NCBI GenBank assembly: GCA_947085325.1
Contig: CAMTVY010000001.1
Span: 15,837-79,836 of the forward strand
Length of the DNA stretch: 64,000 nt
Origin: an uncultured Gammaproteobacteria bacterium
GTDB taxonomy: Bacteria > Pseudomonadota > Gammaproteobacteria > SURF-13
Reading direction: 5' to 3'
The position numbers were made by a program, and so were the translations under genes. This document shows positions 1-64,000 of this stretch, piece by piece (position 1 is the first letter of the stretch; each line of letters begins with the position of its first letter). The notes beneath the pieces were generated by a model that was given only the letters and a program-made list of their open reading frames with translations, was not told where the DNA came from and did not search any database.

Positions 1-50
1 GTTGCGGCGGAATGGACGGATTTTATTATGCGCGCTTACGTAAGCACTAA
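1..50 (+). CDS. rsmB: 3' end of 16S rRNA (cytosine967-C5)-methyltransferase RsmB; partial, continues upstream of the window
   Basis: The frame starting at nt 3 reads CGGMDGFYYARLRKH* with TAA at 48-50. The DGF(F/Y)YA-x-L C-terminus is typical of RsmB/Sun. The rsmB-DUF4390-ntrYX-trkA order is a known synteny. Confidence 0.5.
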   Translation, partial: CGGMDGFYYARLRKH

Positions 51-56
51 CAGGAG

Positions 57-203
57 GTTGAAAAAGGCCATCCATGGCCTTTTTCAACCCGCAAAGCAAA
101 AAGCGCGATTTTTGCTTTGCTTCATTTTTCAAGCACATAAACCGTGCTTGAAAAATGGCGGTGCATCCCTGCACCGCGCGCAGGCTGTTTTTCAACAGCC
201 TGC
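57..203 (+). repeat. Repeat family A, copy 1: 147-bp element of five consecutive hairpins
   Basis: Palindromes at 58-87 (TTGAAAAAGGCCAT-CC-ATGGCCTTTTTCAA), 91-120, 126-154, 158-177 and 180-203. A near-identical copy lies in the opposite window orientation at 58970-59116. The TTGAAAAA/TTTTTCAA motif occurs five times. Confidence 0.9.
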
Positions 204-792
204 CAGCCGCCGGCCCCGGGCTGCACACACAGCGTTCGCGCTGGCGGCAGGGCTGTGGCTGGCTGCGGCGACAGTCGAGGCCGAGACCACCTACTCCGGC
301 GACGGGCAGTTTACCGTGCAGAGCGGTGCGGTGCGGTTGGTGGACGAGGTCTATCTGCTCGACGCGCAGATTGAGTACCTGTTCAGCAAGCCGGTACTGG
401 AGGCGCTCGAAAATGGTGTGCCGCTGGTGATTGAGTTACAGATCGAGTTGTTGCGCCAGCGTGACCTGTTATGGGATGTGCAGCAGGCGCGTCTCTCCCA
501 GCGCTACCAGTTAAGTTATCACGTGCTGACCGAGCAATATCTGGTGAAAAACCTCAACAGCGCCGCGCAGCAGAGCCTGACGAATGCCGAGGCGGCCCTC
601 AAGGCGCTGGGCCAGGTGGAAAGTCTGCCGTTGATCGACAAGCGTCTGCTGCTGGAAGACGAAATCTATGTGGTGCGATTGCGCCCGCATCTCGATATCG
701 ATGCACTGCCGACGCCGATGCGGCTGCCGGCCTATTTTTCCGCCCAGTGGCGGCTGACAGGTGAGTGGGTGACATGGCCGCTACAGCCCTGA
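148..792 (+). CDS. DUF4390 domain-containing protein with a signal peptide; start codon uncertain
   Basis: Lies upstream of ntrY as in many proteobacteria. A signal-peptide-like stretch SRRPRAAHTAFALAAGLWLAAATVEA precedes the mature part. The ATG at 28 lies inside rsmB, so it is unlikely. The only canonical in-frame starts upstream of the signal peptide are TTG 58/112/148 inside repeat A. CTG 241 and GTG 316 are the alternatives. Confidence 0.55.
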   Translation: MKNGGASLHRAQAVFQQPASRRPRAAHTAFALAAGLWLAAATVEAETTYSGDGQFTVQSGAVRLVDEVYLLDAQIEYLFSKPVLEALENGVPLVIELQIELLRQRDLLWDVQQARLSQRYQLSYHVLTEQYLVKNLNSAAQQSLTNAEAALKALGQVESLPLIDKRLLLEDEIYVVRLRPHLDIDALPTPMRLPAYFSAQWRLTGEWVTWPLQP

Positions 793-2972
793 AACGCCCC
801 GCTTCCGGGGTCGCGCTCATGATCGCGCTGTTTGCGCTGCTGCTGGTGTCGCTCTATCAAATGAGCGCGATCACGGAAAACTCCGCCGAGTTCAGCCGCC
901 TGTACCTGCAACTGCTGGCGCTGAACGCGCTTGGCCTGCTGGTGCTTGCGGTGTTGATCACCACCAATCTTGTGCGCCTGATTCGCCAGTACCGTGCGGG
1001 TGCGGCAGGTTCGCGGCTGACGTTACGCCTGCTGGTGATGTTTGTGGTGCTCGCGGTGGCGCCTGTGACCACGGTATTTTATTTCTCGCTGGGGTTTCTG
1101 CATCGCGGCATCGACAGCTGGTTCGATGTTGGTATCGAGCGCGCGCTCGGCAATGCGCTCGATCTTTCCCGCGCCGCGCTTGACATGCGTATGCGCGAAG
1201 TGATCAAGCAGACGGCACGCGATGCACTTGAGCTCACCGGCGTGGCGGATAATGCCTCGGCGGCGCTGCTGAATGAGCTGCGGGCACGTAGCGGTGCGGA
1301 TGAGCTGACCCTGCTCACCCAGAAAGGCCGCATCATTACCTCCAGCAGTGTCGATGCACTGGCGCTGGTGCCGGATGTGCCGCGCGAGGCCATACTGCTG
1401 CAACTGCGGCAGGGGGAAAATTATGTCGGTCTGGACCTGGCGCGTGATGCCGGTCTGCATATACGCGTTGCCGTCAATGCGCCCGCCGACGGGCCCGCCA
1501 TGGAAGGCCGCGTGTTGCAGGCCCTGTTTCCGGTGGCCGAACGCATGAGCCGGCTGGCGGACACGGTGCAGTCTGCCTTCGCCCAATACAGAAAACTCGC
1601 CTATCTGCGCACGCCGTTGAAATACAGCTTTACGCTGACGCTTTCACTGGTGCTGGCCTTGAGCCTGCTTACTGCATTGTGGGCCGCGTTTTATTCCGCG
1701 CGGCGGCTGGTGGCGCCGATCCGCGAGCTGGCCGAGGGCACGCGTGCGGTGGCGGCGGGCCATTACGACACTCGTCTGCCGGTATCCGGCAATGATGAGC
1801 TCGGGTTTCTGGTGCAATCGTTCAATGACATGACCCGGCGGGTGGCGCTCGCGAGCGATGACGTGAAGCTGAGCCAGCAGCAGGCGGAGGCCCAGAGTGC
1901 ATATCTTGCTACACTGCTGGAAAGATTGTCGTCGGGTGTTATGACAGTGAACCCGCAGGGCGGGCTGCGCACCGCCAATGTTGCTGCTGGCCAGCTGCTG
2001 GGTGTGGATTTCAGTACAGTGAGTTCGCTGGAGCAGCTGGTTGCGGAGCAGCCTCAGTTGCAGCCGTTCGTGGACGCCCTGCAGCAGCACGTGCAAACGC
2101 CGGACACGGAGTGGCGCGCCGAGATCATCCTGCCGTCAGCCGGGGCGGGGCGGCGCGTCTTCATGTGCCGGGGCGTGCCGTTGCCCGGCCTGGATGCAGC
2201 GCCGCCCGACCATCTGGTCGTGTTCGATGACATGACCATGCTGGTGCAGGCGCAGCGCGATGCGGCGTGGGGTGAGGTGGCGCGGCGTCTGGCGCACGAA
2301 TTCCGCAATCCGCTGACGCCGATTCAGCTCTCCGCCGAACGCCTGCGGCACAAATACCTGAAGACCATGGATGCCAAAGATGCCGAAGTCCTGGATCGTC
2401 TCACCCATACCATCGTGCAGCAGGTGGAAGTGATGAAGGAAATGGTGAATGCATTTGCCGAGTATGCGCGCACGCCGCAAATGCGGCCACGCTTGCTCGA
2501 CCTGAATCAACTGGTGACCGAGGTGCTGGATCTGTATCGCAACGATGCGACCGGTGCGCGGCTGGAGGTGAATCTTGATCCCGATCTTCCGCAGGTCGAG
2601 GCCGATGCCGGGCGCCTGCGTCAGTTGCTGCACAACCTGATCAAGAACTCACTGGAGGCCATGCCCGGCACGCACATCAGCGTGAGCACGCGCTGTGACG
2701 AGGATGCGCGCTGCCGTCACGTCGAAATTTGTGTACAGGATAGCGGGCCGGGCATACCGGAAGAAATACGTGCCCAGTTGTTCGAGCCCTATGTGACCAC
2801 CAAGCCCAAGGGTACCGGGCTCGGCCTCGCCATCGTGAAAAAGATTGTAGAGGAGCATGGCGGTACGCTCACGGCCGAGCAGCCGGCGGACGGCGGGACG
2901 CGCATGATCGTGCGCCTGCCGGTGGTGGCCGAAGCCGCAGACATGCGATCCACGCAGGAGGGCACGGCGTGA
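765..2972 (+). CDS. ntrY: NtrY-like sensor histidine kinase (TM-HAMP-PAS-HisKA-HATPase)
   Basis: 735 aa. It has N-terminal TM segments, a HAMP-like PIRELAEGTRAVAAGHYDTRL stretch, the H-box HEFRNPLTPIQLSAERL and the G-boxes DSGPGI and GTGLGL. Start is GTG 765 (alternative ATG 774). It overlaps the ntrX start. Confidence 0.85.
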   Translation: MGDMAATALKRPASGVALMIALFALLLVSLYQMSAITENSAEFSRLYLQLLALNALGLLVLAVLITTNLVRLIRQYRAGAAGSRLTLRLLVMFVVLAVAPVTTVFYFSLGFLHRGIDSWFDVGIERALGNALDLSRAALDMRMREVIKQTARDALELTGVADNASAALLNELRARSGADELTLLTQKGRIITSSSVDALALVPDVPREAILLQLRQGENYVGLDLARDAGLHIRVAVNAPADGPAMEGRVLQALFPVAERMSRLADTVQSAFAQYRKLAYLRTPLKYSFTLTLSLVLALSLLTALWAAFYSARRLVAPIRELAEGTRAVAAGHYDTRLPVSGNDELGFLVQSFNDMTRRVALASDDVKLSQQQAEAQSAYLATLLERLSSGVMTVNPQGGLRTANVAAGQLLGVDFSTVSSLEQLVAEQPQLQPFVDALQQHVQTPDTEWRAEIILPSAGAGRRVFMCRGVPLPGLDAAPPDHLVVFDDMTMLVQAQRDAAWGEVARRLAHEFRNPLTPIQLSAERLRHKYLKTMDAKDAEVLDRLTHTIVQQVEVMKEMVNAFAEYARTPQMRPRLLDLNQLVTEVLDLYRNDATGARLEVNLDPDLPQVEADAGRLRQLLHNLIKNSLEAMPGTHISVSTRCDEDARCRHVEICVQDSGPGIPEEIRAQLFEPYVTTKPKGTGLGLAIVKKIVEEHGGTLTAEQPADGGTRMIVRLPVVAEAADMRSTQEGTA

Positions 2973-4360
2973 TGGCGGCCTATATCCTGGTGGTGGACGA
3001 TGAGCCCGACATCCGCCGTCTGGTGCAGGAAATCCTGCAGGACGAAGGTTACGAAGTGAGCGTGGCGGATTGTGGCGCAACGGCACGCGAAGCGCGGCGC
3101 GGGCGGCGGCCGGATCTGACGCTGCTGGATATCTGGATGCCGGATATCGACGGCATCTCGCTGCTGCATGAGTGGAGCGAAGGCGGTGTGTTGTCGTCGC
3201 CGGTGATCATGATGTCAGGGCATGGCACGGTGGAGACCGCGGTGGAGGCAACCCGCCTCGGCGCCTACGACTTCATCGAGAAACCATTGTCCATGGCGAA
3301 GCTGTTGCTCACAGTCGAGCGCGCGCTCGAGGCAGAGCGGTTACGCAAGGAAAATATCGGATTACGGCGCCAGGTGCAGCCGGTCAGTGAACCGCTTGGA
3401 AAGGGCGCGGTGATGCAGCAACTGCGCGAACAGGCGCGGCGCATTGCACAGCATGACACCTGGGCGTTGATTACGGGTGAGCCGGGCAGCGGCAAGGAAG
3501 TGGTGGCGCGCTATATGCACGTGCAGAGTCCGCGGCGTGGAGGGCCGTTTGTCGAGGTGGGGGTGGCCGCCATCGCGCGCGAAAACTCCGCCGTTGAATT
3601 GTTCGGCAGCGAGTCGGGCGACAAGCTTTATTTCGGCCATCTGGAGCAGGCGAGCGGCGGTACCCTGTTTCTCGATGAGATCGGCGACATGGACAGCGCC
3701 ACCCAGGCGCGGTTGCTGTCGGCGCTGGAAAACCGCAGCTTTCTGCGGGTCGGCGGCACACAGCCGGTGGCGGTGAATGTGCGCGTTATTGCCGCCACGC
3801 ACCGTGACCTGCAGCAGGAAGTGCAGGCCGGGCGTTTCCGGGAAGACTTGTACTATCATCTCAATGTCATACCGTTGCGTGTTCCGGCACTGCGTGAGCA
3901 CAGCGAGGATGTGCCGGAGCTGTTGAAATTCTACGTCGACTGGTTCGTGAATCAGGAGGGCCTGCCCTACCGCAGTTTCGTTGTTGCTGCGCAGAACCGC
4001 TTGCGCAATTACCCGTGGCCGGGCAATATCCGCGAACTGCGTAATCTGGTGCAACGCCTGCTGATTCTGGGCAGTGGCGAGGAAATCGGCCTGGAGGAAG
4101 TGGAGGCCGCGCTGAGCAAGCGGCTGCTGCACGCAGCAACGGCCCTGCCGGCGGCGTCTGGTTCAAGTGATTTTGATTTACCGTTGCGCGAGGCGCGCGA
4201 CCGGTTTGAAAGGGCCTACTTCGAACATCAGTTGCGACTGGCCGGCGGCAGCATAGGCAAGCTGGCGGCGCAGGCCGGTATGGAGCGCACACACCTGTAC
4301 CGCAAACTGCGTGCGCTGGGCATTGATCCACGCCAGACGAAAGAGTCGGAGCAAAGCTGA
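2969..4360 (+). CDS. ntrX: NtrX-like response regulator with REC, AAA+ and HTH domains; GAFTGA motif absent
   Basis: REC domain ([12 protein letters not shown]...[11 protein letters not shown]), Walker A GEPGSGKE, Walker B LFLDEIGD and a C-terminal Fis-type HTH. The GAFTGA position reads [19 protein letters not shown]. The start overlaps the ntrY stop (GTGATG). Confidence 0.85.
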
Positions 4361-4367
4361 AGGTGAC

Positions 4368-5741
4368 ATGAAAATCATTATTCTCGGTGCAGGTCAGGTC
4401 GGATCGTCCGTGGCCGCCAATCTGGTGGGCGAGGCCAACGACATCACGGTGGTGGACAGCGATGCCAGGCGTCTGCAGGAGCTGCAGGTGCGGTTTGATC
4501 TGCGCACGGTGCAGGGGCACGCGTCACATCCCGAGGTGTTGTTGCGCGCGGGTGCAGCCGATGCCGATATCATTCTCGCCGTAACCAACAGCGACGAGAC
4601 CAATATGGTGGCCTGTCAGGTCGCCAGCATATTGTTTAACACGCCCACCAAGATCGCGCGCGTGCGCCAGCAGGAGTATCTGTCTTCGCCGCAACTGTTC
4701 GGCCCCAAGGCCTTTCCGGTGGATATGCTGATCAGCCCCGAGCAGCTGGTCACCAATTATGTGCAACACCTGATCGAATATCCGGGCGCACTGCAGGTGC
4801 TCGACTTCGCCGGTGGGCGTGTGCAGCTGGTCGCGGTGCGGGCCTACTACGGCGGGCCGCTGGTAGGGCGTGAGCTACGCGAGCTGCGCGAGCACATGCC
4901 CGGCGTGGAGACGCGCGTGGTGGCCATCTACCGGCGTGGGCAATCCATCATACCGCAGGGCGTCACGGTCATCGAGGCCGACGACGAAGTATTTTTCATC
5001 GCCGCCACCAAGCACTGCCGCGCCGTGATGAGCGAACTGCGCCGCCTCGACCAGCCCTACAAGCGCATCATGATTGCGGGCGGCGGCAACATCGGCAAGC
5101 GTCTCGCCATCGCGCTGGAAAAGGACTATCAGGTCAAGCTTATCGAGCACAATCCGAGCCGGGCGCGCGCTATTTCCGAGGAGTTGCATAACACCACCGT
5201 GCTCGAAGGTGACGCCACGGATGAAGAGCTGTTGCAAGAGGAGGGCATCGGGGATATCGACGTGTTTTGCGCGTTGACCAACGACGATGAGGACAACATC
5301 CTGTCGGCGATGCTGGCCAAGCGCATGGGCGCACGCAAGGTGATGGCGCTCATCAACCGCGCCTCGTATGTGGATCTGATGGAAAGCGGCAGCATTGATA
5401 TTGCGATCTCGCCGCAGCAGGCGATGATTGGAACCCTGCTGGCGCATGTGCGGCGTGGCGACGTCGCGGTGGTGCATTCGCTGCGGCGTGGTGCGGCCGA
5501 GGCGATTGAGGCGGTGGCGCACGGTGACAGCCGTTCATCCAAAGTGGTGGGGCGCTCCATCGAAGACTTCAAGCTGCCGGTGGGCGCCACCATCGGCGCT
5601 ATCGTGCGCGGGGACGAGGTGCTGATCGCCCATCACGATACTGTGATTCAGTCGGAAGACCACGTCATCATGTTCCTGGTGGACAAGAAGCGCATCTCCG
5701 ATATCGAGCGCCTGTTCCAGGTTGGCGTGACGTTTATTTAA
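4368..5741 (+). CDS. trkA: Trk system potassium uptake protein TrkA (two NAD-binding/RCK units)
   Basis: [19 protein letters not shown] Rossmann motif and a second [14 protein letters not shown] motif; 457 aa. An AAGGTGA Shine-Dalgarno (SD) sequence precedes ATG 4368. Confidence 0.93.
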
Positions 5742-5847
5742 AACAGATGCAAGATACAAGATACAAGATACAAATAGAGTTCCACAGCGACCGCACCACT
5801 GTTGCTGGGAACTTGTACCTTGTATCTTGTACCTTGTAACTGTACTT
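5742..5847 (+). repeat. Heptad-periodic intercistronic hairpin, family D copy 1 (trkA stop to trkH start)
   Basis: Left arm ATGCAAG-ATACAAG-ATACAAG-ATACAAA. Right arm CTTGTAC-CTTGTAT-CTTGTAC-CTTGTAA-CTGTACTT-ATG. The arms are 22/25 complementary, with an inner stem GTTCC(A)CAGC/GCTGGGAAC. Confidence 0.85.
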
Positions 5848-7302
5848 ATGCAATTCACCGTCATTCAACGCATCATGGGTTTGCTGCTGATGCTGTTCAG
5901 CATCAGCATGCTGCCGCCGCTGCTGCTTGCCTGGCTCCATCATGACAGGATGATGGATGCTTTTTTATGGTCGTACGGCATCACGCTCGTCAGTGGTTTG
6001 GTGCTGTGGCTGCCGGTGCGCGCCGTTAAAAAAGAGCTGCGTCTGCGCGACGGCTTTGTGATCGTGAGCCTGTTCTGGGCGCTGCTTGCCTTGTTCGGCG
6101 CTTTGCCGTTCATGTTCGGGCACGATACGGCGTCGTTTACAGACGCCTATTTTGAAACCATGTCCGGCCTGACCACGACAGGCTCGACGATTCTGGTCGG
6201 GCTGGATCAGTTGCCCATGTCCATCAATCTGTGGCGCGGGATTTTGCAGTTTCTGGGCGGCATGGGCATCGTGGTATTGGCGGTGGCCATTCTGCCCATG
6301 CTGGGCGTGGGCGGCATGCAGCTCTACAAGGCCGAAACGCCGGGTCCGATGAAGGACAGCAAGCTCACGCCGCGCATCAAGGAAACCGCCAAGGCGCTGT
6401 GGTACATCTACGTCGGCCTCGTGGTGTTGTGCGCCGCTGCGCTGTGGCTCGCCGGCATGACGCCGTTTGATGCCATTATGCACAGCTTTACCGCTGTGTC
6501 CACGGCGGGTTTCTCCAGCCACGATGCCAGCATCGCCTACTTCAGCAGCCCGCTGATTGAAATGATTCTGGTGCTGTTCATGCTGCTCGGCGGTATCAAT
6601 TTTGCGTTGCACTTTCTTGTGCTGCGCGGCCGCAGCCTGCGCGTCTATTGGCAGGATTCCGAGTTCCGTGTCCATATGGGCATCTTCGTGGCAGCCACTG
6701 TTGCGGTGACGGCCTACCTTGCCTGGAGCCACTACTATGTGGACATCTGGCAGTCATTGCGCTACGCCGTGTTTCAGGTGGCGTCGATGGTGACCACCAC
6801 CGGCTATGTCAGCGCCGACTATGGCGCCTGGCCGCCGGTGCTGGGTGCGCTGCTGATGGTGCTGGCCTTCATTGGCGGCTCGGCCGGCTCCACTTCAGGC
6901 GGTATCAAGGTGGTGCGCGCCGTGCTGCTGTTCAAGCAGACCCTGTGCGAGATACGGCGCCTGATGCACCCCAGCGCGCTGGTGCCGCTCAAGCTTTCCG
7001 GCAAGGTGGTGCCGGATCGTACCGTGGCCGCGATATCGGCATTTTTCGCCACCTACCTCGCCTGCTTCGCCCTCATCGGGCTGGCCATTTCGGCCCAGGG
7101 TGTGGAAATGGTGACGGCGTTCAGCGCAACGGCGGCAGCGATCAACAATCTCGGCCCGGGTTTGGGCGGGGTGGGGCCTGCGGCCAATTATGCGGCGCTG
7201 CCGGAGGCCGCGAAATGGATGCTTTCCTTTGCCATGCTGCTCGGGCGTCTGGAAATATTTACCTTGCTGGTGCTGCTGACGCCTGCCTTCTGGCGTAAAT
7301 AA
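5848..7302 (+). CDS. trkH: Trk system potassium uptake protein TrkH
   Basis: Polytopic membrane protein. The N-terminus MQFTVIQRIMGLLLMLFSISMLPP matches the canonical TrkH N-terminus and it follows trkA. Start chosen at ATG 5848, which has no SD; the tracked ATG 5827 lies inside the hairpin. Confidence 0.88.
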   Translation: MQFTVIQRIMGLLLMLFSISMLPPLLLAWLHHDRMMDAFLWSYGITLVSGLVLWLPVRAVKKELRLRDGFVIVSLFWALLALFGALPFMFGHDTASFTDAYFETMSGLTTTGSTILVGLDQLPMSINLWRGILQFLGGMGIVVLAVAILPMLGVGGMQLYKAETPGPMKDSKLTPRIKETAKALWYIYVGLVVLCAAALWLAGMTPFDAIMHSFTAVSTAGFSSHDASIAYFSSPLIEMILVLFMLLGGINFALHFLVLRGRSLRVYWQDSEFRVHMGIFVAATVAVTAYLAWSHYYVDIWQSLRYAVFQVASMVTTTGYVSADYGAWPPVLGALLMVLAFIGGSAGSTSGGIKVVRAVLLFKQTLCEIRRLMHPSALVPLKLSGKVVPDRTVAAISAFFATYLACFALIGLAISAQGVEMVTAFSATAAAINNLGPGLGGVGPAANYAALPEAAKWMLSFAMLLGRLEIFTLLVLLTPAFWRK

Positions 7303-7312
7303 ACACAGTGTC

Positions 7313-7630
7313 ATGGGCATGATCGAAAACCTTGAGGCGATGCTGGCCAGGGGTGACGACTCGGCGCTGCTGCGCTACAGCCTGGGCAATGCGTATTTCA
7401 AACAAGGCGACTACGCCAAGGCGTGCGAACATTTTGCGTGCGCGGTGACGCTGGATGCGCGTTACTCCGCAGCTTGGAAAGGCTACGCACAGGCGCTTGC
7501 CGCCGCAGAGCGCAGCGAAGACGCCGTGCGCGCCTACGAAACGGGGATCCGCGTCGCGGAGGACAAGGGCGACCTGCAAGCAGCGAAAGAAATGAAAGTA
7601 TTTTTGAAGCGGCTGCAAAAAAATTCTTGA
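7313..7630 (+). CDS. Small tetratricopeptide-repeat protein
   Basis: 105 aa with TPR-like helices (LGNAYFKQGDYAKACEHFACAVTLDARYSAAWKGYAQAL). Confidence 0.6.
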   Translation: MGMIENLEAMLARGDDSALLRYSLGNAYFKQGDYAKACEHFACAVTLDARYSAAWKGYAQALAAAERSEDAVRAYETGIRVAEDKGDLQAAKEMKVFLKRLQKNS

Positions 7631-7631
7631 T

Positions 7632-7739
7632 CCCCTCCCCTTTCCAGGGGGAGGGCTAGGGTGGGGGTAAATGTTTGCGCCAGGCTTTAAGCCTCCAACT
7701 CCAACCTCCATCCCCACCTTCCCCCTGGAAGGGGAAAGG
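7632..7739. repeat. Inverted pair of G/C-tract REP-like units between convergent genes
   Basis: CCCCTCCCCTTTCCAGGGGGAGGGCTAGGGTGGGGG starts at 7632. A diverged inverted copy, CCATCCCCACCTTCCCCCTGGAAGGGGAAAGG, lies at 7708-7739. Each unit is internally palindromic. Confidence 0.75.
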
Positions 7740-7746
7740 AAAATTT

Positions 7747-7998
7747 TCACGCCTCCAACTCATCCTCGCTGTCCGGCAGACTCGCAGAATAATCCGTGCC
7801 CAGCACCGTGCGCGCACGCGAGACAAACTCCTCGTCTACCTGCAACTTGATCCCGCCCACAGCAATACTGTACAGCCAGTCGGTCTGCACCAGATGCTCG
7901 TCGGCAATGTGGCAGGGGATGCCCTCGGCCTCCAGGCTGCCCTTGGCGATGTGCGCCAGCGGCATGAGATCAAACTGGGCCACCGTCACCAATTTCAT
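7747..7998 (-). CDS. DUF2007 domain-containing protein (putative signal-transducing protein)
   Basis: 83 aa. MKLVTVAQFDLMPLAHIAKGSLEAEGIPCHIADEH matches the DUF2007 pattern. Its start overlaps the ttcA stop (4-nt overlap). Confidence 0.65.
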   Translation of the reverse strand: MKLVTVAQFDLMPLAHIAKGSLEAEGIPCHIADEHLVQTDWLYSIAVGGIKLQVDEEFVSRARTVLGTDYSASLPDSEDELEA

Positions 7999-8738
7999 TG
8001 CTGTGTTACTTGCGCGGTAGTCATCAGCGGCTTGAGGGTGGAGAGCAGGCTCTTGAACAGCCCTTTGTTGGTGCTCTCCTCCGTGCCCAGCAGGGTTTTC
8101 AGATGCTGCCGCTGCATCGGCATGCTGAAGCAGGCCGGGCAGTTGTCGCGGATCACCGGCAGTTGCGCCGCAGCGGCGAAATCCCGCAGTTGCCGCTCGC
8201 GCGCATACACCAGCGGCCGGATCACGCGTACATCGCCTGCGTCGTTGAGGTAGTGCGCCTGCATGGTGCGCAGCTTGCCGCCGTGAAAGGCCGACATGAG
8301 GAAGGTCTCGGCGAGGTCGTCCAGATGCTGCGCCAGCGCCAGTACGTTATAGCCGTTCTTGCGCGCCGCGTCATACATTACGCCGCGCTTCATGCGCGAG
8401 CAGTAGGCACAGAACGAATCGTTGGTCATGTTCTGTTTGGCCTGTTCCATGATGGGCTGGGCGCGGTAAAAATACGGCACCTTGAGGTCGCTCATCACCT
8501 GCTTGAGCGGTGAAGGGTCGAAGCCTTCAACCTGCGGATCCACTGTCACCACGCCGAGGTCGAAATGCAGCGGCGCGCACTTTTGCAGGTGCAGCAGGAT
8601 GTGCAGCAGCGACAGCGAATCCTTGCCGCCGGAGACGCCGAGCAATACGCGGTCGCCGTCGCGGATCATGTCGAACTCGGCAATCGCCTTGCCCGCGTGG
8701 CGCAGCAGGGGCTTGGGTGGTTTTTGCGCGGTGTGCAT
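7995..8738 (-). CDS. ttcA: tRNA 2-thiocytidine(32) synthetase TtcA
   Basis: PP-loop SGGKDS, a CAYCSRMKRG motif and a C-terminal CPAC motif; 247 aa. Confidence 0.9.
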   Translation of the reverse strand: MHTAQKPPKPLLRHAGKAIAEFDMIRDGDRVLLGVSGGKDSLSLLHILLHLQKCAPLHFDLGVVTVDPQVEGFDPSPLKQVMSDLKVPYFYRAQPIMEQAKQNMTNDSFCAYCSRMKRGVMYDAARKNGYNVLALAQHLDDLAETFLMSAFHGGKLRTMQAHYLNDAGDVRVIRPLVYARERQLRDFAAAAQLPVIRDNCPACFSMPMQRQHLKTLLGTEESTNKGLFKSLLSTLKPLMTTAQVTQQ

Positions 8739-8806
8739 GCGTCTATTCTACGCAATCCCGGTTATACTCGAAAGCCGTGCAACAGGCTTTCGGCTGGAGG
8801 AGGCGC

Positions 8807-9046
8807 ATGTCGCCGTTTGAGCATATAGGGTACTGGCATTGGTGGATCGTCGCAGCGGTGCTGGTGCTGCTGGAGTTTGCCACGCCGGGGCTGTTTTTTC
8901 TCTGCCTGGGGGTGGCGGCAGGCGTGACAGGCGTCATCCTGCTGTTCATGCCGCTGGGATTTCTTTACCAGCTGGCGCTGTTCGCCGTGCTGGCCGTGCT
9001 GGCCATCCTGCTCTGGCGCTTCTATCTCAAGCGTTTTGCTGCGTGA
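8807..9046 (+). CDS. Small NfeD-like integral membrane protein
   Basis: 79 aa with two or three hydrophobic helices (WWIVAAVLVLLEF...LALFAVLAVLAILLW). A GGAGGAGG SD precedes ATG 8807. The longer tracked ORF from 8510 is antisense to ttcA. Confidence 0.55.
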   Translation: MSPFEHIGYWHWWIVAAVLVLLEFATPGLFFLCLGVAAGVTGVILLFMPLGFLYQLALFAVLAVLAILLWRFYLKRFAA

Positions 9047-9801
9047 CACTGCCGCGTATTTATTTCCCCGCGCCCCTCACCGGCGGCGCCACCGTCACGC
9101 TCGACAAACAGGCCGCGCAACACGTGCTGCGCGTGCTGCGTCTGGAGGTGGGCGATCCGCTGCTGCTGTTTAACGGCGAGCCGGTCGGCCAGCAGCACGG
9201 CGAATACCCGTGTACGCTGCAAGGCGTGCAGGGCGCCACTGCGGTGGTGCAGGTGGGCGGGTTTGTGGCGCGCGATACCGAGTCGCCGCTGCACATCACG
9301 CTGGCCCAGGCCGTCTCGCGCGGCGAGCGCATGGATTACGCCGTGCAGAAAGCGGCAGAGCTGGGCGTGACGCGCATCGTGCCGCTGATCACCGAGTTTT
9401 GCGTGGTCAAGCTGCAAGACGAACGCAAAGGCAAGCGGGTCGCCCACTGGCAGGGTGTTGCGACCTCCGCCTGCGAGCAGTCGGGGCGGGTGCGGGTGCC
9501 GGTGGTGGAGGCACCGCAGACCTTTTCCGACTGGCTGGCTACGGTAAATGCCGGCGTCAGGCTGGTGCTCGACCCGCTGGCGCAGACCACGCTGCGGCAA
9601 CTGCCGCCGCCGCAGGGCGACATCGTTTTGCTGGCCGGGCCCGAGGGCGGCCTGAGCGATCTGGAAGTGACGCGGGCCAAGCAATCCGGTTTTATCGACG
9701 TGCGTCTGGGGCCGCGCATCCTGCGCACGGAAACCGTGCCCGCCGCTGCGCTCGCCGCCATGCAAACCTTGTGGGGCGATTGGGCCTACATAGCACCATA
9801 A
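9043..9801 (+). CDS. rsmE: 16S rRNA (uracil1498-N3)-methyltransferase RsmE
   Basis: RIYFPAPL start, HVLRVLRLEVGD, a RMDYAVQKAAELGV motif and GPEGGLSDLEV. GTG 9043 overlaps the upstream stop. The last codons and the TAA stop lie inside MITE B1. Confidence 0.88.
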   Translation: MTLPRIYFPAPLTGGATVTLDKQAAQHVLRVLRLEVGDPLLLFNGEPVGQQHGEYPCTLQGVQGATAVVQVGGFVARDTESPLHITLAQAVSRGERMDYAVQKAAELGVTRIVPLITEFCVVKLQDERKGKRVAHWQGVATSACEQSGRVRVPVVEAPQTFSDWLATVNAGVRLVLDPLAQTTLRQLPPPQGDIVLLAGPEGGLSDLEVTRAKQSGFIDVRLGPRILRTETVPAAALAAMQTLWGDWAYIAP

Positions 9802-9994
9802 ATCTACTGCGCGTCTTTGATGCAGGTGCGTGCGGTGCTCGGAATCCGGGGCCGCGTAGCGGCAGACTGGAATGTACACTCCGGTTCCTGCGCTCCGCCG
9901 CCCCTGCCTGCGACGTACAGGGATGTACTAGTGTCGCGGGAGGCAGGATGCCGGGAGCGACAAAGCCGCTCGCTACGATTTCTGGCGCTATGTA
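9787..9994 (+). mobile_element. MITE family B, copy 1 (208 bp, TA target-site duplication)
   Basis: TA|CATAGCACCA at 9787-9798 and TGGCGCTATG|TA at 9983-9994, a 9/10 TIR flanked by TA. The interior is shared with 31016-31159 apart from two indels. Confidence 0.8.
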
Positions 9995-9998
9995 TAAA
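9970..9998 (+). promoter_or_regulatory. Candidate outward-facing sigma70-like promoter at the right end of MITE B1 (TCGCTA-N17-TATAAA)
   Basis: -35-like TCGCTA at 9970-9975, a 17-nt spacer, and -10 TATAAA at 9993-9998 straddling the MITE/flank junction, 65 nt upstream of the hemF ATG. The same arrangement occurs in copy B2. Confidence 0.3.
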
Positions 9999-10059
9999 AC
10001 CCTTCTTGCAGGGAGCGAAGTGCCCACCTAATATGCGAGTATTCGAATCAGGCTCATAG

Positions 10060-11455
<1,396 letters not shown>

Positions 11456-11456
<1 letters not shown>

Positions 11457-12175
11457 TGCCGCTCGCCGAGAGCAGCCTGTTCCCCTGTCCGATCTGCGGG
11501 CAACAGAAACCGCAGGATGAGGCCGTCAACCGTGAGCTGGTCTATGGCCCGGTAGAGGATCTCATCCTGCGCAAGCGCCCCGAATGGCCTGTGCATGGCC
11601 TGGTATGCTCCGATTGCCTCAATCATTTCCGCACCGAATATGTGGAAGACGTGCTTGAGTTGCAGAAGGGCGAGCTTTCCACGCTCGAACAAGAAGTGCT
11701 GGAAAACCTGCGCGAGCACGAGGTGCTGGCCAAAAACATCAATCTTGAATTTGAGCAGCAACTCACTCTGGGCGAGCGCGTCGCCGACAAGGTCGCCGAG
11801 TTCGGCGGAAGTTGGAGCTTCATTATCACGTTTCTTACCGTGATGGGAATCTGGATCGCCGTCAACATCAGCTTCATGCTGACACGTCCCTTCGACCCCT
11901 ATCCCTTTATCCTGCTCAATCTTGTGCTGTCGTGTATCGCGGCGCTACAGGCGCCCATCATCATGATGAGCCAGAACCGCCAGGAGTCCAAAGACCGCCT
12001 GCACGCGGAACATGACTATCAGGTGAACCTGAAGGCGGAGCTGGAGATACGCCATCTCAACGGAAAGATGGACTTGCTGATGACGCGTCAATGGCAGCGC
12101 CTGCTGGAAATCCAGCGCATCCAGCTCGACACCATGCAGGACTTCGCGCGCAAGACGCCGCTGAAGAACGAATAG
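11456..12175 (+). CDS. DUF1003 domain-containing membrane protein with an N-terminal Cys-pair (zinc-ribbon-like) region
   Basis: CPICGQQ...CSDCLNH in the N-terminus. Two TM helices and a C-terminus containing [27 protein letters not shown] are typical of DUF1003. GTG 11456 overlaps the SET stop by 1 nt; ATG 11396 is the alternative. Confidence 0.65.
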
Positions 12176-12180
12176 CGCGT

Positions 12181-12723
12181 ATGTCCGAGCACGCTGAAAT
12201 TGCCACGCTGGGCGGCGGCTGTTTCTGGTGCCTTGAGGCCGTGCTCGTCGGCCTCAAGGGCGTGAAGAAGGTGGAGTCCGGTTATTCCGGCGGCGCAGTG
12301 AAGAATCCTGCCTACCGCGAAGTGTGCGAGGGTACCACTGGCCATGCGGAAGTAGTGCAGATCACGTTTGATGAAACTATCATCTCTTATAAAGAGATTC
12401 TGGAAATCTTTTTCACCCTCCACGACCCGACCACGCTGAACCGGCAGGGCGCGGACGTTGGCACTCAGTACCGCTCCGTAATCTTTTATCACACGCCGGA
12501 GCAGCAGGCCGCTGCCGAAAAGGTGATACAGGAGATTAACGCGGCAGGGATTTGGGGCGGGGCCGTGGTGACGGAGCTTGCGCCCTTCGACGCATTTTAC
12601 CGTGCCGAGGAAGACCATCAGAGCTACTACGCCAGAAACGGCAGCCAACCCTACTGCCGGATGGTGATTGCTCCCAAGGTAAAAAAATTCCGCGAACGCT
12701 ACAGCGCGAAACTCAAAATCTAG
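12181..12723 (+). CDS. msrA: Peptide-methionine (S)-S-oxide reductase MsrA
   Basis: GGGCFWC active-site motif and GYSGG...[11 protein letters not shown]; 180 aa. Confidence 0.93.
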
Positions 12724-13079
12724 TCCGTCAGCAGCTTGTTCACGTTCTCCGCCGGGCGGCACAGCACCGCCTCATCGCCGCGTACCACAATCGGCCGCTG
12801 AATCAGGTCGGGATTTGCCACCATTATTTTTATCAGCTCGGCCTCGGAGATCTGCCGCTCCGCCAGCCCAAGCTCATGCGCCAGCGGCTCGCCGCTGCGC
12901 AAGATGTCACGCGCTGCCATGCCCAGCTTCAGCAGCAGCCCGCGCAGTTGCTCTTCGGTCAGCGGCACCTCGTAGTAATTGACGGCCTCGAAGTCAGCGC
13001 CGTGTTCTTTAAGCAGGGCGAGTGTCGATTTGCAGGTGCCGCAGGCGGGCTTCTGGTAAACGGTTATTTTGACACTCAT
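12720..13079 (-). CDS. ArsC/Spx/MgsR-family thioredoxin-fold protein
   Basis: 119 aa. [24 protein letters not shown] CxxC motif, LIQRPIVV near the C-terminus. Start ATG at 13079. Confidence 0.75.
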
Positions 13080-13155
13080 TTGTCCTCTTTTCTCGCGTAC
13101 GGCGGGCGCAATAACCGAAGGGCATTGCGCCGGATGTTTACTGTCGGCAGCACTG

Positions 13156-13851
13156 TCAAACCGATGCGGCGTACTCTGCGCCAACAATACTTCCATCTAC
13201 CAGATGTATCTGGCGCTGGGTGAGGGCGGAGAGTTGGGTGTCGTGGGTGACGGTGATGACGGTTTGGCGATTGTCTTCTACCAGCCGCCTGAAAATGTCG
13301 AATACGATGTGGCCGCTTTTGGTGTCGAGGTTGCCGGTGGGTTCGTCGGCGAGAATGATCAGCGGATCGTTGGCGAGCGCGCGGGCAATGGCGACGCGCT
13401 GGCGCTGGCCGCCGGAGATCTGGTCGGGCCTGCGTTTGATTTCAGGGCTCAGCCCCAGTTCGTCGAGTATCTCGGTGGCGCGGGCGCGCATCTGGGGCTC
13501 GCTGCGCGCGCCGAGCTTGCGCATGGGCAGCATCACATTTTCGAGCACCGAAAACTCCGGCAGCAGAAAATGGAACTGAAACACAAAGCCGAGTTTTTTC
13601 AGGCGCAATGCGGCGAGTTCGCTGCGGCTCAGTTTGGAGGTGTCGCGGCCTTCGAGATAGACGGAGCCGCCGGTCGGCACGTCGAGCAGGCCGAGCAGGT
13701 AGAGCAGTGACGATTTGCCGGAGCCGGAGGGCCCGGTGATGGCGATGAATTCGCCGGGTTGCACGGTGAGATTGATGTCACGCACCAGCGTGACCGGCAG
13801 CGGGCCGGGCAGTATCCGGGTGACGCAGTGTGTTTCGAGCAGGGGCGTCAT
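13156..13851 (-). CDS. ABC transporter ATP-binding protein (MacB/LolD-like)
   Basis: Walker A GPSGSGKS, signature ISGGQRQR and Walker B LILADEPTGNLD; 231 aa. Its start overlaps the permease stop. Confidence 0.9.
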   Translation of the reverse strand: MTPLLETHCVTRILPGPLPVTLVRDINLTVQPGEFIAITGPSGSGKSSLLYLLGLLDVPTGGSVYLEGRDTSKLSRSELAALRLKKLGFVFQFHFLLPEFSVLENVMLPMRKLGARSEPQMRARATEILDELGLSPEIKRRPDQISGGQRQRVAIARALANDPLIILADEPTGNLDTKSGHIVFDIFRRLVEDNRQTVITVTHDTQLSALTQRQIHLVDGSIVGAEYAASV

Positions 13852-15092
13852 GCGGCGCCCCGGATGATGTCCACCGGATTGAGGTGCGCCGCCTTGCGTG
13901 CGGGCAGCCAGGCGGCAAAGGCGGCAGAGAGGATGGCAAAGCCCCCGGCGATGAGGTAGTGGGTGATGCTGTAATACAGGATGAAGCCCTGGGCGGTGAC
14001 GAAGCCCTCGATGTGGAAGCGTATGGTGCCGAGCAGGCGCGTGAGCCCGTAGCCCAGCGCCCAGCCCAGCAGGGTGCCGATCAGCCCGACCAGCAGGCCT
14101 TCGATGAGGAATATGCGGCGAATGTCGCGCTCCTCGAAGCCGATGGATTTGAGGATGCCGATGTCGCGGGTTTTTTCATGGATGACGGTGGAGATGATGT
14201 TGAAGATACCGAACGCCGCGACGATGAGGATGGCGCCCACGGTGGAGTACATGATGCCGTTCTGGATGACAAAGATGCCGAGGATGTTTTCGTAGGTTTC
14301 CTCCCACGACTCGGTGCGGTAGTCGAGGCGGGCCTCGATGCTGCTGGCGATGCTGCGCGCCTGGTTGACGTCGTTCAGGCGGATGCGTATCTGGTTGATG
14401 ACGTTGGGCCGGTCTTGCAGTATCTGCGCCTTCTTGAGCAGGGCGTAGGATTCGAAATTGTCGATCGGCGTGATGCCGGTGCGGAAGATGCCGACCACTT
14501 TCATTTTGAGGATGACGCCCGCAGGCGAGATGACCGACAAGGTGTCGTTTAATTCCGCCCCGATTTTTTTCGCCACGCCGTCGCCGAGGATGATGCCGTT
14601 GGCGGCGGTGTGCAGGGCGTTGAGGCTGCCGGCGATGAGATCGTTTTCCAGATGGCTCACGCGCCGCTCATGCGGCGGCTCGATGCCGACCAGAGTGGCG
14701 GAGACGTCCTTCGAGCCATAACGCAGGAAGACTTGCCCGCGCAAGGTGGGTGCGGCGGCGAGGTCGGTGCGGCGGTTGAGTTCGGCGAGCACCGTGTCGG
14801 CGTCCTTGATGCCGCGCAATTCTTCGCGCGGTTTCAGGCCGTACAGGGTGACCACGCCGTCGCCAAACAGGCGCTGTACCGGTTGCGGCGGCGCGCTGCG
14901 GTATTCGTCCTTGATGGTGACGTGCGGCCACACGTCGATGACCTTGGAAATGAAGTAGACGTGAAAACCCTGCATCAAGGCGGCCATGGCAATGAAAAAG
15001 CCCACCCCCATCGCCACCCCGAGCACCGACACCAGGGTCTGGCGTTTGCGGTTACGTAGATGGGTTAGCGCTATCTCAACCGGCAGCCACAT
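13848..15092 (-). CDS. ABC transporter permease (FtsX/MacB-LolCE family)
   Basis: 414 aa: an N-terminal TM, a large periplasmic domain and a C-terminal FtsX-type 3-TM bundle. Start chosen at ATG 15092 (MWLPVEIALTHLRNRKRQTL). The tracked ORF extends through MITE C. Confidence 0.85.
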   Translation of the reverse strand: MWLPVEIALTHLRNRKRQTLVSVLGVAMGVGFFIAMAALMQGFHVYFISKVIDVWPHVTIKDEYRSAPPQPVQRLFGDGVVTLYGLKPREELRGIKDADTVLAELNRRTDLAAAPTLRGQVFLRYGSKDVSATLVGIEPPHERRVSHLENDLIAGSLNALHTAANGIILGDGVAKKIGAELNDTLSVISPAGVILKMKVVGIFRTGITPIDNFESYALLKKAQILQDRPNVINQIRIRLNDVNQARSIASSIEARLDYRTESWEETYENILGIFVIQNGIMYSTVGAILIVAAFGIFNIISTVIHEKTRDIGILKSIGFEERDIRRIFLIEGLLVGLIGTLLGWALGYGLTRLLGTIRFHIEGFVTAQGFILYYSITHYLIAGGFAILSAAFAAWLPARKAAHLNPVDIIRGAA

Positions 15093-15233
15093 GGGCACCT
15101 CTAAAAATATGTCTTTTGTTCCAATACTGCGTTGCAACTTGTCTCCGCTGCTCACATACTGGCTTGTATGCTCCGCTGCTCGCCTGCGCTGCGCCTTGTC
15201 TTGAATCAAAATCCATTATTTTTAGAGGTGCCC
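15093..15233. mobile_element. MITE family C (141 bp, perfect 17-bp terminal inverted repeats)
   Basis: GGGCACCTCTAAAAATA at 15093-15109 and TATTTTTAGAGGTGCCC at 15217-15233, flanked by direct (C)ACAT. There is an internal direct repeat CTCCGCTGCTC. It lies exactly between the adaptor stop and the permease start. Confidence 0.8.
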
Positions 15234-15238
15234 ACATG

Positions 15239-16249
15239 TCAGGGGGCGGGTGGTGCTTTGATGCGCACCCTGTCGCCCGCTTTCAGCCCCGGCGGCGGGG
15301 CAGCGATGAGGCTGTCGTTGTCGCTGAGGCCTGCGGTAATTTCGATGCGCTCTTCGTCGAGCGCGCCCGTGGTCACTGCGACTGGCATTGCCTTGCCGTC
15401 ACGCACCAGCCATGCCTCGCCGTTTACTATGGCGTCGACGGGCACCAGCAGTGCCTGCGGGGCTTCACGCACGATGATGTTGATCTCGGTGGTCATGCCG
15501 ATTTTGAGGCGGGTGTCGGCAGGCAGGCTGATACGCACGCGATAGCTTTTGTTGATCGGGTCGCCCATGGGCGTGATCTCGGCGACCGCGCCTTCCGGCG
15601 TTGCGCCCGGGAAGGCGTCGGCCTTGATCACCACGCGCTGGCCGGTTTTTACACGCGGGATGTCTTCTTCGTCCACTTCGGCGGTGATGCGCAGCGGGCT
15701 TACCTCGCCTACCCAGAATAGAATCTGTGTGCTGGTCACTGTTTCACCCGGTTCGCTGTCCTGGCGCAACACGATGCCGTCCATCGGCGCGCGCAGGCTG
15801 AGGTCGTTTACCACCTGCTGCGCGGCAGCGAGGTTGGCTTGCGCCTGCTTATGATCACTCACGGTGCGGTCATAGGACTGTTTGCCGACGTAGCCCTTCG
15901 CCAGCAGCGGCGTGAGGCGTTTCACTTCGCCTTGCAGCAGGCGCTCCTGCGCAGACAACTGGGCCGCCCGCGCCCGCGCTTCTATATCGTTCAGGCGCGC
16001 GAGTACCTGGCCGTGGGTAACCTGCTCGCCTTCGCGTACCAGTATCTGCTCGATGCGTGCCGTGCCTTTCGGCCCCACTTTGGCCCAACGCACCGGTTCG
16101 ACATTGCCGGTGGCGTACACCGCCTCCACCGCCGGGCCGCGCAGGGGCTGTGTAACGGTGACAGTGACGGGCAGGGACAGAAAGTAATACGCGCCAGCAC
16201 CGGCCAGCAGCACGAACAGGAGGGTAAAAATAAGGGGGCGTAGACGCAT
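15239..16249 (-). CDS. Efflux transporter periplasmic adaptor subunit (HlyD/MFP family)
   Basis: 336 aa with an N-terminal TM/signal, a coiled-coil segment (ARARAAQLSAQERLLQGEVKRL) and beta-barrel regions. It is the first gene of the adaptor-permease-ATPase operon. Confidence 0.85.
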   Translation of the reverse strand: MRLRPLIFTLLFVLLAGAGAYYFLSLPVTVTVTQPLRGPAVEAVYATGNVEPVRWAKVGPKGTARIEQILVREGEQVTHGQVLARLNDIEARARAAQLSAQERLLQGEVKRLTPLLAKGYVGKQSYDRTVSDHKQAQANLAAAQQVVNDLSLRAPMDGIVLRQDSEPGETVTSTQILFWVGEVSPLRITAEVDEEDIPRVKTGQRVVIKADAFPGATPEGAVAEITPMGDPINKSYRVRISLPADTRLKIGMTTEINIIVREAPQALLVPVDAIVNGEAWLVRDGKAMPVAVTTGALDEERIEITAGLSDNDSLIAAPPPGLKAGDRVRIKAPPAP

Positions 16250-16616
16250 TTTCCACTCACTTTATAGGAACTGCCGCCGGATGACGATAGTGGCCGCCAA
16301 GCGGGCGGTGGCAAGGTTACCCACGGTGGGTCTGTTCTGGTAAGCTTACGCTATTCGGTGGGACAAAAATGTACGCTGGCGCGGTCGCTCAGCGTGTATT
16401 TCTAAGGTATAGCCTTATGATGCGGTGGATAGGCTGGAGCAGCGCTATTCTGCAGCGGGTGCCGTTGCGCTCGCTTGAGCGGTTTGTGTCCGCACGGACG
16501 CTCGATTACAGTAGTATTGCCACAGTCACTTGGCGCGTGTGGCCAGTTCCCGCCGCAGGTGAGCGGGGAGATTCCACTCGCCTGTCAAGGGCGTTATTCC
16601 GGATGCTGCGCCAGCC

Positions 16617-18086
16617 ATGAGTCGCGAAATCCTGATCAATGTCACGCCACGCGAAACGCGTGTTGCCGTCGTTGAAAACGGCGTGCTGCAGGATATTTTT
16701 GTGGAGCGCGCGCGCAAGCTGGGTCTGGTCGGTAACATATACAAGGGCCGTGTGAGCCGCGTATTACCCGGCATGCAGGCTGCTTTCGTGGATGTCGGTC
16801 TGGAGCGCACTGCGTTCCTGCATGCCTCGGATATTCTCCCCCCCACCAATGGCGATGAGCCGGACGAGAAAAAAACCAGCGAGCCGATTGCCTCGCTGTT
16901 GCGTGACGGCCAGGAGTTGCTGGTGCAGGTGGTGAAAGATCCGCTGGGCAGCAAAGGCGCGCGTCTCACCACCCAGATATCCATTGCCTCACGTTACCTT
17001 GTGTTCATGCCTAACACGACGCATATCGGTGTGTCGCAGCGGATTGAAGACCCTGCAGAACGCCAGCGCCTGAAGGATATCCTTAAGGAAAATATCCCGC
17101 CTGCGGCAGGTGGCGGCTACATCATCCGCACGGTGACGGAGGGAGTGAGCGCGGATGAGTTGCGTTCTGATATGGCGTTTCTGCACAAATTGTGGACGGC
17201 GATCGATGAGCGCGCGCGCAGCAAGGAGGCAGCGCCGCTGATTCATGAAGACTTGCCGCTGGTGATGCGCACCATGCGCGACCTGGTGGAGGTGGAGGTT
17301 GAAAAGGTGCGCATTGATTCGCGCGAAACCTGTCAGCGCGTGCTCCAGTTTGCACGGGAATTCATTCCCCAGATCGTAGAGCGCATTGAACACTACCCGG
17401 GCGAGCGCCCGATCTTTGACCTCTACAGCGTGGAAGACGAAATTCAGAAGGCACTGGAGCGCAAGGTGCAACTGAAGTCGGGCGGTTATCTCATGTTTGA
17501 CCAGACCGAGGCGATGACAACAATTGATGTCAATACGGGCGCCTTCGTGGGCCATCGCAATCTGGAAGAAACCATTTTCAAGACCAACCTGGAAGCGGCG
17601 CAAACTATCGCCCGCCAGCTCCGCCTGCGCAATCTGGGCGGCATCATCATTCTCGACTTTATCGACATGATCGACTCTGATCACCGGCGCCAGGTGTTGC
17701 GTGCGTTGAACAAGGCGCTGGAGCGTGATCATGCCAAGACCCACATCTCCGAAGTGTCCGCGCTGGGGCTGGTGGAGATGACGCGTAAGCGCACGCGCGA
17801 AAGCCTGGAACATGTGCTGTGTGAGCCGTGTCCGGCCTGTCAGGGACGGGGTTCGCTCAAGACCGCCGAGACCGTGTGTTATGAAATCTTCCGTGAAATC
17901 CTGCGTGAGGCGCGCCAGTTCGAGGCGCAGCGTTTTCTGGTCATGGCCTCGCAGGAAGTGGTGGGTCTGCTGCTGGATGAAGAGTCCACCGGGCTGGCGG
18001 AGCTGGAGGAGTTCATCGGCAAGCAGATCCGGCTCCAGGTCGAGGCGCAGTACACGCAGGAACAATACGACGTGGTGCTGACCTGA
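16617..18086 (+). CDS. rng: Ribonuclease G
   Basis: 489 aa. S1 domain (GNIYKGRVSRVLPGMQAAFVDVG), an RNase E/G catalytic core, and CPxCxGxG near the C-terminus. It is followed by yhdP, as in E. coli. Confidence 0.93.
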   Translation: MSREILINVTPRETRVAVVENGVLQDIFVERARKLGLVGNIYKGRVSRVLPGMQAAFVDVGLERTAFLHASDILPPTNGDEPDEKKTSEPIASLLRDGQELLVQVVKDPLGSKGARLTTQISIASRYLVFMPNTTHIGVSQRIEDPAERQRLKDILKENIPPAAGGGYIIRTVTEGVSADELRSDMAFLHKLWTAIDERARSKEAAPLIHEDLPLVMRTMRDLVEVEVEKVRIDSRETCQRVLQFAREFIPQIVERIEHYPGERPIFDLYSVEDEIQKALERKVQLKSGGYLMFDQTEAMTTIDVNTGAFVGHRNLEETIFKTNLEAAQTIARQLRLRNLGGIIILDFIDMIDSDHRRQVLRALNKALERDHAKTHISEVSALGLVEMTRKRTRESLEHVLCEPCPACQGRGSLKTAETVCYEIFREILREARQFEAQRFLVMASQEVVGLLLDEESTGLAELEEFIGKQIRLQVEAQYTQEQYDVVLT

Positions 18087-18094
18087 GGCACACA

Positions 18095-21000
18095 ATGCGC
18101 GCTACCCGCTACAGACTGCACGCTGCGTTACACCGGCTGATGGCGGCAAGCCATATCACGCTGCACCATACCTGGAAGATGGCCATCGGCGCGACTGCCG
18201 TCATCGTTATCACGGCGGGGGTGATTCTCGGTGTGGCGCGTCTGCTGTCGCCCATGCTGGGCGAATTTCGCGGCGACATCGAGGCCTGGGCCAGCGCTGC
18301 CACTGGCCAGCCGGTGAAGATCGGTGGACTCGAGGCGGACTGGTCGGGGTGGCTGCCGCAGATCAAGCTGACCGATGTGCGCGTGTACGCCACGCAGGGC
18401 GAGCAGGTGCTGCTACGATTCAGTGATACGCTGATGCGCATTGACCCGCTGATTTATCTGCGCCACAGGCGCGTTGAGCCCAGCCATCTGGTGCTGGTGG
18501 GGGTGGATCTGTCGCTCATCCGTACGCCGGAAGGCAGTATCGTGTTGGAAGGATTCGAAGGCCGCGACCTGTCGGATGGCGTGTTCGTGCAATGGTTGTT
18601 ACGACAGGGGCGGCTCGATGTACGGCACAGCCGGGTAGACTGGACCGATCAGGAGACGGGTAAGTCACGGCGGCGTTTCAATGACGTGAGCTTCTTGCTG
18701 CGGACGGATGGTAAGCGACATCAGTTGAATGGCGAACTGGAGTTACCCGGTACACAGCCCGGGCATGTGACGCTCGCGCTCGATTTCGGCGGCGATCTTG
18801 CCGCCCCTGTCAGCTGGGGCGGCAAGATGTACCTGCAAACGCAGGATGTCGACCTGGTACAGGTGCAGGAGTTGCTGCAATGGCCGGGCGCGGTGGCATC
18901 ACAAGGTGCTGTTGATTTCATGCTTTGGGGTGAGTGGAGCGATACACGCCTGCAGCGACTGGAGGGCGAGGCTACGGCGCGCGACGTACGCCTCGTGGCT
19001 GCGGGGAAGCCAGTGTTGGAGGTGCGCCGGGTGAGTACGCAACTGCAGTGGCAGCGGGAAACGTATGGGTGGAATCTTGCGGCCGAGCGTTTTGTGATTG
19101 AGCGTGATACGGTTGCGCCTGCGATACGTTTGGCGGTTGTGTCATCCAAGGCGGCGGATGGATCATCGGTGCTGGATGCGCGTGTGAGCGAGTGGCGCAT
19201 CGAAGATGCCGCCGCACTGCTGCTGGCGACTGGTACGGCAGAGGCAGTGCTGCGAGCGCCACTTACCAGCATGCAGCCACGGGGTATATTGCGTGATGTG
19301 CGCGTGCGCGTTGCGTCACAGTCATCCGGCGGCACTTTCAAGAACTTCTATCTCAGCGCACGGGCCGAGGGTGTGCGTACGCATGCCTTCCAGTCCTTGC
19401 CCGCGCTCGATAATGTCAGTGGTATTTTGCAATGCGATGCAGACTCCGGCAGCTTCGAGATCGACACACATCAGGGGCATGTTGTGTTCAGCGGTCTGCG
19501 CAAGCCGGTGATAATCAAACGTGCAACCGGCACGCTGGGTTGGGTGCGTACGGATCAGGGTTGGCGCGCCGGGATCAAGGGCGTGGAGCTCAATAACGAT
19601 GATCTGAGTGTGCATACCAGCGGTGTGATCGAGTGGCCCCGCGACGGTTCATCCCCGAGCGTCAATCTGCGATCTGATTTTTCCAGCCCCAATATCGGGC
19701 ACCTGCCGGACTATCTGCCGGATGCGTTACCCGCACCAGCGCGCACCTGGGTTACGCGCGCGCTGGTGACAGGTCGCATCCACTCAGGCAGCGCGGTTGT
19801 GCGCGGGCGGCTCAGCGATTTTCCGTTTGATGGCGGCAGCGGGGTGGCCGAGATACGCATGATGCTGAGTGGGGCGGTGCTCGATTATGATCCGGGCTGG
19901 CCGTGGTTGGGAGATGTTGAGGGCGAAGTGATAGTTCGCGGTCGCAGTCTGGAGGTTAATGTTGTCTCCGGGAAAATACTCGACTCCGAAGTAAAGAAGG
20001 TGAGCGCCACGATTCCCGATATGACGCTGAAAGAGCCGCTGCTCACTGTGTTGGGCACAGCACGCGGCGCGGCGACCGATGTGCTGCGCCTGCTGCGCGA
20101 GAGCCCACTCAAGAATACAGTGGCAGGCTACGTGGCGGGCGTGAGTGCACGCGGTGGAATCACGCTCGATCTGGAGTTGTTGATACCGCTTTCCGCCCGG
20201 CCCAACCAGATCAAGGGTGCGTTGGCCTTCAAGGAGGGGGCGCTACGCTATGTGGATAAGCCGCAGGAGCGCGATATCGAGCTCACGCACATCAACGGCA
20301 CGCTCAGCTTCAGCGGCGACTACCATATCACCGGCAATAATATTGACGCCACCCTGTACGGCCAGAAAGTGAAGCTTGCGCTGCGGACGGAAACGTCGGC
20401 TGCGGCAGGCAACGCCAGACAGTTGCTGGCGATCGAGGCACGCGGCAAGACCGATGTTGCCGGTATCGTGCGGCAACTGAAACAGATCGCGCCGGACATG
20501 CAGGCACGCACGTTGGACTGGCTAAGCGGCGACACTGACTGGGTTGGGACGCTGTATCTGCAGGCAGCTGCCGATAATGCCTCTTTTGAGAGTGAGTGGC
20601 GGCTGGCATCTTCGCTGCGGGGTATGGCGCTGAAACTGCCCGACCCGCTCGGCAAACCCGAGACGGAGGCAGTGTCATTCATGGTCGAAAGTGCGCCGGC
20701 CTTAACCCCGCAGAACAGGCGCTTCAACCTGCATTACGGTAAGCGCATAAATGGCGCATTCGAATTAGCGCGCACCAACAAGGTGTGGGAATTGGCGCGT
20801 GGCGAGCTGTATTTTGGTGCGGCCAAGGCGACCTTGCCGCCACAGGGCCTGCGCGTCAGTGGTGAGGTTGAGCGGTTCGCGCTGACAGAGTGGCTGCAAT
20901 TTCTGGCCCAGGGCGACAACCGTGCAGGCGGTTTTACGGACAAGCTCAATGCCGTGGATGTACATGTGGGTGCGCTGGAAGTGTACGGTCAGAATTTCAG

Positions 21001-22012
21001 CGATATCCAGCTACGTGCGTCCCAGACGGCCCGGGCTTGGGAGGCGAATGTCAGTAGTGCGACGCTGGCGGGCAGCCTGCATCTGGCGCGCGAGAAAGAG
21101 GCCATGCTGGTGATGAAGCTGGATCGCCTGCATCTCGGCAAGGTAACAGGAGGCGTGACCAAGGGCGCGGATCCACGCCAGTGGCCGGCATTGCGGGTCG
21201 ATGTGGAAAATTTCAAATATGGCGATGCCAACCTTGGCCAGCTGCACCTTGATGCCGCCAAGCGCAGCCTCGGCTTGCGCATCGACAGCGTGAAGCTCAC
21301 ATCGCCAAACTTCCAGATCACCGGGCAGGGCGACTGGGTGATGGAGCAGGAACGACCCATGTCGCGCTTTACGGCCAAGGCCCGCGCGGATGACATGGGA
21401 AAAATGCTTACCGCCTTCGGCTACGACACCCCGGTCTCCGAAGGCAAGAGCCAGTTTGATCTTGCCGCCAGCTGGCCGGGTTCCCCCGCTGATTTCACGC
21501 TCGAGCAACTGAATGGTGACCTGGATCTGCGGGTAACCAAAGGGCGCCTGCTGGAAGTAGACCCCGGTGCCGGGCGGGTTTTTGGCTTGCTGAGCCTGCA
21601 GGCGTTGCCGCGCAGGTTGACGCTCGATTTCAGCGACCTGTTCTCCAGGGGGTTCAGTTTTGATCGTATCGAAGGCAGTTTCGTGCTGGAAAACGGCAAT
21701 GCCTATACCAATAACCTCGTCATGCAGGGTCCTGCGGCCAAGGTGACAGTGACAGGTCGCACGGGGCTTGCGGCCAAGGACTACGATCAAGTAGTCACGG
21801 TTCAGCCCGAGATCAGCGAGGGACTGTCCGTGGGCGCAGGGCTCGCGGGCGGGCCGATAGTGGGCTTGTCATTCTTTCTGGCCAACAAGCTGTTGCCGGG
21901 CCTCAAGGACATCGCAGCGTATCAATACACGATCAAAGGCCCATGGAAAGAGCCTGTCATTGCACCTGTCGAAGCGGGCAAGGCGGAGGACGCGAAAAAG
22001 ACCGCGGGCTGA
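18095..22012 (+). CDS. yhdP: YhdP family (AsmA-like) large envelope protein
   Basis: 1305 aa with an N-terminal TM anchor. Its size and its position immediately downstream of rng match yhdP (TIGR02099/AsmA2). Confidence 0.8.
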   Translation: MRATRYRLHAALHRLMAASHITLHHTWKMAIGATAVIVITAGVILGVARLLSPMLGEFRGDIEAWASAATGQPVKIGGLEADWSGWLPQIKLTDVRVYATQGEQVLLRFSDTLMRIDPLIYLRHRRVEPSHLVLVGVDLSLIRTPEGSIVLEGFEGRDLSDGVFVQWLLRQGRLDVRHSRVDWTDQETGKSRRRFNDVSFLLRTDGKRHQLNGELELPGTQPGHVTLALDFGGDLAAPVSWGGKMYLQTQDVDLVQVQELLQWPGAVASQGAVDFMLWGEWSDTRLQRLEGEATARDVRLVAAGKPVLEVRRVSTQLQWQRETYGWNLAAERFVIERDTVAPAIRLAVVSSKAADGSSVLDARVSEWRIEDAAALLLATGTAEAVLRAPLTSMQPRGILRDVRVRVASQSSGGTFKNFYLSARAEGVRTHAFQSLPALDNVSGILQCDADSGSFEIDTHQGHVVFSGLRKPVIIKRATGTLGWVRTDQGWRAGIKGVELNNDDLSVHTSGVIEWPRDGSSPSVNLRSDFSSPNIGHLPDYLPDALPAPARTWVTRALVTGRIHSGSAVVRGRLSDFPFDGGSGVAEIRMMLSGAVLDYDPGWPWLGDVEGEVIVRGRSLEVNVVSGKILDSEVKKVSATIPDMTLKEPLLTVLGTARGAATDVLRLLRESPLKNTVAGYVAGVSARGGITLDLELLIPLSARPNQIKGALAFKEGALRYVDKPQERDIELTHINGTLSFSGDYHITGNNIDATLYGQKVKLALRTETSAAAGNARQLLAIEARGKTDVAGIVRQLKQIAPDMQARTLDWLSGDTDWVGTLYLQAAADNASFESEWRLASSLRGMALKLPDPLGKPETEAVSFMVESAPALTPQNRRFNLHYGKRINGAFELARTNKVWELARGELYFGAAKATLPPQGLRVSGEVERFALTEWLQFLAQGDNRAGGFTDKLNAVDVHVGALEVYGQNFSDIQLRASQTARAWEANVSSATLAGSLHLAREKEAMLVMKLDRLHLGKVTGGVTKGADPRQWPALRVDVENFKYGDANLGQLHLDAAKRSLGLRIDSVKLTSPNFQITGQGDWVMEQERPMSRFTAKARADDMGKMLTAFGYDTPVSEGKSQFDLAASWPGSPADFTLEQLNGDLDLRVTKGRLLEVDPGAGRVFGLLSLQALPRRLTLDFSDLFSRGFSFDRIEGSFVLENGNAYTNNLVMQGPAAKVTVTGRTGLAAKDYDQVVTVQPEISEGLSVGAGLAGGPIVGLSFFLANKLLPGLKDIAAYQYTIKGPWKEPVIAPVEAGKAEDAKKTAG

Positions 22013-22130
22013 AGCCACAGGCCAAATCTGTTAGAATTTTGCATCCGCCGGTATGCTGGCACTGCATGCCGATACGTCAGTCCGGGCAGTGGATACTGAT
22101 ATTTTTAGTTACCAGAGAAGGAGGTTGCGT

Positions 22131-22658
22131 ATGAAACGAATCATTCTTATGTTCGGTGTATTGGCACTGGCACTGGGCGCGTGTGGCAAAGAGGAATCAA
22201 CCACGATTACACCGACGCAGCAAGAGGCTGCGCCCGCAACCCCGGCCCCTCCCGCACCTGTGACGATGACGGCGCCTGCACCAGAAGCTGCTCCCGCACC
22301 TGAACCAGCGCCTGTAGCGTCCGCTCCGGAAACCCCTGCGGCGGCACCAGTAGCACCCGCACCCGCTGCGGCTTCAGCCGGCGGAGTGCTGGACATGGAG
22401 GCGGGCACGGCGCTCGGCAAGCAGGGCGGCTGCTTCGCCTGTCACCATATGGAGCAGAAGCGTGTTGGCCCGGCCTGGAGTGAAGTGGGCAAGAAGTACA
22501 AAGGCGACGCGGGTGCGCGCGAGAATCTCATCAAGTGGGTGCACTCAGGCGGCACTGGCCGCTGGCAGATGGGTGTGATGCCGGCGTACTCCCCGCGCGT
22601 CTCCGACGCCGATATCGAGAAGCTGGTGGACTTTATCCTCTCGCTGCCCAGGGCGTAG
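22131..22658 (+). CDS. Lipoprotein-anchored class I c-type cytochrome (c551/c552-like) with an Ala/Pro-rich linker
   Basis: Lipobox LALGAC, about 70 aa of A/P-rich linker, heme motif CFACH, and c8-family motifs KRVGPAW...GGTGRWQMGVMPAY. A GAAGGAGG SD precedes ATG 22131. Confidence 0.85.
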   Translation: MKRIILMFGVLALALGACGKEESTTITPTQQEAAPATPAPPAPVTMTAPAPEAAPAPEPAPVASAPETPAAAPVAPAPAAASAGGVLDMEAGTALGKQGGCFACHHMEQKRVGPAWSEVGKKYKGDAGARENLIKWVHSGGTGRWQMGVMPAYSPRVSDADIEKLVDFILSLPRA

Positions 22659-22709
22659 CAGAGCGCGGCCCTGTTTATTATAGGGTGCAGACCAGGCCAG
22701 AAAACAAAT

Positions 22710-22733
22710 CCTCCCCCGTGCGGCAAGGGGGAG
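22710..22733 (+). terminator. GC-rich hairpin downstream of the cytochrome c gene (weak terminator candidate)
   Basis: CCTCCCCC-GTGCGGCAA-GGGGGAGG, an 8-bp stem. There is no U-tract on the + strand. An A-rich run lies upstream, so a T-run follows on the - strand. Confidence 0.3.
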
Positions 22734-22860
22734 GTGCTCCATGAGCCTTGCTCCCTACTCCTTCGGATGGGGGCCGCTGTATCGAAGGCCGTGAAGGCCG
22801 CAGATAGCTGAGAGGGGGTGGTTTAAGGTATAATTTCCCCTTGCACCAAGGGTTTGGACA

Positions 22861-24663
22861 GTGGTCGCTATCTCGCATATCCGTAACTTCTCCATCATTG
22901 CTCACATCGACCATGGCAAATCCACGCTTGCGGACCGCTTCATCGAGCTCTGTGGCGGCTTGACGGCGCGCGAGATGTCGGCGCAGGTGCTGGATTCGAT
23001 GGATCTCGAGCGCGAGCGCGGCATCACCATCAAGGCGCAATGCGTGTCGCTCAACTACAAGGCCGACAATGGCGAGACCTACCTGTTAAACCTGATCGAC
23101 ACGCCCGGTCACGTCGATTTTTCCTACGAGGTATCGCGCTCGCTCGCGGCATGCGAGGGTGCGCTGCTGGTGGTGGATGCGGCGCAGGGGGTGGGTGCGC
23201 AGAGCGTGGCCAACTGCTATACCGCAATGGAGCAGGGGGTCACGGTCGTGCCCGTATTGAACAAGGTGGATCTCCCCACGGCGGAGCCCGCGCGGGTGAT
23301 CAGCGAAATCGAGGAAATCATAGGCATCGAGGCCGAGGATGCGTTGCGCGTGAGCGCCAAAACCGGTCTCGGTGTCAGGGAAGTGCTGGAGCAGTTGATT
23401 CAGCTTGTGCCCGCGCCCGGCGGTGATGCCGATGCGCCGTTGCAGGCGCTCATCATTGATTCCTGGTTTGATAATTTTGTCGGCGTCATCTCGCTGGTGC
23501 GCGTAATGCAGGGGCGCATCACACCCAAGGACAAGATCAGGGTGATGTCTACCGGGCGCGCGTTCCAGGTGGAAAAGGTGGGTGTATTCAAACCCAAGCG
23601 CAGCGAGACACAAGGGCTGCAGGCGGGCGAGGTGGGTTATGTGATCGCCGGCATCAAGGACGTGAATGGCGCGCCGGTGGGCGATACGCTCACGCACGTG
23701 GATAATCCGGCCCTGAAGGCGCTCGCCGGGTTCAAGGCGGTGCAGCCGCAGGTGTTCGCGGGGCTGTTCCCGATCGACCCGGAAGATTATGTGGATCTAC
23801 GCGAGGCGCTCGGCAAGCTCAAACTGAACGACGCCTCGTTGCACTATGAGCCGGAAACCTCGCAGGCGCTCGGTTTCGGCTTTCGCTGCGGTTTCCTCGG
23901 CCTGCTGCACATGGAGATCGTGCAGGAGCGGCTGGAGCGGGAATACCAGATCAATCTCATCGGCACGGCCCCCACCGTGGTGTATGAGGTGCTGACCACC
24001 CAGGGTGAAGTGGTGCGCGTGGACAACCCGTCCAAGTTGCCGCCGCAGAACCACATCGCCGAGATGCGCGAGCCGCTTATTCGCGCCGATATTTTTGTGC
24101 CCCAGCAGTATCTGGGCGATGTGATCGGCCTGTGCGTGGAAAAGCGCGGGGTGCAGAAGAATCTGCAATTTCACGGCAAGCAGGCATCCTTGACCTACGA
24201 TCTGCCGATGAATGAAGTCGTGATGGATTTCTTTGATAGGCTGAAATCGGTGAGTCGCGGCTACGCCTCTTTCAGCTATCACTTCGACCGCTTTCAGGCC
24301 GCTGACCTGACGCGGCTGGACATCCTCATCAACGGCGAGCGGGTGGATGCGCTGTCGCTGATCGTGCACCGCGAACGCAGCCAGATGCGGGGGCGTGAGC
24401 TGGTGGAGCGGATGAAGGAGATCATCCCGCGCCAGATGTTTGAAGTTGCCATCCAGGCCGCGATCGGATCCCACGTGATTGCGCGCCAGACAGTCAAGGC
24501 GATGCGCAAGAACGTAATCGCAAAATGCTACGGTGGCGACATCTCGCGCAAGCGCAAACTGCTGGAAAAGCAGAAGGAAGGAAAAAAGCGCATGAAACAG
24601 GTCGGCAGGGTGGAGATTCCGCAAGAGGCATTTCTGGCAGTGCTTAAGACAGGTGGCAAATGA
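22861..24663 (+). CDS. lepA: Translation elongation factor 4 (LepA)
   Basis: [18 protein letters not shown]1 motif, DTPGHVDF and NKVD; 600 aa. GTG start. Confidence 0.95.
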
Positions 24664-25481
24664 ACGTTGATTTTGCAGCAGTGCTGCTGGCAGCAGTGGT
24701 CGTGAGTGGCGTGATATGGGCCTTTGACGCAATGCTGTTTGCCTCGCGCCGGCGGGCAGCGCTGGCCCACATGCGGGCGGGGGGCGCCGCACAGGCGGAG
24801 ATCGAGCGTCTGGAGCGTGGCCCGGTGCTGGTGGAGTACGCGCGCTCATTCTTTCCGGTATTCCTGGCCGTATTGCTGCTGCGCTCGTTTCTGGTGGAGC
24901 CGTTCCGTATACCCTCAAACTCGATGATGCCGACCCTGCTTACCGGTGACTTTATTCTGGTGAACAAGTTTACCTATGGCATCCGGCTGCCGGTGATCGA
25001 CAGGAAAGTCATTGAGATGAATACGCCGCAGCGGGGTGACGTCATTGTGTTCCGCTACCCGCTTGACCCCTCGGCCGACTATATCAAGCGGGTGGCCGGT
25101 GTGCCGGGCGATCATATCGCGTATTACAACAAGACCCTGCGTGTGAATGGCCAGCTTATGGCGCAGGAGTCCATGGGTATTTACACCGGGGCGGGTGCCG
25201 GTAGCGGCATGACCGGGGCGGATCTGCTGCAGGAGACCCTGGGCGACAAGGCGCACCCGATTCTGGTGCGCCCTGGCCAGCCCTCGGTCGAGGGCGAGTT
25301 CACGGTGCCGGCGGGGCAGTATTTTGTCATGGGTGATAACCGCGATAACAGCAATGACAGCCGTTACTGGGGCACCGTGCCGGAACAGAATCTGGTGGGC
25401 AAGGCCTTCATGATCTGGATGAATTGGGACGGCTCGAATGGTGGTGTATCATGGCGGCGTATCGGGACCAGCATCCAGTAA
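24660..25481 (+). CDS. lepB: Signal peptidase I
   Basis: [10 protein letters not shown] (catalytic Ser), [11 protein letters not shown] (Lys box) and [14 protein letters not shown]; 273 aa. Confidence 0.93.
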
Positions 25482-25519
25482 CGTCTAATGCTTGTGCCAT
25501 GTGAGCCACAGGGGGAGCC

Positions 25520-25891
25520 ATGTATAACAGCAATAAACAGGGCGGTATATCGGCGATCGGGTTTATCTTCATTCTTGGGCTGATCGGTGTATGTGCACTG
25601 ATAACGCTTAGGCTATATCCGGCCTATATGGAAAACTTCAAGGTCTCGTTTGCCATGGATTCGCTCAGCAGCCAGCCGGGCATAGGCGAGAAGCGCAGAA
25701 GTGAAATCACCGACATGTTGATCAAGCGCCTGGATGTAGACAATGTCGATCACGTCAAGCCGGCGAATATCGAAATCAGGCCGGGCGACAACGGCGGTTT
25801 TCTGCTGAGCGTTAAATATGAAATCCGCGGCAACCTGATGGGCAACCTCGACTTTGTGGTGCGTTTCGACAAGAGCGTGGAGTTGCGTTGA
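25520..25891 (+). CDS. DUF4845 domain-containing protein
   Basis: 123 aa with an N-terminal TM helix, in the conserved position between lepB and rnc. Confidence 0.7.
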   Translation: MYNSNKQGGISAIGFIFILGLIGVCALITLRLYPAYMENFKVSFAMDSLSSQPGIGEKRRSEITDMLIKRLDVDNVDHVKPANIEIRPGDNGGFLLSVKYEIRGNLMGNLDFVVRFDKSVELR

Positions 25892-26577
25892 GCGAAGCGC
25901 GCAGACGGTTGCATGAGCTGCTTGGATACCGCTTTGCCAACGCCGGGCTGCTGGAGGATGCGCTTACCCACCGCAGCGTGGGCGGCGCCAACAACGAACG
26001 GCTGGAATTTCTCGGCGACGCCATCCTGAACTTCATCATCGCTGCCGAGTTGTACCAACGCTTTCCCGAGGCGCGCGAAGGCGATTTGAGCCGGTTGCGC
26101 GCCAGCCTGGTAAAACGCGACGCATTGGCTGATCTGGCGGGCAACCTGAAGCTCGGCGAGCATCTCAGCCTGGGGCCGGGTGAACTCAAGAGCGGCGGTC
26201 AACGCCGTGCCTCCACGCTGGCGGATGCGCTTGAAGCCATTATCGGTGCCGTCTATCTGGATGGTGGCTTTGAGGCGGGCCGGACTTTCGTGCTGGGTCT
26301 GTACCGGGATGCACTGCAAAATATGCCGTCAGCGACAGGGATCAAAGACCCCAAAACCCGGTTGCAGGAATATCTCCAGTCGCGCCACAAGCCAACTCCG
26401 GAATACAGCATGGTCGAGGCGACAGGCGAGGCGCACGCGCAAACCTTCCGCGTTGAATGCCGTGCCGCAGGTATAGTGACCACCGAAGGCGTGGGCAGTA
26501 CCCGCAGGCGCGCGGAACAGGCGGCAGCAGAGCAGGCGCTCCGGCAGCTGGGGCAAAGTCAGGAAGGCGGCCGCTGA
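25888..26577 (+). CDS. rnc: Ribonuclease III
   Basis: ALTHRS...[10 protein letters not shown] signature and a C-terminal dsRBD. TTG start overlaps the upstream stop. Confidence 0.93.
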
Positions 26578-27455
26578 TGCGCTCCGGATATGCCGCTATC
26601 GTGGGCCGCCCCAATGTGGGCAAGTCGACACTGCTCAACCACCTGCTCGGGCAAAAAATCAGCATCACCTCGCAGCGGCCGCAAACCACGCGTCACCGCA
26701 TTCTCGGCATCAAGAGCGGCAGCGATTTCCAGATCATCTACGTGGATACCCCCGGCCTGCACCAGGCGGGCAAACGTGCCATAAACAAATACATGAACCG
26801 CGCCGCGCTCACCTCCCTGAACGATGTAGAGGTGGTGATTTTTGTGGTTGAAGGGCTGCGCTGGACGGATGAAGATAGCTATGTGCTGGAAAGGATCAAG
26901 GCGCTGAAGGTGCCGGTAATACTGGCCGTCAACAAGGTTGACAAGATTCCCGATAAAACGGCGCTGCTGCCGCACCTCGGCAAACTACAGTCACAGATGC
27001 AGTTCGCACACATCATTCCGCTTTCCGCACGCAATGGCAGCAATCTGGCGGAGCTGGAGCAGGCCGTGAAGGCGCTGTTGCCGGAGGGGGAAGCGCTGTA
27101 TCCGGAAGACCAGCTTACCGATCGCAGCGAACGCTTCCTGGCGGCGGAGTTTGTGCGCGAAAAGCTCATGCGCGGCACCGGTCAGGAAGTGCCTTACGCC
27201 GTCACGGTGGAGATTGAGAAATTCACGCACCAGCGCGGGGTGCTGCATATTCACGCCGTGATCTGGGTGGAGCGCGAGGGGCAGAAGGCCATCATCATCG
27301 GCGAGAAGGGCGAGCGCCTCAAGCGCATCGGCACTCAGGCGCGCATGGAGATGGAGCGCATGTTTCAGTCCAAGGTATTTTTGCAGCTTCTGGTGCGCGT
27401 AAAGGAAGGCTGGTCGGACGATGCGCGCGTAATGGCGCGTATGGGCTACGAATGA
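26577..27455 (+). CDS. era: GTPase Era
   Basis: [13 protein letters not shown]1, DTPG, NKVD and a C-terminal KH domain. ATG 26577 overlaps the rnc TGA by 1 nt. Confidence 0.95.
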
Positions 27456-28237
27456 GTGTCGCGCGCGTCAGCCTGCAGCCCGCCTTTGTGCTGCACCATC
27501 GTCCGTACCGCGACACCAGCGCGCTGCTGGAGATTTTCACGCCGGAGTTCGGGCGCGTGGGGCTGGTGGCACGTGGCCTGCGGTCGGCCAAGTCGCGCCT
27601 GCAGGGCGTGGTGCAGCCATTTCATCCGCTGCTGGTTTCGTGGAGCGGGCGCGGCGAGCTGGCCACGCTTACCGGCTGCGAGGCAGGCGGCGGCATGATC
27701 AGGCTGGGTGGCCCGTTGGTCCTCAGCGGTTTTTACCTGAACGAATTGCTGTTGCGGCTGCTGCACCGGCACGACCCGCATCCCGCGCTGTTTGAGTGCT
27801 ACGCCCAGACGCTGCATGTCATGCAGCAGCCGGACAGTGGCGCAGGCGCAACGGGCGCGACGGAGCAGCGTGCGTTACGCATTTTCGAGAAGCACCTGCT
27901 GCGTGAAATAGGCTATGCGCTGATGCTGGATCACGAGGCGGAGAGCGGCGCACCGATAGAGCCCGGACGGGCGTATAATTACCATCTGGAGCGCGGTCCG
28001 CTGAGGGATCGCGCCGGCGTGTCCGCCGGCATTCGCATGCAGGGCAGCAGCCTGCTGGCACTGCTGCATGAGACCCTGCACGACACGGCGAGCCTGCGCG
28101 AAAGCAAGCATCTGATGCGCGCTGCGCTCGGCTTGTACCTGGGCAGCAAGCCGCTGCAAAGCCGCGAACTGTATATCGACTTTCAAAGGGATATGTCACC
28201 GGCACGGGTACCGCCCGTGCTGGAAAAGGCATCATGA
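27452..28237 (+). CDS. recO: DNA repair protein RecO
   Basis: 261 aa. [21 protein letters not shown]-terminal OB-fold pattern, in the conserved era-recO-pdxJ order. Confidence 0.9.
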
Positions 28238-28971
28238 ACAGCGAGATTCTGCTCGGCGTCAATATCGATCACGTGGCCACGCTACGCGAGGCGCGCGGCA
28301 CGCGCTATCCCGATCCGGTGCAGGCCGCCTTTGAGGCGGAGCAGGCCGGTGCGGATGCCATTACCTTGCACCTGCGCGAAGACCGGCGGCATATCCAGGA
28401 GCGTGACGTGGAGGTGCTGAAGGGCGCCTTGCAGACCCGCATGAATCTGGAGATGGCGGTCACCGATGCGATGCTGGCATTCGCCATCCGCATCAAGCCG
28501 CGCGACTGTTGCCTGGTGCCGGAGCGGCGCGAGGAGTTGACTACCGAGGGTGGGCTGGACGTGGCCGGGCAGCTTGCGCGCGTAAGTGAAGGCTGCACAG
28601 CGCTTAAGGCGGCAGGTGTGCGGGTCTCATTGTTTATTGATGCCGAGCTGCGCCAGGTCGAGGCCGCGGCGCGCGCGGGTGCGCCGGTGATCGAAATTCA
28701 CACCGGGCATTATGCGGATGCGCAGGACGATCACGCACGGGCAGCGGAATTGCAGCGTATCATGGCGGCCGTAAAACACGGCAAAGCGCTGGGGCTCCAG
28801 GTCAATGCCGGGCATGGCCTGCACTACCATAACGTTTCGACCATTGCCGCCCTGGCGGAAGTGAGCGAACTCAACATAGGGCACGCGATTGTGGCGCGAG
28901 CTGTATTTACCGGATTTGCCGAGGCGGTGCGCGAGATGAAGCGCCTGATGCGCGAGGCGCGCCGTGGCTGA
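28234..28971 (+). CDS. pdxJ: Pyridoxine 5'-phosphate synthase
   Basis: [28 protein letters not shown] and EIHTG motifs; 245 aa. Confidence 0.95.
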
Positions 28972-29353
28972 GCGCATCTTCGGCATTGGCACCGACATCG
29001 TGCGCGTGTCGCGCATGCAGGCGAGTCTCACGCGTTACGGCGAGAAGTTCGCGCGCCGCATCCTCACGCTCAACGAGCTCGCTGACTTCGCCCGCTGCGA
29101 ACGTCCGGCCCATTTCCTCGCCAAGCGCTTCGCCGCCAAGGAGGCGGCGGTCAAGGCGCTGGGGCTGGGTTTTAGCGCGGGCCTGACACCGCGGCATATT
29201 GGCGTCGGTCACGAAAGCAACGGCAAGCCGGTGCTGGAGTATCATGGCAAGGCCAGCGCACTGGTGAAAAAGATAGGTATCAGTGCCGGGCATGTCAGCA
29301 TTGCCGATGAAGATGACCACGCCGTGGCGTTTGTCACGCTGATCACGGAATAA
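28964..29353 (+). CDS. acpS: Holo-[acyl-carrier-protein] synthase
   Basis: [14 protein letters not shown]-terminus and [12 protein letters not shown] motif; 129 aa. GTG start. Confidence 0.92.
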
Positions 29354-29355
29354 GC

Positions 29356-30252
29356 ATGGCCACAGACCATCCCACGATTGAGGCGTTTATCGGCAACACG
29401 CCCTTGGTGTGCTTGCAGCGCCTGCCGGGCGCCACATCCAATACCCTGCTGGTCAAGCTGGAAGGCAATAACCCGGCGGGCTCGGTGAAGGATCGTCCGG
29501 CGATGAGCATGATCAAACAGGCCGAGGCGCGCGGCGAGATCAAGCCGGGCGACACCCTGATCGAGGCCACCAGCGGCAATACCGGCATTGCGCTTGCGAT
29601 GGCGGCGGCGATACGCGGCTATCGCCTCACGCTTATCATGCCGGAACACATGAGCGCGGAGCGGCGCAGCACCATGAAGGCCTTCGGCGCCGAGATCATT
29701 CTGGTGTCGCGCGCCGCGAGCATGGAAGGCGCGCGCGACCTCGCCCTGCAGATGCAGGCCGATGGCAAGGGCCGCGTGCTCGACCAGTTCGCCAACCCCG
29801 ATAATCCGCGCGCGCACTACGAAACTACCGGGCCGGAAATCTGGCGCGACACGCAGGGCAAGATCACGCATTTTGTCAGCGCCATGGGCACCACCGGCAC
29901 CATCATGGGCACCTCACGCTTTCTGAAAGAAAAAAATCCCGCAGTGCAGATTATCGGTGTGCAGCCGAGCGACGGCTCGCAAATCCCCGGTATCCGCCGC
30001 TGGCCCAAGGAATATCTGCCGAAGATTTATGACCCCGCGCGTGTGGATCAGGTCGTGGAGGTGAGCCAGAGCGAGGCCGAGGCGATGACGCGCGAGCTTG
30101 CCGCGCGCGAAGGCATATTCGCCGGCATCTCTTCCGGCGGCGCCGTGGCGGCGGCGTTGCATTTGTCGCGTGAAGTATCCAACGCCGTGATTGTCGCCAT
30201 CGTATGCGACCGTGGCGACCGCTATCTTTCCACCGGCGTGTTCCCCGAATGA
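29356..30252 (+). CDS. cysM: Cysteine synthase B (PLP-dependent)
   Basis: IGNTPLV, NPAGSVKDRPA (PLP lysine) and TSGNTGIALA motifs; 298 aa. Confidence 0.9.
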   Translation: MATDHPTIEAFIGNTPLVCLQRLPGATSNTLLVKLEGNNPAGSVKDRPAMSMIKQAEARGEIKPGDTLIEATSGNTGIALAMAAAIRGYRLTLIMPEHMSAERRSTMKAFGAEIILVSRAASMEGARDLALQMQADGKGRVLDQFANPDNPRAHYETTGPEIWRDTQGKITHFVSAMGTTGTIMGTSRFLKEKNPAVQIIGVQPSDGSQIPGIRRWPKEYLPKIYDPARVDQVVEVSQSEAEAMTRELAAREGIFAGISSGGAVAAALHLSREVSNAVIVAIVCDRGDRYLSTGVFPE

Positions 30253-31022
30253 ATATACTCGTATTTGACATCGAGACCGTGCCGGACGTGGAGAGCGGTC
30301 GGCGGCTGTACAAACTTGACGGCCTCAACGACAAGGAAGTCGCCGAGGTGATGTTTCATGCGCGTCGGCAGGAAACCGGAGGCTCTGAATTCCTGCGCCT
30401 GCACCTGCACCGCATCATTGCCATCTCCGCAGTGGTGCGCACGCGCGACAAAGTGAAAGTGTGGTCTCTGGGTGAAGTGGATGCGCCAGAAAAGGAACTG
30501 GTCACACGCTTTTTCGACGGCATCGAAAAATACACGCCGACACTGGTGTCGTGGAACGGCGGCGGCTTTGACCTGCCGGTGCTGCACTATCGCGCACTGC
30601 TGCACGGCGTGGCCGCGCCGAAGTATTGGGATACGGGCGAGGCGGACAGCTCCTTCAAATGGAATAACTACCTCAGCCGCTATCACGCGCGCCATACCGA
30701 TCTCATGGACGTTATTTCCCTGTATCAGCCGCGCGCCACGGCGCCACTGGATGAGATCGCCACGCTGCTCGGCTTCCCCGGCAAGATGGGTATGCACGGC
30801 AGCCAGGTGTGGGACAATTACATGCGCGGCGAGATTGTGAACATCCGCAACTACTGCGAAACGGACGTGCTCAATACCTATCTCGTATATATGCGCTTTG
30901 AATTGATTCGCGGCCACATGACCCAAGAAGAATACGATCTAGAATGCCAGCGGCTGCGTGATGAGCTGGTGCACGAAAATAAACCACATCTACACGAATT
31001 TCTTGCCGCCTGGCGTACATAG
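30249..31022 (+). CDS. Predicted 3'-5' exonuclease related to the PolB exonuclease domain (DEDD family)
   Basis: ExoI VFDIETVP, ExoII WNGGGFDLPVL and ExoIII YCETDV; 257 aa. ATGA overlap with the cysM stop. The last sense codon and the stop codon lie inside MITE B2. Confidence 0.8.
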   Translation: MNILVFDIETVPDVESGRRLYKLDGLNDKEVAEVMFHARRQETGGSEFLRLHLHRIIAISAVVRTRDKVKVWSLGEVDAPEKELVTRFFDGIEKYTPTLVSWNGGGFDLPVLHYRALLHGVAAPKYWDTGEADSSFKWNNYLSRYHARHTDLMDVISLYQPRATAPLDEIATLLGFPGKMGMHGSQVWDNYMRGEIVNIRNYCETDVLNTYLVYMRFELIRGHMTQEEYDLECQRLRDELVHENKPHLHEFLAAWRT

Positions 31023-31159
31023 CGTCATAAATCTACTGCGCGTCTTTGATGCGGGTGCGTGCGGTGCTCGGAATCCTCATGTACTACTTGTACACTCCGG
31101 TTCCTGCGCTCCGCCACCCCCGCCTGAAAGCCGCTCGCTACGATTTCTGGCACTATGTA
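31016..31159 (+). mobile_element. MITE family B, copy 2 (144 bp, TA target-site duplication)
   Basis: TA|CATAGCGTCA at 31016-31027 and TGGCACTATG|TA at 31148-31159. It shares the ATAAATCTACTGCGCGTCTTTGATGC[A/G]GGTGCGTGCGGTGCTCGGAATCC block and the GTACACTCCGGTTCCTGCGCTCCGCC and AAGCCGCTCGCTACGATTTCTGGC blocks with copy 1. Confidence 0.8.
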
Positions 31160-31163
31160 TAAT
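31135..31163 (+). promoter_or_regulatory. Candidate outward-facing sigma70-like promoter at the right end of MITE B2 (TCGCTA-N17-TATAAT)
   Basis: -35-like TCGCTA at 31135-31140, a 17-nt spacer, and a perfect -10 TATAAT at 31158-31163 formed across the MITE/flank junction, 57 nt upstream of the rlmD ATG. Confidence 0.35.
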
Positions 31164-31171
31164 CCACCCAA

Positions 31172-31219
31172 CTTACACCTCCTTGCTACTTCTAACTTGC
31201 CACTTGCTACTGCTTCTAA
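31172..31219 (+). repeat. Heptad-periodic pyrimidine-rich leader, family D copy 4 (right arm only), ending at the rlmD ATG
   Basis: CTTGCTA-CTTCTAA-CTTGCCA-CTTGCTA-CTGCTTC-TAA-ATG. The units CTTGCTACT and CTTGCCACT differ by 1 nt from CTCGCTACT and CTCGCCACT in the ftsA/ftsZ element. Confidence 0.7.
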
Positions 31220-32569
31220 ATGCCCCGCCGTTCACGTAATTTAAAATCACAGCCGCAAGAGCCTGTGCCAGCGTACGTCGAGTCGCTCAACCACGACGGG
31301 CGCGGTGTGGCGCATATCGGCGGCAAGGCCGTGTTCATCGAAGGCGCATTGCCGGGCGAAGAGGTGTTGTTCACCTATGTCGCACAACACAAGCGCTACG
31401 ATGAAGGAAAGGCTGCGCAAATTCTCAAGCCGTCACCGCAACGTGTAACGCCGCGCTGCGTGCATTTCAATATTTGCGGCGGATGCAGCCTGCAACATAT
31501 GGAGGCCGCCGCACAGATCGAGGCCAAGCAACAGGTCATGCTGGACAATCTCCGGCAGATCGGCAGGGTCGAGCCAGAGCAGGTATTGCCGCCACTGAGA
31601 GGCCCGCACTGGGGCTACCGGCGCCGCGCGCGGCTGGGCGTCAAGTTCGTCATCAAGAAAGACAAGCTGCTGGTCGGCTTTCGTGAAAAGCGCAGCGCAC
31701 TGCTGGCCGACATTGAGCGCTGCGAGGTATTGCATCCTTCAGTCGGAGAGTTGCTGCCAGAGCTGCGCGCGCTTATTGCCGGTCTCGAAAGCTATAATTG
31801 CATTCCGCAGATTGAAGTGGCCGTGGGTGACGAGGCGACGGCCTTGGTATTTCGCAACCTGGCCGTGTTGAGCGGCTCCGATCTGGAAAAGATGCAGCAG
31901 TTCGGAGAGGCGCACGGCTTACAGATATATCTGCAACCGGCGGGGCCGGAGAGCGTGACGCTGCTCTGGCCGACGGCCGCGAGCCTGAGTTATCGATTAC
32001 CCGATGACGGACTCGAACTGTTTTTTTCGCCGACCGATTTTATGCAGGTCAATGGCGAGATCAACCGCGCCATGATAGCGAGCGTCATCGGGCTGCTCGA
32101 CCTCAAGCCGCAGGAGCGTGTGCTCGACCTGTTCTGCGGGCTCGGCAATTTCACCTTGCCGTTGGCGCGTCATGCCGGCCATGTCACCGGAGTGGAGGGT
32201 GACGCGAAACTGGTGCAGCGCGCAAAAGACAATGCGCACCACAACGGTATCTACAACGCGGAATTCTACGCGGCCGATCTCAGTCAGGATTTGGCCCAAC
32301 AGGTCTGGGCTGGGAAACAGTTCGACAAAATTCTGCTCGACCCGCCGCGCACCGGAGCGCTGGAGATCGTCAGGCAACTGCCGCTGTTCGGGGCCGCAAG
32401 AATTGTGTACGTCTCGTGCAATCCCGCCACCCTGGCGCGCGATGCGCAGGAGCTTGTGCAGCGCGGATACAGGTTGCTGAGTGCGGGAGTGATGGACATG
32501 TTTCCCCATACCACGCATGTTGAATCCATCGCGTTGTTTGAAAAATACGAAGAAATTCAAACAACCTAG
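31220..32569 (+). CDS. rlmD: 23S rRNA (uracil1939-C5)-methyltransferase RlmD (RumA)
   Basis: N-terminal TRAM domain (GRGVAHIGGKAVFIEGALPGE), an Fe-S Cys cluster (C-x-CGGC) and SAM motifs DLFCGLGNF, DPPRTG and YVSCNP; 449 aa. Confidence 0.9.
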   Translation: MPRRSRNLKSQPQEPVPAYVESLNHDGRGVAHIGGKAVFIEGALPGEEVLFTYVAQHKRYDEGKAAQILKPSPQRVTPRCVHFNICGGCSLQHMEAAAQIEAKQQVMLDNLRQIGRVEPEQVLPPLRGPHWGYRRRARLGVKFVIKKDKLLVGFREKRSALLADIERCEVLHPSVGELLPELRALIAGLESYNCIPQIEVAVGDEATALVFRNLAVLSGSDLEKMQQFGEAHGLQIYLQPAGPESVTLLWPTAASLSYRLPDDGLELFFSPTDFMQVNGEINRAMIASVIGLLDLKPQERVLDLFCGLGNFTLPLARHAGHVTGVEGDAKLVQRAKDNAHHNGIYNAEFYAADLSQDLAQQVWAGKQFDKILLDPPRTGALEIVRQLPLFGAARIVYVSCNPATLARDAQELVQRGYRLLSAGVMDMFPHTTHVESIALFEKYEEIQTT

Positions 32570-32668
32570 CCCAAGGCTTCGTGGATGTCGCTTGCTAGAA
32601 AACAAAGTATAGCGTTTAATCCATTCTCTATAAGTCTGTTCGGTGTGTAGACTATAGTAGTGCGTAAA
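32570..32668 (-). pseudogene. Remnant of an integron-type (IntI/XerC-like) tyrosine recombinase N-terminal SAM-like domain
   Basis: The minus strand reads FTHYYSLHTEQTYREWIKRYTLFSSKRHPRSLG. Compare IntI1 [31 protein letters not shown]: the HYSL-TEQ-Y-W-F-RHP-LG positions are shared. The frame then runs into the antisense of rlmD, so the rest of the gene is missing. The region is locally AT-rich. Confidence 0.6.
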
Positions 32669-32707
32669 GGGCTCTGGCCCCTTAAATTTTAAATTTGAGA
32701 AATTTCT

Positions 32708-33322
32708 TTGGGGGCGAGCTTGGACGACCTGAAGCCAGTTGCAGACCATCTCCGGGCACTGGCCCAATCTGTGGGAGACCCTCCGGAAATTGCAGGCTAC
32801 GAAGCGGATTCGGCAGATGTGACGATTACGCGAATGCACCGCGTCTCAGTGTCAGACGATGACCTGCGGGCTTTTGCCGAAACATTGCGCGGTATTCCAA
32901 CGCTCAGTGGACTAGACGGAGGCATTGCGCACTACTCGCCATCCGCCAGTGGGTCAATCTCGCTGGACTTGATTGGGCATTGGCTATTGGCCCAAGCACG
33001 TGCTTCGCCATCAGAGGATTGCGTAGCCTGCCTGATGGCAGCCATCGCCAAGAATCAGAGTCCTGTATTGGAAATCATTCCCGTCTGGGGTATCTCTCCG
33101 CGAGTGAGTATCGATCTTGGGGAGGGTATAAAGATCGTGCCGATCCATGACCTCCCGCCGTCCAAACTAAAGGATCTTTTTATCGGCAAGAGGAGGCATA
33201 AGTATTCTTTCGACATTGCGAACTCCTCTCCTCGGCCTGGCGCGGCGATCGTAAAAGAAACTGTCCATGGCCCCTTGTATGAGTCAAAAAACAGGAAAAA
33301 GGGGTCGCGTCTTGTATCTTGA
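32708..33322 (+). CDS. Hypothetical protein (orphan ORF in a low-GC islet)
   Basis: 204-codon ORF from TTG 32708 (first ATG at 32834). I recognise no motif. Its GC content is lower than the surroundings. Coding status is uncertain. Confidence 0.35.
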   Translation: MGASLDDLKPVADHLRALAQSVGDPPEIAGYEADSADVTITRMHRVSVSDDDLRAFAETLRGIPTLSGLDGGIAHYSPSASGSISLDLIGHWLLAQARASPSEDCVACLMAAIAKNQSPVLEIIPVWGISPRVSIDLGEGIKIVPIHDLPPSKLKDLFIGKRRHKYSFDIANSSPRPGAAIVKETVHGPLYESKNRKKGSRLVS

Positions 33323-33450
33323 TATTTAAGCAAACCCGTTTTATCGGGATAAGATCAGAGCCCTTTTAGCAGGGATGCATGGCGGCGCGGTCATGATTTT
33401 GCGTTTGTTGCATCATGCCGGACAGTGGCCTTAATTCCCAGACAGGTGTC

Positions 33451-36400
33451 TCAATTAATCCACTTCCGTGCGTTGCGAAACATGCGCAGCCAAGGGCCGT
33501 CGTTGCCCCAGTCGTCCGGGTGCCAGGAGTTGGACACGGTGCGGATCACGCGCTCCGGGTGCGGCATCATGACGGTGAAGCGGCCGTCGGGTGTGGTGAG
33601 GCCGGCGATGCCGAGCGGCGAGCCGTTGGGGTTGGCGGGATAGGCTTCGGTGGGGTGGCCGCTGTTGTCCACCCAGCGTAGCGCCACAATGCCTTGGGCC
33701 AATACCTGCTCGGGGTTTGTGCCGGAACGGAACGAGGCGCGGCCTTCGCCGTGTGCTACCGCAATGGGCAGGCGCGAGCCGGCCATGTCGTGCAGGAACA
33801 GCGACGGCGAGGCGGGAATCTCGACGAGGCAGAAGCGCCCCTCAAATTGTTCTGAGGTGTTGCGCATAAACTGTGGCCAGCGTTCGGCGCCCGGAATGAG
33901 TTCGTGCAGGTTCGACATCATCTGGCAGCCGTTGCAGATGCCGAGGCCGAAGGTGTCGGCGCGCTTGAAGAACGCGCTGAATGCGTCACGCGCGCGCGCA
34001 TTGAACAGAATGGATTTGGCCCAGCCCTGCCCCGCGCCCAGCACGTCGCCGTAGGAAAAACCGCCGGGCGCGGCGAGGCCCTGAAATTCAGTCAGCGAGA
34101 CGCGGCCTGCGAGTATGTCGCTCATGTGCACGTCGATAGCGGAAAATCCGGCACGGTCGAAGGCCGCGGCGAGTTCGATGTGGCCGTTTACGCCCTGCTC
34201 GCGCAAGATGGCGATGCGCGGATGCAGGCCTTTTTTTATGTAAGGCGCGGCGATGTCGTCGCTCGGATCGAAGCTGAGTTGCGCGTTCAGGCCGGGGTCG
34301 CGCGCGTCGAGCAGGGCGTCATATTCCTGCTGCGCGCAAATGGGGTTGTCGCGCAGTGCCTGCATCCGGTACGAGGTCTCCGACCAGGCGCGTTGAAGAT
34401 GGATGCGCGTGTCGCTGAGCAGCGTTTGTCCCCGCTGTGTCACCACGATTTCATCGGTGCTGTTAAGCGTGCCGATGGCGTGCGTGTGTTGTTCCAGGCC
34501 GACGGCTTGCAGTATTTTCAATACGGCTGCTCTGTCCGTGCGGCGTATCTGCACGACAGCGCCCAGCTCCTCGCTGAACAGCGCGGCGTGAATATCATTG
34601 CCGAGTTCATCAAAATTTAAGGTGATGCCGGTATGCGCGGCAAAGGCCATCTCGCAGACGGTGGTAAACAGGCCGCCATCCGAGCGGTCGTGATAGGCGA
34701 GAATGAAATTATTTTCGTTGAGCGCTTGCAGTGCGGCGAACAGCGCCTTGAGCAGCGCCGGGTCGTCCACGTCCGGCGCCTGTGTGCCGGTTTCGTTATA
34801 GACCTGTGCCAGCACGGAACCGCCGAGGCGATTTTTATTCTGTCCCAGATCGATGAGCAGCAGCTCGGTGTCGCCCTGATCGGCGCGTAATTGCGGCGTC
34901 AGTGTGCGGCGGCAGTCGCGTACGCGCGCAAAGGCGCTGACGATGAGCGACAGCGGCGCAGTCACCGATTTCTCCACACCGTTTTCGCGCCACACGGTTT
35001 TCATGGAGAGCGAATCCTTGCCCACCGGGATGGCGATGCCGAGCGCCGGGCATAATTCCATGCCGACGGCCCGCACGGCGTCATACAGCGCCGCGTCTTC
35101 GCCGGGATGACCGGCGGCGGCCATCCAGTTGGCGGAGAGCGTGATGTCGGAAAGCCGGGTGATGCGCGCTGCGGCGATATTGGTGATGGCTTCGCCCACC
35201 ACCATGCGCGCGGAGGCCGCCGGGTTGATGAGCGCGAGCGGCGCGCGCTCGCCGAGGGCCATGGCCTCGCCGGTGTAGACGTCGAAGCTCGTTGCGGTGA
35301 CCGCAACGTCCGCCACTGGAGTCTGCCACGGGCCGACCATCTGATCGCGCGTCACCAGTCCGCCCACGCTGCGGTCGCCGATGGTGATGAGGAAACCCTT
35401 GTTCGCCACGGCGGGGAAACGCAGCACGCGCAGTGCGGCTTCGTGCAGATCGATTTTGCTGCAATCAAATTCGGAAAGCAGCGGCGGCGTGTGACGGACA
35501 TCACGCAGCATTTTCGGCGGTTTGCCGAGCAGCATGTGGAGCGCGAGGTCGATGGGCGTGTTGTGAAACTGCGCATCCACCAGCGTGAGCTGTTCGTCCG
35601 CAGTGGCTACACCGACCACGGCATAGGGGCAGCGTTCGCGCGCGCAGAGCGCGGCAAATTCCTCGCATCGCTCCGGCGTTACCGCCAGCACATAACGCTC
35701 CTGCGCCTCGTTGCACCAGAGCTGCATGGGCGACATGCCGCTGTCGTCGCTCAGTATCTTGCGCAGTTCGATGCGTGCGCCGCGCGCACTGCCGTGCACC
35801 AGTTCCGGCAGCGCATTGGACAGGCCGCCCGCGCCGACGTCGTGTATCGAGAGGATGGGATTGGCCGTGCCCAGTTGCCAGCACTGGTCGATCACTTCCT
35901 GGCAGCGGCGCTGCATCTCGGGATTGCCGCGCTGCACCGAGGCGAAGTCGAGTGCCTGATCGCCGCTGCCGCTGGTGATCGACGATGCCGCGCCGCCGCC
36001 CAGCCCGATCAGCATCGCAGGCCCGCCGAGTACGATGAGTACTGCGCGCGGCGGGATTGCATTTTTTTCTATATGCGCCGAGCGGATATTGCCGACGCCG
36101 CCCGCGAGCATGATGGGTTTGTGGTAGCCGCGTCGGTCGATACCGTGTCCGGCTGGCACCTGTGCTTCAAAGCTGCGGAAGTAACCGCAGAGGTTCGGGC
36201 GGCCGAATTCGTTGTTGAACGCCGCCGCGCCGAGCGGCCCTTCGAGCATGATGTCGAGGCTCGATGCGGTGTGGCGCGGCTTGCCGAAGTCATGCTGTTC
36301 CCACGGTTGCATCGCGCCGGGAATGCGTAGATGTGAAACGGAAAAGCCGCACAATCCAGCCTTGGGTTTAGCGCCACGGCCGGTGGCGCCTTCGTCGCGG

Positions 36401-37347
36401 ATTTCGCCGCCGCTGCCGGTGGCCGCGCCCGGAAACGGCGAGATGGCGGTGGGATGATTGTGCGTCTCCACCTTCATCACGATATGCATGTCTTCGGGGT
36501 GATAGCGGTATTCGCGCTCCGCTGTAGGGAAGAAACGTCCGGCGCGCGCGCCTTGCATGACGGCGGCGTTGTCCTTGTAGGCGGAGAGGATGCCGTGCGG
36601 ATGTCGCTGGTGCGTGTTGCGGATCATGGCAAACAGCGACGCATCCTGGCGCACGCCGTCGATGATCCAGTCGGCATTGAATATCTTGTGGCGGCAGTGT
36701 TCCGAGTTCATCTGCGCGAACATCATGAGTTCGACATCGGTCGGGTTGCGCCCGAGCGCCGTGAAGTTTTGCAGCAGATAATCGATTTCGTCTTCTGTGA
36801 GCGCGAGCCCCAATGCCTGGTTGGCCTGCGCCAGTGCGTTCCTGCCCTGCTGCATCACATCAACCACCGCCAGCGGTGCCGGTTCCGCCTGCGCAAACAG
36901 CTGCCCGGCCTCGCCGGCATCGGCCAGCACCTGTTCGGTCATGCGGTCGTGTATCAGCGGCGCGATATGTGCGCGTTCGCTGCGAGTGAGCGGTGTGCCG
37001 TCTGTCTTGGTGACGTAGTAGGCGACGCCACGCTCGATGCGCCGTACCTGGCCAAGGCCGCAGATGCGGGCAATATCCGTGGCCTTGCTCGACCAGGGCG
37101 AGCGTGTACCTGTGCGCGGGACGGTCAGCAGCAGCTCGCCAGTTTGCGTCAGAGGCACGCCGGTGCCGTAATCAAGAATCTTGTGGAGTTGCGCGTACCC
37201 GGCAGCGGTGAGCTCGTGCGCGAGATCAACGAAGTGGATGAAGTCGGCGCTGACTGTGGCCAGATCGGGTGCGACGGCACGCAGGCTGGCGCGCAACTTG
37301 TCCAGTCTGAAACCGGACAGCGCCTGCGGTCCGCGCAGTTGGAGCAT
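33451..37347 (-). CDS. purL: Phosphoribosylformylglycinamidine synthase (single-chain PurL)
   Basis: 1298 aa with the FGAM synthase core and a C-terminal glutaminase domain (GICNGCQM catalytic Cys, MMPHPER). Confidence 0.95.
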
Positions 37348-37370
37348 GGCCGATGTGGGTGTGTGCAGGG

Positions 37371-38516
37371 TTATTTCAGTTGTTCGTGCAGCAAGGTCAG
37401 GATGCGGTTCGAGGTTTCGGAGTTCTCAGGCGTACCGTCCTTGTTCAGCACCGTAATGCGAGTGTTGGCGCCTTCGCCCGCTACGCTGACCAGATATTGT
37501 GTATTTTCCGCCTGCTTGTCCTTGGTGCCGCCCCAGAATTTGAGCTTGCTCAAGAACCCGTCTTTGGTTTCTTCCTTGAGCGGGTCGGCATAGCGCACAT
37601 AGTACAACCCGCGCGAGCGGTCGCGGTCTTCCACGGTAAATCCAATGCGGTCTAAAGCAAGCCCGGTGCGGCGCCAGGCGCGTGAGAAGTCTTCATCGAG
37701 GCTGAGGAAGCTGCGGCCCTGCGCATCGCGCGTGAGCTGGGCGCGCGGCACGTCCTGGCCGCGGGCGAGCAGTGATTTCGCCTTCTGCGTATCGACGCCG
37801 AAAAATACCACCATGCGATTGAGCATTTCGATTTCCAGCTCCGGATCGGAGGGGCGATTCTGCCAGATGGTGGAGCTGCCCTGGCCTACTTCTTCCACGC
37901 CGCGGTGGGTGAGGTAAAGCTCGGTGGTGTTGGGTTCCTTGCCGCGCTCCAGGCGAACGCGATATTTGTCGCGGGTGGCGGCGGAATAGAGCGAGTCGAA
38001 CACCTTGCTGATGATGGAGCGGATCGGGTCTTTGGGGATGTCTGCGCGGTTTTCGAGCCAGTCGGTTTCCAGGATGCCGATGCGCGGGTCTTCTTCCTTG
38101 ATCAAAAACCCGTTCTGCAGGAAGAATTCACGCACCTTGGGCCAGACCTGTTCCGGCGGGCTTTCCATGACGAGCCAGCGTTTGTCGCCGTCACGCTCGG
38201 CACGGATGTTGTTTTGCTGGGGCAGTACATTTTCGCTACGGGCCAGCTGTGGCCCGGTGCGCTCTCCACTGTAGGAGGAAAAGGTCGCGCTGGCGCTGCC
38301 GGGGTCGATGTCGGGTACGGCCAGGGCATCGTCGATGGTGGACTTGGTCAGATCCGGCGGCACTTCAAGCGCAGGCAGGGTCTGGCTTTTTTTGTAATCG
38401 GTCTTGGGGTCTGGAGCGATTTCGTCGAGCTTGGCGCTGATGGAGCTGCAGGCCACGAGCAGGATCGGCAGGCAAACGGCAAGCAGGCGGTGTAAGCGGC
38501 GGTAGATGGACGGCAT
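37371..38516 (-). CDS. bamC: Outer membrane protein assembly factor BamC (NlpB)
   Basis: Lipobox LLVAC-SS after [18 protein letters not shown], immediately downstream of dapA as in enterics. Start ATG at 38516. Confidence 0.8.
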
Positions 38517-38536
38517 GATGAGATAAACCTGTGCTT

Positions 38537-39421
38537 TTATAAAGGTATGTTGGCATGTAGCAGCGCCTGACGCACGCGGGCGTGGTAGGCTGCTGACAGG
38601 GGGGTGAGCGGGAGCCGTATGCCAGCCGGGATCAGGCCCATCTGGTTGAGCGCCCACTTGACCGGTATCGGGTTGGCTTCGATGAATAACTCCTGGTGTA
38701 ACGGCATAAGCTGCTCGTTGAGGGCCTCGGCACGCGCGCGATCACCCTGGAGGGCGGCGGCGCACATCTCGTGCATGAGCCGTGGCGCTACATTGGCAGT
38801 GACTGAAATGACGCCTTTGCCGCCCATCAGCATCAAGGCCATGGCAGTAGCGTCGTCACCTCCATATAAATCCATTTTATCACCACAGCGGTCAAGAATC
38901 TCCCTCGCGCGCGCCAAGTCGCCGGTGGCCTCCTTGACGCCGATGATATTGGGGATGGGGGCGAGACGGGCCACGGTTGCCGGCAACAGGTCGCAGGCCG
39001 TGCGGCTTGGGACATTGTAGAGGATTTGCGGGATGGGTACGGCCTCGGCCACCGCCTTGTAATGCAGGTACAGGCCCTCCTGGGTGGGTTTGTTGTAATA
39101 GGGCGTGACCAACAGGCAGGCGTCGGCGCCGCCCTGGAGGGCGCAGCGGGTGAGCTGAATCGCCTCGCTGGTGGCGTTGGCCCCCGTGCCTGCAATGACC
39201 GGTACACGCCCGTGTACCCGCTCCACGATGGTGCGTATCAGCGCACAATGCTCGTCTGTGTCCAGGGTCGCAGATTCACCCGTGGTGCCGACAGCGACAA
39301 TGGCGTCAGTGCCGTTTTCAATGTGAAATTCGACCAGTCTGTCCAGGCTTTCATGGTCGATGACGCCATCCGCCGCCATGGGCGTGACCAGCGCTACCAT
39401 ACTGCCATGAAACATCAACAT
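38537..39421 (-). CDS. dapA: 4-hydroxy-tetrahydrodipicolinate synthase
   Basis: [19 protein letters not shown] and YNVPSRT motifs; 294 aa. Confidence 0.95.
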
Positions 39422-39560
39422 TTACTCCGCTGCGCTTGAACCGGCATGGTACTTGCTTCCCTATTGTATGACAAGCTGCGGACATGCGAAGATGTGACGT
39501 TAAGCAGGTTCAATAAGGGGCTTCCGGGGGTGCAGGTGGCCCGTCCGGGGTGATAAGCGC

Positions 39561-41288
39561 ATGGCCATATCATCGTCCAATATGCAGTTCAAGCTGAGCG
39601 GGCTCTCGCGCCGTCTGGTGCAGGAGGGTCTGCTCACTGAAACCCAGATGCAGCAGGCCTGTGAGCAGGCGCTTAAGGCGAAAACTCCGCTGACCTCCTA
39701 CCTGGTGGGGCAGGCTATCCTCAACAGTTACGCGGTTGCCAATGCGGCCTCGCAGGAATCCGGCGTGCCGCTGCTGGATCTCAACGCCGTCGATATGGAG
39801 CAAGCCCCCACTACGCTGGTGGAGGAAAAGCTGGTGCGCAAGCACCACATACTGCCCCTGTTCAAGCGCGGCAGAAAATTGTTTCTCGCGATTTCTGATC
39901 TGAGCAGCCTCCAGGCCCTGGATGAAATAAAGTTTCATGTGGGTGCGAACACCGAGGCCGTGCTGGTGGAGGAGGACAAGCTGTCCAAGGCCATTGAGAC
40001 GGTATTGGCCAGGAACGATACCTCGATGAGCGCGCTTACGGGCGCCGACGTGGACGATCTCAATCTGGAAATCAGCGGTGGCGACGAAGATCTCGCCGCC
40101 GCCGACAGTGCCGCCGCCGATATCGACGATACCCCGGTGGTGCGTTTCGTGAACAAAGTATTGCTCGATGCCATCAATAAGGGGGCGTCGGATGTGCATT
40201 TCGAGCCGTATGAGAAAATCTACCGTGTGCGTCTGCGTCAGGATGGTGTGCTGCGTGAGGTCGCGGCGCCGCCGGTAGTGCTCGCGCCCCGTCTCGCCGC
40301 GCGCCTTAAGGTGATGTCGAGACTGGACATTTCAGAGCGCCGTGTGCCGCAGGACGGGCGCATGAAAATGCGGCTGTCCAAAAACCGCGCTATCGACTTT
40401 CGCGTCAGCAGTTGCCCGACCCTGTATGGTGAGAAGATTGTGCTGCGTATTCTGGATCCTGCCAGCGCGCAGCTCGGCATCGACGCGCTGGGCTACGAGG
40501 AAGAGCAGAAAAAACTGTTCATGGATGCGATCCACCGCCCTTATGGCATGGTGCTGGTCACCGGCCCCACCGGTAGCGGCAAGACCGTTTCGCTGTACAC
40601 CGCGCTCAATATCCTGAACACCGAAGACCGTAATATCTCGACGTGTGAAGACCCGGTCGAAATCAATCTCGCTGGAGTCAATCAGGTCAACGTCAATCCG
40701 AGGGCCGGACTTACCTTCGCCACAGCGCTCAAGGCATTTCTGCGCCAAGACCCGGACATCATCATGGTGGGTGAGGTGCGTGATCTGGAAACTGCTGAAA
40801 TTGCGATCAAGGCGGCGCAGACCGGCCATATGGTGCTCTCCACCCTGCACACCAACGATGCGCCGCAAACCTTGAGCCGTCTGGCCAATATGGGCGTAGC
40901 GCCATTCAATATCGCCTCGGCGGTGTCGCTCATCATCGCACAACGTCTGGCACGCCGCTTGTGCGCATTGTGCAAGAAGCCGGTCACCATTCCGCGCGAG
41001 GCATTGTTGAAGGAGGGCTTCAAGGAGGCCGAGCTCGCGGACGTCAAGCTCCATAGCGCGGTGGGGTGTGACCAGTGCTCGGATGGTTACAAGGGGCGTG
41101 TGGGCCTCTATCAGGTGATGCCGGTGTCGGAGGCTATCGGGCATATCATCATGGCGGGCGGCAATGCGATGCAGATCGCCGAGCAAGCGAAAAAAGAGGG
41201 CATCGCTGACCTGCGCGAGTCCGGGCTCAGGAAGGTCAGGCAAGGTATTACCAGTCTGGAAGAGATCAACCGTGTCACCAATGTATAA
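39561..41288 (+). CDS. pilB: Type IV pilus assembly ATPase PilB
   Basis: N-terminal GSPII domain, Walker A GPTGSGKT, Asp/His boxes and a tetracysteine motif (CALC...CDQC); 575 aa. Confidence 0.93.
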   Translation: MAISSSNMQFKLSGLSRRLVQEGLLTETQMQQACEQALKAKTPLTSYLVGQAILNSYAVANAASQESGVPLLDLNAVDMEQAPTTLVEEKLVRKHHILPLFKRGRKLFLAISDLSSLQALDEIKFHVGANTEAVLVEEDKLSKAIETVLARNDTSMSALTGADVDDLNLEISGGDEDLAAADSAAADIDDTPVVRFVNKVLLDAINKGASDVHFEPYEKIYRVRLRQDGVLREVAAPPVVLAPRLAARLKVMSRLDISERRVPQDGRMKMRLSKNRAIDFRVSSCPTLYGEKIVLRILDPASAQLGIDALGYEEEQKKLFMDAIHRPYGMVLVTGPTGSGKTVSLYTALNILNTEDRNISTCEDPVEINLAGVNQVNVNPRAGLTFATALKAFLRQDPDIIMVGEVRDLETAEIAIKAAQTGHMVLSTLHTNDAPQTLSRLANMGVAPFNIASAVSLIIAQRLARRLCALCKKPVTIPREALLKEGFKEAELADVKLHSAVGCDQCSDGYKGRVGLYQVMPVSEAIGHIIMAGGNAMQIAEQAKKEGIADLRESGLRKVRQGITSLEEINRVTNV

Positions 41289-41302
41289 CCACCGGCACAC
41301 AT

Positions 41303-42526
41303 ATGGCTGAAAAGACAATAAAAAAGAGTGATACCTTCGTCTGGGAAGGCACCAACAAAAATGGCGGGCGCATGCGCGGTGAGATGCAGGGCGCAACGCT
41401 CACGCTGGTTAAGGCCGATCTGCGCCGTCAGGGTATCAGTCTGCGCAAAGTCAGAAAGAAATCCGCACCATTGTTTGGTGTACGCAAAAAGAATGTTAGC
41501 GCCAAGGATATCGCCGTTTTCAGTCGCCAGCTCTCGGTCATGATTGCCGCCGGCGTGCCGCTGGTGCAGTCGTTTGAGATTATCGGTCGAGGGCATGAGA
41601 ATATCAGCATGCAGGATCTGGTGCTCTCCATCAAGAATCATGTAGAAGGCGGCAGTTCGCTGGCGGAAGCGCTGGAGAAACACCCGCTGCAGTTTGATGA
41701 GCTGTATATAAATCTGGTGCGCGCGGGTGAACAGGGCGGCATACTCGAAGCGCTGATGAACAAGATCGCCATCTACAAGGAAAAGACAGAGGCGATCAAG
41801 GGCAAGATCAAAAAGGCGCTGTTTTACCCAACGGCGGTGCTGGTGGTTGCGTTTATCATTACGGCGATTTTGCTCATCTTCGTGATCCCGCAGTTCGAGT
41901 CACTGTTCCAGGGCTTTGGCGCCGATTTGCCCGCGCTCACGCAGATGGTGATCAAGCTCTCTGCAATTTTTCAGGCATGGTGGTGGCTGATTTTCGGTTC
42001 CATCGGAGGTGCGGTCTATGCGTTGATACAGGCCAAGAGGCGCTCACGTGCCGTGAGCCATACCATGGATCGGCTGGCGCTCAAGATACCCATTATCGGC
42101 GTCATTCTGAATAAAGGCGCCATAGCACGGTTTGCGCGTACACTTTCCACCATGTTTGCCGCCGGTGTACCGCTGGTGGAAGCGATGCAGTCGGTGGCGG
42201 GCGCCACCGGTAACATTGTTTATTCCGATGCCGTGCTACGCATGCGCGACGATGTCTCAACTGGAACGCAGTTGCAGCAGGCGATGCGTAATACGCAATT
42301 ATTCCCCAACATGGTGGTGCAGATGGTCGCCATCGGCGAGGAGGCGGGGTCGCTGGATACCATGCTGGCCAAGGTGGCTGATTTCTACGAAGAGGAAGTG
42401 GACAATATGGTGGATTCCCTGTCCAGTCTGCTCGAGCCGATGATCATGGCCATCCTTGGCGTGCTGGTGGGCGGACTGGTGATCGCCATGTATCTGCCGA
42501 TTTTCAAGATGGGGTCGGTAGTTTAA
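41303..42526 (+). CDS. pilC: Type IV pilus inner-membrane platform protein PilC (GspF family)
   Basis: 407 aa with two T2SSF repeats. Follows pilB. Confidence 0.92.
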   Translation: MAEKTIKKSDTFVWEGTNKNGGRMRGEMQGATLTLVKADLRRQGISLRKVRKKSAPLFGVRKKNVSAKDIAVFSRQLSVMIAAGVPLVQSFEIIGRGHENISMQDLVLSIKNHVEGGSSLAEALEKHPLQFDELYINLVRAGEQGGILEALMNKIAIYKEKTEAIKGKIKKALFYPTAVLVVAFIITAILLIFVIPQFESLFQGFGADLPALTQMVIKLSAIFQAWWWLIFGSIGGAVYALIQAKRRSRAVSHTMDRLALKIPIIGVILNKGAIARFARTLSTMFAAGVPLVEAMQSVAGATGNIVYSDAVLRMRDDVSTGTQLQQAMRNTQLFPNMVVQMVAIGEEAGSLDTMLAKVADFYEEEVDNMVDSLSSLLEPMIMAILGVLVGGLVIAMYLPIFKMGSVV

Positions 42527-42620
42527 AAACAGATACAAGATAAAAGATACAAGAGAAAAGACAAGCCAATAATGCTGCAACACTTTCCTCTTTCCTCTTT
42601 GCTCTTTTTTCAGCCCCTCC
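42527..42620 (+). repeat. Heptad-periodic intercistronic element, family D copy 2 (pilC stop to pilD start)
   Basis: TAA-AAACAG-ATACAAG-ATAAAAG-ATACAAG-AGAAAAG-ACAAGCC ... CTCTTTC-CTCTTTG-CTCTTTT-TTCAGCCCCTCC-ATG. The first 30 nt or so are near-identical to copy 1. Confidence 0.8.
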
Positions 42621-43544
42621 ATGATTGATACCCTGCGGGTGTTTCCCTGGCTGTTTGTCGTGTCCGCTGGCATGTTGGGGTTGGTGGTCGGCAGTTTTTT
42701 GAATGTCGTGATCCATCGCCTGCCGTTGATGATGCGGCGCGACTGGCAGGCGCAGTGCCGGGAGCTGTTGGAACTGCCTGCTGAGGTAGGGCCGAATTCA
42801 TTCGGCCAGGATGCGAATAAATTCGCACCTACATGCACGTCGCCTGATGCGGCGCCGCGTTTCAATCTGGTGGCTCCACGCTCCTGTTGCCCGCACTGCG
42901 GGCATACTATTACCGCGCTCGAAAATATCCCGCTACTGAGCTATCTCATACTTAAGGGCAGGTGCTCTGCCTGCGGAGCCCGCATTTCGTCACGCTACCC
43001 TGTCGTTGAAATACTTACGGCTGTAATGTCAGCGACGGTGGCGGTGCATTTCGGTTTTGGCTGGAGCGCGGCTGCGGCACTGGCGCTTACCTGGGGGTTG
43101 ATAGCGCTGGCCTTCATCGACCTCGACCATCAACTGCTGCCGGATTCGATTACGCTGCCGCTGTTATGGGGCGGGCTATTACTTAGCCTGGGTGCTGTGC
43201 TGGTAGACAGCCACACGGCGATCATTGGCGCGGCGGCGGGTTATCTCAGCTTGTGGTCAGTGTACTGGTTGTTCAAGCTGGTCACCGGCAAGGAAGGCAT
43301 GGGGCAGGGTGACTTCAAGCTGCTTGCCGTGTTTGGTGCGTGGCTCGGTTGGCAGATGTTGCCGCTGATCATCCTGTTGTCATCGCTGGTGGGGGCCGTG
43401 GCAGGAATCTCCCTGATACTGTTCCGCAGGCATCAGCGGGATGTCCCGATTCCATTCGGGCCGTACCTTGCCGCCGCGGGCTGGATAGCCCTGCTTTGGG
43501 GCATGCCACTGACGCAGGGTTATCTCGAGCTGTTGGGCGGGTAG
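42621..43544 (+). CDS. pilD: Prepilin peptidase / N-methyltransferase PilD
   Basis: GSFLNVVIHRLP, a CPHCGH...CSACG zinc-binding motif and multi-TM aspartic peptidase A24 motifs (GQGDFKL); 307 aa. Confidence 0.92.
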   Translation: MIDTLRVFPWLFVVSAGMLGLVVGSFLNVVIHRLPLMMRRDWQAQCRELLELPAEVGPNSFGQDANKFAPTCTSPDAAPRFNLVAPRSCCPHCGHTITALENIPLLSYLILKGRCSACGARISSRYPVVEILTAVMSATVAVHFGFGWSAAAALALTWGLIALAFIDLDHQLLPDSITLPLLWGGLLLSLGAVLVDSHTAIIGAAAGYLSLWSVYWLFKLVTGKEGMGQGDFKLLAVFGAWLGWQMLPLIILLSSLVGAVAGISLILFRRHQRDVPIPFGPYLAAAGWIALLWGMPLTQGYLELLGG

Positions 43545-43551
43545 CACCACG

Positions 43552-44151
43552 ATGTATCGCGTCGGGCTCACCGGGGGCATCGGTTGTGGAAAATCCACAG
43601 TGGCAGGTTATTTCGGCGCATTGGGTGTGCCGGTCATCGATGCTGATGAAATTGCGCGAGGATTGGTGGAGCCGGGCACGCCCGCGCTGGCGCGCATTGC
43701 CGCGCAATTTGGCGCTGAAATCCTGGGGCCGGATGGCGCGCTGGACAGAGCTGCATTGCGCCATAGCGTCTTTTCTGACGTCGCCCGGCGCACGCAACTG
43801 GAGGCTATCCTGCACCCGCTGATTCGCGCCGGTATGGAGGCACGCATGGCGCAGCTGGACGCGCCATACTGCGTGCTCAGTATCCCGCTGCTGGTGGAAA
43901 CCAGCCAGGTGGGCGAGGTCGAGCGCGTGCTGGTGGTTGATGCGCCGCATGCGCTTCAGTACCGGCGGGTGATGGCACGGGGGCTAAGCGCCCGGGAGGT
44001 GGCTGCCATTCTGCGGGCTCAGGCCCGCTGGCGCGAACGTCTTGCCGTAGCCCATGACGTGATTGTGAACGATCAGGGTGTAGAGCATGTAGAAAGCAGG
44101 GTGCGGGCGCTGCATGAGCATTATCTGGGGCTGGCGCACGCCGGTCATTAA
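43552..44151 (+). CDS. coaE: Dephospho-CoA kinase
   Basis: VGLTGGIGCGKST P-loop; 199 aa. The pilD-coaE-zapD-yacG order is conserved. Confidence 0.92.
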   Translation: MYRVGLTGGIGCGKSTVAGYFGALGVPVIDADEIARGLVEPGTPALARIAAQFGAEILGPDGALDRAALRHSVFSDVARRTQLEAILHPLIRAGMEARMAQLDAPYCVLSIPLLVETSQVGEVERVLVVDAPHALQYRRVMARGLSAREVAAILRAQARWRERLAVAHDVIVNDQGVEHVESRVRALHEHYLGLAHAGH

Positions 44152-44237
44152 ATAGGAATTGCCAGCGTCATATCAAGTAATAGACAATAAACCCATCTGG
44201 CGTCACAGTCCTGGTTTTTATAGTTGCGGTGGTGTGA

Positions 44238-45005
44238 GTGCTCAACAAAATTACCTACGAACAACCGCTCAATGAAAAGATGCGTACCTTTCTGCGGCTC
44301 GAGCTTCTGTTTCTCCAGGTGCAACACAATCTGGAGGGGAGTTCGGAGTGGAACAGTCGCGCCACGCTTACCAGTCTGATTGAAATTCTCAATGTATGCA
44401 GCCGCACCGATCTCAAAACCGAGCTTCTGCGTGAGCTCGAACGTCATGGCACCATGCTGGCACGGCTCGAGCATGTGCCGGAGGTTGATCAGGGCAGGTT
44501 GAAAGATCTGCTGAGTGAAGTGGATGCGCTCATGGATCGATTGCATGCCACCAGCATCCAATTTGGACAGTCGTTGCGAAACAATGAGTTCATCTGCAGT
44601 ATACGCCAGCGCAGTAGTATTCCTGGGGGCCTGTGTGACTTCGATCTGCCCATGTATCACTACTGGCTACAGCGTCCTGCCAAAGAGCGTCTTGAGAATC
44701 TGCAAGAGTGGTTGTCACCCATCAATCCAATGTGGCTGTCCATAGAACTCATACTCCGGTTGACGCGCGAGAGTGTTGCCCCCGTACCGGGAGTGGCTGT
44801 TGCTGGATTTTTTCAGCGCTCGCTCGATCAGGATACCCCCTGTCAACTGGTGCGCGTGACGGTACCTGCGCGCCTGCCTTATTACCCCGAGATCAGCGGC
44901 GGCAAGCATCGATTTACCGTGCGCTTTCTGGCGCCGGCGACGGACGGTCGCACGGTGCAGTCTGCCGAAGATGTGAAATTCGAGCTGACCTGCTGCATGT
45001 CGTGA
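44238..45005 (+). CDS. zapD: Cell division protein ZapD
   Basis: [22 protein letters not shown]-terminus typical of ZapD/YacF; 255 aa. GTG start. Confidence 0.88.
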
Positions 45006-45196
45006 ACGCCAGCGAAAAGGAAAAAACCTTCGCCTGCCCGTCCTGTGGTAAAGACGCCATCTGGTCGTTGCAACAAAACCCGTGGCGGCCATTTTGCAGC
45101 GAGCGCTGCAAAATGATCGATCTCGGTGCCTGGGCTGACGAGTCTTACCGTGTCCCGGATGCAACACAGAGGTCGCCAGAAGACGGTGCTGAGTAG
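45002..45196 (+). CDS. yacG: DNA gyrase inhibitor YacG (zinc-finger protein)
   Basis: CPSCGK...[16 protein letters not shown] motif; 64 aa. GTG 45002 overlaps the zapD stop. Confidence 0.85.
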
Positions 45197-45255
45197 GGGC
45201 TGGGGCCCCTGTGGAATCTGGAGCGTCACTGCTTGCGGCGCCCATTGATCCGGCA

Positions 45256-46692
45256 TTATTGAGCCGGGTCAGGCGGGAGTGGGTGCAGGCTGTGCATCTG
45301 ATCCGTATAGAACTGGAAGGTTCCAGTACCGGTGTGCTTGGCATGATACATGGCTATGTCGGCATTTCTGAGCAGTAGTTCGGCATCCTGCGCGTCGTCG
45401 GGGTAGAGCGCTATGCCGATGCTGGGCGTGATAGACAGTTGATGTTTATGCAGGACAAACGGTTGGGCAAAAATATCCTTGACCTTGTGGGCCACCCGGG
45501 CGGCAGTGTCGGTATCTCCAATGTTTTCGAGAATCATGGTGAACTCGTCGCCACCCAGCCTGGCGATGGTATCCACCCCGCGCAGGCCTTGCTGCAGTCG
45601 GTTCGCAACCAGTTTCAGCAGCATGTCGCCGATGCTGTGTCCAAAGGTGTCGTTGACCTCCTTGAAGCGATCCAGATCAAGCAGCAGTAAGGCCAGCCTG
45701 TCGGTGTTGCGGTTGGTGCGCTCCATAGCCTGTGTCAGCCGGTCGCTGAACAGCGTTCGATTGGGCAGGCCAGTGAGGAAGTCATAGGAGGCGAGATAGG
45801 TGAGGCGTTCCTCGGCTCGACGGCGTTCGGTAATGTCCTGGTTCATCACGACGGCGCCGGTGATAGTGTGTTCAGCATCGAATATTGGAATGGCCGAATT
45901 CAGAATGGTTTTGCGTGTGCCATCAAAGCACTCTATGTTAATCACCTCATCAATCGAGGTCTCGCCGCGTGTGATGGCGCGCGCCGCCGCCCACTCTTGC
46001 GCAGTAATGAGCTTTCCGGTATCTGCCCACCAGCCTTTATATTCATCATACTGCTCGATGCCGACATAACGCTTGCCGGTCCAGATGTGCTGGCCGGCCT
46101 GGTTGCCGTGTGTGATGTTGCCCTGTGCGTCGATCAGCCACACGCCTACGGGCAGGTTCTCCAGAACGGCTTGCAGTAGGGCTTCCTTAGCCTGCAACAC
46201 CCGCGTTGAGTGGTCGCGTTCAGCGATATGGGCTTCTAGTACCGCATTGGCGCGCTGCAGCTCAAGTGCATGTTCCGCACGACGCTTGAGCAGACCGGTC
46301 ATGACAGCGATAAGCGGTGTGGCTATACCCCAGATCAGAATCCGCAATCCGTTCTCATGCGTGTAGTGCAGGGGCTCGCCCGGAATGGCGAAGGCATGTA
46401 CAAAATAAAGCCAGGCGATGGCGGCGCTCAGCAGTCCGGAGCGTATTCCGCCATGAAAGGCGGCAAATACCACGGTGATGAGCAGGATGGCGGGAGGATT
46501 GGGTACGGGGTAGAGCAGGCGTGAAAATATTTCAAGCGTCGCCGCCGCGAGCAAGCTGAGCAGCGGCCCGATAAGTGAGGTTTTCGGTACTACCAGTGCT
46601 GTGCTCGGTATCAAGCCTCTCTCCCGCCGCTTTATAACGAGGTGGCTGAGTATTACCCTGTAGCCAGGAGAACACGCATGATATTGCCCCAA
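45256..46692 (-). CDS. Membrane-anchored PAS-GGDEF diguanylate cyclase
   Basis: N-terminal 4-TM region, coiled coil, PAS domain (LENLPVGVWLIDAQGNITHGN) and a GGDEF domain with an intact RLGGDEF; no EAL domain. The start is uncertain within the first 30 codons or so. Confidence 0.85.
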   Translation of the reverse strand: MGQYHACSPGYRVILSHLVIKRRERGLIPSTALVVPKTSLIGPLLSLLAAATLEIFSRLLYPVPNPPAILLITVVFAAFHGGIRSGLLSAAIAWLYFVHAFAIPGEPLHYTHENGLRILIWGIATPLIAVMTGLLKRRAEHALELQRANAVLEAHIAERDHSTRVLQAKEALLQAVLENLPVGVWLIDAQGNITHGNQAGQHIWTGKRYVGIEQYDEYKGWWADTGKLITAQEWAAARAITRGETSIDEVINIECFDGTRKTILNSAIPIFDAEHTITGAVVMNQDITERRRAEERLTYLASYDFLTGLPNRTLFSDRLTQAMERTNRNTDRLALLLLDLDRFKEVNDTFGHSIGDMLLKLVANRLQQGLRGVDTIARLGGDEFTMILENIGDTDTAARVAHKVKDIFAQPFVLHKHQLSITPSIGIALYPDDAQDAELLLRNADIAMYHAKHTGTGTFQFYTDQMHSLHPLPPDPAQ

Positions 46693-46715
46693 GTACTGTC
46701 CGAAAGCCAGAGGAA

Positions 46716-47936
46716 TCAGGTGCGGTATTCGGCGTTGATGCGTACGTAGTCGTAGGAAAAGTCACAGGTCCACACGGTGCCACAGTGTGCCCCGCGCGCC
46801 AGGTCAACGCTGATGGTAATTTCATTTCTGCGCATGACGGACTGGCCTTGCTCCTCTGTATACTCCGGTGCCCGTCCGCCGTTGCGTACGATACACACCT
46901 CGTCCAGATAGAGTGTAGTGCATGCAATATCCAGACCAGTTATGCCGGCGCGGCCTACGGCGGCCAGAATGCGGCCCCAGTTAGGGTCGCAGGCAAAGAA
47001 CGCGGTCTTGACCAGCGGCGAGTGTGCGATGGCATAGGCGGCGGCATCGCACTCCGTTTCGCTCGCGCCACCCTTGACGCACACGGTAATGAACTTGGTC
47101 GCACCTTCGCCGTCACGCACGATCAGTTGCGCAAGCTCGGTGCATACCTGTGTGATCGCGTCGCACAACATGCGGTACGCGGGCTGTGTGCTGTGGTCGA
47201 TGCGTGCTAGCGAGCTTTTGCCGGTGGCGATCAACAGGCAGGCATCGTTGGTAGAGGTGTCGCCATCGACGGTGATGCGGTTGAATGAACGCTCGACGGC
47301 CTGGTTGAGGCACTGCTGCAGGAGCGGCTGATCGACGCCCGCATCGGTGGCGATGAAGGCGAGCATGGTCGCCATGTCGGGCCGGATCATGCCTGAGCCC
47401 TTGGCAATGCCGGTGATGGTGACGGTGCTGCCTTCGATTTCCACTCTGCGCGAAACAGCCTTCGCTACGGTGTCGGTAGTCATGATGCCGTGGGCGGCAT
47501 CCTCCCAGCCGGCAGCATCCAGTTTTGCGTACGCCTCTGGCAGGCCGCGCAGGATTTTCGCCACCGGCAGCGGTTCTCCAATAACGCCGGTAGAAAATGG
47601 CAGTATCGCGTCACTGTTGCACTGCGCGAGCTGTGCCAGTGCGGCGCAACACGCCTCGGTGTCATGCAGCCCCGGTGCACCCGTGCCCGCGTTGGCGTTG
47701 CCGGTGTTGATGAGCAGGTAGTGCGGTGCAGCGTGTGCGAGATGCTGGCGTGCGACGATCACGGGTGCGGCGCAGAAGGCGTTGCGGGTGAATACGGCGG
47801 CGCAGCCCGCACCGGTGTCGAGCCCGATGATCACCAGATCGCGCCGCCCGGGCTTCTTGATGCCGGCGCACGCGGTGCCCAGGCGCACACCCGCTACCGG
47901 GTGCAGGTGTGGTAATGGCGGGATACCTACGGCCAC
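46716..47936 (-). CDS. argJ: Bifunctional glutamate N-acetyltransferase / amino-acid acetyltransferase ArgJ
   Basis: 406 aa with the autoprocessing site [11 protein letters not shown] (T of ATML) and the typical C-terminus [15 protein letters not shown]. Confidence 0.93.
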
Positions 47937-47961
47937 TGTCGTGTTCGGGCTGGGGTCTTGA

Positions 47962-50673
47962 TCAGGCCAGCGTGCCGTGGCACTGCTTGTACTTTTTTCC
48001 CGAACCGCAGGGGCAGGGCTCGTTGCGCCCTACCTTACGTTCCCCGCGCACGAAGGGGGCAGCGGGTTCGGCAGTTGCGGTGTCTGGTGTTGCTTCGGCA
48101 GCTGCTGTGAGTGCGCTCGCGGCGGCATGCTGGAACTGCATGTTGGTGGCAGCGCGCCGCTGCTGCTCAATCAGGTGTACGTCCTCTTCGGCGCGCACCT
48201 GCGCGGTACAGATCAGGCGTGTGACCTCATGCTTGATACGCTCCAGCATATCTGCAAACAGCGCGAAAGACTCGCGTTTGAACTCCTGCTTGGGATTCTT
48301 TTGCGCGTATCCGCGCAGGTGTATGCCCTGGCGCAGATAATCCATGGCGGCAAGGTGATCCTTCCAGAGGGCATCCAGCACCTGCAGCATGATGGCCTTT
48401 TCGAGGTGGCGCATGACGCTGCTGCCGATGGCTTCTTCGCGCGCCTGCATCGCCTGCCCGATCTCGTCATGGATGCGGTTGCGCAGGGTTTCCTCATGCA
48501 GCGTATCGTCGCCTACCAGCCATTCACCGATGGGCAGGGTCATGCCGAGTTCGGACCGTAAGGCAGCCTCCAGTCCGGGAATATCCCATTGCTCTTCGAG
48601 GCTTGCGCGCGGCATGTGGGCATTGATGATCTCGTCAATCACATTGCTGCGAACGATGGTAACCGTCTCGGAGATGTCATCGCTGTCCATCAACTCATTG
48701 CGCTGCTCGTAGATCACCTTGCGCTGGTCGTTGGCTACATCGTCGTATTCCAGCAATTGCTTGCGGATGTCGAAGTTGCGGCCTTCCACCTTGCGCTGCG
48801 CATTCTCGATCGCCTTGGTAACCCATGGATGTTCGATCGCCTCGCCTTCGTTCATGCCGAGCTTCTGCATCAGCCCGGCCACGCGCTCGGAGGCGAAGAT
48901 GCGCATCAGGTTGTCTTCGAGCGAGAGATAAAACCGGCTCGAACCCGGGTCGCCCTGCCGCCCGGAACGCCCGCGCAACTGGTTGTCGATGCGGCGCGAT
49001 TCATGGCGCTCGGTGCCGATGATGTGCAGGCCGCCGCTCGCGAGTACTTCGTCATGCCGCGCCTGCCAGGTATCGCGCAGACGGGCTGTGGTCGCCTCGT
49101 CCGGGTTTTCGAGTGCGGCCAGCTCGGCTTCGAGGCTGCCGCCCAGCACGATGTCAGTGCCGCGTCCGGCCATGTTGGTGGCGATGGTGACCGTGCCTGG
49201 CCGTCCGGCCTGCGCCACGATCTCCGCCTCCCGTTCATGAAACTTGGCGTTCAGCACCTGATGTTTGATGCCCTCGCTGTCAAGCAGGCGCGACAGATGT
49301 TCAGAGGTTTCAATGGACGCCGTACCTACCAGTACGGGCTGATAGCGCGCCTGACAGGCTTTGACATCCTCGATGATGGCGCTGAATTTTTCACCTGCGG
49401 TAAGGTATACCAGGTCGCCATAGTCCTTGCGCACCATCGGCTTGTGGGTCGGAATCACGACCACTTCGAGGCCGTAAATCTGCTGGAATTCGTAGGCCTC
49501 GGTGTCAGCCGTACCGGTCATGCCCGAAAGTTTGCTGTAGAGGCGGAAATAGTTCTGGAATGTGATTGAGGCGAGCGTCTGGTTTTCGCTCTGGATTTGC
49601 ACGCCTTCCTTGGCCTCTACGGCCTGATGCAGGCCCTCCGACCAGCGCCGCCCCGGCATGGTGCGCCCGGTGAACTCATCGACGATGACGACCTGGTTGT
49701 CTTTGACGATATAGTCAACATTGCGCTGGAACAGTGCGTGGGCGCGCAAAGCGGCGTGCAAATGATGCATGAGCATGATGTTGGCAGTGTCATACAGGCT
49801 CTCGCCCTCATGCAGGATCCCGGCCTCCGCCAGCAGTTCCTCGACACGCTGATGGCCCTGTTCGGAGAGCAGCACGTTACGGTCTTTTTCATCCACCAGA
49901 TAATCACCCGGGGTGTCGGCGTCTGCCTGGCGGGTGAGGCGCGGGATGAGTGCATTTATTTTATGGTACAGGTCGGAACTGTTTTCGGTGGAGCCCGAGA
50001 TGATGAGCGGTGTGCGCGCCTCGTCGATCAGGATGGAGTCCACCTCGTCGACAATGGCGTAATGCTGGTCGCGTTGCATGCGTTCGCTGCTGGCAAACGC
50101 CATGTTGTCGCGCAGGTAGTCGAAGCCGAATTCATTGTTGGTGCCGTAGGTGATGTCAGCGGCATACGCGGCGCGTTTTTCTTCACCGCTCATGCCTGCC
50201 ACCACTACGCCGGTGGTGAGGCCGAGAAACGCATACAGCTTGCCCATCCAGCGCGCATCACGTCGCGCCAGGTAATCATTGACCGTGACGACGTGCACAC
50301 CTTTCCCGGGCAGGGCGTTGAGATAGGCGGCGAGGGTGGCGACCAGGGTCTTGCCCTCGCCCGTGCGCATCTCGGCAATTTTGCCGTCGTTCAGCACCAT
50401 GCCGCCGATCAGCTGTGCGTCGAAATGACGCATGTTGAGTGCCCGCTTGCCGGCCTCGCGCACTGTGGCGAAGGCTTCCGGCAGCAAGGCCTCCAGGGCT
50501 TCGCCCTGTGCCAGGCGGGCGCGAAACGCGGCCGTCTTGGCGGCCAGCGCAGTATCAGACAAGGCGGCCAGATCAGGCTCGAATGCACTGATGTGTGCCA
50601 CCACCTTGAGGGTGCGCTTTAGAAGCCGCTCATTGCGGCTGCCGAAAATCCTGCTTAACAGTTTGCTGGCCAT
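47962..50673 (-). CDS. secA: Preprotein translocase ATPase SecA
   Basis: [21 protein letters not shown]-terminus, MRTGEGKTL Walker A, DEAD-like [19 protein letters not shown] and a C-terminal zinc motif [14 protein letters not shown]; 903 aa from ATG 50673. Confidence 0.95.
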
Positions 50674-50779
50674 GGTTTGACAGTGTTCCCGGGTGCGGGC
50701 GCCTCGGGTGAGGCGCAATCAGGGCTGCTCGACGGGTTTTTGGTGGGGTAGTATAGTACTACGTTGAGAGTCTGGACGT

Positions 50780-51091
50780 ATGACATTACCGCGCCATATA
50801 AATGATTTGCTGGAGACTGCCTCCGTCGCCCGTCTGGTGCGTCACGCACAGCACGTGCGGCGTGCGACTGGGATATTGCATGGGTGCGTGGGCGAGCAGG
50901 CGGCCGGGCATTGTGTGGTGGCGAATGTCCGCGCCGATGTGCTGGTAATTCATACGGATACGCCTGCGTGGGCGGCCAAACTCCGTTTCCAGGTGGCGCC
51001 CTTGCTTAAGCAGTTCAGGCAGGAGCCGGATTTCGCAGGACTGCGCACTATCCACATCAAGTCCTTTCCCGCCAGCCATCCCGGCAACTGA
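50780..51091 (+). CDS. DUF721 (DciA-like) domain-containing protein
   Basis: 103 aa. VANVRADVLVIHTDTPAWAAKLRFQVAPLLKQF fits the DUF721 pattern. The position between secA and lpxC matches other gammaproteobacteria. Confidence 0.5.
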   Translation: MTLPRHINDLLETASVARLVRHAQHVRRATGILHGCVGEQAAGHCVVANVRADVLVIHTDTPAWAAKLRFQVAPLLKQFRQEPDFAGLRTIHIKSFPASHPGN

Positions 51092-51111
51092 GCGGCGCAG
51101 GGTGCCAGGCG

Positions 51112-52026
51112 TCAGTGGCTGGCGGTGACCGGTTGCATGAAGGAAATCGGCGCGGAGCGCTCGTCATCGAAGGTGACCAGTTCCCACGCGCTTTCGTCGG
51201 CGATGAGGGTGCGCAACAAGTGGTTGTTGAGCGCATGGCCTGACTTGTGGCCGCTGAAGGCACCGATGAGGCTGCGCCCGAGCAGGTACAGGTCGCCGAT
51301 GGCATCCAGTATCTTGTGTTTGACGAATTCATCGTCGTAGCGCAGGCCGTCTTCGTTCAGAATGCGGTAATCATCCATCACGATGGCGTTATCCAGGCTG
51401 CCGCCCAGGGCCAGACCGCGTTCACGCAACAGTTCCACGTCGCGCATGAAGCCGAAAGTGCGCGCGCGGCTCACTTCCTTCACGAACGAGGTGGTGGAGA
51501 AGTCAATGGACGCCTCACGATGGCTGTCCTTGAACAGGGGGTGGTTGAAGTCGATGCTGAAGGCCACCTTGAAGCCATTAAAGGGTTCGAAGCGCGCCCA
51601 TTTGTCACCGTCTTCTACCCGCACGGTGCGCTTGATGCGGATAAAGTGCTTGGGGGCGTTTTGCTCTTCGATGCCGGCGGACTGGATCAGAAATACAAAC
51701 GGACCGGCGCTGCCATCCATGATCGGCACTTCAGCCGCGCTCAGGTCAATGTAGGCATTGTCTACGCCGAGGCCCGCGAGCGCCGACAGCAGATGTTCAA
51801 CAGTGGAGATGCGCACATCGCCGCTTACCAGTGTCGTAGAGAGTTGGGTGTCGCCAACGTTTTCCGGGCGCGCCTGCACCTCGACCGGTACCGGCAAGTC
51901 AACGCGACGGAACACGATGCCGGTGTTGACGGCAGCCGGTCGCAGCGTAAGGTAGATCTTCTCCCCGGTGTGCAGGCCAACCCCAGTGGCCCTGATGACA
52001 TTGCGCAACGTGCGTTGTTTTATCAT
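51112..52026 (-). CDS. lpxC: UDP-3-O-acyl-N-acetylglucosamine deacetylase
   Basis: [32 protein letters not shown]-terminus and the TVEHLLSAL and [12 protein letters not shown] motifs; 304 aa. Confidence 0.95.
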
Positions 52027-52220
52027 TCTTCCCCGCTCCCTGTGCAAAGGGTGGTTATAATTCAGACAGATAGCAATCTTATCACAGGAAAATGGCCTTT
52101 GCCTAGCCTGCTGTAGCCGCTATCCCGGTATAAGTGCCTGATTCCATTTGGTTCGTCAGCCAGCCTGGGTGTGCGGCGGCACGCCCCATTGGGTCTGTAG
52201 TGGCCAAAATTGCCTCAACT

Positions 52221-53366
52221 TCAGTCCGCCTGCCGCCGCAGAAAGGCCGGGATATCGAGGTAGTCAAGATTACCGTCGGCGTTGCCGGAGAAGCGTTCGC
52301 CGCCTGCCACCTGATTGCGGATTACCGTGGGACGCTCGAGTTGGCCGTAATCCACGACCGGGCTGGTGCTTTTTTGCACCAGGCGCACGGGCCGCTCTTC
52401 GCTCCTGGTGCTCTGGCCCAGGCCGGTGGCCACAACTGTGACGCGCATTTCCTCGTTCATATCAGGATCAAGGACGGTACCCACCACCACGGTGGCGTTT
52501 TCCGAGACCAGTTCTTTCACGGCGTTGCCGACTTCCTCGAATTCCCCGATGGACATGTTGAGGCCGGCGGTCACGTTGACCAGGATGCCGCGTGCGCCTG
52601 CCAGGCTGATGTTTTCCAGCAGCGGACTGGCGATGGCCGCTTCGGCCGCCTTGCGTGAGCGGTTTTCGCCGGAGGCTACTCCGGAGCCCATCATCGCCAT
52701 GCCCATTTCCGACATGACGGTACGCACGTCGGCAAAATCCACGTTGATGAGGCCGGGGCGGGTAATGAGGTCGGCGATGCCCTGCACCGCGCCGAGCAGC
52801 ACGTCGTTGGCCGACTTGAAGGCATTCAGCAGGCTGATGTCCTTGCCCAGCACGATGAGCAGCTTCTCATTCGGGATAGTGATGAGCGAGTCGACATACT
52901 GGCTCAATTCCTTGATGCCGTTCTCGGCGATCAGCATGCGTTTGCTGCCTTCAAACGGAAACGGCTTGGTGACCACGGCCACGGTGAGGATGCCCAGCTC
53001 CTTGGCGATCTGCGCTACTACCGGCGCTGCGCCGGTGCCGGTGCCGCCGCCCATACCCGCAGTGATAAAGACCATGTCGGCGCCCTCAAGCACCTCGATG
53101 ATGCGATCACGGTCGTCCATGGCGGCCTGACGCCCGATGTCGGGGTTGGCGCCGGCGCCCAGCCCTTTGGTGATGGCGCCGCCCAGTTGCAGCACGGTGC
53201 GGGCCGAGGTGTTTTTGAGTGCCTGGGCATCGGTGTTGGCGCAGACGAAATCGACGCCCTCGATATTGGCATGCACCATGTGCTCGACCGCATTGCCGCC
53301 GCCGCCGCCTACGCCGATGACCTTGATGACTGCGTTTTGCGTATAGGTATCGATTAGTTCAAACAT
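52221..53366 (-). CDS. ftsZ: Cell division protein FtsZ
   Basis: [10 protein letters not shown], the GGGTGTG tubulin signature and the C-terminal DIPAFLRRQ peptide; 381 aa. An AAAGGAGG SD lies upstream. Confidence 0.97.
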
Positions 53367-53462
53367 GGTATTCCTCCTTTAATTGAAGTAGCGAGTAGCG
53401 AGGTGTCAGTGGCGAGTAACTAATTTCTAGCTGCTCGCTACTAGCCACTCGCCACTGTATTT
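53367..53462 (-). repeat. Heptad-periodic intercistronic element, family D copy 3 (ftsA stop to ftsZ start)
   Basis: The minus strand reads TAA-AAATACAG-TGGCGAG-TGGCTAG-TAGCGAG-CAGCTAG-AAATTAG-TTACTCG-CCACTGA-CACCTCG-CTACTCG-CTACTTC-AATTAAAGGAGGAATACC-ATG. It has 9- and 10-bp complementary blocks in an interleaved order. Confidence 0.8.
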
Positions 53463-54698
53463 TTAAAAATTTCCCTGAAACCAACTTCTCATGCGTTCCC
53501 ACACGCCCTGGCCGGACTTGAGTTTCCTGTTCGACTTGGGGCTGCTGCGATGCCGCTGACCAAACAAGAGCAGGCCGACGCCGGTGGAGTAGATAGGATT
53601 GCGCACCACGTCCACCAGCCCGCCGACGTACTGCGGCAGGCCAATCCGCACGGGCATGTGGAAGATTTCCTCGGCCAGTTCGACCGTGCCCTCCATCTTG
53701 GAGCTGCCGCCGGTAAGCACGATGCCGGCGGCGATCAGATCCTCGAAACCACTGCGCCGGAGTTCTGTCTGCACCAGGGTGAACAGCTCTTCGAGGCGCG
53801 GCTCGACCACTTCGGCGAGGGTCTGGCGTGCCAGCCGACGTGCCGGACGGTCGCCTACGCTCGGCACCTCGATGGTCTCGTCGGCCTGCGCCAACTGGGT
53901 CAGCGCGCAGGCGTATTTGATCTTGATTTCCTCCGCATGCAGCGTGGGTGTGCGCAATGCCACCGCGATGTCGTTGGTGACCTGGTCGCCGGCGATGGGG
54001 ATGACTGCGGTGTGGCGGATCGCGCCGCCGGTGAATACGGCGATGTCGGTGGTGCCGCCGCCGATATCCACCAGGCAGACGCCAAGCTCTTTTTCGTCGT
54101 CAGTAAGCACCGCCGCGCTGGAGGCAAGCTGTTCGAGAATGATGTCGTCCACTTCCAGCCCACAGCGGCGCACGCATTTGATGATGTTCTGCGCTGCGCT
54201 CACTGCGCCGGTTACCAGATGCACCTTGGCCTCCATGCGCACGCCCGACATGCCGATGGGCTCGCGGATACCCTCCTGGTTGTCGATGATGAATTCCTGC
54301 GGCAGGATGTGCAGTATGCGTTGATCCGCGGGAATCGCTACCGCGCGTGCAGCGTCGATAACGCGCTCAACGTCGCTTTGGTGCACTTCCTTTTCGCTGA
54401 TCGCCACGATGCCATGCGAATTGAGGCTGCGAATGTGCGAGCCGGCGATGCCGGCATATACCGAGTGGATCTGGCAGCCGGCCATGAGCTCGGCTTCTTC
54501 CGCTGCGCGCTGTATGGACTGCACGGTGGATTCGATGTTGACGACCACACCTTTTTTCAGCCCGCGCGAGGGATGTGAGCCGATGCCGATGATCTCGATG
54601 CTGCCGTCAGCAGTAATTTCGCCCACGATCGCGACCACCTTGGAGGTGCCGATATCGAGACCCACGATCAGGTTTTTTTCGGTTTTCCTGGACATCAA
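53463..54698 (-). CDS. ftsA: Cell division protein FtsA
   Basis: LIVGLDIGTSKVVAIVGE actin-like fold motifs and VDIGGGTTDIAVF; 411 aa. Confidence 0.95.
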   Translation of the reverse strand: MMSRKTEKNLIVGLDIGTSKVVAIVGEITADGSIEIIGIGSHPSRGLKKGVVVNIESTVQSIQRAAEEAELMAGCQIHSVYAGIAGSHIRSLNSHGIVAISEKEVHQSDVERVIDAARAVAIPADQRILHILPQEFIIDNQEGIREPIGMSGVRMEAKVHLVTGAVSAAQNIIKCVRRCGLEVDDIILEQLASSAAVLTDDEKELGVCLVDIGGGTTDIAVFTGGAIRHTAVIPIAGDQVTNDIAVALRTPTLHAEEIKIKYACALTQLAQADETIEVPSVGDRPARRLARQTLAEVVEPRLEELFTLVQTELRRSGFEDLIAAGIVLTGGSSKMEGTVELAEEIFHMPVRIGLPQYVGGLVDVVRNPIYSTGVGLLLFGQRHRSSPKSNRKLKSGQGVWERMRSWFQGNF

Positions 54699-55639
54699 CT
54701 ATTTCTCCCCGTTGCTGCTGTATTTTCGCCGGACTCCTGTTGCAACCAGCGCACGGCCAGACCATTGCTGTAACGTAAATCGATGACGGCAGGTTGTAAC
54801 CCCGCGGCTTGCAAGGCGGGCCATGCGCGCACAAAACGCATGAGGCGCGCATAGCTGTCAGAGCGGCCAAGCGCAAGGTCAATGTCGTTGTCGAGTGTCA
54901 GATGAAACGCCCGCCGGTTGTCCTGGGTGAGGTGTGTTATCCGCAGCCCCAGCGGCAGCAGTGTCTGGTTCATGGCCTGGTAATGCCCGAGCAGGGCACC
55001 GTGCGCGTCGTGCGGCCCCCGGATGGCGGGGAGGCGTTCCGGATAAGAGGCGGGGTCTGGCGTAAACAGCGTGCCGCTGGTGTTGAGCAGGCCAGTGGCT
55101 GCTTCGTCACCGGCTTCGGCCCAGGTGGCGGCGGCGACATGTTCGGTGATGCTCACGCGCAGGGTGTCAGGCCACACGCGCTGTACGTTGACGCTGCTGA
55201 TCCAGGGCAGTGCCAGCGCAGTCTGGCGGATGGCGTCGACATCCACGCGGAGGAAATTGCCGCTGGTCACAGTGGCAAGTTTCTGCTGCAACTCCACGGC
55301 AGTCACATGCGTGAAGCGGCCCTCGATGCGTACCGATGTAATCGGCAAGGTGGCAGGGTCGAGCAGCTTCATGCCGAGCACGCCTGCCGTTGCCGCGACC
55401 AGTACGCCCAGCGTGGTCAGCAGCAGCATGCGCAGACGCGGACGCTGTCGCGTTACCGGCTGCGGTGTACGGCGCGGGGGCGCTGCGTCAGTGCGCACGG
55501 CGATGTGGAGTACGGGCTCTTTCCGCTGCGCATGCAGTCGGGCATGGCCAACAACGTCCCGCTCATGCATGGCCGGCATGATTGGCGCATGCTCGATGGT
55601 GTGGCGCAGCGGGCGGATTGTGCCGGCGTTATGCAACAC
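54695..55639 (-). CDS. ftsQ: Cell division protein FtsQ (start uncertain)
   Basis: A single TM (LLLTTLGVLVAATAGVLGM) followed by POTRA (ITSVRIEGRFTHVTAVELQQ) and FtsQ domains, between ddl and ftsA. Alternative starts at 55579 and 55570. Confidence 0.85.
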   Translation of the reverse strand: MLHNAGTIRPLRHTIEHAPIMPAMHERDVVGHARLHAQRKEPVLHIAVRTDAAPPRRTPQPVTRQRPRLRMLLLTTLGVLVAATAGVLGMKLLDPATLPITSVRIEGRFTHVTAVELQQKLATVTSGNFLRVDVDAIRQTALALPWISSVNVQRVWPDTLRVSITEHVAAATWAEAGDEAATGLLNTSGTLFTPDPASYPERLPAIRGPHDAHGALLGHYQAMNQTLLPLGLRITHLTQDNRRAFHLTLDNDIDLALGRSDSYARLMRFVRAWPALQAAGLQPAVIDLRYSNGLAVRWLQQESGENTAATGRNS

Positions 55640-56579
55640 GGCCAGCCTCCGTCCGGGATGCAGTCAGACTGGTTTCCAGAATGCGCCACACCAGTGTATC
55701 GAAATCCATGCCTGCGGCGCGCGCGGCCATGGGTACCAGGCTGTGGCTGGTCATGCCGGGTACGGTGTTGGCCTCCAGCAGCCACGGTTGTCCCGCAGCG
55801 TCAACCATGAAATCGACGCGCCCCCAGCCGCTGCAGCCGAGCGCTTCGAATGCGCGCACGGCCAGTTGCTGCAATTCCCGTTCGCGCTGCTGGTCGAGGC
55901 CACAGGGGCAGTGATAGAGCGTGTCATTGGCGACATATTTGGCCTGGTAGTCGTAAAATCCCGATGCCGCTTCGATGCGGATGAGCGGCAGCGCTTCGCC
56001 GCCCAGCAGGGAGGCGGTGTATTCGGCGCCCTGGATATACCGTTCGGCCACCACGTCGGTGTCGTAGGCCAGGGCCGCTTGCCATGCCGGGTGCAGTGCA
56101 TCCGGTGTCGTCACCTGCGTGATACCCAGGGTGGAACCCTCGCGGGCCGGTTTCACAATCAGGGGCAGTCCTATCTCTTGTAATGCGCGCGACACGTCAT
56201 CGGGGTGATTGAGTACCGCGAACTCCGGCGTCGGCAGCCCCAGCGCCTGCCACACGTGCTTGGTGCGCACCTTGTCCATGCCCAGCGCCGAGCCGAGCAC
56301 GCCGCTGCCGGTGTAAGGCAGGCCGAGCATTTCGAGCGCGCCTTGCAGCACGCCGTCTTCACCGCCACGGCCATGCAATACGATGAAAACGCGGTCGAAG
56401 CCCCCCTGTTGCAGCAGGCGCAACAGTTCAGTGCCGAAGGCGTCCAGTGCGTGCGCATCCACGCCTTTGCGTCGCAGCGCTTCATACACGGCCTTGCCAC
56501 TGGTGAGCGATACCTCGCGCTCGGCGGATGTCCCGCCATACACGACGGCGACCTTGCCGAAATCCGTCGCGCGCGTCAT
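55629..56579 (-). CDS. ddl: D-alanine--D-alanine ligase
   Basis: KVAVVYGGTSAEREVSLTSG N-terminus, ATP-grasp motifs and LEANTVPGMT; 316 aa. The ATG overlaps the murB TGA. Confidence 0.95.
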   Translation of the reverse strand: MTRATDFGKVAVVYGGTSAEREVSLTSGKAVYEALRRKGVDAHALDAFGTELLRLLQQGGFDRVFIVLHGRGGEDGVLQGALEMLGLPYTGSGVLGSALGMDKVRTKHVWQALGLPTPEFAVLNHPDDVSRALQEIGLPLIVKPAREGSTLGITQVTTPDALHPAWQAALAYDTDVVAERYIQGAEYTASLLGGEALPLIRIEAASGFYDYQAKYVANDTLYHCPCGLDQQRERELQQLAVRAFEALGCSGWGRVDFMVDAAGQPWLLEANTVPGMTSHSLVPMAARAAGMDFDTLVWRILETSLTASRTEAGRVA

Positions 56580-57499
56580 GCGTCCCCCACGATGCGCACT
56601 TCCGGCACCAGTTGTACGCCGCACTGCTGCTGCACGCTGGAGGCAATTTTCCGGATCAGCGTCTCGATGTCCGCCGCCGTGGCAGTGCCGGTGTTGATGA
56701 TGAAGTTGGCGTGTTTGTCCGACACGCAGGCGCCGCCGACGCACAGGCCCTTGAGTCCGCAGCGCTCGATAAGGCGCGCGGCGTGATCCCCGGGCGGATT
56801 GCGAAACACCGAGCCCGCATTAGGCTGGTTGACCGGCTGGGTCTGGTTGCGTTTCTCAAGCAATTCCTTGATGCGTGCGCTGATGGCGACGCTATCGCCG
56901 GGTGCCAGGCGGAAATGCGCGGCGCCGAACCACTCCTCGCGGGCGCTGCGCGGTTGCACGCTGCGATAGCCGATGTGAAAGTCCTCCGGGGTGCGCAGAT
57001 GGTGATCGCCGTGGCGGTCGAGGGTTTCGACAGCACACAGCCACAGCCAGGTTTCGCTGCCATGGGCACCGGCATTCATGGCCAGCGCGCCACCCACGGT
57101 GCCGGGAATGCCGGCAAGAAATTCGATGCCGGCAAGGCCCGCGCGCGCGGCAAAGCGCGCCACCTTGGCGCAGGCCACGCCCGCCTCGGCGCGCACGGTG
57201 CGCGCGTCGATCTGGGTAAGCTCGTTGAGTGCGCCGCTGACGCTAACCACGCTGCCGTTGAAGCCACCGTCGCGTACCAGCAGATTGCTGCCAAGGCCGA
57301 GCCACAGCAGCGGTTCGGTCGCGGGTAATTGCCGCAGAAACTGCCCCAGGTCGTCCAGGTCGGCGGGTTGAAAAAAGTGCTGCGCAGGACCACCCACACG
57401 CCAGGACGTATGACGCGCCATGGGCTCGTCGTGGCGTAGTGTCCCGCGCAGCTTAAACGTCGCCATCGGGGAGTTGTGATGATGGAGCTCTACGTTCAT
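56576..57499 (-). CDS. murB: UDP-N-acetylenolpyruvoylglucosamine reductase
   Basis: FAD-binding domain ([13 protein letters not shown]), AGSVFRNP and [13 protein letters not shown] motifs; 307 aa. Confidence 0.95.
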
Positions 57500-58947
57500 G
57501 GGCTTCCATTCCCGTGCTGCTTGCTGCGGTGATTCCGTTGCAGGGGCGTGACCGGCTGCGGTGCTGCTGCAAGCTGCTGTGGCAGGGTCGCCGCCACGGT
57601 ACCGATATCGCCCGCGCCCAGCGTGAGCAGTACATCGCCATCGGCGAGCAGGGCAGAGAGCGTCTCGGGCAGTTCAGTGGCGTGTTCGACGAACACCGGT
57701 TCGATCTTGCCGCGCACGCGAATGGCGCGCGCGAGTGCGCGGCCATCGGCGCCGGTGATGGGCGCTTCGCCTGCGGCATACACCTCGGTCAGCACCAGTG
57801 CATCGACCTCGGACAATACGCGCGCGAAGTCGTCAAACAGGTCGCGGGTACGGCTATAGCGGTGCGGCTGGAAGGCGACCAGCAGGCGTCGGTGCGGCCA
57901 GCCGTCGCGGATAGCCTGCACCGTGGCGGCGATTTCGCGCGGGTGGTGGCCGTAGTCGTCGATGATCAGCACCTTGCCGCCGGGCGTGACGATCTCGCCA
58001 TGCACCTGCATGCGCCGCGCGATGCCCTGAAAGCCCTCGAGCGCGCGCTGGATGGCGGCGTCGGACACGCCGACTTCGTGCGCCACCGCCATGGCGGCGA
58101 GCGCATTCAGCACGTTGTGACGGCCTGGCAGGTTGAGCGTGACTGGCAGCCACTCGTTGCCGCCGCGCCTGACCTTGAAGTGGGTGCGCGCCTGTTCCTG
58201 GTGGATGTCGTGCGCGCAAACATCGGCGTCGGCGGAAAATCCGTAGCTGAGTATGGGGCGTGTCACCTGCGGCAGAATTTCCTGCACCACCGGATCGTCC
58301 ACGCACAGCACGGCCAGCCCGTAAAACGGCAAGTGGTGCAGAAACTCGACGAAGGTCTGGCGCAGGCGCGTGAAGTCGCCGCCGTAAGTGTCCATGTGGT
58401 CGGCATCGATGTTGGTGACCACGGAGATCATGGGTTGCAGATATAAAAACGAGGCATCGCTTTCGTCCGCCTCGGCGACCAGATACTGGCCTGCGCCCAG
58501 GCGGGCATGCACGCCCGCGCTGTTCAGGCGGCCACCGATCACGAAGGTGGGGTCGAGCCCGCCTTCGGCGAGCAGGCTCGCGACCAGGCTGGTGGTCGTG
58601 GTCTTGCCGTGCGTGCCCGCAACCGCAATGCCGTGGCGAAAGCGCATGAGTTCGGCCAGCATTTCGGCGCGCGGTACGACCGGGATGCGCCGCGCACGCG
58701 CTGCCACGACTTCAGGGTTGTCGCTCTTGACGGCGGTCGAGGTGACGGCGACGTCGGCGTCCTGTACATGGCGCGCATCATGGCCGATCGCAATCCGGGC
58801 GCCGAGTTCGGCGAGGCGGCGTGTCATGGCGTTCGGGTGCAGATCGGAGCCGGATACCTGATAGCCCAGGTTGAGCAGCACTTCGGCAATACCGCCCATG
58901 CCCGCACCGCCTATGCCGATAAAATGGATGCGGCGCATACGACCCAT
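57496..58947 (-). CDS. murC: UDP-N-acetylmuramate--L-alanine ligase
   Basis: [25 protein letters not shown]-terminus and [10 protein letters not shown]-loop; 483 aa from ATG 58947 (alternative 58938). The tracked ORF's 79-codon N-terminal extension is read-through of repeat A2. Confidence 0.95.
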
Positions 58948-58969
58948 GCCCAGGGTATGACGCGCGTTA

Positions 58970-59116
58970 GCAGGCTGTTGAAAAACAGCCTGCGTGCGGT
59001 GCAGGGATGCGCCGCCATTTTTCAGGCACGGTTTATGTGCTTGAAAAATGGAGCAAAGAAAAAACCACGTTTTTTGCTTTGCGGGTTGAAAAAGGCCATG
59101 GATGGCCTTTTTCAAC
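58970..59116 (-). repeat. Repeat family A, copy 2 (147 bp, five hairpins), between murG and murC
   Basis: Its reverse complement aligns along its full length with 57-203, with only a few substitutions plus differences in the loop of hairpin 2. It has the same orientation relative to transcription as copy 1 and starts 6 nt after the murG TAA. Confidence 0.9.
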
Positions 59117-59122
59117 ATATTG

Positions 59123-60190
59123 TTAGCCATGCGCCACCTCCCGGCAGACATCGGTAACACGCGCAGCGGCATCGGGCAGGGCAAGCCGGTGCGCTGCCGT
59201 GGCCATGGCGCGCAGCCGTTCGGGTGTGCGCTGGAGATCGGAGAGCAGCGTGGCGAGGGCGTGCGGCGTCAATTGCGATTGCGGCATCAACAGCGCGGCA
59301 TTCGCATCCGTGAGGTAACGCGCGTTGCGGGTCTGGTGATCATCCACTGCGAACGGGTAGGGCACCAGAATGGAGGCAACGCCGGCGCAGGCCAGCTCGG
59401 CAATGGTCAATGCACCGGCGCGGCACAGCACCAGATCGGCCCAGCTGTAGGCCGCCGCCATGTCATCGATGAAGGGCTCAGCCCGCGCGGTCACGTACGC
59501 GGCACGGTATTCCTGCTGGGCCGCCGCAAGGTGCTGTGTCCCTGTCTGGTGCCACACCTGGGGGCGCTGCGCGGCGGCAAGTTTGGCCAGGGCGCGCGGC
59601 ACCACTTCGTTCAAGGCGCGTGCGCCGCGACTGCCGCCCAGCACCAGCAGGCGCAGCGGGCCCGCATGCGCCGGGCGCGCGAGGCTGGCCAGTGCGGCGA
59701 TCGCCGCCCGCACCGGGTTGCCGGTGTGCAGCGGATGATATTTGATGTGCAGGCTGCCGGGGAAGGCCTCCAGCACGCGGCTGGCGATCGGCGCGAGCAG
59801 CCGGTTGGTGAGGCCCGCAATGCTGTTCTGTTCGTGAATCACCAGGGGCTTGTCGAGCAGCCAGGCCACCAGGCCACCCGGCCCGGTGACGAAGCCGCCC
59901 ATGCCGAGCACCAGGGTGGGCTTGAGCCGCGTTATGAGCAGCAATGCCTGCAGGAATGCCAGCCCGAGTTTGTAGGGCGCCAGCACCCAGCTCAACACAC
60001 CCTTGCCACGCAGCCCGCCGACCACGATGAATGAAATCGGAAATCCGGCGCGCGGCACGATGTCCGCCTCCAGTCCCGCGCGCGTGCCGAGCCACAATAC
60101 TTCACAGCCTTGTGTCTTTAATTCTTCGGCCACTGCCAAGGCCGGAAAGATGTGGCCGCCGGTGCCACCCGCCATGATGAGAACTCTCAT
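59123..60190 (-). CDS. murG: UDP-N-acetylglucosamine--N-acetylmuramyl-(pentapeptide) pyrophosphoryl-undecaprenol N-acetylglucosamine transferase
   Basis: [25 protein letters not shown]-terminus; 355 aa, the same length as E. coli MurG. Start ATG at 60190. Confidence 0.93.
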
Positions 60191-60318
60191 AACCAGACAC
60201 CCGTGTATGCAACCATCCCTGGTGTAGCCGCCCGGCCATACCGTCCACGGCATGGCGCTCGTTGCGCCGCAACTCGCCCGCCGGTGCCGCCCGCCATGAT
60301 GATTACGCGTGTTGCCAT
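60187..60318 (-). other. 43-codon uORF formed by a duplicated murG initiation region, bridging ftsW and murG
   Basis: The minus strand reads [43 protein letters not shown]. The 22-nt block CCGGTGCC[G/A]CCCGCCATGATGA occurs at 60281-60302 and 60159-60180. The uORF start lies upstream of the ftsW stop (16-nt overlap) and its TGA overlaps the murG ATG (ATGA). Confidence 0.5.
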
Positions 60319-61484
60319 GCGGGCCTCCCCATGCCATGCGTGCCCGCTATAGGTGAACGCTGCGGCATGCGCAACTCGTGGTGTATGCGCAGCAGCAGGG
60401 CCACTGCGATACAACTGGCCACGATGCTGCTGCCGCCGTAACTCATGAACGGCAGCGTGAGGCCTTTGGTGGGCAGCAATCCCATGTTTACGCCCAGGTT
60501 GATGGTGACGGCGAGCGCCAGCCAGAGCCCGATACCCCAGGCGAGATAGGCCGCAAAATAGTTGCTCCTGATCAGCGCCAGCTGGGCGAGGGCGAAGGCG
60601 CGCCACACGACGACAGTAAACAGTCCGATGACCACCAGCACGCCGACCAGCCCCAGCTCTTCGGCCAGTACTGCAAACAGGAAGTCGGTGTGCGCTTCCG
60701 GCAGATAAAACAGTTTCTGCACGCTTGCGCCCAGCCCGACGCCAAACCAGTCGCCGCGTCCGAAGGCGATCAGCGCCTGTGTTAACTGGAAGCCGCTGTC
60801 GAACGGGTCGGCCCAGGGATTGAGAAACGTGGTGAGCCGTTGCAGGCGGTAGGGGGCGGCGAAGGCGAGGGCGGCGAAGGCGAGCACGGCGAGGCTAAGC
60901 AGTGCGCCAAACTGCCACAGGCGTGCACCGGCAAGAAACAGCATGCCGAGGGCGGTGGCGAGTATGACCAGGGCCGCGCCAAAATCGGGTTCGGCCAGCA
61001 GCAGCGCAGCCATCACGACAAACAGCGCCATCGGCCTGAAAAATCCCTGCAACGAGTTGCGCACGTCCGCGCCATGGCGCACCAGATAACCCGCGAGATA
61101 GATTACCACCAGCAGCTTGGCGAACTCTGAAGGTTGCAGGTTCACCGGGCCGAACGGGAGCCAGCGCATGCTGCCGTTCACCGCGTGCCCGACGCCAGGT
61201 ACCAGCACCAGCACCAGCAGTAGCAGGCCGAACAGCAACAGCGGCGCGCCGTGCTTTTCCCAGTAGACCAGGCGAATGCGCCACACTCCCAGTGCGCACA
61301 GCAGGCCGACGCCGAGATACGCACTCTGGCGCAGCAGAAAATAAAACGGCTGGCCGGTGGCGCGTTCGGCGCTGGTGATAGAGCTGGAGGCTACCATGAC
61401 CAGGCCGAGGGCAAGCAGCGCCAGCGTTGCGCCGAGCAGCCAGGCATCAACGCTGCGCAAGGTGGCGGGCGAGGCCTGGCTCAT
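60303..61484 (-). CDS. ftsW: Peptidoglycan glycosyltransferase / cell division protein FtsW (SEDS family)
   Basis: 393 aa, a 10-TM SEDS protein with a PTKGLTLPFMSYGGSS motif, in the dcw position between murD and murG. Confidence 0.93.
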   Translation of the reverse strand: MSQASPATLRSVDAWLLGATLALLALGLVMVASSSITSAERATGQPFYFLLRQSAYLGVGLLCALGVWRIRLVYWEKHGAPLLLFGLLLLVLVLVPGVGHAVNGSMRWLPFGPVNLQPSEFAKLLVVIYLAGYLVRHGADVRNSLQGFFRPMALFVVMAALLLAEPDFGAALVILATALGMLFLAGARLWQFGALLSLAVLAFAALAFAAPYRLQRLTTFLNPWADPFDSGFQLTQALIAFGRGDWFGVGLGASVQKLFYLPEAHTDFLFAVLAEELGLVGVLVVIGLFTVVVWRAFALAQLALIRSNYFAAYLAWGIGLWLALAVTINLGVNMGLLPTKGLTLPFMSYGGSSIVASCIAVALLLRIHHELRMPQRSPIAGTHGMGRPAWQHA

Positions 61485-62860
61485 GGCGCGGGCTCTCCCA
61501 GGCAGGCGTGCACGGCGGCGGTAAATACACGGCCGCGTTCTTCGTAGCCGCTGTACATGTCGAAGCTGGCGCAGGCCGGTGACAGCAGCACGGCGTCACC
61601 TGTATGCACGAACTGTTGCGCCTTGCGTACGGCGTCTTTCATATCGTGCGCCTGCACCAGCGGTACGGTGTTTTCGAGCGCCGTGGCGATGACAGGTGCA
61701 TCGCGGCCAAGCAACACTACTGCCCGCGCGTAGCGGCTGACGGCGTCGCGTAGAATGGAGAAGTCGGCGTTTTTACCGTCGCCGCCGGCGATCAGTGCAA
61801 TCTTGCCTGCACCCAGGACGGCACCGAGGCCGGACAGTGCGGCCAGTGTCGCGCCCACGTTGGTACCCTTGGAGTCGTTGTACCAGGCAATGCCATCGCG
61901 CTCGGTTACCCACTGTGAGCGGTGGGGCAGGCCGGGAAAGGCTTGCAGTGTGTCGAGCATCGCGCGCATGGGCAGGCCTGCGGCGGTACCCAGCGCCAGT
62001 GCGGCCAGCGCGTTGGCGATGTTGTGGTCGCCCTTGATACGTAACGCGCTTACGGGCAGCAGGTTTTTCTCACCATGTGCGAGCCAGCGTTCGCCGTGCG
62101 CCACGCGCACACCGAAATCGCCCGCCTGCGGTTCTGCCAGCGTGAAGCCAACGCAGTTGCGGCGCGCGTCCGCCATTGCCGCCACCCGAGCATCGTCACG
62201 GTTGACGACCATGACGCCGTTGCCGTGATAGATACGCTGCTTGGCCGCTGCATACCCGGCGAGGTCGTGATAGCGATCCATGTGGTCGGGGGTAATGTTG
62301 AGCACGGTGGCGGCAGTGGCGTTGAGCGAGCGCGTGGTCTCCAGCTGAAAGCTGGACAGCTCCAGCACATAGAGATCAGGTTGGGTGCCGTCGAGCAGAT
62401 CAAGTGCCGGTGTGCCGAGATTGCCGCCTACGCGCACGTCGCGTCCGGCGCGCTCGGCCATGTTGCCCAGCAGTGTGGTGACGGTGCTCTTGCCGTTGGA
62501 GCCGGTGATGGCCACCGTTGGGGCTTGCGCGTTCTGCGCAAACAGTTCGACGTCGCCGATGATCTCGATGCCTTGCGCCTGCGCTGCGGCGAGCGCGGGT
62601 TCGCGCAGGCTCACACCGGGGCTGGCGATGATCCGGCGCGCGTGCGTGCAGGCGTCCGCATCCAGACCGTTCAGGCGCAGCGGTGCATCGGGAAATTCCT
62701 TGCGCAGCACGGCGAGGCCGGGCGGTTCGGCGCGGCTGTCGGTAACGGCGAAGGGTATGCCGCGCCGGCGCAGGAAGCGCGCGACCGAGAGCCCGGTCTT
62801 GCCGAGGCCGGCGATCAGTGTCTGCGGCAGTGCTGTGTTGGTTGTCATGACAGCCGCCAT
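61481..62860 (-). CDS. murD: UDP-N-acetylmuramoylalanine--D-glutamate ligase
   Basis: IAGLGKTGLSVARFL Rossmann motif and GSNGKSTV P-loop; 459 aa. ATGA overlap with ftsW. Confidence 0.95.
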   Translation of the reverse strand: MAAVMTTNTALPQTLIAGLGKTGLSVARFLRRRGIPFAVTDSRAEPPGLAVLRKEFPDAPLRLNGLDADACTHARRIIASPGVSLREPALAAAQAQGIEIIGDVELFAQNAQAPTVAITGSNGKSTVTTLLGNMAERAGRDVRVGGNLGTPALDLLDGTQPDLYVLELSSFQLETTRSLNATAATVLNITPDHMDRYHDLAGYAAAKQRIYHGNGVMVVNRDDARVAAMADARRNCVGFTLAEPQAGDFGVRVAHGERWLAHGEKNLLPVSALRIKGDHNIANALAALALGTAAGLPMRAMLDTLQAFPGLPHRSQWVTERDGIAWYNDSKGTNVGATLAALSGLGAVLGAGKIALIAGGDGKNADFSILRDAVSRYARAVVLLGRDAPVIATALENTVPLVQAHDMKDAVRKAQQFVHTGDAVLLSPACASFDMYSGYEERGRVFTAAVHACLGEPAP

Positions 62861-62861
62861 C

Positions 62862-63944
62862 TCAACGCAGCTTCAGTGTTGCGAGGCCGATCAGCACCAG
62901 CACCACGGTGATGATCCAGAAACGCACGATCACGCGCGGCTCGGGCCAGCCCTTGAGTTCGAAATGGTGGTGCAGCGGCGCCATGCGGAAGATGCGTTTG
63001 CCGGTGAGCTTGAACGACGCGACCTGCAGAATCACCGACACGGTTTCAATCACAAACACGCCACCCATAATGAACAGCACAATTTCCTGGCGTACTATCA
63101 CGGCGATCACACCCAGCGCGGCGCCCAGGCCGAGTGCGCCGATGTCGCCCATGAATACCTGTGCCGGGTAGGTGTTAAACCACAGGAAGCCGAGCCCGGC
63201 GCCTGCCAGCGCGCCACAGAAAATCACCAACTCACCTGCGCCCGGAATGTGGGGGATGCCGAGGTAGTGCGAAAAGTTTACATGACCGCTGGCGTAGGCG
63301 AAGATACCGAGCGCCGCGCCCACCATCACCGTGGGCAGGATGGCAAGCCCATCCAGGCCGTCAGTGAGGTTGACCGCGTTGCTCGTACCCACGATGACGA
63401 AGTAGGCAAGCACGATGAACAGCGCGCCAAGCTCAAGCGTGGCATGTTTGAAAAACGGGACGATGAGTTGGGTCTCGGCGGGAATCTGCGCGGTGAAAAA
63501 CAGTATCAGCGCCGCGCTTAAGCCCACGATGGACTGCCAGAAATATTTGCTGCGCGCGGACAGGCCCTTGGAGCTGCCCTGGGTCAGCTTGGCATAATCA
63601 TCGATGCCGCCGATCGCACCGAACAGCAGTGTGACCAGCAGCACCAGCCAGACGTGGCGATTGCCGAGATCGGCCCACAGCAGCGTTGCCACTGTAATGG
63701 AGACCAGTATCAGCGCTCCGCCCATAGTTGGCGTGCCCGCCTTGCTCAGATGGCTTTGGGGGCCGTCGCCGCGCACCTGCTGGCCGATCTGGCGGAAACT
63801 GAGCTGACGTATCATGCGCGGGCCCAGCAGGAGTGAAATCAGCAGCGCGGTAAGCACGCCGAGAATGGCGCGCAGCGTGAGGTATTGAAACACGCTAAAG
63901 CCGCTGTAGAGTTCTTCCAGATATTTGAACAGGTATAGCAGCAT
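62862..63944 (-). CDS. mraY: Phospho-N-acetylmuramoyl-pentapeptide transferase
   Basis: [29 protein letters not shown]-terminus and [13 protein letters not shown] and PLHHHFE motifs; 360 aa. Confidence 0.96.
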
Positions 63945-63946
63945 GG

Positions 63947-64000
63947 TCAGTGTTCCGTTTCCGTAGCCGTGAGTGCCGCTACCACGCGCTCCATCTGCGC
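63947..64000 (-). CDS. murF: 3' end of UDP-N-acetylmuramoyl-tripeptide--D-alanyl-D-alanine ligase; partial, continues beyond the window
   Basis: The minus strand reads ...[17 protein letters not shown] with TGA at 63947-63949, 2 nt upstream of the mraY ATG, in the canonical dcw order. Confidence 0.6.

Follow-up and report, generated by a model that had tools for sequence, protein, structure and literature searches.

A palindromic heptanucleotide-repeat element in the trkA-trkH junction of an uncultured gammaproteobacterium is probably a tolerated passenger

The window analysed here, a 64-kb stretch of DNA from an uncultured gammaproteobacterium, carries trkA followed by trkH, and both products have full-length NCBIfam matches. 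The 106-nt gap between the two genes (5742-5847) consists of two 7-nt tandem arrays that are inverted relative to each other. We refer to this element as copy 1, and its parts and borders are as follows.

5739-5741, + strand: trkA stop codon TAA, within which the heptad phase begins (unit AAAACAG, 5740-5746)
5743-5773, + strand: 5' purine-rich arm, ACAG ATGCAAG ATACAAG ATACAAG ATACAA (Tandem Repeats Finder; inverted-repeat arm)
5774-5812, + strand: central part outside the heptads, an inner stem (GTTCCACAGCGAC / GTTGCTGGGAAC) and an apical loop, taken from the fold
5813-5843, + strand: 3' pyrimidine-rich arm, TTGTAC CTTGTAT CTTGTAC CTTGTAA CTGT (Tandem Repeats Finder; inverted-repeat arm)
5848-5850, + strand: trkH start codon ATG, 4 nt past the stem and without a Shine-Dalgarno sequence

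Tandem Repeats Finder assigned period 7 to both arms, with 4.1 copies and 95% matches in the left arm (5745-5773) and 3.9 copies in the right arm (5812-5838), where the 14-nt periodicity was 100%. The arms are 87% complementary across 31 nt, and purines make up a fraction of 0.69 of the first arm and 0.34 of the second. The minimum free energy of the RNA was -51.0 kcal/mol, as compared to -19.7 +/- 3.1 kcal/mol for shuffled sequences (z = -10.2), and none of 200 shuffles folded as well. The resulting hairpin spans the gap from the trkA stop, which precedes the stem by 2 nt, to the trkH start. No GGAG, GAGG or AGGA lies upstream of trkH, and the MQF(T/L)VIQ start of TrkH is kept in all orthologues. 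A preliminary description of this DNA had proposed that a heptad hairpin with an inner stem fills the gap and that trkH lacks a Shine-Dalgarno sequence, all of which agrees with these results. No internal promoter or terminator was found in the gap. Searching the whole window against Rfam 15 at the gathering score returned a single match, to sX9 at 31079-31152, and none for copy 1, K+ and c-di-AMP riboswitches included. A permissive scan of 5700-5900 gave only sub-threshold matches to microRNA-precursor hairpins.

When the whole window was scanned for periods of 4 to 12, three strong arrays had period 7 (both arms of copy 1 and 42580-42611), one had period 6, and the remaining periods had none. 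Runs of at least five AG or CT at 7-nt spacing were seen 2 and 3 times, against approximately 0.02-0.03 expected from dinucleotide frequency. The 7-nt periodicity that had been suggested therefore exceeds chance, with period 7 alone enriched. The window contains five copies of the heptad element in total, and its relatives hold more. The other four copies in the window are listed below.

42527-42620, + strand: copy 2, pilC-pilD gap, with purine arm 42531-42561 (ATACAAG/ATAAAAG/AGAAAAG) and pyrimidine arm 42583-42607 (CTTTCCT...)
53367-53462, - strand: copy 3, ftsA-ftsZ gap, TGGCGAG/TAGCGAG type, between the ftsA TAA and the ftsZ Shine-Dalgarno sequence AAGGAGG
31172-31219, + strand: copy 4, a lone pyrimidine arm (CTTGCTA CTTCTAA CTTGCCA CTTGCTA CTGCTTC) that abuts the rlmD ATG, downstream of the Rfam sX9 match
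7633-7739, no strand assigned: a fifth, degenerate member with G-rich arm GGGGGAGGGCTAGGGTGGGGGT and C-rich arm CCTCCAACTCCAACCTCCATCCCCACC, between convergent genes

The preliminary description had recognized a family of four with one shared architecture. Those copies are real, but the fifth member was missed. Copy 2 has periodic arms as described, but they are decayed and its hairpin is not significant (-13.9 kcal/mol, z = -0.9). Copy 3 is a heptad copy as described, but it lies on the minus strand and leaves the ftsZ Shine-Dalgarno sequence AAGGAGG outside the stem, which is its position wherever such a sequence exists. Copy 4 is indeed a right arm only, and the suggested kinship of copies 1 and 2 is borne out by a motif, CAG ATACAAG AGAAAAG, that recurs at pilC-pilD and trkA-trkH in several genomes. 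The fifth member sits between the stop of a TPR-repeat gene (7630) and that of a DUF2007 gene (7747), has an A-run and a T-run at its flanks, and contains G-tracts. A Shine-Dalgarno sequence is lacking before three of the window's four downstream genes (trkH, pilD and rlmD).

We compared 14 distinct orthologous trkA-trkH gaps, for which a TrkH scan of metagenome contigs contributed only two useful extra loci (L141 and L142). Heptad palindromes occupy 10 of the 14 and are built from at least four unit types (ATACAAG, TGGCGAG, GGAAAAG and GGGCTAG). Two more gaps, in L008 and L010, hold a REP-like palindrome (ends GTAGG...CCTAC, GGTAGG...CCTAC), and two are empty junctions of 3-4 nt that read TAA-ATA-ATG (TAAATAATG). 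In every occupied gap, the REP-like palindrome included, the ends pair into one long stem, while the sequence is not conserved. Nearly all of the heptad elements have CAG...CTG termini, and a unit signature of NNNNNAG is valid in this lineage. A conserved RNA motif was rejected as an explanation, given that orthologous gaps were unalignable or empty and Rfam gave no match.

The content of the gap varies among genomes whose TrkH proteins are 94-98% identical. L010 carries a REP-like palindrome and L141 a heptad element at 98% TrkH identity, and L007 has a heptad element where L011 is empty at 95%. The nearest relative, L155 (TrkH 94%), retains the TAA-AACAG junction, yet its units are TGGCGAG. 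The L155 element aligns to that of L006 once the latter is reverse-complemented, that is, the orientation is flipped at one and the same site in two genomes. Two unit types behave like alleles at this locus and are distributed against phylogeny. No consistent target-site duplication was found in the flanks. The Shine-Dalgarno sequence before trkH is absent in every relative, whether or not an element is present. These comparisons do not sustain a coupling device that is conserved or required: the element is missing from two gaps, replaced by a REP-like palindrome in two others and swapped for another unit type at 94% TrkH identity. The broader suggestion of structured intercistronic elements fares better, since the ends pair in every occupied trkA-trkH gap, but one member lies between convergent genes and copy 2 is not significantly folded.

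Turnover was also apparent at the other sites. Besides the window, copy 3 occurs in L149 and L164. Three relatives lack it, L151/L152 and L153, where the gap measures 27-29 nt. All of these genomes keep the ftsZ Shine-Dalgarno sequence, whether or not they have the element. The filled ftsA-ftsZ site (TAA/AAATACAG...CTACTT/CAATTAA) shows no target-site duplication in comparison with the empty one (TAA/CAATTCG...). A MITE, which would combine terminal inverted repeats with a target-site duplication, was rejected because no duplication was seen at ftsA-ftsZ and no consistent one at trkA-trkH. At pilC-pilD, copy 2 differs from that of its nearest relative, L160, by an exact 14-nt (two-unit) indel and 5 substitutions.

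The G- or purine-rich arm of these elements is almost always 5' and the C- or pyrimidine-rich arm 3', with the G-rich arm coming first in 53 of 54 inverted pairs in a wider set, from high-GC viral contigs. TRGCKAG arrays occur in about 95 high-GC viral contigs, many of which show the stop-arms-start layout, true phage structural modules among them. Phage structural operons have heptad hairpins in most gaps. Units vary within a single phage genome, L051 (TTGGATT, AGTGGCT, GATTGAC and GGACAAA), while loops are conserved between its copies. NNNNNAG was rejected as a universal unit signature because it fails for phage units such as TTGGATT, CGTGAAT and GCGAATA. A scan of viral contigs for three RTACAAG units gave 10 matches, which were mostly simple direct arrays of low GC and unrelated in layout. 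Our ORF-based context caller was crude on the high-GC viral contigs, and its proportions of co-oriented and divergent contexts are not relied on. BLAST against GenBank phages gave no match for the pure repeat, for which the low-complexity filter may have removed the query, and none for contig L051; capsid-protein tblastn searches for the phage contigs reached at best 34% identity.

Several known systems resemble these elements in part. The short tandemly repeated repetitive (STRR) sequences of cyanobacteria, reportedly described by Mazel and colleagues in 1990, a work cited in PMC4692102, are said to be intergenic heptanucleotide tandem arrays with several unit families per genome, occurring mainly as direct arrays in heterocystous species. 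The elements here share the intergenic heptanucleotide arrays; we know of no definition of STRRs that includes palindromic pairing or placement at stop and start codons. RNase III-processed intercistronic hairpins of the phage T7 early mRNA, and ribosome shunting or bypass in the CaMV 35S leader and T4 gene 60, are conserved and experimentally defined. Copy 1 is like them only by analogy, through a long stem with a stop just 5' and a start just 3' of its base. REP, BIME and REPIN sequences are dispersed palindromes in operon gaps that can stabilise upstream mRNA, as in malE-malF, and REPs, imperfect palindromes of 20-40 nt, have a conserved GTAG-type head recognised by a RAYT transposase and no tandem heptads. 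Dispersed intercistronic palindromes that are present or absent between relatives are common to both, but copy 1 has no GTAG head and its arms are tandem heptads, unlike REPs and the REP-based REPINs (PMC3116915).

The closest likeness is to heptamer repeats of Xanthomonas, with 183-186 arrays per genome and a convergent inverted pair in 70-75 cases (Rehm et al. 2015, PMC4692102). Most of these arrays are located between ORFs of the same orientation, and they differ between Xcc (X. campestris pv. campestris) and Xac (X. axonopodis pv. citri). Their units, GGGAATC in Xanthomonas and GGGGA(C/T)T in Nostoc, come about four to an array, are genome-dispersed and are approximately 90% intergenic. 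The G-rich array, on the coding strand, follows a stop by at most 50 bp, the C-rich array precedes a start by at most 50 bp, and both length and sequence differ at the same intergenic site between close species. The repeats are transcribed, and their inverted pairs are able to form a stem-loop (PMC4692102). Copy 1 likewise has exact 7-nt tandem units, at least two per array, in convergent inverted arrays with the purine-rich one first, and it is intergenic between co-oriented ORFs and less than 50 bp from stop and start. Length and sequence also vary at the same site among related genomes here. Unlike the GGGAATC oligonucleotides, which form a G-quadruplex (Rehm et al., PMC4692102), the ATACAAG, CTTGTAY, TGGCGAG and AGAAAAG units have no G-tract. 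The G-tract unit, GGGNATC, marks the Xanthomonas/Nostoc sub-type and not the architecture. Further differences are that the host here is a relative of Thiohalomonadales rather than Xanthomonas, that the arrays occupy the entire stop-to-start gap, and that presence or absence and swapping of unit types are documented at one site.

The TAACTGA repeats of Beggiatoaceae, cyanobacteria and Bacteroidetes comprise 2-6 units ending a few nucleotides before start codons (MacGregor 2015, PMC4679880). They use a single fixed unit, with 1 indirect repeat against 169 direct sets (PMC4679880). Only copy 4 at rlmD resembles them, by its single-arm layout; it is built from another unit, and copies 1-3 are palindromes of two arms whose units vary. 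No papers were found on TGGCGAG/CTCGCCA arrays as such. The element class has thus already been reported for Xanthomonas and cyanobacteria, and heptamer repeats are a neglected class whose function is not established in the literature surveyed. The earlier view that no such family had been described in proteobacteria was wrong in kind, given the published inverted pairs of Xanthomonas.

On balance, we consider copy 1 to be one copy of a dispersed, fast-evolving, palindromic heptanucleotide (STRR-like) family, inserted in a junction that measures 3-4 nt when empty, and probably a tolerated passenger rather than a required device. It may yet have a role as RNA, in RNase III cleavage, mRNA stability or translational coupling. 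Heptad elements occupy short gaps between genes. Their units are added or lost 7 or 14 nt at a time, and at a single site whole elements are acquired, lost, inverted or exchanged between closely related genomes. Such gain, loss and swapping between close relatives is the reason for not viewing copy 1 as a conserved regulatory device. Copy 1 would be transcribed within the trkA-trkH mRNA as an interrupted hairpin of approximately 40 bp, the base of which would separate the stop from the start codon by 6 unpaired nt. Because no relative has a Shine-Dalgarno sequence before trkH, we infer that trkH is translated by termination-reinitiation coupling. The palindrome could preserve this coupling both by bringing the two codons together and by allowing a ribosome ending at TAA to melt the first ~10 bp, which would free 14 nt upstream of the ATG. 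Insertion would be tolerated at this junction because coupling is preserved. The long duplex is also a likely RNase III substrate or barrier to 3' exonucleases, and could shift the trkA:trkH ratio by analogy with REP sequences in malE-malF. The preliminary description had these elements place stop and start at the base of one stem; any palindrome inserted in a 3-4-nt junction yields this geometry, as the REP-like element of L010 does.

Several observations count against this explanation. Some long palindrome is present in 12 of the 14 trkA-trkH gaps, which is high for a neutral element; selection may have favored a hairpin here. The pilC-pilD element persists from the window to L163, where PilD is 78% identical, and in L163 a variant unit, AGGCAAG, has its complement CTTGCCT in the other arm, one unit off the stem-base register. 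The polarity of the arms is a constraint that neutrality leaves unexplained. Finally, no target-site duplication, transposase or other mechanism of mobility was found.

It is possible, albeit unlikely, that the hairpin is instead an adaptive intercistronic RNA module, in which sequence is free and the stem is kept by selection for ribosome coupling or shunting from the trkA stop to the trkH start, or for an RNase III processing or stability site setting the trkA:trkH ratio. The same 12 gaps, with their long stop-to-start stems of unrelated sequence, would fit this reading, and complementarity survives full turnover of units (ATACAAG/CTTGTAT, AGAAAAG/CTTTTCT and TGGCGAG/CTCGCCA). The lack of Shine-Dalgarno sequences before three of four downstream genes, the arm adjoining the start codon, which is always pyrimidine, and the hairpins in most gaps of phage structural operons also favor it. 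However, trkA-trkH is empty in two relatives and ftsA-ftsZ in three, one member lies between convergent genes, and the element simply avoids Shine-Dalgarno sequences where they are present. Selection on the sense-strand RNA through G-U pairs left no signal: among 28 distinct two-arm elements in co-oriented contexts, 15 folded better as sense and 13 as antisense. Copy 2 itself, with no significant sense fold, folded better as antisense (-24.8 versus -13.9 kcal/mol).

The absence of a sense bias would suit a purely DNA-level product with no RNA role, which we judge to be distinctly improbable. Here the elements would be scars of repeat-writing or repair, arising by slippage and intrastrand template switching at quasi-palindromes, or by addition of G-rich heptads to both 3' ends of a break that is then joined. 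Such a process would give palindromes with the G-rich arm first on either strand, consistent with the polarity of 53 of 54 pairs. Copy 1 forms its hairpin with equal stability on either strand and as DNA, and unit number changes by 14-nt steps between close relatives. The flipped element in two genomes and the filled and empty ftsA-ftsZ sites without target-site duplication are also compatible with it. In opposition, the same idiosyncratic unit order (CAG ATACAAG AGAAAAG) appears across loci and genomes and loops are conserved between copies in phage L051, both of which suggest that elements are copied entire and do not grow de novo at each locus, and no candidate enzyme was identified.

We give still less credence to a protein-binding array, with register-specific sites for a single-strand nucleic-acid binder having a footprint of ~7 nt, with ribosomal protein S1 or a cold-shock-domain protein on the pyrimidine arm acting as a translational enhancer for genes without a Shine-Dalgarno sequence. 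The same enhancer idea was proposed by MacGregor for TAACTGA repeats (PMC4679880), and S1, Csp or CsrA have been proposed as binders (PMC4679880; bioRxiv 10.1101/2022.06.06.494920). The strict 7-nt register is in its favor, as are the pyrimidine arms abutting the starts of trkH, pilD and rlmD, that of rlmD being a lone arm. Nevertheless, no binder is known, the pyrimidine arm is sequestered in the stem of two-arm copies, and a binder that reads sequence is hard to reconcile with units that vary extremely, even in one phage genome. A transcription terminator or attenuator, or a G-quadruplex element as in the reading given to the Xanthomonas repeats by Rehm et al. (PMC4692102), is very improbable: despite the long stem and the G-tracts and A-run/T-run flanks of the member between convergent genes, the copy-1 stem is followed by ACUUAUG with no U-tract, a scan of 5650-5900 for terminator-like sites was negative, trkA and trkH need to be expressed together, and ATACAAG units lack the G-tract that a G-quadruplex requires.

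For this window, the outcome is mostly corrective, in that a striking hairpin is probably a dispensable, fast-turnover repeat and not a conserved regulatory RNA. The known range of the class now takes in relatives of Thiohalomonadales as well as many high-GC phage contigs. New here are units that cannot form a G-quadruplex, a strong polarity rule, and gain, loss, flipping and two-unit slippage that may be traced between near relatives. One element of this kind is present in a cultured relative, Thiohalophilus thiocyanatoxydans, which makes experiments possible. The polarity rule would be of general interest if its cause were Rho avoidance, S1-dependent initiation or a repeat-writing enzyme. 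A more speculative view, to which we assign only a slight probability, is that heptad palindromes are a single system, widespread in bacteria and phages, with a dedicated mechanism beyond slippage. This might be an enzyme that writes or copies G-rich 7-nt units on DNA 3' ends, and this would account for the G-rich arm coming first almost universally. Alternatively, it might be an RNA module with the pyrimidine arm as a Shine-Dalgarno-independent initiation enhancer, which the purine arm would mask until a terminating ribosome or RNase III unmasks it. If so, the anti-phylogenetic unit types at trkA-trkH would reflect active swapping between copies, and either version would constitute a general means to express cistrons without a Shine-Dalgarno sequence.

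The trkA-trkH gap of the window is 106 nt long and holds two period-7 arrays (Tandem Repeats Finder); the window as a whole has 61% G+C. TrkA and TrkH matched NCBIfam models end to end, and pilC, ftsA, ftsZ, and rlmD, which lie beside other copies of the element, were also confirmed by NCBIfam.

Features of the trkA-trkH gap
5739-5741, trkA stop codon (TAA)
5745-5773, first array: period 7, 4.1 copies, 95% matches (Tandem Repeats Finder)
5812-5838, second array: period 7, 3.9 copies, 100% periodic at 14 nt (Tandem Repeats Finder)
5848, trkH start codon (ATG)

When all 64 kb were scanned at periods 4-12, period 7 alone gave strong arrays (n = 3), comprising both arms of this copy (copy 1) and one arm of the pilC-pilD copy (copy 2); period 6 gave one array. 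Complementarity between the arms at 5743-5773 and 5813-5843 reaches 87% across 31 nt, and the RNA is predicted to form one hairpin of -51.0 kcal/mol, against an average of -19.7 ± 3.1 in dinucleotide-shuffled sequences (z = -10.2). The predicted stem begins 2 nt past the trkA stop and finishes 4 nt short of the trkH start, and its computed stability is equal on both strands and as DNA. The gap was searched for a Shine-Dalgarno (SD) motif and for promoter-like or terminator-like sites, and none was found. Hence, the preliminary description of this copy as a hairpin of complementary heptad arms without an SD was borne out. Copy 1 is not a REP/REPIN (no GTAG head), MITE (no target-site duplication), or intrinsic terminator (no U-tract), and it fails every Rfam family.

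The preliminary description also proposed a four-member family, and a fifth member had been missed. In copy 2 (42527-42620), the arms are periodic, but their pairing is lost (z = -0.9, predicted fold). Because its reverse-complemented pyrimidine units (AAGAGGA) resemble its purine units (AAGAGAA, AAGATAC), copy 2 has the look of a palindrome that has decayed. Copy 3 (53367-53462, minus strand, ftsA-ftsZ gap) folds well (z = -4.6), with the ftsZ SD, AAGGAGG, remaining outside the stem. Copy 4 is a single pyrimidine arm directly abutting the rlmD ATG. The fifth member (7633-7739) is degenerate; its first arm is G-rich, its second is of the CCTCCAA type, and its predicted fold has -66 kcal/mol (z = -5.4). 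Since the TPR-repeat and DUF2007 genes on either side are convergent, the layout is not confined to stop-to-start gaps. An A-run and a T-run border the element. This palindrome, which may be a bidirectional terminator, is present in the relatives L158/L159 and absent in L155 and L157, whose TPR-repeat and DUF2007 genes overlap.

Other repeats and structures were also observed in the window. Directly 5' of the single-arm array before rlmD, a longer stem (31020-31156) includes a match at 31079-31152 (+) to Rfam sX9, a Xanthomonas small RNA (RF02228; 59.9 bits, gathering score 44), which is unexpected outside Xanthomonadales. A second dispersed repeat family occurs at 47-185 (+) and 58990-59115 (-) in copies that are 88% identical. 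It is A/T-rich, ~125 nt long, and carries four small hairpins in series (e.g., GGTTGAAAAAGGCCAT/ATGGCCTTTTTCAACC). One copy lies in the cell-division (dcw) cluster, between murG and murC, as a ~165-nt insertion specific to the window genome; in L149, L151, and L152 the genes overlap at this point.

Genome and metagenome collections were scanned and TrkH homologues looked up, which yielded 14 distinct orthologous trkA-trkH junctions, each from an uncultured gammaproteobacterium. By FtsA, the best matches among named relatives are to Thiohalophilus and Thiohalomonadales (~87% identity).

Content of orthologous trkA-trkH junctions (L numbers denote loci of relatives)
Window: heptad palindrome, ATACAAG units
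L158: heptad palindrome, AGAAAAG/ATACAAG units
L155, L006, L003: heptad palindrome, TGGCGAG/TAGCGAG units
L007, L002, L004, L142: heptad palindrome, GGAAAAG-like units
L141: heptad palindrome, GGGCTAG units
L008 (2940-3000), L010 (1362-1435): unrelated REP-like palindrome, GGTAGG...CCTAC ends
L009, L011: empty junction (TAA-ATA-ATG, TGA-AATA-ATG)

Gap content does not track phylogeny on the TrkH tree. TrkH is 98% identical between L010 (REP-like gap) and L141 (heptad gap), and 95% identical between L007 (heptad gap) and L011 (empty gap). The nearest relative at this locus, L155 (TrkH 94%, DNA 86-91% identical to the window), shares the window's TAA-AACAG left junction exactly, yet has TGGCGAG units. 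The whole L155 element (9847-10000) aligns to the reverse complement of that in L006 (2877-3000), scoring 99 versus 48 in the same orientation, and so appears flipped at the same site. From the alignment, the cause would be an inversion between the arms or else an insertion that took place independently. The window has a common layout (four units, TAGAGT, loop, four more units, CTG) with L158, a more distant relative (TrkH 85%) than L155, while in L006, the sister of L158 (88% DNA identity), the units are of the other type. Thus, two allele-like types are distributed against phylogeny.

Each occupied gap folds end to end, with z of -7.7 (L006), -5.1 (L007), -7.2 (L003), and -5.0 for the REP-like palindrome of L010, which is also predicted to pair the stop region with the start region. 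No SD precedes trkH in any of the 14 junctions, filled or empty. The trkA-trkH element is dispensable and evolutionarily labile, relatives with an empty gap have a coupled junction of 3-4 nt at its site, and any palindrome at this site pairs stop region with start region. In L003 (~2030-2150), the palindrome centre holds an extra ~130-nt segment with its own small hairpins, which suggests a nested insertion into the loop.

The ftsA-ftsZ element is shared with L149/L150 (FtsA 97%; 1 nt difference within the element) and with L164, the metagenome-assembled genome from which L006 derives (96/103 positions identical). L151/L152 (FtsA 98%; gap 27-28 nt) and L153/L154 (FtsA 92%; gap 29 nt) lack it. 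All compared genomes keep the ftsZ SD, with or without the element. The blastn alignment of the window to L151 breaks precisely at the element, and no target-site duplication was found between filled (TAA/AAATACAG...CTACTT/CAATTAA-AGGAGG) and empty (TAA/CAATTCGTTTTTACC-AGGAGG) sites. At pilC-pilD, the element and loop of the window recur in L160 (PilD 93%), where the element is exactly 14 nt (two units) shorter and carries five substitutions, four of them in pyrimidine-arm units. L163 (PilD 78%) has the same junction, keeps the unit order CAG ATACAAG AGAAAAG AGGCAAG AGAAAAG, and is predicted to be well paired (-39 kcal/mol); the complement of its variant unit AGGCAAG, CTTGCCT, lies in the other arm, shifted by one unit relative to the register of the stem base. 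The L164 gap (~9850-10000) holds a different palindrome of 8-nt units (ACGCAAAG / CTTTGCGT). Comparisons at the three loci together show that elements can endure for long periods and can also slip by units, decay, flip, or be lost or replaced.

In this lineage, insertions of palindromes between genes are common. For example, the nearest relative L149 has its own 146-nt non-heptad palindromic insertion between zapD and coaE (20561-20708), which the window does not have. L153 (FtsA 92% identity) carries an IS3-family insertion sequence (HTH_Tnp_1 and rve domains) between ftsZ and lpxC (5965-7127).

Scanning a collection of 2.9 million viral contigs with the pattern TRGCKAG x3 returned 95 loci. 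At a chance of ~1.5e-11 per position, we estimate that the collection is too small to give that many matches. Most matching contigs have 59-73% G+C. The order in many loci is stop codon, AGTGGCG-type arm, loop, CTCGCCA-type arm, optional SD, and ATG, with gene context called crudely from ORFs. PHROG major-head matches identify two contigs, L051 (13.5 kb) and L073 (14.1 kb), as true structural-gene modules of phages, and several of their inter-ORF gaps hold palindromic heptad arrays of several unrelated units (TTGGATT, AGTGGCT, GATTGAC, AGTTGCC, AGTGGGC). The stop codon is often embedded in the first unit (e.g., TAGTGGCGAG), and loops shared among some copies indicate copying of whole elements. 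The G-rich arm was 5' in 53/54 non-identical inverted pairs, which are not phylogenetically independent, and in 16/17 pairs having a unit other than the search pattern, with relatedness uncorrected. Among the papers searched, none printed the TGGCGAG array.

How might such insertions be tolerated? From what is established about translational coupling and ribosome footprints, trkH would be translated by termination-reinitiation. The hairpin would hold the trkA stop and trkH start 6 unpaired nt apart, and, once positioned on the TAA, a ribosome would unwind ~10 bp at the foot of the stem, freeing the 14 nt upstream of the ATG; insertion would therefore be tolerated. The interrupted duplex (~27 + 13 bp) would be long enough for an RNase III substrate and 3'-exonuclease barrier, for which the malE-malF REP sequences and phage T7 RNase III sites are analogues, and may change the trkA:trkH ratio. 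Pure neutrality is difficult to reconcile with some palindrome occupying 12/14 orthologous gaps and with the polarity rule, which needs explanation. The rule might come from avoiding exposure of a C-rich tract on which Rho could load, from a pyrimidine leader adjoining the start codon, or from an origin in repeat writing at 3' ends. Against an RNA device that is purely adaptive stand the empty junctions, copy 2 without a significant fold, the member between convergent genes, the lack of sense-strand bias in folding energy (15 better as sense, 13 as antisense), and the equal stability of copy 1 on either strand and as DNA.

Xanthomonas genomes each carry 183-186 GGGAATC-type heptamer arrays, ~90% of them intergenic and mainly between co-oriented ORFs (Rehm et al. 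2015, PMC4692102). G-rich arrays typically lie ≤50 bp past a stop on the coding strand and C-rich arrays ≤50 bp ahead of a start, with 70-75 cases of convergent inverted pairs able to form a stem-loop. Most are transcribed, no function was found, and array length and sequence differ between X. campestris pv. campestris and X. axonopodis pv. citri (PMC4692102). TAACTGA direct arrays finish just ahead of start codons in SD-poor gaps (MacGregor 2015, PMC4679880), and possible effects of heptamer repeats on translation are raised speculatively in a Nostoc preprint (bioRxiv 10.1101/2022.06.06.494920). Copy 1 shares the architectural features of the Xanthomonas/Nostoc class, among them inverted pairs, placement, and inter-species variability. 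Unlike that class, it has no G-tract, and therefore the G-quadruplex reading does not carry over. We classify the element within this known, poorly understood heptamer-repeat class; the earlier belief that nothing similar had been described in proteobacteria was incorrect, given the Xanthomonas inverted pairs (PMC4692102).

What is new is the host lineage, the non-G-quadruplex units, the documented series of gains, losses, flips, and slippage events, the abundance of such arrays in phage contigs, and the quantification of the polarity rule. A loop-less heptad palindrome (AGGTTCT AGGTCCT AGTTTCT AG AACCTAG AACCTAG AACCTAG) begins 8 nt past the argJ stop in the cultured relative Thiohalophilus thiocyanatoxydans (GCA_004366735.1, L165 20450-20500), which offers an experimental system.
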